Shown one piece after another: positions 1-64,000 of a stretch of 64,000 nt of DNA. Where the stretch lies: NCBI GenBank assembly GCA_963693365.1, contig CAVNZM010000006.1:7109264-7173263 (forward strand), in the 5' to 3' direction. This DNA comes from Amoebidium appalachense (Eukaryota > Protista > Ichthyosporea). The notes below the pieces were generated by a model. It did no database searches and had not been told where the DNA came from. It saw only the letters and a list, made by a program, of their open reading frames with translations. Both the position numbers and the translations under genes were made by a program. Within the stretch, counting starts at the first letter, position 1. The number at the start of each line of letters is the position of its first letter.

Positions 1-23
1 TGCTGACGGTTGTTGGGGAGCAG

Positions 24-237
24 AGGATGATGAGGACTTCAAGCCAGTCAGCGAGTCAGATGTGGAGGAAGAGTGGGTGCCCCATGCACGTGCACACAGG
101 GCTAGGAACAAATGCGTTCATAGACACGGACACACCTGCAGCAAGGAGCATGCGCTGCCACTGGCATTATTTGTTTGAAAGTGCACATCACGTGCTTGAG
201 TCTTACGAGTGCTGTGCACATGAAGGTTGCAGGCAGT

Positions 238-322
<85 letters not shown>

Positions 323-2704
323 CACATGCACATGCACATGCACACACATGCACAGGCATGCACATAAAAGCACACACCCCACCGATCATCACGCACAACC
401 CACATGCACACCTCTTGCACGTGCAACATGTCTCCTCCCCCGTGGCTGCCCGTGGCTGACCGGTTGGGTGCAGGTACGACTCTGAGGCCGGTGGGGACTC
501 GAGTGGCAGTGAGAAGGAGGGCGGGGACGACGCAGAGGTGGGCATTGCGTGTGCACGTGGATTGGGTTTGCGAGTGTGTATGTGTGTGTGTTTGTGCGCG
601 GGTGTACGGCTATGCCTGCCATTTGCCAATGGGTGTGTGTGTGATGCATGTGTGTGCGTGTGTGTCCGCTATTGCATGATGCATGCCTGCATGTGTGTGC
701 GTGTGTGTCCGCTATTGCATGATGCATGCCTGCATGTGTGTGCGTGTGTGTCCGCTATTGCATGATGCATGCCTGCATGTGTGTGCGTGTGTGTCCGCTA
801 TTGCATGATGCATGCCTGCATGTGTGTGCGTGTGTGTCCGCTATTGCATGATGCATGCCTGCGTGTGTGTGCGTGTGTGTCCGCTACTGCATGATGCATG
901 CCTGCATGTGTGCCAGGGTCTGGTATTGCATGATGCATGCCTGCATGTGTGTGCGTGTGTGTCCGCTATTGCATGATGCATGCCTGCATGTGTGTGCGTG
1001 TGTGTCCGCTATTGCATGATGCATGCCTGCATGTGTGTGCGTGTGTGTCCGCTATTGCATGATGCATGCCTGCATGTGTGTGCGTGTGTGTCCGCTATTG
1101 CATGATGCATGCCTGCGTGTGTGTGCGTGTGTGTCCGCTACTGCATGATGCATGCCTGCATGTGTGCCAGGGTCTGGTATTGCATGATGCATGCCTGCAT
1201 GTGTGTGCGTGTGTGTCCGCTATTGCATGATGCATGCCTGCGTGTGTGTGCGTGTGTGTCCGCTACTGCATGATGCATGCCTGCATGTGTGCCAGGGTCT
1301 GGTATTGCATGATGCATGCCTGCATGTGTGTGCGTGTGTGTCCGCTATTGCATGATGCATGCCTGCGTGTGTGTGCGTGTGTGTCCGCTACTGCATGATG
1401 CATGCCTGCATGTGTGCCAGGGTCTGGTATTGCATGATGCATGCCTGCATGTGTGTGCGTGTGTGTCCGCTATTGCATGATGCATGCCTGCATGTGTGTG
1501 CGTGTGTGTCCGCTATTGCATGATGCATGCCTGCATGTGTGTGCGTGTGTGTCCGCTATTGCATGATGCATGCCTGCATGTGTGTGCGTGTGTGTCCGCT
1601 ATTGCATGATGCATGCCTGCATGTGTGTGCGTGTGTGTCCGCTATTGCATGATGCATGCCTGCATGTGTGTGCGTGTGTGTCCGCTATTGCATGATTCAT
1701 GCCTGCATGTGTGTGCGTGTGTGTCCGCTACTGCACGATGCATGCCTGCATGTGTGTGCGTGTGTGTCCGCTACTGCACGATGCATGCCTGCATGTGTGT
1801 GCGTGTGTGTCCGCTACTGCACGATGCATGCCTGCATGTGTGTGCGTGTGTGTCCGCTACTGCACGATGCATGCCTGCATGTGTGCCAGGGTCTGGTATT
1901 GCATGATGCATGCCTGCATGTGTGCCAGGGTCTGCTCTTGCATGATGGATGCCTGCATGTGTGCCAGGGTCTGCTCTTGCATGATGCATGCCTGCATGTG
2001 TGCCAGGGTCTGGTGCTATTGCATGATGCATGCCTGCATGTGTGCCAGGGTCTGGTGCTATTGCATGATGCATGCCTGCATGTGTGCCAGGGTCTGGTGC
2101 TATTGCATGATGCATGCCTGCATGTGTGCCAGGGTCTGGTGCTATTGCATGATGCATGCCTGCATGTGTGCCAGGGTCTGGTGCTATTGCATGATGCATG
2201 CCTGCATGTGTGCCAGGGTCTGGTGCTCTTGTGGGGGTGGGCAGGAGAGTGTGTGATCTTCGTGTGTGCTGTCTGGGGCAGAAGGGGGTGGGGGGGGGGG
2301 GGATGGGGAGGGAAGGGGGAGGAGGGAGGGAGGAGGAGGCAACGGTTTGTACGACAGGATGCATGTGGCTGCGGTGGCAGCGACTTTCAGGGACTGACAG
2401 GCCTTTGCAGGAGGGAGACGGAGAGGAGAAGAAGGAGAAGAAGAGAAAGGCGCCCAAAGAGAAGAAGGAAAAACCGGCAAAGAAGCAGAAGACTGAGAAG
2501 CCGGAGAAGGATTCAAAGCGCAAGCAGAAGAAACAGAAGGTGCGTGCGTGTGTGTGCGTGCGTGCGTGTGTGCGTGTGTGTGTTGGGTGTGTGTGTGTGG
2601 GTGGGTGGGTGCATGGGTGCGTGGGTGGGTGGGTGCCTGCTTGTGCGCATGTGCACGTGTGCAGTGTGTCTGCGTGTGTGTGTGTGCGGGTGTTTTTTTT
2701 TTTT

Positions 2705-2752
<48 letters not shown>

Positions 2753-3753
2753 GGTAGGCATAAGGGGATAACGTGGCCTGCACAGGACGAGAATGCACCC
2801 AAGAAGCCCGTCACCCCCTACATGATGTTCTGCAAGGAGCAGAGGGAGACACTGAAGGCACAGCACCCGACACTCAGCCAGACGGTACGTGTGCACGTGC
2901 GTGTGGCGGCATATGGGGGGCACTAACAGGGTGTGGGGAGCAGGAGCTGATGAAGGCCATGGGTGAAGAGTGGAAGAAACGGGGTGACGACGAGAAGAAG
3001 GTGAGCACTGGGTGGTGGTGTGAGCACTGGGGGGTAAGGTGCACACAGGGAGCATGGGGGGGTAGTGTGAACAGTCAGGTAGAGGGTGAGCACACAGGGA
3101 GCATGGGGGCACATGGTGCCAAAGAGGTCTCGGGTGATGGAGGGCGCACAGGGCATGGACCGACGACCTGGTGGTGTAAAGGGAACGTGTTGGCTGTGTG
3201 AACCATACGTGGTGTGGTGGGTGTGTGGCCTGGGGCACTAGTGATGTGTATCCTCATGTAACCCTGGTTGGTTTGTGAGCAGAAGTACAAGGAGAGATAC
3301 GATGCGGAGATGGAGGAGTACAAGGTGCTGGCCAAGGACTACGAGGCATCAAAGCCGAAGGAGGAGTCTGAGCCAAAAGACCAGAAGAAGAAGCAGGTGC
3401 GTGGGTGGGTGGGTGGGTGGGTGGGTGGGTGGGTGCGTGAATGCGTGGTTGGGTGTGTCTGTGTGTCTTTGTAGGTGTGCATGTGTGTGCTGTACGCGTG
3501 TGTGTGCTGTGTGTGTGCATGTGTGTGCATGCGTGTGTGTGAGGTGCGAACGGGTGTGCAGCATGTGTGCATGTGTGTGTGTGTGTTTGCTGCAGAGTGT
3601 GCACGTACGTGCATGCATGCAACCCATGTGCACGTGATGCTCATGTTTTGTGTGGTGCAGGCGAGCAAGAGCAGCAAGTCACCGGCCAAGAAGAAGGTGG
3701 AGTCGCAGTATCAGAGTGCCGAGTTTATCGAGGACTCGGATGTGTCGGACTAG
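24..3753 (+). CDS. SSRP1: FACT complex subunit SSRP1, C-terminal part (acidic region, HMG box, C-terminal tail); gene begins upstream of the window
   Basis: Exons 24-72, 474-537, 2411-2539, 2786-2884, ~2945-3000, ~3283-3396 and 3661-3753 give EDDEDFKPVSESDVEEEYDSEAGGDS...KDENAPKKPVTPYMMFCKEQRETLKAQHPTLSQTELMKAMGEEWKK...KYKERY...SAEFIEDSDVSD*. The acidic DEDF..DVxEEYDS segment followed by an HMG box and an S.EF..DSD tail is the SSRP1 layout. Confidence 0.85.
655..2230. repeat. ~43-bp intronic minisatellite (GCTATTGCATGATGCATGCCTGCATGTGTGTGCGTGTGTGTCC) with an interspersed GTGCCAGGGTCTGGT variant unit
   Basis: Tandem copies are directly visible in SSRP1 intron 538-2410; the variant unit dominates after ~1880. 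Confidence 0.95.
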
Positions 3754-3902
3754 TTCACCATGTAGGGTCAGAGTGCACGTGCAGAGTCTATCGAGTACAC
3801 TGTGTTCGTTATATTAGCATGTTACTGGTGGGGACACTAACTTATTTCCTGGTCTTTTTTTTTTTTTTTTTTTTTTTTTGAGAAGGGGGTGTGTGTGTGG
3901 GT

Positions 3903-3940
<38 letters not shown>

Positions 3941-3969
3941 GAAGGGGGTTGGTGGGTGTGTGTGCGTGT

Positions 3970-4005
<36 letters not shown>

Positions 4006-5298
4006 GGAGCTCTCTAAAGCGCATATGGGTGCTGCTGGGCAGCCAGACGATATGATTGGACGAATGATGCACCAGCACAGGCGGGCCTGGCTGGCAGTTA
4101 GACACGTGGCTGGCACCTCCAGACCACACATACACACGGTTGGCTCATATGCAGATGCACGTGCATGCAGGCAGGTGGCAGGGGCTTCCCCCCTCCTCCC
4201 ACCCCCCCTCCCGCAGCAATTTCTGGCAAAGTATTGTTGGAGTCTATGGAGATGAAGGAGTGCATATGAAGGGGTGACCACACACGGCCATGCATGTGTT
4301 GCTGGATTGGGCCCATATGGGTATGCATGTGGGGTGGTGCATGGCCACACATGCATGTAAAGTGTGGCCGGCGCCGTTCACATGGCTCTATGGGTCGGCT
4401 GCCTCTTTACCTGACTGTGGGCCCCGGGTCAACGTTGCTTGGGGTCTATACTGGAAACTTTGAAGGCTCCCTAGCTGCTTAGAGCAGAGCAAGACTGCCC
4501 CCAAATCGCCATGAGTCACTTGGGCACACGGTGACTCGGTGCACAGTTTTGTAGAAAAGCGCAGAATACAATCTGAAAATATAAGAAATATGATTTGTGG
4601 TGCTGGGATCGAATGGATCCGAGGAAAGGTACGCGGGGGCCTAGGACAGAAAACGGATGCTGGCCACCCCGCCTGTGTGTGTACTAATGGTTCGTACCTG
4701 TGTGCGTGTGTGTGGGGTGGTGGTGGTGGTGGGGGGGGGGGGGGGGGGGGGGGGGGATCCAAGCTCGATGAAAGAAAAGCAAGTAGATGTCAGGGCCTGT
4801 CTGCCGCATATGGGATTGCATGCCCAGGCCCTGTTGGGGTGCCCTGTGTGCATGCGGCCACACATGCCCACCGCTCCCTTGGTTCCAATGACAGAAGTCC
4901 CCCCGCACCTCGTTCCAAAGCCGTAAAACCAGGGGGGAATGATTCGATCCCCCAAGGGGCCGTCAGGCGCCCTATAGCAAGAGATGGGGAAGGACGGTAG
5001 CCCCTCCAAATAAGGCCCAGACGCAAATATGGTTATGGTTTTAGGGTTTTTATTTCAATATAATTTTGGTGATAGTTAATCAAGTAGTGTGTTCTTTAGC
5101 AGTATTTATGAGTGATGTCCCTATACCTAGGGGCTTACGTCGTACGGCCCTATCTCGCCACAGCACAGAGCGGCAGGTATCGACCGACACCGTAACACAA
5201 GTGGATTGTGTTGGCAATGTGGCCGGAGGGAGATGGGAACCACTGTGCTTGATGTCCCCCTAACACAGGCATGGCCCCATGTGCACGGTGCATGGCGG

Positions 5299-5522
5299 TC
5301 AATCCCAGGCCTCCTCCTGGCTCTTGCGCACACACCGCTGCACCTTCTTCTTGAACGTCTCTCTGCTCTCCCGCCACTCTTTCTGCAGAGCACACGTACA
5401 ATCAGTGTGTGCCCTGCGTCTGTCCCCCAGCACACACATGCCCTGCGCCTAATGGCACCCATGTGCCCTAACAACAGTTCAATGGCTTACATGCTCCCCA
5501 TGTCTGCCGCCCAGCCCACATA

Positions 5523-5564
<42 letters not shown>

Positions 5565-6184
5565 ACACACACACACAGTCATCCATCAGGACCCAACCAC
5601 TCAAGCCTGCTAACCCCGTGGGGCCCAGCAGCCACAGGCGCAACAGGAAGTGGCATGCGCTTGGCCCATGTCCCGTGTGTTGTTACCCATGCAACCCCCC
5701 ATGCTGCTATGTGCCCTGTGGCTCTGCTGCTTGCATGTAGTGCCGCCTTGCTCACACCCACAAATCATCCCCCCAATTCCCCTGCCTCGAATTCCATCCC
5801 CCCCCTCCTTCCCCCCGGGCGCCGTGAAGCAGGAGCCACCAAAGCACCGGCAGCCATGCCTCCAACCCCAACGCCACCCAAGGATCACCAGTTCTCAAAG
5901 CCAGTACACCTCCACACGTATGCCACCTGACATGAGCACCCCATATATAGAATTCACTAGAACACATCCTCTAATTTGCAGCCATAGCAACACCATACGT
6001 GCATAGGTGCTGTGTTAGTGTGTGCCGTGCTGGTAGTTGGGTCAAACTGGACACCCTGTGGCATGCCAGGCTTCCTGTCGTAGGCGTGTGCAGTTATATG
6101 CACACATGTGCAGGTGTGTGTGTGTGGCTGTTTGCCGTAGAGGTGCAGACCTGTATGTGAATGCGCATAAGTGGATGTATGTGC

Positions 6185-6274
<90 letters not shown>

Positions 6275-6613
6275 CCGTGTGCGTGTGCATGTGCGCGTGC
6301 ATGTGTGTGTGAGATGTGCACGTACGTGTTGTGTGTGTATGTGGTGTGTGTGTGTGTGGGTACGCGACATCCGTTTATGTGTGTCTTTCACTCGGTGTAA
6401 TTTGTAGCCTGTGATGTGCTTTGCATGTACGGGACAGCTGTCTGCTTTGGAAATGTGAACAGAGACGGGCAATGAAGTTGGGGCTGTGGGTGTGGGATGG
6501 GCAACAGCATGGGTCTGCGCCTGTGTACCATCCAGCATCATGCCAAGGTGTGTGTGTGCGGTTTTTGTGCCTGTACACGTGATTAAATGCGGTGTTAGCT
6601 TGTGTGTGTGTGC

Positions 6614-6651
<38 letters not shown>

Positions 6652-6655
6652 GTGC

Positions 6656-6718
<63 letters not shown>

Positions 6719-6795
6719 TGATATGGTGCGATGCCCGACTTGTGTATCACGTTGGTGCGTACTGTGCACGCTGGTGGTGATGGTTTTTTTTTTTT

Positions 6796-6826
<31 letters not shown>

Positions 6827-7912
6827 GGGGGTGTATGTGTGCTTGGGGGGGGGAGCGGGGGGAGGAGTGCATACTGCGGCGTCCAGGTTTGCAGGGGACT
6901 GGTCGTTGGGGTCTGAGAGCATGGAGATGACGGATATGAGGATGGTCTCGACCGTGTGGATGGGCAGCCAGCGCTCACTTGCTTTCTCGTAGCCCCACTT
7001 GTCCTCCCCTGGCTCGTGCAGGATCGACACACACACGTCCCCGTCCGGCCCCACTGCACCCCCCAGTCAGACAGGGCAAGGCACAAAGAAGGGGGGGGGG
7101 GGAGGGGGGGAGGGGGGGGGGGACGGGCAGAAGCAGCCTTGTGGGTGTCCCTGCAGCACAGGCAGGCAACCCCGAAGCATATATGTGAATCTACGAGCGA
7201 GCATGCACCAAGGCCAGGCAGAACCGTACCGTTGGGGTGCCATATTTCTGACACAAACTTGAGCTTTGGTGGCCGTAGTGGGTACTCCTGGGGGAAGGTC
7301 ATGTGGGCCTTGAACACACCGCCCTCGCTGTGGGGTCACCGGTCAGGCATAGCCACAGACTAAGCAGGATGGCCACCAGCAAGCCTGTGCAAGCATGTGT
7401 GCTGCAAGGACTCTTCAAGCACAGGCACCAAACAGGGGGGCACCTACTAGAGCGTGTCTGGTGGGCCCATGATGATAATCTCCCAGCGGAATATGTCGTT
7501 GTCGTCTATGAGCCCGGCAGAGAACCCCTCCACGGGGTGCTTCATTAGTTCTGCAGGGCTCATGCGTCAGCAACACACAGCCACCACGGCACACACGGCA
7601 CACCGCAACACCATGTAGGGCCAAGCTGGCTGGTGGGGCTCTTCAGCGAGGTGGCATATCTAGTGGGTTATGTCTAGCAAGGTGTAAGCATTAACAATAT
7701 GGTGGCTCTACGTTCCCCGTGATGTGCCTTTTGGACTTCGTACGTGAGAATCTGAACAGCCACCGACCAAGCCCCACTGCCTTCAAACACGGTCGTCTGC
7801 CCGGATCTCATGTTGACCTGCACAGCCAAGTTGCACACTGGTAAGGGGGAGAGCAAGACCTACCCTGCAGCTGGCGCTTGAGCAGCAGCATACCCTGAGA
7901 CTGTGTGGTCAT
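5299..7912 (-). CDS. UBE2G1: Ubiquitin-conjugating enzyme E2 G1 (Ubc7 family)
   Basis: Phase-consistent exons 7912-7864, 7550-7448, 7327-7230, 7053-6875 and 5382-5299 give [71 protein letters not shown]...[50 protein letters not shown]...[33 protein letters not shown]. The acidic loop insertion after the catalytic Cys is typical of UBE2G. Confidence 0.95.
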
Positions 7913-8289
7913 GGTGGCCTAGCGTTGATACGGGTGGAAGGGGAGATGGTGCTTAATTCTTGTGCCAGCACTGCGCCTGCTTCCTAACTCAACTTTCAAA
8001 CAGCTCGCTTTCTCTCTCTCGCAGGTGTCCTTAACTCTTTTGCGCCTGTTGCTATCTTCTGCAAGCCCTGCCTCGTACCTACGTGCATAAATCATTACAA
8101 GTTTTTTTTTCTCTCTATATATGCTTCCCTTTCTGGAGTACAGCCCTTTCTTCGTTTTCCAAGTCTTCGCGTTTGACGTGTGGGACGCGGGAACTTCGCT
8201 CGAGCTTAAAATCACAGCGCAGGGTTGTAACGAGCCTGTGTTGCGCACCAAGCCACCATCCTGATATGGTAACCGCGCCCCAGATATCC

Positions 8290-8350
8290 CTTTTCCATTG
8301 GCTTATTGAGCATTGTTTGCGCAAACTTTGCGCGCCAAATTTTCGAAGTC
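8290..8350. promoter_or_regulatory. Putative bidirectional promoter core between UBE2G1 and NTHL1 (CCAAT box, E2F-like sites, CHR-like TTCGAA)
   Basis: ATTGG at 8297-8301, TTTGCGCAAA at 8316-8325, TTTGCGCGCCAAA at 8327-8339 and TTTCGAA at 8341-8347, in repeat-free DNA between head-to-head genes. Confidence 0.5.
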
Positions 8351-9247
8351 CGAGCATTAATGGAAAGACCTTCCCAAAACTGATTGCTATTCGGGGGAAG
8401 GGAATGGGACAGGGTTGAAGGGGTGTGGAGACGTGTGGCAAGTGTAGGGCTGAAGTGTAAGGAGGGCGCACGTAGGTGTGTGCTGGTCTGGCATGCAGCC
8501 AGGCCTTAGGCGCGCTGTACAGGTGGGCTTGCGCCAGGTGGCACGGTGTGGGGAGGGCCGGCAGCACACGGCGAACCTGAGGGTATGTAAGGTGCTGGCC
8601 CACACACACGCCCTAACGCAGGGCAGGCTAGTGCTGGTGTGTGGCCCACCTGCTTGCACACCTGTCCGTGTCTTTGTTAGCTACCCGGCAAGATGCACAC
8701 AGGCTATGTACATCCTTGCTACTCTTGGAGCTAGGTGCTACTTGTGGGCCGGGTGCAGCCTAGCAGGCACTGTTTAGTCTCTGTCACTGCTTTAGTAGGT
8801 CCACTGCAGCAAGGGATACATGCGCACAGCCAGCATTTTTCCAACAAGGCACTCTTGACATGGTAGCCACACACATACACACGCAACACACACACATGCA
8901 AGCCAGATGCACCTTCACAATCACGCAGGAACACCTGAATGGGCATCTGCACAGTCGCATGCATGTAGCAGCACTTCATCCTGCCTGGTACACATAACCA
9001 GAGCCATAAAATTGCCAAAAATCAAAAAGGCACAAATAAGAAAAAGCAGGCACACAACCTTTGGACGCTGTTCATACACGGCTGTCCCCACTGGCAACAC
9101 TGTACCAACACCCTTGTGGAAAAACTGGCTACTTGACAGGGGACCTTGGCCACACCTCACCAAGCACTAGTTGTAGAAGTTCGTTTTTCTCGACTGCAGC
9201 AGGTCCACCAAGTAATTCTTTAAGTCTGTCTGCAGGTTGCTTTCAGT

Positions 9248-11056
9248 ATGGACGGCAGCAAGGCCAAGCAGAGGGGCCGGAGGAAGGCCCCGGCAGAAGA
9301 TGAGGGAGTGGAGGCCCAGCCAAAGATAAGAAGGAGGAAGACCGTGCACGTGCAGTACGAGAAAGAGGTGCGTGTCCTGGGCCCTGTGTGCGTGCTGGCA
9401 ATGCTTCTTAGTTACAGCCACAATAGCGCACATTTGTGTGCATGTGAGGGCACATGAGCGCATATGAGCGCATAGGAATATGAGTCCATAGGAGGACATG
9501 GGAAGACATTTGAGCTCGCAAGAGGGCATACGAGCGTATGTGATGGCAGGTGATGGCATGTGATGGGCTGAAGGTGTGTTGTAATGCCATGTGTGTGCAT
9601 TAGTCTCACCGTGGCCTAAGGGCTGGGCTGCAGGGAGATGCGACTGGCATGGCAACAGCAACAGATACCCCCTCTGGTGGGTGCACACGCAGACCGTGTG
9701 GCAAGTGTGTATGCGTATGTGGAAGGTAGGTTGCTGACTGGTTTGCAGAGGTGGGCCCAGCACAGTGGCAGAGAGACCTGGAGGCCATACGGGCCATGAG
9801 AAAGGACCGCACAGCCCCCGTACGTTCGGTACCCCAAAGGGGGGGGGGGGGGGGGGGGACCAAGGAGGCTGACAGAAGCTTTTGCAGGTGGATGAGTTGG
9901 GCTGTGAGGTGCTGGGCCGGCTTGGGGGGGAAGGGAAGGGCTTTAGGTTCCACGTGCTGGTGGCCTTGATGCTGTCGTCACAGACAAAGGGTGTGTCACA
10001 CACAGGGGCACTGGGGGACATACACACATGCACACAAACACACATACGCACACACAGGGGGTGCACATGTGCGGTTGTTTAGACACCTGTGCTGCCCTTG
10101 AACACTCTCGAGCTAGCTTCACACACCTTGTGGCAAAAGAAAAAAAAGAGGGGGGGGGGGGGGGGAGGGGGGGGATAGCACACAGAGCAGTGATCGGCAG
10201 CAAGAGCAGAGTATAGCAACGTACATGGGCAATGATGGTGTATATAGACAGTGTGAAGTTCAGCCAATGTGTGGTATCTAAAAGCAGCATAATGCTTAGG
10301 AGCAGTGATCGGCAGCAAGAGCAGAGTATAGCAACGTACATGGGCAATGATGGTGTATATAGACAGTGTGAAGTTCAGCCAATGTGTGGTATCTAAAAGC
10401 AGCATAATGCTTAGCAATGATACCTTAAAGCAATGCATACATTTACACAAAATGTTATCTTTTTTACGATGATGATTTATCCATTACAAGCGACGGTGCA
10501 TATGCATAACAGACCAATATTAGCGATATATCAACGTAATGCACAAAATTTACATGCAAAAGCATCGTAATATATAACAATCATGTCAATAATAGCATCG
10601 ATACTACCCAAAAAACACAGGTGTAGGATAATGGAATCTAAAAGGCATTATCGCGCAACACAGTGGTGTGTATGCACTAGGAGTATATGCATGCATGTTA
10701 GCCTGACACAGTGTGTGGTGCAGATGAGGTGACAGCAGCAGCAGTCAAGCGTCTGTCCAGCCAAGGATGCACACCAGAGCAACTAGTGGCCATGGACAAG
10801 GACCAGCTGGCTGCACTACTCAAGGTCGGTGCCTGTGGCTGCATGTGTGCCCCTGGCTGCGTGGGCCTATTGTAGTCAGGCCTAGGGTCGGGGGTGGTGG
10901 TGGGGTACTGGGTGTATGTTTTTTGGTTTTTTTTCCCGAGGGGGAGAGGGGGGGGGGGGGGGGGGGGGGGGCAATCACTCGGTGGGGGAAAGGTGTGTAC
11001 GTGTGTGTGCCTGTGTGTTTCTGGTTCTTTGTGTGTGCATGTCTGACAGTGTTGGG

Positions 11057-11102
<46 letters not shown>

Positions 11103-11824
11103 GCGTGTGCACGCGCGCATTGCATGTGTGTGTGTGCTCGTGCTTGTTGTATTTGGGTGTGTATGTATGTGGGCGCCCTGTGTGCACGATTTCATGTGTG
11201 TGTTTTGCCTGGTACACACCACATCCAGATGTGGGTGCATCCCTGTGCATGGCCCGTGCTGACGTCACCCTTCAGCCCGTAGGGTTCTACAACCACAAGG
11301 CCACATACCTGCAGAAGGCCTCACAAATCATCATCAACGAACACGGGGGGGACATCCCCGACACTCTGGGTAAGAGGCGGGGAAGGGAAGGGGAAAGGGG
11401 GGGGGGAAGGGGGGAGCTATCAAACAGCAAGGACTGACACGTCTGCAGAGGGGCTCATGGCACTACCGGGGGTGGGGCCCAAGATGGCACACATAGCAAT
11501 GAACGTGGCCTGGGGCAGGCCCATGGGCATAGGTGGGTGCATGCTCTGTGTGTGTGTGCCTGCATGGCCAGCATGCAGGGCTTTACTGGTGCACGTGCAG
11601 GGGTGGACGTGCACGTGCAGCGCATCTGCAACCGGCTGGGCTGGGTGCGCACGGCCAAGCCAGAGCACACCCGCAAGGCCCTGGAGCGCTGGCTGCCACC
11701 CAGCTACTGGGGGGAGGTCAACCTGCTCCTGGTGGGGCTGGGCCAGCAGACATGCACCCCTGTCAGGCCCCACTGTGCCACGTGCCTCCTGAGGACCACG
11801 TGTCCGGCATCCACCGTGAAGTAA
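9248..11824 (+). CDS. NTHL1: Endonuclease III-like DNA glycosylase/AP lyase (HhH-GPD, 4Fe-4S)
   Basis: Exons 9248-9367, 9634-9676, 9749-9819, 9888-9990, 10724-10824, 11276-11369, 11449-11532 and 11601-11824. Motifs [35 protein letters not shown], Hh[19 protein letters not shown] and C-X6-C-X2-C-X5-C ([17 protein letters not shown]). Confidence 0.95.
10185..10414. repeat. 115-bp tandem duplication (2 copies) in an NTHL1 intron
   Basis: GAGCAGTGATCGGCAGCAAGAG...GCATAATGCTTAG occurs at 10185-10299 and again at 10300-10414. Confidence 0.9.
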
Positions 11825-11851
11825 AAAAGAAAAAGAAGAAAGAAAAGGGGT

Positions 11852-12243
11852 CTATGCTGTGGGGATGGCCTTGACGATGTATGTGCAGGGGGGTCAAGGT
11901 CAACGGTCGGTTTGCACATATGTCCCACACACCCAGGCACAAACTCAGGCTGTTTCATGCGCACACCACACACCATATGCATGCCCCATGCACCCAAAAA
12001 GCACGCCCACAAGCACATGCATGCTCCGAGCACCCACATGCAGGCGTAAACCCAATCACACACGTAAGACACGCATGCACATGCACCAGCATGCCCCCAA
12101 TGCCCACACATCTACGGGCATGCCCAAGCACACACACCCACACATGCACTTGCCCACGAACCCAAAAACTTCCGCACACCCCCATGCTTACTCCCAATGC
12201 CCCATATGCACGTACATGCCCAAGCACGCACATGTACACACAG

Positions 12244-12295
<52 letters not shown>

Positions 12296-12779
12296 ACGCA
12301 CACGCACACACACACACACACACACATCAGGATATCCCTTAGCGGCTATGACGGCCCTGCTCTTGACGCTGACCGTGTACCGGGCCACCCACATGGGCTG
12401 CCACTGGCCACCCAGCGCCTGCCCCAGCTGCTGCTTGTGCATGATCACTGTGTGCACACGTCAGCATGGGGGGGATATGGACGTGCTGGGGGGGGGGGGG
12501 GGGGGGGGGTCATGCAAGAATACTGCAAATTGCAAGGCTAAACAGGACTGATGCCGCCCTGAACTGCGCCCTCGTGCTCTTTAGGAAGGGGGGGGGGGGG
12601 GGGGAAGAGCATCGGGATGTGCTCAGTGAGAGGATTGGAGGAAAGAGTGTGGAGTTGGGGAGGGGAAGGGCAAGTCTGCAACGATGTTTAATATTAAAGG
12701 GAAGGAGAACCCGCGGGATGGTGTGTGTGCGTGTGTGTGCGTGTGCGTGTGCGTGTGTGTGGAGGGGAGGGAGGGGGTG

Positions 12780-12814
<35 letters not shown>

Positions 12815-13192
12815 GGGGCAGGGACCTGGGGGGTCTGCGTGGGAGACCAGGTCGATGTTGTGTGCACGTGCCGTGGCCTTCAGGTCATCGGGTATGCTGC
12901 AGCACGTGTCCACATTGACCTGCACAAGGTCAGGCACCACCTGCATGGGTGGCCAGCATAAGTATGTGCACCATCCCATGTGCACACACAGCATACCACA
13001 TACAAACACACATACACACACACACACCTTCCACACATACACACACCATCCGACACACACACACACACACACACGTAGGCACACACACACACACCAACCA
13101 CAGACACACAACCAACCACATGCACACCCTACCACACACGCGGACACACACACACACCCTACCACATGAACACACAACACACCCGAACCCTA

Positions 13193-13278
<86 letters not shown>

Positions 13279-13674
13279 CCTACACCTTCACCCACACCCC
13301 TACCTCCATAAACATGTGCTCCATCCCCCCCCCCCCTCCCCCCCCTCCCAGCATACCCACCAACCCACTCCTCTGACTGCACCCTATTAGTAACCCATGG
13401 CAGCTCCAGCCAGCAGTGATACACCCCACACACACAAACCACACAACACCCACCACAACCAGCACTGCACATCCCCCCTCCCCCCCCCCCCCCCCCCCCC
13501 CCCCCGCCAAAAAAAAAGAGAAAAAAAAAAAAAAAAAACTATAGATTGCACCTACCCCGCCCAAGTCCTGTAGCCTCTGCAGGTCCCGGGCCAGAAAGTC
13601 ACTCAGCCCCAGCCGGCCCACCGTGCCTGTGCTGCGCAGTTTGGCTGCAGCCTGCACACGGGTCAGCGCCCCGT

Positions 13675-13765
<91 letters not shown>

Positions 13766-13960
13766 ATGTGTGCCATACGTGCCATGGGTGCAACCTGCCC
13801 ACACGTGCCTGCCTGCCAGCCCACATGCGTACATGGGTGGTGCATTTGGCTGTGGCCTTGCGCCTGCCATGCCCGTGCCCATCTCTGTCTGCCCATCCAA
13901 CTTGGTGGGTGCCTCGTCTATGTTTTTTCTTCTTCTTTTTTTTTTTTTTGTGGGTTGGGG

Positions 13961-13998
<38 letters not shown>

Positions 13999-15499
13999 AT
14001 AATACATACCTCCACGACCTGGGCCAGGTCTGGGTGTGTGTTTAGGTCCGTGTTGTTTGGCAGCGCCAAAATTAGAAGGTCCACATGCTGCCACCCTAGC
14101 TCCTGCCCCACTATTAGAGTATCAGCACCCTAGCTCCTGCCCCACTACTAGAGTATCAGCACCCTAGCTCCTGCCCCACTACTAGAGTATCAGCACCCTA
14201 GCTCCTGCCCCACTACTAGAGTATCAGCACCCTAGCTCCTGGCCCAATACTAGAGTATCAGCACCCTAGCTCCTGCCCCACTAGTTAAGTATCAGCACCC
14301 TATCTAGGAAAGTATCAGCACCCTAGCTCCTGCCCCACTAGTTAAGTATCAGCACCCTAGCTCCTGCCCCACTAGTTAAGTATCAGCACCCTATCTAGTA
14401 AAGTATCAGCACGATAGCTCCTGCCCCACTAGTTAAGTATCAGCACCCTAGCTCCTGCCCCACTAATAGAGTATCAGCACCCGAGCTCCTGCCCCACTAA
14501 TAGAGTATCAGCGCCCTAGCTCCTGCCCCACTAATATAGTATCAGCACCCTAGCTGATAGAGTATAAGCACCCTTGCTCCTGCCCCACTAGTAAAGTATC
14601 AGCACCCTGGCTGATAGAGTATAAGCACCCTAGCTCCTGCCCCACTAATAAAGTATCAGCACCCAAAAAAAAAAGGGGGGGAAATGAGGGTAACATTTTT
14701 TTTTCAACCCGATCACCCGCCAATCCACCACATGACACCCCCGCGCATCCCTGCGCATCCATATCTGCCACCCACCCCACACACACACACCCACACACAT
14801 ACTGCACCCACCCACCCACAGCCCCACACCCACCCACACCCACACACCCACGTACCCACACACAAGCAGTCGTCCAGGGCTGCGGGTGTGGCCCAGCCGG
14901 CATACAGAAACACCTTCACTGCACTGCCGGTCAGTGCACACCAACCACTACTGCCTGATGGGGTGCTGCAGGGAGCACAAGGCCACTAGCCATAGGGACG
15001 AGGAGGGTAGGCGCAAGGGGGTAGTATTTTTCCGGCGATGGGCCGGGGGGGGAGGGGGGGAGGGGGAGGGGGGGGGGGGGGGGGCTGTATAGGTGCGGAT
15101 GCGGGTGGGAGAGAAATGTGTGGAGAGGGGGGAGTTAGGGGAGACACAAAACACCAGAAAAAAACTCAATAAGGGGACAGGGGGGTACCGGGGGGGAGGG
15201 GGGGAGGGGGGGGGGAGAGAGAGAAGCCTAGTGGCAATCTCACATTTTTTTGTTGTTGGGGGGTGGGGGGAGGAGGGAGAGGGGGGGGGGGGGGGGGGGG
15301 GTTGAATGTCTGTGTGTGTGCGTATTTTTTTTTTTTTTTTTTTGGCGCGGGGGGAGGGGGGGAGGGGGGAGGAGGAGGAGGAGGAAGACTTAAAGTTATG
15401 ATTTGTGTTGGTGTGTGTGTGTGTGTGGATGGGTCGAATGAAAGTGAGGACTTTTGTGTGTGGACACGTGAACTATATTGGCTCCTCTGCAAACAAGTG

Positions 15500-15556
<57 letters not shown>

Positions 15557-16135
15557 CGCGCGTGTGGAAGTGGGTGTGGGTGTGGGTGTGGGTGTGGGTG
15601 TGGGTAGGGTGTAGGTGTGCGTGCGTGTGTGCGTGCGTGCGCACGAGCACACTCGCGCGTGCCTGCCTGCGTGTGTGTGTGTGCCTGTGTGCCTGTGTGT
15701 GTGTGTGTGTGTTTGTGTGTGTGTTTGTGTGTGTGTTTGTGTGGTGTGTGTGTGTGCGTGTGTGTGTTTGTGCGTGTGCGTGTGTGCGTGTGTGCGTGTG
15801 TGTGTGCGCGTGTGTGTGCGTGTGATGTGTCACTGCGTGTATCACTAACTTCTTTCTTTTCTTTCTTTTTTTGGCCGAAAAAGGAGAGAGGGAGGGGGGG
15901 GGGGGGGGGTGTAACCTGTTACTGCGCAGTCGCAGTTTGACCGGCAGTGCTCAAGGTCAGGCGGGGCCACTGTCTGCTTGTGCTCGTCAGCACTACCCCC
16001 CCCCCCCCCACCCGCCTCCCCACCCCCCCCCTTCCCTTCCGCTTCTTACCGTGTTTGTGCCGTCCGCGTCGCTACCGTGTGTCAACCTGAGGGCCTGTGT
16101 GAGCTGCGACAGGGTCAGTGTGTGTGTGTGTTTGT

Positions 16136-16184
<49 letters not shown>

Positions 16185-16336
16185 TTTGTTTGTGTGCGTG
16201 TGTGTGGCAGGCGCGTCCAGGGGTTTGCACGCACCTCCTCCACTGGGTTTGGCATAAACGTGGGCACCAGCTTGAGCACGTTGCCTGTGTGGAACACCTG
16301 CCCCTCTGCCGCCCCAGCCACACCGTCCTGTGTCAT
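11852..16336 (-). CDS. GCLM: Glutamate-cysteine ligase modifier (regulatory) subunit, aldo-keto-reductase-like fold
   Basis: Phase-consistent exons 16336-16235, 16103-16050, 15973-15916, 14918-14856, 14110-14010, 13651-13556, 12940-12826, 12447-12336 and 11882-11852. Motifs [54 protein letters not shown]...IDLVSHADP and [24 protein letters not shown] match recalled GCLM motifs. Confidence 0.9.
11883..12335 (-). other. U12-type (minor spliceosome) AT-AC intron, last intron of GCLM
   Basis: 5' end ATATCCTG; CCTTGAC branch motif with the A 12 nt from the 3' end; 3' end CTGCAC. Removal joins GG+A to give [11 protein letters not shown]. Confidence 0.85.
14094..14663 (-). repeat. 34-bp minisatellite whose unit contains the GCLM exon-5 branch point, AG acceptor and first exon bases
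   Basis: Minus-strand unit GCTGATACTCTAGTAG|TGGGGCAGGAGCTAGGGT, about 16 copies; the last copy runs into the coding exon at 14110. Confidence 0.9.
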
Positions 16337-16479
16337 GTTTGCGTCTGCCTAACAGCCTGCCTTTTCCGTGTGCTTGGTACTGCTGTGTCTAAATCTACCC
16401 CCTCTTGGCCCACCTACAAGGCAAAACGCAACCCGCACACCCAGCCAGCTACACTAGGTTCGCCTTACACTGTTCTGTT

Positions 16480-16680
16480 TTCGTTGGCGCCAACATTAGC
16501 ACAACCCTCTATGTGTAATTACTAACTAACTAAAGTTGTAAACACAATAGTTTAGTTCGTTCATTCACGCGCGCTGACTGATTTGTGTCTTTGTAGCCTT
16601 CCATATTTGGGCGCGCAGATTGTACTGGCCAAAAGCAAACGGTAGGCTCACAAGTGAGCACTCAATTTGGCGCAAAGTAG
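16480..16680. promoter_or_regulatory. Putative bidirectional promoter between GCLM and the PKA gene, with E2F-like sites
   Basis: TTGGCGCCAA at 16484-16493, TTTGGGCGCGC at 16606-16616 and TTTGGCGCAAA at 16666-16676, within a ~470-bp head-to-head gap. Confidence 0.45.
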
Positions 16681-16808
16681 AGGCTAGCAGCAAAGGGGAG
16701 GAGACGCACACACACGTACGTTAGCAACGAAACACACCAACCACACCCACGCCCTCCTTCCCCCTCCACGGCAGCCAGGCCACCGCGCAGGGCGGTTCAA
16801 CCGGCAAC

Positions 16809-16892
16809 ATGGTGCTGTGCAGCCCCTTCCCTGCTGAGAGCAAGGAGTCTATGGGCGAGGGCCGAAAGGTAGGACCCAGTTATGGAGTGTGT

Positions 16893-16933
<41 letters not shown>

Positions 16934-17616
16934 CAAGCACTGACAGGGGGCACAGACGGTGGAAAGGAATGGCACCACCTTCGACCAGGCGGGGTTCCGC
17001 ATAACAAGCCCCGTGTCGTGGGCCCTGGTCTCGCGCCTCAAAGGTGCGTGTGCCTGTCACTGTGTGTGGCTGTGTGTGCGTGACCGTGTGTGTGCGAAAG
17101 TGTGTGTACCTACCTCGTAGTAGAGTTCAGCGAACAGGGCGGCTGGACAAGCAGAGCCCCAGCACAGGACACGGGTTGATTTCCACCTGTTGCCAGCACA
17201 CATACACCTCTTTAAGTACTCGACCTTGGCTGCTTTGACGTCTAGCATTTGACTAGTCCTGAGATTCATAGCGTTTTGCCTCTCCCGCCTGGCAGCTAAC
17301 GTGTTAGCAAAGCTCCGCTCCTGCAGCCTGGCTCTTTGAGGCCCTACCGTGGCACTGTGGCAGTTAATGGTAGTAGATGTTTTGCGGTTGCTAGGCACCG
17401 CTTAGGGCTGTGTTTGTGGTGCTCAAGAACACACAGAGCAACCAGATGCCGTTGAGGGCTCTGTGGAGGGGTTGATGAGGTTGTAATAGCGGTGGAGAGA
17501 CTAGAGAGGAAGAAGGATCCAGGTGGCTGAGGCTTGGGAGGGAGCCGTAGGGCTTGTGTGTCTCAATATGTGTGTGTGTGTTGGTGTCTGTGTGGAAGGA
17601 GTGTGTGTGTGTGTGT

Positions 17617-17652
<36 letters not shown>

Positions 17653-18694
17653 GGGGGGGGGGGGGGGGGGCAGCATGCAGGACACTGACTTGGTTTGCAG
17701 GAGCCCTGGCCAAGGACAAGTACAGAATTCACTACAAGTCAGGGGACCAGGTGGGTAGGGGTGTGGGGGGGGGGGGAGGAAGGGAAGTGGAGAGCAAAGG
17801 TTGGATGGGCCGAAGGTGGAGGGCTAGGTAGGTGGGTTAGGGGGAAATTGACAGGGAAGTTGGGATGGGCGGGTAGGTCAGGGGGGAAATAGAGAGCATG
17901 GGTGAGATGTGCGGGTACGTGGGTTAGGGGGGAAATGAGAGGTGGGTGAGGGGTGTTGGGTGCTGAAGTGTTGTGGCAGGACCTTGTGCTTGCGTATGCG
18001 GACTCTTTTGACGACATTCTTGTGGACTGGAAGGCCGTGTGTGAGCACATTATCCCCGAGCTGGCACGAGACAGCAGGGCCGCACAGCAGCTGCCACAGA
18101 TAGTGGATGAGATGCTCAAGCGGGGCGGTAAGGGGTTGGGGAGAAGGGTGTTCTTGGCTGCTGGGACCTGGGTTTTTTTTGTTTTTGCTGGGGTGAGGGG
18201 GGAGGGGGAAAGGGGGAGGAAGGGGGGGGGGGGGGGTCGCATGGAGAATGGGGTGAGGGGCAGGTGTGAGGTTGGTATTGAAATGATATGGGATGATTGG
18301 GAGGGGAGGTGGCATCGAAATGGTTTGGGAAGTCTTGGGAGTTGGCATAGGGATGGTATGGGCTGGTGTGGGAATTGGCATCGGAATGGGATGAGATGGT
18401 GTGGGGGTGGGGCGGGGTTGGCATTGATCGTGAGTGGTGGTTGGTGTGGCTGCCTGTAGTTGAGGGCTGCGAGTGGCAACAAGGGGTTGAGGGGGTGAGG
18501 TGTGGAAGGGGAGGCTGTTGACTGGGTATGCGCAAAAACCTTTGTTCTGATTTTTTGTGTGTGTGGGTGGGTGCTGTTGTGGGTGTGTGCGTGGGGGGGG
18601 ATGGTGAAAAGGGGGGGGGGGGGGGGGGGGGGGGGGGGGTATTTAGTTGGTGAATGTTTTCTCTTTCTGTATGTGCACACATGTATGTGTGTGT

Positions 18695-18726
<32 letters not shown>

Positions 18727-19071
18727 TATTCTTTTTTCTCCTTTCTGTTTGCGCAGGGGGGGGGGGGGGCTGATGCTGAATTTATGTTTCAGTGGGCAAC
18801 CGGGCATACCGCAAGCAGTCGACCACGGTGGACATGCAGATGCAGAGGGAGAGGTTCGAGCACAAAATTCACACCCTGGGCACTCTGCAGAGCCCACGCC
18901 CGGCGGTGAGTTTAGAAAGGGGGGTTGGAGATGGCCTGGTGGGGGTCTTTGGTAGGAGAATAGAATAGAGGGGGTGGACCAAGGAGGGTCATTGGGGGAT
19001 GTAGGGTTCGACTGGTGGGGGAAATTGGGAGGTGTGGGTGGGGGTGTTTGGGTTATATGAGGTATGAGGGT

Positions 19072-19112
<41 letters not shown>

Positions 19113-19353
19113 GTATTTGGGAGAATTTTGGGTTTGGCTGGTGGGCGTATCTTGGGATTGTAGGGGCGGAGTGGGGGGGGGTATCTAGGGATTGTAGAGG
19201 CCGAGTGGAGTGGCCGGGCTTATTGATGGTGGGAGCATTCTGGGATGGAAATTTCAGAAGGGAGGACTCGGCCTGTGTGTGTGGGTGGCCACTATTGCGA
19301 CACACCCTGAGACCCCGGAGTGTGTGTGTGTGTATTTGCGTGGTGTTTTTTTT

Positions 19354-19384
<31 letters not shown>

Positions 19385-20221
19385 GGAGGGGGGGGGAGAG
19401 GGGGGGGGGAAGGGCGGAGAGGGGGGTTGGTTGGCCTGTGTGGGTGTGTGGAGGTGGGGTAAAGTTTTGTGTGGGGGGCAGTTGGCCTTTTTTTTGTTGT
19501 TGTTTGTGGGGGGGGGGGGGGGGGGGGGGGGGGGGTTGGATGGAGGCTGACAGTGTGGTGTTTGGCAGCGTTCAGAGAATCGGCTGGCACAGTATGAGGT
19601 CTACCGCACACTGGGCACTGGCTCGTTTGGGAGGGTCATGCTGGTCAAGGTAGGGGGAGGGGGGGGGGGGGGGAGAGGGGGGGGGGGGGGAGGGAGGGAC
19701 GGGTGGGGGAGTGGAAAGAGAGAGAGGAGGTGGGGAATAGGTGTTGGGAGAACGGGTGGGCTTGGGGGACTGGGTAGATTGGTAGATGGGCGTGTGAAGG
19801 CGGGGCGGGGGGGGTGGGGGGTGGAGTGGAGGACGTGGGGATGGGGTAGGTGGGTGATTAAAGGGGAGGGGGTAAGATGGGGGTAGATAGGGGGGGGGGG
19901 GGGGGGGGGGGAGGGGCTTTTCCGTGTACTTGGGGATACAAATGTTACCTGGCATGTGAGGTGGGAGGCTGATTGTGGAAAGAGGTGGAAAGGGATTTGG
20001 GGAAGGGGGGGTGAGGGACCCAGCATCCAGGCTTAGAGACTCACACGTTTTTTGTTTGTAGGAAAAGGCCACAGGGCGCTACTGTGCACTCAAGATCATC
20101 AAGAAGGAGATAGTGATCAAGCTCAAGCAGGTTGAACACACAGCAAACGAGAAGAACATATTGGCCTGCATCGAGCATCCATTTGTCATCAACATGGTCG
20201 ACTACTTCCAGGTGTGTGTGT

Positions 20222-20265
<44 letters not shown>

Positions 20266-20853
20266 CTATGGTGTGGGTGATTGGGGGAGGGGTAGGGGGG
20301 AGGGGTTTTGGGGTGGTAGGCGGGGGGGTAAGAGGGGGGGGGGGCAGTGTGGGTGGGTGTGTGTGCGTGCGGGGGTGGGGAAGGGGGGATTTAAATGGGT
20401 GGGTGGGTGGGTGAGTCGGTGGGTGGGTGCTTTTGTGTGTTTCTTTGTGTGCGATCTCTCTGTGTCACTGCTAGTGGCTAACAATGAGGCAGCTTGTATC
20501 TCTGGCCGCTGACAGGCTGCCTGCTGGATCTAGTCACGGTTTAAGATGGGGGAAGAGGGGGAGGAAGGGGGGGGGGGGGGGGGGGGGGGGGGGGGAGCAC
20601 GGACCATGGTTTTTTGTTGATGGAACCTTGGTGCAGGACAAGAAGAGCCTGTACTTCTGCCTGGAGTACATCAACGGGGGGGAGATGTTCACCCACATCC
20701 ACCGCAATAGGTTCTTCAGCTATGAGATTGCACGCCACTTTGCCGCACAGACCGTGCTGGCCTTTGAATATCTGGTAGTGCTTGGGTGCCTGGGTGCATG
20801 TGGACCATGCGTTGTACACATGCACGTAGGCGTGCGCTTGAGCACGCATACAT

Positions 20854-20891
<38 letters not shown>

Positions 20892-21181
20892 CGTACGAAA
20901 TACACGCAGCATACATGCACCCATATACACGTGCGGATGCACATGCATGCGCGCACGCACAGACACACACACACGTCTACACACATCCACACACGCGTGC
21001 ACACACACACACACACACAATCACAGGGCTCACACAAACACACAACACATGCACAACCACATATGCACCCATATGCGCACTCACATGCACCCACACACAC
21101 AAATGCACACGCACATATGCACACACACGCGCACCCACATGCACACACACACACCAACACACACACACACACACACACACC

Positions 21182-21214
<33 letters not shown>

Positions 21215-21693
21215 TGTGTTTTTGTGTGTCTGACCATGTGTATGTGTGTGTATGTGTGTGTGTCTGAGCGTGTGTGGGTGTGCGCTTGGGCGGGCGCGTG
21301 CGTGCGCGCGTGTGTGCGTGATTTGTGGGCTTAGGCCGAGCTCCTTTGAAATGCCAGCACCCCGTGTCAGCCGTCTGCGCAGTGCCCATATTAGTAGATC
21401 ATGTGTTGATGCGTATACATGCCCTGTACATGTTATGTGCATAGATACCCCGTTGGGGTAAATGCAAAATTAACCCATATGTGCTAATGTAAAAATACCC
21501 TATATAAATAAGTGCAAAATAACCATATAAGTCGTAGAGGCAACAATATTCTCTGTGTGCTAAATGCAGCCATGCATGTGCAGACCCCCACGTGCTAGCC
21601 AGCACACCCGCACTCACCGTGACTGCCCTGTGACTGACTGTCTGCCCCCACAGCACAATCTGGACATCGTCTATCGTGATCTCAAGGTACTTG

Positions 21694-21728
<35 letters not shown>

Positions 21729-23278
21729 TCCCCCTTTCCCTACAAGCACATAAGCAGGAAGACAAAAAACATAAGCCTCAGTGAAGGTTATTTTGTTTTT
21801 GTTTTTTGTGGGGGGGGGGGGGGGGGGGGCATGAGCATGCACGGTATTTGCATGGGGTTTATGATGGAGTCAGATTGGGGTTGGGTCCTTGCTGCTGATT
21901 GGCTCAGACATGCATATGACGGGTCTGCTGTCACCTCGGCCTTTAGGCACATGCGCACACATTATGCCCGTGAACACCTACCACACACACATTATGCCCG
22001 TGAACACCTACCACACACACATTATGCCCGTGAACACCTACCACACACACATTATGCCCGTGAACACCTACCACACACACATTATGCCCGTGAACACCTA
22101 CCACTCACACATTATGCCCGTGAACACCTACCACTCACACATTATGCCCGTGAACACCTACCACACACACATTATGCCCGTGAACACCTACCACACACAC
22201 ATTATGCCCATGTGCTGCCATGCAGTTATGTGTATATCCCCCCCCTCCCCCCCCCCCTTAGCCAGGGAAGTATCGACTTAGGTAGCGACGGGGGAGCTTC
22301 CTAGAAGCCCCGTCTCCTGAGTTCCTATGTATATTTTTCTTGCTTCTGCTTACTGCTGCAACTTTAACCCCCGGCCTTTCCCACTGCCCTTGCCTGCTTA
22401 AGCAACCCTGCTCGTCTCTGATCAAGACGGGTGACCCACTCATGTTCAAGTGAAACAGTATCTGAGTTGGGTTTCGTTAACGAGGTGAATAGGTCGAAAC
22501 TCGGGTACTGTGGATGACGTGGGCCCCCCCTGAGGATGGGCTCTGCTTATTATGCATACTCTTTATGTATGGCTTGCATTCTGCATCGTGTTATCCGTTT
22601 GTTCTTGTGTACTTCGTACTTTTTGACGCATTTAAACCCCCCCTCCCCCCCCCCCCCCTCCCCCCCCCCTTTAACGTTGCTGATTTATATGCTCTCTGCA
22701 GCCCGAGAATCTTCTGATTGACCGGCACGGCAATGTGCGTGTGACGGACTTTGGGTTTGCCAAGCGGGTGACGGACAAGACGTGGACGCTGTGTGGCACC
22801 CCCGAATATCTGGCGCCTGAGATCATCCTCTCGAAGGGCTATAACCATGCCGTGGACTGGTGGGCACTCGGTACGTGCATATGGGGGGGGGGGGGGGGAG
22901 GAAGGGGAGGGAGGGGGGAGGGGGGGGGCACGTGTGTGTGTGTGGGGGGGGGGGGGGGGGGGGTGGGGGGTATTATTTTTGGGCGGGGGGGGGGGAGGGG
23001 GGCTCTTGTGTGTGTTTGGGGTGCAATGTGGAATGTATGGCCAAGGGATGGTTGGTTTTTTCTGGGGAGGGGGTTCGATACTGATTGTGGGGGCACAGGG
23101 GTGCTGATCTACGAAATGCGGTCGGGGCATGCGCCGTTTGTGGATGCAAACCAGATGGAGATGTACCGCAAGATTGTTGAGGGCCGCTTGGCCTTCCCCA
23201 ACCACTTCAAGCAGGACGAGGTGTGCATGCTGGTGTTCACTTTCGCTAATAAACACACACACTTGCACTGCTTTGCAT

Positions 23279-23317
<39 letters not shown>

Positions 23318-23804
23318 CCTCCCCTCACACGCACGCACACGCACACGCACACACACACACGTGCGCGCGTGCGCGTATTCCTTGGCATCCCTGTCCACCC
23401 CCCACCCCGTCAAACTTATGACCAATCATTCTGAGTTGTGCTGTTACTCCCCACCCACCAATCTAAACCATCACTTATCCCCCTCCCTCCTCTCCCCCCT
23501 CCCCCCTCCCCTCTCCCCCCCCTTTCTCCCGGACTAGGCGTGTTAGGCACATGCAACCCCCCAGTGCTTTATGGTGTGCCGTGGCCAGGGATTCCAGGGT
23601 TAGGAATAATGAATGGGGTTAGTGACTCGTGTTTTCTGCAGCGTGAAATGATTGCCGGGTTCCTGAGCATCGACTTGACCCGGCGCCTAGGCAACATGAA
23701 GAAGGGTGTGGCGGATATCAAGGGCCACCGCTACTTCAAGGTGTGTGTGGGGGGGGGATGATGTTATTAGTGTAGTGGGTGGGTGGGTGGGTGGGTGGGT
23801 GGGT

Positions 23805-23839
<35 letters not shown>

Positions 23840-24034
23840 GCCCAACTCTGACCCGTGCACGTGCAGGGCATGGACTTTGATGCCCTGATGGCCCTTAAAC
23901 TGCCCTCCCCCTATGTGCCTCGGGTCGGGTCGGACGGCGACGACAGCAACTTTGACCGTTACGACGAGGAGAAGATCGAATGGGCCGGGGATGACGTGCG
24001 CGACCCGTACGAAGAGATCTTTAAGAATTTCTAA
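16809..24034 (+). CDS. PRKACA: cAMP-dependent protein kinase catalytic subunit with a ~160-aa N-terminal extension
   Basis: Phase-consistent exons 16809-16868, 16956-17043, 17701-17750, 17980-18127, 18793-18905, 19569-19649, 20062-20211, 20637-20774, 21654-21686, 22702-22870, 23099-23220, 23642-23740 and 23867-24034. Motifs [98 protein letters not shown] and terminal FKNF*. The symbol denotes the PKA-C family, not strict orthology. Confidence 0.92.
21957..22210. repeat. 30-bp intronic minisatellite (ATTATGCCCGTGAACACCTACCACACACAC), ~8.5 copies
   Basis: Direct tandem copies with a 30-bp period. Confidence 0.95.
22492..22645 (+). repeat. Dispersed repeat family, copy 1 (GGTCGAAACTC...GATGAC.TGGGCC(C)nCTGAGGATGGGCTCTGCTTA...GCATACT...TTCGTAC...CGCATT.AAACCCC)
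   Basis: Related copies at ~32454-32605 (+), ~32917-33080 (+), ~33465-33490 (partial), ~57623-57665 (+), ~58830-58965 (-) and ~58995-59110 (-). Confidence 0.75.
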
Positions 24035-24210
24035 ATATGGGCGTGGATGATGTGGATGAACCATACCAGGAGGTCTTTAAGAATTTCTAAATATGGGCGT
24101 GGATGATGTGCATGACCCATACCAGGAGATCTTTGAAAATTTTCTAAGTATGGGCATGGGATGGTTTGCGACCCATACAAGGGGATCTTTAAGAATTTCT
24201 AAATATGGGC
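23990..24210 (+). repeat. Four degenerate tandem copies (~56 bp) of the PKA C-terminal coding segment plus stop codon
   Basis: GATGAYGTG...CCRTAC.AGGAGATCTTTAAGAATTTCTAAATATGGGC is repeated; copy 1 is the real CDS end. Confidence 0.85.
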
Positions 24211-24539
24211 AAGAGGCAACCCTCAGACCCATACACATAGGTGTTGTATATTGGGGTGCCCTGGCTGGCTCACTGGGGCACACGTAGTGAAATTATCTTG
24301 AGCTTTTTTGATTAGTGCGGCCCTAGTGAATTATAGTGGCCCCAGGCATCTACGCCCATTATAATAATTACAATAAAATAAATTAAAGAACACATTAACA
24401 CTCGTCCGTGTGTGTGTGGTGTATCAATGCTCATACGGGTTTGTCTTGTTAAAAAAAAATGCGCGGAAAAAGGAATTCAAACTTCCTTCCTCCAACATAA
24501 ATCGTTCGGGATTGCCTAGTGCCGCTGGTACCCCTCGAG

Positions 24540-24580
<41 letters not shown>

Positions 24581-24830
24581 GACCCCTCAGATACATATAC
24601 GTAATGATCGGTAAACGGCCGGCCGCCCGGCCCTGCAGGCCTAGGGAAGCATTAGCTGCATATATTCTGGTGTTTTCTGCAATAATATATTATACACTGT
24701 AGGTCCGATCCCGGCAAATCCAAATGGGAGCTCAAAGTAGTACAGCCTGGTCCCTGGCCACGTCGCACAATCATATGCATGAGCACCAAGCCAAGGGCCT
24801 GTGATAATAATAGTAGTACCTATTACGGCC

Positions 24831-24948
<118 letters not shown>

Positions 24949-25375
24949 TACTCCCTAATTCGTAGTGTTATGGTTATTACTGTTCTGTCATGACCTCAGG
25001 ATACGAGTCCCAGGGCTTCAACGTTAACGTTAACACTTATGCCACTGGCAGGAGCCCGGTTTTACGTCACAAACGTCTTGTAGCTACAGGGCAGTCGATC
25101 GACGCGGCCTGGCCGGGGAGCTCGCCTAAACTGAGCCAGATCTATTTGGGTCTATTCTTCCAAAAATAGCAAGTGGATTCATGGGTGCCTGTGAACCATT
25201 GGCTAACCCCAATCGGTAATCGGCGGCAATCCAATCACTTTCAATCGGCCATGCAAATGTACACAAACGAGACAGTGCCGCAAACCACACAGTGCAACAG
25301 ACTCTCTCGATATGGGCCACGGCATAGTGGGCCCCATTAGGTTTCTTCTTAGCCCCGCGCTACTGAGTGCACAGC

Positions 25376-36152
<10,777 letters not shown>

Positions 36153-37429
36153 TAAGCATCACGTGCAAATTAAGGCCGTGTTTTGCAATTCATTCAATTA
36201 GATTTTGGTGGCACTTTTAAGGCTATGGTCCAATTGCCGTGTGACCTTTGACATTGGGAATTTGGAATCGACTTTACGTCGATCATATCGACGTCAGATT
36301 GCCCATGTATGGCGTGCTTTCCTTTTTTGGAAACCGCGGAATGATATCGAGAAATAGAGAACTTCCGCCGGTACCGGTGTGGACACTGTCACGCTGAGTG
36401 AGCCCTGGCGCTTTTCAGAGGCTGTGCGTGCACATGTTTAGAAGCCTTCAGTTTGTTTTCACATACCGTAGAGTGTGTGCACTCAACTGAGCATATCATA
36501 TGATAGATGTAATGTAGTAATTACCTTGTATTGGCCATGGTGCACCCCAGAACTGCATGTATTTAGGCCTGGTCCCGGCCGGAGCAATTGATAATACTAC
36601 TTTGGAGGACTCCGAAGTTATATAATACTGGTATATTCCCCTGCATGTGGACAGCAAACCGCATTGGCCATGGGATCTAAGCCAGCCACCTGTGCATGCC
36701 GGCCACACTGTGCGCGAGCACCTCAGTGCCAGCGCTCACACACTGAGGAATCTACTGTAGGTGACGTCAGTGCCCGGGTACACACCTGTGACGTCATACC
36801 GCTACCGAGGACTGCCAGTGCCGGAAAGGCCACCGAGTCAGGCCGTGATGTGTGGATCCTCGCTATATGGCGATATCGAAAATACCTATATGCTATAGCA
36901 CACATAGACACATTCCTGTGTGAAATACGGGAGGGCCCCATGCATACGTACATATCCAGAAGAAAACACCCCGTAACATTCGATTCAAGGGGAAAAAGGC
37001 TTTTATGCTATGCTATCTATCGATTATGACGCTGTCAGGCGGCGTGCACGTGGCTGCCGGACCAGTCGGCGGCCCTCCGTCGGCCTCCGACACCCCTCAA
37101 CCAATCAGAACAAGGCATGGTATGGATAATATCAGCCCTGGTACGGGCTGATTGGGGCCGGACCATTCGTACCATGGCAATCGATATACGTGATATGTAC
37201 GTACGATGGTTGGCTACAAACGCTCCAAATAAATTGGTTGGCTGCAACACAGATCCCTCAGGAATGTGGCAGGTTCTTATCCATGATACAGCGTAGGTGT
37301 TTCCAAACAAACAGTTAAATAATATGCCTAAAAAATATATTAAAACTATTTAATTTATTTAAATCGGATAAATTGCAGTTCCTTTGGTAGTATTTTGATT
37401 CCAAGATAATGCTTTTTGCCCCCTTCTGA

Positions 37430-37490
37430 GTCGTTTTGGCGGTGAGCCGCCGGAATATTTAGTCCGTGGGTATTGAGCCAATCAAAACGG
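37430..37490 (+). promoter_or_regulatory. Putative promoter of the mitochondrial carrier gene (E2F-like TTTTGGCGG, CCAAT box AGCCAATCA)
   Basis: Motifs lie upstream of a probable 5'UTR exon and intron (intron ~37625-37817). Confidence 0.4.
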
Positions 37491-37823
37491 GTTTGGGTTC
37501 TTCAAGTTGTTAGCCGCTATAAAAGCGCTAATGAGCAAGATAGGCGCCAGTCTGTTTTTGTTGGGGTTACGTGCAGGTCGGGTCCGAAACTTCTCTGTTG
37601 CTCTCTCGTCTGCCACAACAACGGTACGTGTGTGTGTGTTGGGCTACCTCGGAGGGTGTAGTGCTGGGGGAAACGGTAAGAGAACGGATACACAGCTTGA
37701 GTGTCATCGAGGCGCTGTAGTCAGTGCGCCATCTGGAAAAACAGGAAACGTGGAGGGTAGATCTAGTGGTCGTTGAATGAGAGTTTGCTATTAGAGCCTT
37801 ACACGCTTGTCACGCAGACAAAA

Positions 37824-38149
37824 ATGGCACCTCCTCCGTCTACCCCTGGCCAGAACCCCTGGAAGAAGGCCGGTATCACAGGCTTTGCCGTGATCCTGGA
37901 GATGACCTCCGGAGGTCTGTTTATGGAGAACGTGAAGATGGAAAAGCAGCGCACGTCCGAGTCCTACCCCCGTATTATCCGCAACGTGCTCAAGCAGGGC
38001 ATTCGCGGCTTCGAGGCCGGCCTGTGGCCATGGTTAGTTATTGCTCTTGCCCTGAATCCATTGGGTGCTTGAGGAAGGAAGGAGCTGATTAATGGCAGGA
38101 ACACACACTGGCATATGGCTGGTGGTTTGTTCCACGCAGCACGGACACG

Positions 38150-38189
<40 letters not shown>

Positions 38190-38454
38190 GTGAATCGCGC
38201 TTACACCTGACATGCATATACAGACATAGGTGTATAGACATACGTGTAGAGGTTTTCCCGAGCTGCCTTGACCTGCACGTACACACACGTGCACCGAACT
38301 GGCAACTCTAGCTGCTCTTGAATACCATCCCCCACAGGCACATGCTCCCCCTCTCTTGTTGTCAGCCGTATCGGCCCCCCCCCCTCCCCTCCCCCCCTTC
38401 CCCCTGTTTGTCTATCGTCTTCCCCGACCACCTTCCTTCTCTCATTTCTTTATA

Positions 38455-38502
<48 letters not shown>

Positions 38503-40727
38503 CCTCCCTCCCTCCCTCCCTCCCTAACTCTCTCTCGTTCTCTCGTTCTCTCCCTCCCTCCCTCCCTGCCTCCGTCCTCTGATCTCTATTCTCCCCCCCC
38601 CCCCCCCTCCCCTCCCCCTCCTCCCCCCCCTTCCTCCTCCACCAAACAATATCCGAAAGGCTTGGCTGTAATCACCAGGCCAAGAGTCCGCTTGCCTTGG
38701 TCCTGGTGGATAGCCGGGATGTAGGAGAAAGTGCAAGGGCAGGGCGACGGGAAGGGATTATGGTTGTGTGGTCTGCAGGAGGCAGGAGGGCGACGTGTTG
38801 CTGACTGTGTGTTTGCTGCAGGGGCCTTGTGCTTGGCCTGACCAAGGGCACCGTGCTGGGGGGCTCCAAGGCCCAGCTGGACCACATGTGCCACAACTTC
38901 GGCATGACCAAGAAGACCGTATGCTCCCCTCCTTCTATTCTTGGCGTGCTTGTAGGGAATCCGATCAGTTTCCCATTCTCGTTTCCTTTCCCTACCCCCA
39001 GCCCCCTCCCCCCTCCCCCCTTCTCCCGCCCCTTCTTGCCCCCAGCCCCCTCCCCCTTCCCCCCCCCTCTCCCCTCTGCGCTTACCCCCCCTTCCCCCTC
39101 TCGTTCTCTCTCTCCCTTTCTCTCCTCCTCCCCCTCTTTACCCCCCCCCCCCCCCCTCCCCCCCTTTAGGGTCAACCTCCGGTGCTTGGTGGAGGATCAA
39201 TGGCTTGCAGAAATCTCGAACCCTGAAGTACATGTCACAGCCTTCTCTTCCCCTATCCTCACAGTGTATTGTTGGTCGGCCCTTACCTTGCCTTTCCCCC
39301 CCCCCCTTACCCCCCCCCCCCCCCCCCCCCCCCCCTGATTGGTCACCAGCCACTGACACTTATGTCCACAGTCGGACCTTGTGTCCGGATTCGGGTCTGG
39401 GGCGGTGCAGGGTGTGTTCATGTCGCCCATTCTGCTTGCCCGCACACGTGTCAACCAGAACCTGACGGAGCGCTCCAAGGCCGGCAAGACCCAGATGAGT
39501 GTGCTCGAGGAGATGCGCATCTCTTCCCGCGTATGTGATTCCCCTCCCTCCCCCCCCCCCCCCCCCCCTCCCCCTCCCCCTCCCCCCCACCGTCCTCGTT
39601 GTCCCCATTCTCTCCCCTCCCCCCATTCCCCCGCACTGCTCACCCCCCCCCCCCCCCCCCCCCCCCCCCCGCCCGCCCTCTTTGCCCCCATTCTCTCCCT
39701 TTCCCCCCCCCCCCCCTCTCTCCCCTCTCCTCCTTCCGTCCACCCCGCGGGGATGGTTGACACTGGTAGGGCTGGGGTGGGAAAGGAGTCGAAACAAGGA
39801 GGAAAACCCGGGGAAGGGATGGGTGAGGCAGTGCAAACTGGAAGAGTGGATAACTTGAAGTGTTCAGCTCTGAGTGGGTGCCGTTCACTTCGGCCCGTGT
39901 TACTTGCAGATAAAGCCCAGTGTGATTGGTGCGCAGTGCAAGGTGGCCTTGCCTCGTGACGTCATTGGTGGCTAGTGGCAGGCGGAGGAGTCGGATGTGG
40001 GCATAGGGTGTGATTTTGGTGACTGACTGAATGCGTGATAGGGGGAATAGTGCCGGCTAGTGTTATAGGTGGTGATTCTTGGTGCCTGATTGACTGACTG
40101 ACTGACTGACTATGGGGTTGCCACAGATTCTCAACGATGCGATCAAGAAGGAGGGTGTGATGATGCTGACCACGGGCATGGGGGCATGCGTGTTCAAGCG
40201 GGCCATGGACTGGGGCACACGGTTCATGTTCATCAACATCTTCCGCAACTACCTGCAGAGCACCAAGGTAAAACAATGTGGCTAAACCAAACCCCTAGGG
40301 GTCATGGGCACATGTCCGTGTGGTGTGGTGTGTTCACTGTCGGAGGCGGTGTGTGTGTGGTGTTTCACAGTAATTTCCCTGGAGAATCTCAGTGGCAGCG
40401 ATCGTAAGGGCACATGCACGGACACCTGATGTTGTCTTGCAGGAACAAAAAGGGATCGTTGTATGTTGGGGGGTGGAGGGTTGAGGGGAAGGGGCAAGGG
40501 GGTGGGGGGGGGAGGTTGTGTCCCTGCCCTCTCCCTTCAGGCGTGAGCACACACACACACAGACAGACGGAGGCAGACCCCAAAACACCCACACTCTTGT
40601 TTTCTTTTCTTTTTCTGCACACGTCCCTGTTTGTGTCTTTTGGAATCATGGATTAGCGCTTTCACGGGTATACACAACTTCACAGAGCCTCCCCCCCCCC
40701 CTTTCTTTCCCCATCACCATGATACAC

Positions 40728-40790
<63 letters not shown>

Positions 40791-41734
40791 TGGTCAATTA
40801 GAAACAAATACACCTACAACCGTCTTTCACGCGCTTCTAAACCCAAACCCATCACCACCATCACAGTCCCCTCCTTCCAACAACTCTCAACCCTACACAC
40901 TACACACCAAACACACACTCACTCACACTCACACACACACATAAGCACACACAGTTACACAAGACACTTTACACTCCTCGACTCCGGGAATCATCCCCTG
41001 CTGGTTCCATGGTGTTTCTTCTAGCACCATCCACTGACGTCTAGTTTGTTGTGCAGCCGGCAGGGCAGGGGCTCAACGATGCTGAGAAGCTGTACACGTC
41101 GTTCATTGGGGGGGCAGCATCAGTCACGGTCACACAGCCCGTCGACCGCCTCATGCCCATCCTGCAGCAGGCCGGCAGAGACACAAAGCCAATCACCCAG
41201 GTACGTGGAGTGTCTTGTAGTGAGTGCCATGGGGGGCAGGGTGTGTGTGTGCAGTGCCCCGGGTATGATGGGGTCGTATGGGCGTGGGTGCCCCAGGTTA
41301 GCAGGAGAGGGGTCGAGAACGCGGACAGGGAGAAGTCAACCGAAAGGGCACAAGAGCTGTGCTGGTGTGCTCCTCGAGAGAGGGGGGGGGGGGGGAGGAG
41401 GGCAGGCAGGCTCACAGAGGGTTTGCAGTGCAAGATATGCTTGTGTGTGTGTGTGTGTATGGGGGGGGGGGGGGGGGGGGGGGGGGGAGGGGAGGTTGGA
41501 TAATGGTGAGGGGAGTTTGAGGGGCAGGGTGCCTGGGCAGTCGGATGCGGGTGGATGGAGGCAGCGAGGGCTGGGCACTGACCCCGTATGGACGTGCAGA
41601 TCATCAAGGAGAAGTTTGCGGCCGAGGGCATCACGACCATGCAGAGGGGCTGGGCCATGCGCACCCTGCACACGGGCTACCACACCATGTTTGCTATCTT
41701 CGTGGCTGACAAGATCTACGCCATGCTGAGCTAA
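37824..41734 (+). CDS. YHM2: Mitochondrial carrier (SLC25), YHM2-like citrate/oxoglutarate carrier
   Basis: Exons 37824-38032, 38822-38918, 39372-39530, 40128-40267, 41057-41200 and 41600-41734. Three carrier repeats. GFEAGLWPWGLVLGLTKGTVL and DWGTRF resemble recalled fungal Yhm2 motifs (G..QGLIPWAWIEASTKGAVL, NWGSRF). Confidence 0.75.
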
Positions 41735-41976
41735 ATATCAATTAGCCTAGCTAGTTATCAAATAGCCCGGCCAGTATCTGGTAGCCCGGCTAGGTTTCCG
41801 GTTCAGCTGCGGGGGTGCTGTGCGCTCCCAAGGGACATATGTATGCACACAGGGATATAGGTGCGAGGCTGGCCCTCGTTTTGATTGATTGATTTCTTGC
41901 CCTTCCTTTATTTTATGTTTTTAAAAATATGAGCCTCTGTATACCTACCCGCAGGTTTACTCAGTGTGCCGTGCCC

Positions 41977-42025
<49 letters not shown>

Positions 42026-43122
42026 CCCCTCCTCCACCTCCTCCTCCGGAACCATTTGGGCACTTCCAACTTTGAAGCCCAAAGCCTTGCCATTGAGTGA
42101 TGTTCGGGCTTTCGGTTTAGATGTTGGTGTTCGGTCCTTTGAGTTTTCGCAATTGCTATCATACCCTGCAGCCGGTGTGGGTAAGGTCTAATTCTCCGGC
42201 CCTCGGCTTTACAGTGTACATAACCGGCGAATTGGTAGTGCACACATGTGTACGTGGAGGGGGGGGGGGGGGGGGATAGCTACGGAGGATGCACTCAATT
42301 ATACACACACTGTGATCCTATCCCATTCCCAGCGTGTATATGTGCTGGCTTGCCTTTGGTTGGTAATAATACTACAATAAATTACACTGACCACACCCCG
42401 TTCGAATTCAAGTAACATGTTTTGTACCCAGTAGCGCCTTGCATGCACGTCAAAGATATCTTACATATGTGCATGCATCGTGCCTCTGTGCTGTACGAGG
42501 ACAGACAGTGTCCTGTGCCTCGTGTAAACCTTGTCATGTATCGATTATGTACGTGTTTCATACCTCACTGTGACCTTATACACTTCTTTACTATAATACG
42601 TCATTACAGCGCTAGAGGGGTGCTCCGGGCAATCCCCAATACAAGTATCACCCAGCCTAGCCTAGTGCTAGACTATGCACACTTTGTGCCGACATTCGAA
42701 ATTAATATATTAGACTAAGTCTTGCTACGACCATGAAAACTTTCAACTAACATCCCTTCAAAGCTCACATACATATCGACACTTGTCTCATTACACTTGC
42801 ATCCCTGTGCACACGGCACCCCAAGACTTATATCTTGGTGCTACGGCATGGGGTGCATTCACTTTAGCTGCTATGTGCTCACAGCACCCAATATGATTGG
42901 TCAGCCCACCCCAACACTTTTTAAATCATCGACATTACATATTACACCGCAAATTCGAAAATGAACACACCATCTAATCCTACGTACAGTAAGTACCTCT
43001 CTACGAATAACCCCAACGCCATCACCACACCCAACCCCCCCCCTCCTACGCATGAACTTACCAACCATTCACCCAACGAAACCGCCTTCTTCCCCCTCCC
43101 CCCCTTTTTTTTCTTCCCTCTG

Positions 43123-43715
43123 CTAGTACCCGTTGGTAGAGTAGAACTCCCCCTCTACGGGGTTAGCCACCGGCCTAGGTCTTGGTCTTGATGGGGGCCT
43201 AAGATAGGTTAAAGCCTCATCTATGGTCTGCAGGGTAGACACGGCAGGGCCCATAATACTGATTGCACTATCGGCTATCCTGCTGGGGGCTAGGGGGTGG
43301 TCGGGGTTAACCCTTACTAGCGTGCACCTGCCCCTAGGTACCCTCCTGACGTATTCCTCAGCCATGGTGCGTATGGATGGCACACGTACACCCGCCCCCA
43401 TTTCCAGCACGACCAACCGCAGACCTTTAACCTCGCACAGGTGCAGTACGGCATCCTCCCAGCGCAGATAGTTGCTGGGGGGGTCAGGGGCCTCGATCCA
43501 CTTGTGGTCGTTGAACATAAGGACACTGGGCCGCCCTGCCGCACCACACTGTGGACACCTGTAGCCACCACGAGAGATCAATTGAGTCAAAAAAAAAGCC
43601 ATACAAAGCGCCCCAAAAGACCATACAGACCGACATACGAGCTACAGAGCGATTGATTTCATTGCCCCTATCCATATGTATTCCGCTATTCCCGTATCTT
43701 TGCCAGCCCCCCCAG

Positions 43716-43780
<65 letters not shown>

Positions 43781-44102
43781 ACCCCCACCCCCACCACACA
43801 CACCAATACCAACACAGGCATCCCCTCCCCCCCCCCCCCCTCCCCCTCTTCCCACCTCTGCTCTATCCCTTCCCATCCTCCAACTCATCCTAAGTTAAAC
43901 CCCATCATCCCAGATGCAACACCACCAGCCAGACTGTCCAAGCGCCAATCCAACCATCCTCCTTTACCTCCTAACACACAAACACACAGACACACAGACT
44001 TTGTGTGCTCCCCCCCCCCCCCACCCCACCCCCTTCCCCCCCACCAAAAAAAAGAAAAAGAAAAAAAAAAAAAAAAAAAAAAAAAACACCACCACCACCA
44101 GC

Positions 44103-44153
<51 letters not shown>

Positions 44154-44200
44154 TGTGCCGCCCTTCCCACCCCCCTCCCTACCACCAGAACCCACACACG

Positions 44201-44258
<58 letters not shown>

Positions 44259-44763
44259 GACATGCCGTGGTCCCCCCCCCCCCACGTACACACAACCACC
44301 AAAACACATACAGGCATATACACACACAAACACAAACACAGACACCCACCCACCCACATACACACAAACACCCACCTTGGCTGATCCCCCACCCACCGCA
44401 TGGTGTTAGGTTCCACACTGAACCCATCATCCAACGTCCAGTGGTGGTCCCCACACGGCACAGAGCACTGCCAGGTATCCGCATTGCCGTGTATCTCGTA
44501 TATCTCCCCCTCACTAAACCCGGCCTTGCGAAAATGCGAGTCCACATTCGACGTGAGCACAAAGAACCCCCCCGGAAGACCCTCAGTGGGGCCTATTGGC
44601 GGCAGGCTCCCCACAGAGCGAATTTTCGTGCCCGGGAGGGGGTTGCTAAGCAAATTGGGGGCACTGCTAATGGGAAGAATTGGGCCGGCTGTCTCTCGTG
44701 CCTGCCGTTTACGTTGGGCCTCTCCAAGTAGCCGACTGACCTCTTGGCGTACCATGCTAGTGT

Positions 44764-44845
<82 letters not shown>

Positions 44846-45476
44846 GATGTGAGTGTGTGCATGATGATGTTCGTGTATTCGTGTGCATATGTGTGTGACC
44901 GCATATGGGTGGGCATGTGTGTGTGTGTGTGTGCGCGAGCGCGCGCGTGTGTACATGTCGCTGACACGGGTGTGTGTGTGTGTGTGGTGAAGGGGGGGGG
45001 GGGGGGTTGAGGGGAGAGAGGTTAGGTTTGTGACGGCAGCATGGGTAGGTGGATGTGCATGCAGCCCAGTGTGTGTGCTTGTCTCTGGTGGTGGACAGTG
45101 GGTGATGACAGTCAGTGAGCTGGAGAATGTCTGTGTGTGTGTGTGTGTGTTGGTAGAGGGGAGGGGACGGTGGGGGGGAGGGGGGGGGACGGTGGGGGGT
45201 AGATTTGGCAGCCGTGTGTGTGGGTTGTGTGTTGTGAGTGTGGGTGTCTGCCAGAGGGTGTGTGTGTGGAAGGGAGGGGGGAGGGAGGGAGGGGGGAAGG
45301 AGCACGATGCAGATAAGGTGTACGGGCAGTGCATGTCATGTCTGTGTGGTGGTCTGCAGTGGGATTACTCGAACCACTGCAGCAACTTATCCACGTTTTA
45401 TCCCTCATTTCTCCCCCTCCCCTCGCCACCCCCTCCCCCCCCCCCCCCCCCCTTCATCTCTCCCCTCCCCCTCTTT

Positions 45477-45532
<56 letters not shown>

Positions 45533-45752
45533 ATTAATATTCGACAACCACTTATGCCCCAGGCCTTCAGATATCCCGACACATACCCAAGGCACAGGAT
45601 ATAGTGTCAAGGGAAAGCCGCCCTCAGGAAAGGATATGGTGTGTGTGAGAGTGTTCAGGGGGGAGGGGGGGGAGGGGGGCGGGGGAGCGAGGGAGGGAGG
45701 GAGGGAGGGAGGGAGGGAGGGAGGGAGGGAGAGAGAGAGAGAGAGAGGGAGG

Positions 45753-45791
<39 letters not shown>

Positions 45792-46407
45792 AAGTGGTGA
45801 AGGGGTGAGAGGGGACTATACTATAGAGGCCTGTTAGAAGGGATGCACAGGGGTGGACGTACATGGCAGCCTTTGTGTGGTCGAACCTCTCCTCCCTCCA
45901 CCTCTGCAGTATGTTGTAGCCAACGTGCGGTGCCACCCTCCGATAGTCCCGCACACAGGCCCCCCAGAACCCGTAGAAGAGAGAGGGGTCCCTCACAAGC
46001 CACTCCTCCGTGCATAGGTCGCTGTAGGTCAGACCCAGTGCCTGCAAAAAACAACATGAGAATGTGCTTTGCAAAAGAAATGGGGGATATGGGCGCCTGC
46101 AGGAAAGCACAAGTGCTGTAAAGGGAGCCAGCAAGTCCCGCGGCTACAGGTATAGCAGGTTGCCGTGAAGACAGTATATGCCTAGGGGATGCAAGGAGCA
46201 TTAAAGGGAAAGGGAGGGGAAGGTGTGGGCAGGTTACAGGTACACCGTGGAGCTACGACACGCTGTCACCACTTCGGAAGCACCACTTCGGAAGCAAACG
46301 AGGGAAGTTGGTGGAGTATTGGTGGAGTGGCTGGGGATGTGGGTACATGTGTCCTTTTCGCGGGAGGGGAGGAGGGGGAGGGCGACGGGGAGGGGAGGGG
46401 AGCGCGG

Positions 46408-46443
<36 letters not shown>

Positions 46444-47474
46444 GGGGGGGGGGAAGGGGGGGGAGTGGGGGGCAGGGGGGTTAGGTGGACAGTTGGGTAG
46501 GTGGTAGGGTGAGGATGATAAAGAGGGGAGGAAGAGGAGGAAAGGGTGGGAGGGGGATGTTCGTATGGCCGAAGTTGGGTGGGATCCAAACTGCGCAGTC
46601 TCAACATCCGGACAAGAACACCAAGCAGTAACAAGCGGGGTGTGCTATCTGCACATCTGCCTGCTCTCATAGCCTATGCATGTGCAGTGTGGCTGGCCAC
46701 CCACTACCACACACCTTGTAAGCCGCATAGTCCGCTATGTCCTTGTATACGGCCAGGCCGCTGTCAGCAGAGAACCCAGCCCCCGTAGCCACCAAAAGTA
46801 TGTCGGCCTCGTTGATGGCCTCGGCTGCAAGGCAGCAGTTGCGGTGGTAGTTTGCTTCGAGCTCCTGCCTGGCTGTGTCGCTGGGCGCACGTAGGCTGCC
46901 CAGGTGTGCTAGGCGCTGCTTGACAACACCGCAGTATGGCACGTTGCAGTCTAACGCCCTGCAAACATGAACGTCAATTAAGGTTCCTGCAGGCAAGACT
47001 CCGTGCATCTCTGTTACAGATTTATAATCCCTTGCTGTCCTACCTTACGACCTCTAACTTTTAGAATCATCGCTGTGTCACTGCTCAATCTAATCCCAGA
47101 CGCACAAACAGCTGTTCAGCTGCTTGTTCAGCCCAGGTGTGAGACAAGTACCAGATTCTTCAAGCAAGCCAGTTCAACCTACGCCCACGCCACACGCTCT
47201 GCCCGCACCTGCATTCCTCCGCGTGTGCGCCATATCGCGCAATAAACCCCGCGCATATCTCGCAGTCTGCCCCGCAATCTTCTGAAGTTTTCAGGTGCTT
47301 GAGTCCATATTTGACGGCCCGGCAGTGTTCCAACGTGCACTGTTCGTGCGTGCATGTGTGTGCGTGTCGTATGGCGTCTACCACCCCATGATCGCCTGCC
47401 CTACCCCTGTCCATATCCATTTTTCTGTGCATGTTCGTGCTGCGGTGGGGACTGGGAGCTAGCTGTGTACTCAT
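43123..47474 (-). CDS. NAD-dependent sirtuin (SIR2 family, bacterial/protist-type subgroup) with an N-terminal TAZ zinc finger
   Basis: Phase-consistent exons 47474-47209, 46958-46715, 46041-45863, 44756-44397 and 43558-43123. Sirtuin motifs [71 protein letters not shown] and LVRVNP. N-terminal [15 protein letters not shown]...[15 protein letters not shown]...[15 protein letters not shown]. Confidence 0.88.
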
Positions 47475-47819
47475 GTTTCCGCTATGGCTGTCTATGCGAC
47501 AACCGTGAAAGGTTTTCGACAATGACAAAGTGTGCGAGTAGATTCGAAAGGTCTCCAGGCACACCCCGTTTATATATCCCGGCAAATGACCCCCTAAACC
47601 CCGCATACCTGAGAAAGCAAAGTGAGGTGGGTGCTGAAAAGCCGAAGATTTACCTAGGTACTAATTTTTCTCTTACCTAGGCCAGAAAGTAGTCGGCATA
47701 AGAGGTATAATTCAGCTATTTCAACTATAGTTGCGTGTTCTAATAGTAGACGTTTTTGGGGTATTAAAATTAAAGAAATTTGCTCAAATAAAGACATTGA
47801 GAGAGTAAGACATGATTGA

Positions 47820-47915
47820 AAATAGTAGCGAAAATGCCCCCACTCTGCTCACGCAATGAAAAAGGGGCTCGAAATTCATTGGTTGGCTGATGGTAGGTAA
47901 GCCAATCAGAAGAGG
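47820..47915. promoter_or_regulatory. CCAAT-box cluster upstream of the TAZ-sirtuin gene
   Basis: ATTGG at ~47878 and AGCCAATCAG at ~47900 in repeat-free DNA about 400 bp upstream of the ATG. Confidence 0.35.
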
Positions 47916-48567
47916 CCTTGCAAACAGCGCACTGCTTTTCCAAGTTCAGAAAGTTTCCGTTTGTGTGGCGTTTGCCCCCACACGTACAGCGTGTCACAAC
48001 TTGACATATCAGCACGCACACTGAAACGTGCAAGGAACTAAAGCTCCAGGTACCTTGCTTGTCTGACCGTCAGACTTTTGAAATGCATCGGAACCTCAAG
48101 GCTGCACTCGCAGAATCACTGGCAAGATCTTCATGCTCAGCCTGAGAACCGGCAAAGCAATTGCTACTGATCATGAACTTTCAACCGGAGTGCTAGGGCA
48201 TGTTTGGGGGTGTCGAACACAGGTTATGTCCCATAAGTTATGCGAATGCCCTAAAACCGTGTATACTGCTAAAAAACCTAGATTTCAGGTTGTCCTAATG
48301 GTACTTGATTGAATGAATGGCCTGCCGGATCGCTCATCTACCCCCAAATTCTTAATTAAACATGCCAATGGAACCTAATATCCAACCCACGGCCGGGATG
48401 AGCCTCTGCACACACATACACCCTCTCTAGATCCGGATTTCGGTACACACATATACACACACAAAAGCAACCCTTTTAAGTGCACATTATTCAGTTTATT
48501 TCATGCTATTAGGCAAGATTCCATCCAGTACTACGGACCTTACTGCAAATGATTATCTTGTTGGTTG

Positions 48568-48668
48568 CCAATTACGTCACCTAGATCCTACAAATTTGTG
48601 CCCTCCAATTACGTCACCTAGATCCTACAAATTTGTGCCCTCCCATTACATCGTTTAGACCTACAACA
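48568..48668. repeat. ~37-bp direct repeat, about 2.5 copies (CCAATTACGTCACCTAGATCCTACAAATTTGTGCCCT)
   Basis: Two near-identical copies plus one degenerate copy, downstream of the Pasha stop codon. Confidence 0.8.
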
Positions 48669-48968
48669 CAATACATGCCTCATCCTCCGGTGGCAGTGTA
48701 CACAGCCCATAACCGTGGGTCCAGCCCCATGCACAATCCCCCGCCCACCGCTGGCCAATTCCGTGTGGAACACATTCGAGCATTATCGACATTTCGTGTG
48801 TCTGGGGCATTAGGCTATTTCGATATTGCTATAAGCACAATGCCCCGAATACGCATTCGCATTGACGTTTCTTAACCATTACCGGTACAGTACTACCTGT
48901 ATGTTTGTGTATGTATATGCCCGTGCACTTGTATTCTTTCGGCCATACATATATCTTCCTCACCTCCG

Positions 48969-60990
<12,022 letters not shown>

Positions 60991-61591
60991 CCTCTATATT
61001 CTCAGGCTACTTCTACTCTTTACAAACCGTTAAAAAAACGAACAAGCACTTTAATTCTACAAATTCTACACTGAAAAGAAACAACTGCACTTTACACCAG
61101 CTCTTTACACCATGGCCAAGCTGACCAGGCTGACGTGTGAGCCAGAGCCTGGCAGCATTCACCCCATACCCAACCTATCTGATGCAATTTGGTTGTCACC
61201 GTTGTTGTTAAGTTCCTGTGACTTTTGCATAGACACAAAAAATTCCTTAAACGACTCCTAAAATGCAAAAACATAGAATAACACACTCACTATAAATTTT
61301 TAAAATGTATTTGCATGCTTATGTTAAATAATACCTCATCAAAATCAGGGACTTTACATTTTTCTTTTTCTCTAATATTTGCATCACTTTAGTCTAGGAG
61401 ATTTACATGATATTTGATGCCCTCTGCACCAATCGTCTCTCAGAACAGAAGCACTCGTCAGCCAACCAAGAGCTCCACGCACCCGGAAAAATGTTTACAG
61501 AGAGAGCGCAAAACACTGTCAGGGTACATATCCTTTCAAGAGACACATTACTTCTAAGCCGAGATACCCACCGGGCATCATAAGCACGAGC

Positions 61592-63090
61592 ATGGGTCTC
61601 ATCACGCAACTTTATGCGTCCGTGCTGGACACAATAGCGCGCCGCCCAGCCGTGGCACTGTGTGTCGTTGCTGCACTGTCCATGTCTCAGCTGCTGTTGG
61701 TGTGTGCGCGAAACGATCCGCCCCCCTCCCCCCAACCACTTCTGCCCCCTCCCCCCCTCCCCCCAACTTCCCCCTCGACACACACACACGCACACACAAA
61801 CGTCCTCGCCACACACACATCACCCACGTAATAATCACTTACCAAAACCTACCCACCAGTAGCCACCAGTACTGAAACTCACATGCACACCGTTGAACAA
61901 CACGGCCATCATCCAGTGATGCTTACGGCTGCACTTAGTACACTACAGAATAATTTTCTGCAGATTCAATCAAAATACAAGCATAATTAGCTAAAGCAAG
62001 ATCTTCCCCACGCACAGATCACAGCAAAGAGCGGTACAGGTTCTCCCTCCAGATCAGCTCAGCGCAGAATCAAAGAGTCAGCGGACGATGAGGATGAGGA
62101 AGAAAACGAGGCTGGGCCTGTGGGGGGCAAGAGGAGCAAACAGCCTGACTTCGAGGAGGGGGAACACGTACCCTACGTGCAGAAGTATGCCTTTGACGAG
62201 GACAACATGTTGCGTCGCTCGGAAGAGTTCTACGATATGATGAACGGTAAGTACTTTTTGTGACACAGAGGAATATTGTTTATGGGAATTGCATATGCTG
62301 TCCACTGGCAAGGTTACCAAACCCATGCTCCTCTCCGGATCTTATATGCTTTCACTACCCTATTCCCATAAAGTTCGCTTCTTTTGCGCGTTGGCAACCA
62401 CAAGTTCTTTTGCTACTGCTGCCTGCTTGTCCACACTCTAAATTTCTACTTCCTTCTGCTAGTACCTGCTATGCACACTAAACAAACCGACAGCTAAGTC
62501 GGACTCTTTTTGAGGTACGAGAATTGCACGACAACGTGGTGCTACAACATGCCTTAAAGTCCCTTGCTGGCCATTTCTAGACTTAATTTGCTCTTGTTTA
62601 CAGCCCGTCGGTCGTGCCGGTTCTTCAGCACTAAGGACGTGCCCAGCGGTGTGATTGAGAACATCATACGGACAGGGGTGAGTGCCATGGCTAGTAGTGG
62701 CATCACGAGAAAGAGCCCGACGTGCCCATAACCTGTTGGTAGTGATCTTCAAGCTCATTTTGGACAATTAGAAGCACAGGACATTCTAGATCTGTTTGGA
62801 AGACAGCAAAACACACCCAATCGCCACATTTGCAAAGACTCGTATGAGGGGAACAATGCACACACAGAACCAAATAGAACACCGGCTACATAGTTACGCC
62901 TCAACCCACCACTCTGCACAACCCACACAGCCCACAGACCCACCTGCTTGTACCTGTGTGCGCTAGTTTCGTGCCCTCTGTCTCTCTGTCTGCCTCTGTC
63001 GCTAATACATTGTCGCCACGCTACCCCCCACTCACTGTATCTTCCCATATCTTCTCACAGGGTACGGCACCATCAGGGGCCCACACAGAG
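61592..63090 (+). CDS. IYD: Iodotyrosine deiodinase (nitroreductase fold) with N-terminal membrane anchor; 3' part lies beyond the window or was not found
   Basis: Phase-consistent exons 61592-61699, 62018-62246, 62604-62677 and 63061-63090 give a hydrophobic PAVALCVVAALSMSQLLLI segment, then EHVPY...[52 protein letters not shown], the IYD signature. Confidence 0.9.
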
Positions 63091-63897
63091 GTACGTAAAA
63101 TGCTGGTGCCGGTGTAGCTACAATATTGCCTCCCCCCCCCCCCCCCCCCCTCCCCCCCCCCCCGGTTTTCCCAAGCCCCCTCTCATCGCCGGGTTTCTTT
63201 GGTTGGGCATGCTTGCGTATGGTTGTGGTATGTGTTGTTGGGTGACTGCACTTTGTACAACTCTGCCACGGACTCTTGCCAAGACGAGTGGGCCCATCTA
63301 CTGTGGTTAAGAGAGGAGACTGGGTTGGCTACCTTACGCATATTTTTTATGTCTTGAAACGTTTTTTTAGTAGATCTCTAGGAACAAACCAGATGACGGA
63401 CCCTATTCAGTGCATCCTGCCTCCACACTTGTTAGGTTCCTAACTTGTAGCAGCCCATTGATACATACTACAAACTAGGATCTGCTAACTCTGGCACCGT
63501 CGGCTGTGGTTACAACAGGAGGCTGGGCCCCCGGGGTGGGGTGATGGCACAGTGACTGGGGGTGGTGGGCAGGAGGGGGGAGGGGGGGAGGAGGGGTAGG
63601 TATGTATAGCTAAGTATACAGCTACTGAGATCGAGGACGAAGCGCAAGAGAGGGGGGGGGGGGGGGCGGGGAAGGAGAGGGGGGGGGAAGGGACGAAAGT
63701 AGTTGTGGGGGTTGGACGGTTGCTGGATGGTGTGTAGGATGAGTGAGTGTCATCTGTGTGGCTGTGGGTGAATTGCTGCAGAGTTCAGTCTATTGTGAAG
63801 GCACATACAAACTATGTAATGTTACCCCGAACTTGCCCCCTTGTCACAATTTACCAGTTATAACCTCCCCCCCCCCCAACCCCCCTCTCCTTCCCTC

Positions 63898-63928
<31 letters not shown>

Positions 63929-64000
63929 AAGAAGAAAAAAAAAACACGACCACCACCACCACCACCATCACTACCATTACCCCCCCCTCCTCCCCCTCCT

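Follow-up and report, generated by a model that had tools for sequence, protein, structure and literature searches.

The window analysed here, a stretch of 64,000 nucleotides from Amoebidium appalachense, encodes a protein in which a TAZ2-type zinc finger stands in front of a sirtuin domain. This TAZ-sirtuin is a genuine product of splicing; it unites two familiar parts in a pairing that seems not to have been described before, within a single lineage and on a sirtuin clade about which little is known. The gene runs on the minus strand from 47474 to 43123 and comprises five exons, which when joined give 1506 nt in a single open frame of 501 amino acids, with GT..AG introns throughout. Its features are the following:

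47569..47576, minus strand: TATA-like box TATATAAA, upstream of the ATG at 47474
47209..47474, minus strand: coding exon 1, residues 1-89, with the start codon, a short leader and TAZ ligands 1-10
46959..47208, minus strand: intron 1, 250 nt, GT..AG, phase 2, interrupting the third zinc cluster
46715..46958, minus strand: coding exon 2, residues 89-170, carrying the remaining ligands C93 and C98, then a linker of ~11 residues, then the first stretch of the sirtuin, including GAGFSADSG
45863..46041, minus strand: coding exon 3, residues 171-230, a helical region of the sirtuin
44376..44756, minus strand: coding exon 4, residues 230-357, with a Pro-rich insert (~243-284), TSNVD, EIHG and the first two of the sirtuin's zinc-site Cys residues
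43123..43558, minus strand: coding exon 5, residues 357-501, ending with the stop; its join to exon 4 is predicted
46907..47384, minus strand: zinc finger of the TAZ2 type, residues 31-106, interrupted by intron 1
43201..46873, minus strand: sirtuin domain, residues 118-476, spread over exons 2-5
44489..44491, minus strand: codon of His319 (EIHG), the catalytic-base position, which is Gln in SirTM

The evidence for splicing comes from the assembled contigs of two runs, X1 and X2, taken from one sample in one study; these contigs are presumed to represent RNA, and they skip GT-AG introns. The initial annotation had joined 47209 to 46958, and contigs of both runs bore this out: the join appears as a 250-base skip at a depth of 80 in X1 and 3.7 in X2, with flanks of 99 and 59 letters in the X2 contig. 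An unspliced contig over intron 1 was also present, at a depth of 7 against 80 for the spliced join. The scanned range holds 45 frame-keeping GT-AG alternatives for exons 1 and 2, and the contigs use 47209/46958 only. In contigs of X1 and X2 alike, exon 2 continues into exon 3, and following exon 4 backwards likewise leads into exon 3. Exon 2 occupies 1-250 of one X1 contig of 2117 nt and exon 4 occupies 429-808, leaving a gap that fits exon 3 exactly. Three of the four junctions were seen in contigs in this way, and we infer the exon 4/5 junction from frame and homology. The last two TAZ ligands, C93 and C98, share exon 2 with the first sirtuin motif, and the fusion is therefore independent of any long-range join.

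The ATG at 47474 is favored as the start because of the placement of the TATA-like box TATATAAA and because contig ends fall at 47488 and 47529, none reaching beyond 47529. Another in-frame ATG further upstream, at 47606, was rejected: it precedes the TATA-like box and lies outside every contig. Pfam searches with the five exon frames returned zf-TAZ and SIR2 only, all 501 residues being accounted for, and detected no KAT11 acetyltransferase, bromo, KIX or ZZ domain in the TAZ-sirtuin. Elsewhere in the window, a neighboring PKA exon scored 107.9 bits on mammalian PKA versus 85.6 bits on the yeast enzyme (1fot, which we take to be the yeast PKA structure), and another exon matched iodotyrosine deiodinase weakly (E 0.06). 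The source is an intron-rich eukaryote and likely a unicellular relative of animals.

The finger had been annotated from the outset as three zinc-ligand clusters of a TAZ2-type domain, and this assignment holds. After splicing, all twelve ligands match those originally written (H37 C41 C46 C51 / H60 C67 C71 C74 / H84 C88 C93 C98), and exon 1 alone scored 27.5 bits against Pfam zf-TAZ (PF02135; cut-off 25, E 4.4e-6). All 14 PDB matches to the exon 1 finger at E<=1 were p300 or CBP chains, with a best E of 0.001, and alignment to p300 indicated that the TAZ helices retain their hydrophobic positions. Shuffling residues 1-110 a total of 200,000 times never produced a relaxed form of the ligand pattern, a rough control in that the pattern was taken from the same sequence. 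Among look-alikes found with a language model, TAZ clusters came first with a top score of 0.90, which is under the recognition threshold and serves as a lead only. Modeled from its sequence alone, the portion of the finger in exon 1 gave two helices at a pLDDT of 51, too low to be informative about the four-helix, three-zinc fold of TAZ domains.

The charge of the finger sets it apart from its p300 counterpart. Residues 28 to 88 contain 6 K/R and 10 D/E, whereas the aligned stretch of p300 TAZ2 contains 11 K/R and 0 D/E (a hand count on an engineered construct), and residues 31 to 106 have a pI of 6.6. Judged by these residue counts, the basic surface for acidic activation domains is lost. 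An approximately neutral finger of this kind would probably bind partners other than the classic acidic activation domains. The fold may also differ locally from that of p300 TAZ2, given that the second cluster is respaced.

For the second domain, the earlier claim of a complete sirtuin with its catalytic His was confirmed by a family profile of 356 positions, built from 74 relatives and containing no window sequence. Residues 118 to 476 cover positions 8 to 344 of this profile at 370 bits, with one insert of ~42 residues that contains the basic stretch RKRQAR, and EIHG is intact. The NAD+ motifs are GAGFS at 148, N300/D302, EMGAG at 409 and N441, and RVNP is present as well; the catalytic HG lies within EIHG at 317-320, with His319, and the four-Cys zinc site consists of C327, C331, C358, and C361. 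The cofactor loop reads GLAVYKD in the TAZ-sirtuin versus GLPxFRG in bacterial relatives. Of the two Pfam matches proposed as a check in the initial annotation, the one to zf-TAZ stood, while exon 4 alone reached 18.1 bits against SIR2 (PF02146), below the cut-off of 24; such low scores are common in the clade to which this sirtuin belongs.

At E<=0.001 the sirtuin has 4875 representatives as relatives, of which 1010 remain at E<=1e-30, bacterial ones included; the best 150 were examined. They comprise proteobacterial sequences and, closer to the TAZ-sirtuin, a group from protists. We placed the protein in a tree of 63 rows, namely 38 protist rows, 6 QG-type rows, 13 bacterial HG-type rows and 6 canonical bacterial outgroups including E. 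coli CobB; L001 (mistranslated in a preceding quick tree), L044, L052 and the eukaryotic SIRT1-7 were left out. The TAZ-sirtuin falls within the 38-row protist clade with a support of 100/99, in agreement with the bacterial/protist affinity suggested earlier. This clade joins the six QG-type sirtuins at 96/95, with the 13 bacterial HG-type rows beside them, and all of these split from the six canonical outgroups at 100/100. The node uniting the protist clade and the QG-type sirtuins was not settled in the quick tree. Two kinds of candidate relatives were discarded: the Streptomyces matches of a genome scan, those read being QG-type SirTM-like genes, and L020, a chance match inside an unrelated protein.

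Named members of the protist clade, among 20 that were looked up and the long matches, include Flamella, Balamuthia, Saprolegnia, Aphanomyces, Entosiphon, Carpediemonas, Dysnectes, and Chromera; apart from Chromera itself, amoebozoans and oomycetes are represented, as are metamonads and a euglenid. The clade bears the signature G[FW]SADSG, and its best members are ~44% identical to the TAZ-sirtuin over 200+ residues. The catalytic His is retained in 151 of 159 clade proteins (7 were unmatched by the pattern and 1 has Gln), which argues that this residue is under selection across the clade. Fewer than 70 residues precede the signature motif in 100 of the 137 signature-bearing proteins, compared with 149 in the TAZ-sirtuin. 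Other members have add-on domains of their own (NUDIX/thioredoxin/glutaredoxin, ankyrin, DVNP), indicating that the tethering of modules to this sirtuin recurs. In the DVNP example, P0265, the sirtuin is joined to a chromatin protein of dinoflagellates, on a transcript contig that could be chimeric. Add-on domains are common on protist sirtuins, and the TAZ fusion is from one genome.

When searched against the PDB, the clade profile matched Streptococcus SirTM best (E 2.8e-9), the next named match being SIRT5 (7.6e-8); matches to SIRT3-7 were weak, at E 7.6e-8 or worse. A structure model of the Flamella relative P0183 (pLDDT 92.6) aligned with Mfs1 at Z 25.1 (rmsd 3.8, 276 aligned), with SirTM at Z 23.4 (rmsd 3.4, 274 aligned) and with Hst2 at Z 22.5 (rmsd 3.1, 269 aligned). 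Another structure comparison of a clade relative returned the same family order, with Mfs1 and SirTM on top. SirTM and fungal Mfs1 belong to class M, which Rack et al. 2015 (PMC4518038) define by QG replacing HG, by the motif GVGx[NT]TP and by macrodomain linkage. The same paper describes SirTM as an ADP-ribosylating enzyme devoid of deacylase activity, which loses its activity when His is placed at the Gln position. Since it groups with the QG-type sirtuins but has HG at EIHG, the TAZ-sirtuin has, on this sequence-based placement, the ancestry of a sister to class M, yet the residue of a deacylase.

We then consider how far the fusion extends. With Pfam, no TAZ domain was detected in 24 long sirtuin relatives, nor in the 45 of 141 new representatives picked for length or an N-terminal extension. 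Querying with the finger itself gave none in 317 sirtuin relatives (phmmer; the best score, 8.9 bits, fell on the sirtuin's own zinc region) and none in 42 loci (tblastn; best E 0.38). A metagenome scan with exon 2, covering 26 of 64 parts, yielded 22 loci, none of which matched the first 16, TAZ-bearing residues, and viral contigs scanned with the finger gave 33 pattern matches and no relative. A word-indexed search with exon 5, which is a weak search, returned nothing from 1470 candidates when looking for proteins of 253-2000 aa. On the search profile, which contains its own exon pieces, the spliced TAZ-sirtuin reaches 440 bits, versus a floor of 307 bits for the best 150; together with the best identity of ~44%, this indicates that neither it nor a close orthologue is present among the best 150 representatives.

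The literature searched likewise held no description of a TAZ-sirtuin fusion, and the one paper that speaks of TAZ domains, sirtuins and protists does so in separate places; the supplementary lists of a survey of eukaryotic chromatin (bioRxiv 10.1101/2021.11.30.470311) may hold one. The supplement of PMC9486876 is without a true TAZ match. The suggestion that this architecture is undescribed thus stands across the 317 relatives, the 42 loci, and the literature searched. Domain shuffling within a single lineage is the likely origin of the fusion, and a CBP/p300-like gene is its probable donor.

On balance, we favor a role for the TAZ-sirtuin in NAD+-dependent lysine deacylation: by analogy with TAZ2, its finger would dock the helix of a partner and so select substrates or complexes. 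In keeping with sirtuin chemistry, the sirtuin would cleave NAD+ and move the acyl group to ADP-ribose, with His319 serving as the base. As in TAZ2 biology, an amphipathic helix of the partner would dock in the hydrophobic groove of the finger, and the docked partner, or its complex, would be held at a distance of ~10 residues from where the catalytic domain begins. The splicing in contigs, the zf-TAZ match of exon 1, the p300/CBP identity of its PDB matches, the retained hydrophobic helix positions, the complete sirtuin, the clade-wide His and the add-on domains of other clade members all argue for this reading, and the predicted fold of P0183, which matches sirtuins, is consistent with it. 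Several points count against it: SirTM, the nearest characterized class, is without deacylase activity according to PMC4518038; no clade member with a measured activity was found in the literature consulted; and the cofactor loop departs from GLPxFRG. Moreover, the respaced second cluster may alter the finger locally, the fusion was found in one species only, and its expression evidence comes from one study.

The initial annotation had gone further and suggested a possible "anti-CBP" that captures and deacylates activation domains. In the form considered here, the finger would bind the acidic activation domains used by CBP/p300, and the sirtuin would deacetylate the bound factors or nearby histones as a nuclear co-repressor. 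The TAZ2-type spacing and the restriction of PDB matches to p300/CBP point in this direction, as do the DVNP fusion of P0265, with the reservation made above, and RKRQAR, a candidate nuclear signal picked by eye. On the other side stand the 6 K/R and 10 D/E of the finger and its pI, since in p300 TAZ2, according to PMC3534135, positively charged residues surround the groove and form pairs with acidic ones in STAT1, B-Myb, and E1A. With the basic surface lost and the second cluster respaced, the capture of acidic activation domains is not supported so far, and the deacylation step meets the precedent of SirTM mentioned above, although His is kept here. We therefore regard this proposal as unlikely. 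It would be equally doubtful to see in the protein a one-protein antagonist of p300/CBP in a unicellular relative of animals, whose finger would catch transcription-factor helices and present them, or nearby chromatin, to an undescribed pan-protist sirtuin class, itself a sister of the ADP-ribosylating SirTMs.

A further option, again rather improbable, is an allosteric switch, in which the finger would pack on the sirtuin and damp its activity until a ligand frees it. The linker between finger and sirtuin is only ~11 residues long, and in p300, according to PMC9755262, the catalytic domain is autoinhibited by the TAZ2 next to it until a ligand binds. However, the p300 mechanism needs the HAT surface, and no equivalent contact of a sirtuin is known.

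We give a low probability to a SirTM-like activity, by which the protein would transfer ADP-ribose or hydrolyze NAD+ while the finger chooses the target. The grouping of the clade with the QG-type sirtuins (96/95) and the top rank of SirTM and Mfs1 in sequence and structure matches agree with it, but HG replaces the defining QG, and in the SirTM work cited above His at this position abolishes ADP-ribosylation. Furthermore, GAGVRVP does not fit GVGx[NT]TP, the clade/QG node was left unsettled by the quick tree, and no macrodomain is fused to the TAZ-sirtuin. A scan of 18 neighboring frames, a subset of the window exons, showed no macrodomain.

We consider it very improbable that the finger is a drifting passenger, recently acquired and functionless, on an ordinary clade sirtuin. 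Its presence in one genome only, the respaced second cluster and the lost basic surface would fit such a history, but 12 of 12 ligands and the hydrophobic pattern of the helices are kept despite the distance from p300, and removal of the intron within the third cluster preserves the frame, so that long selection on the finger is the simpler reading. Finally, a fusion of two adjacent genes by the assembly or gene model, which repeat-rich introns and the use of contigs rather than raw reads from one study might suggest, is discounted almost entirely in view of the exon shared by both domains and the splice into exon 2 in two runs.

TAZ fingers have become known chiefly as the sites by which the p300/CBP acetyltransferases are recruited and switched on. 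If our preferred reading of a partner-guided deacylase is right, a natural TAZ-sirtuin would show this docking module reused for the reaction opposite to acetylation, and it offers a small system for asking what TAZ fingers bind outside animals. The analysis also brings out a widespread protist sirtuin clade that keeps its His beside the ADP-ribosylating class M, and the activity of one clade member would help to locate the switch between deacylation and ADP-ribosylation.

Compared with TAZ2 of p300/CBP (PDB 3t92, 2k8f, 1f81), the finger has the same three HCCC clusters, with clusters 1 and 3 spaced H-x3-C-x4-C-x4-C, the same hydrophobic helix pattern, and a similar position adjoining a lysine-acyl enzyme domain. 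It differs in its second cluster, H-x6-C-x3-C-x2-C instead of the H-x3-C-x7-C-x2-C of p300 TAZ2, in being approximately neutral where p300 TAZ2 is strongly basic, and in lying N-terminal to a sirtuin without the HAT, bromo, KIX, and ZZ domains of p300/CBP. The class M enzymes SirTM and Mfs1 (PDB 5a3a, 8rsn) are the nearest solved relatives and the sister group in the tree, and Mfs1, like the TAZ-sirtuin, is a fusion enzyme; unlike them, the TAZ-sirtuin has HG rather than QG, GAGVRVP rather than GVGx[NT]TP, and a TAZ finger in front. As to animal SIR8 with CAP-C, described in PMC9486876, the sirtuin class and the module are different and the module does not come from an acetyltransferase co-activator, but there too an interaction module is found N-terminal to the sirtuin.

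A contig covering positions 46934-47237 of the window keeps intron 1 of the TAZ-sirtuin gene; its depth is 7, compared with 80 where the intron is spliced out. Were the intron kept, translation would end inside it, and this contig may represent pre-mRNA or DNA. On the 5' side of the gene, some 660 bases from its start codon, there is a separate, short contig at 48135-48394 with a depth of 7.4. The neighbouring genes in the window were recognised as the following gene pieces:

2195-3198, plus strand, HMG-box protein
11552-11821, plus strand, HhH-GPD glycosylase
22684-23418, plus strand, PKA catalytic subunit
53964-54743, minus strand, dsRNA-binding-domain protein
62120-62248, plus strand, probable iodotyrosine deiodinase (weak match)

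Among the relatives of the window sirtuin, five further fused proteins were found, with these domain orders:

P0003, WYL-WCX-sirtuin, bacterial
P0004, TIR-sirtuin, bacterial
P0008, sirtuin-NUDIX-thioredoxin-glutaredoxin
P0023, macrodomain-QG sirtuin
P0024, ankyrin-sirtuin

Those with WYL and TIR domains, both bacterial, are a hint that such proteins may act in defence or stress. Bacterial relatives retaining the catalytic histidine (HG) were also seen on plasmids: one adjoins a WYL gene, an ATP-binding protein gene and a dual-specificity phosphatase gene (L001:1-5053), and at a second locus two copies are separated by a single gene (L002:2485-5961). At the Streptomyces loci (L004-L019), HG is replaced by QG, as in SirTM, in all seven loci read; the passages of PMC4518038 consulted do not mention Streptomyces among their named groups.

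A broad clade of protist sirtuins (P0005-P0022 and P0145-P0285) shares the signature G[FW]SADSG and conserves HG. Two contig-derived members, P0265 and its cluster mate P0312, carry an N-terminal DVNP domain (residues 9-56, Pfam E-value 2.7e-9). DVNP is a chromatin protein of dinoflagellates, and these two sequences could represent either a genuine sirtuin tethered to chromatin or a chimeric transcript. Many sirtuins of the clade score below the Pfam SIR2 cut-off, and surveys may overlook them; no name for the clade was found in the literature searched. With respect to known sirtuins, the G[FW]SADSG clade is sister to class M, the class marked by QG.
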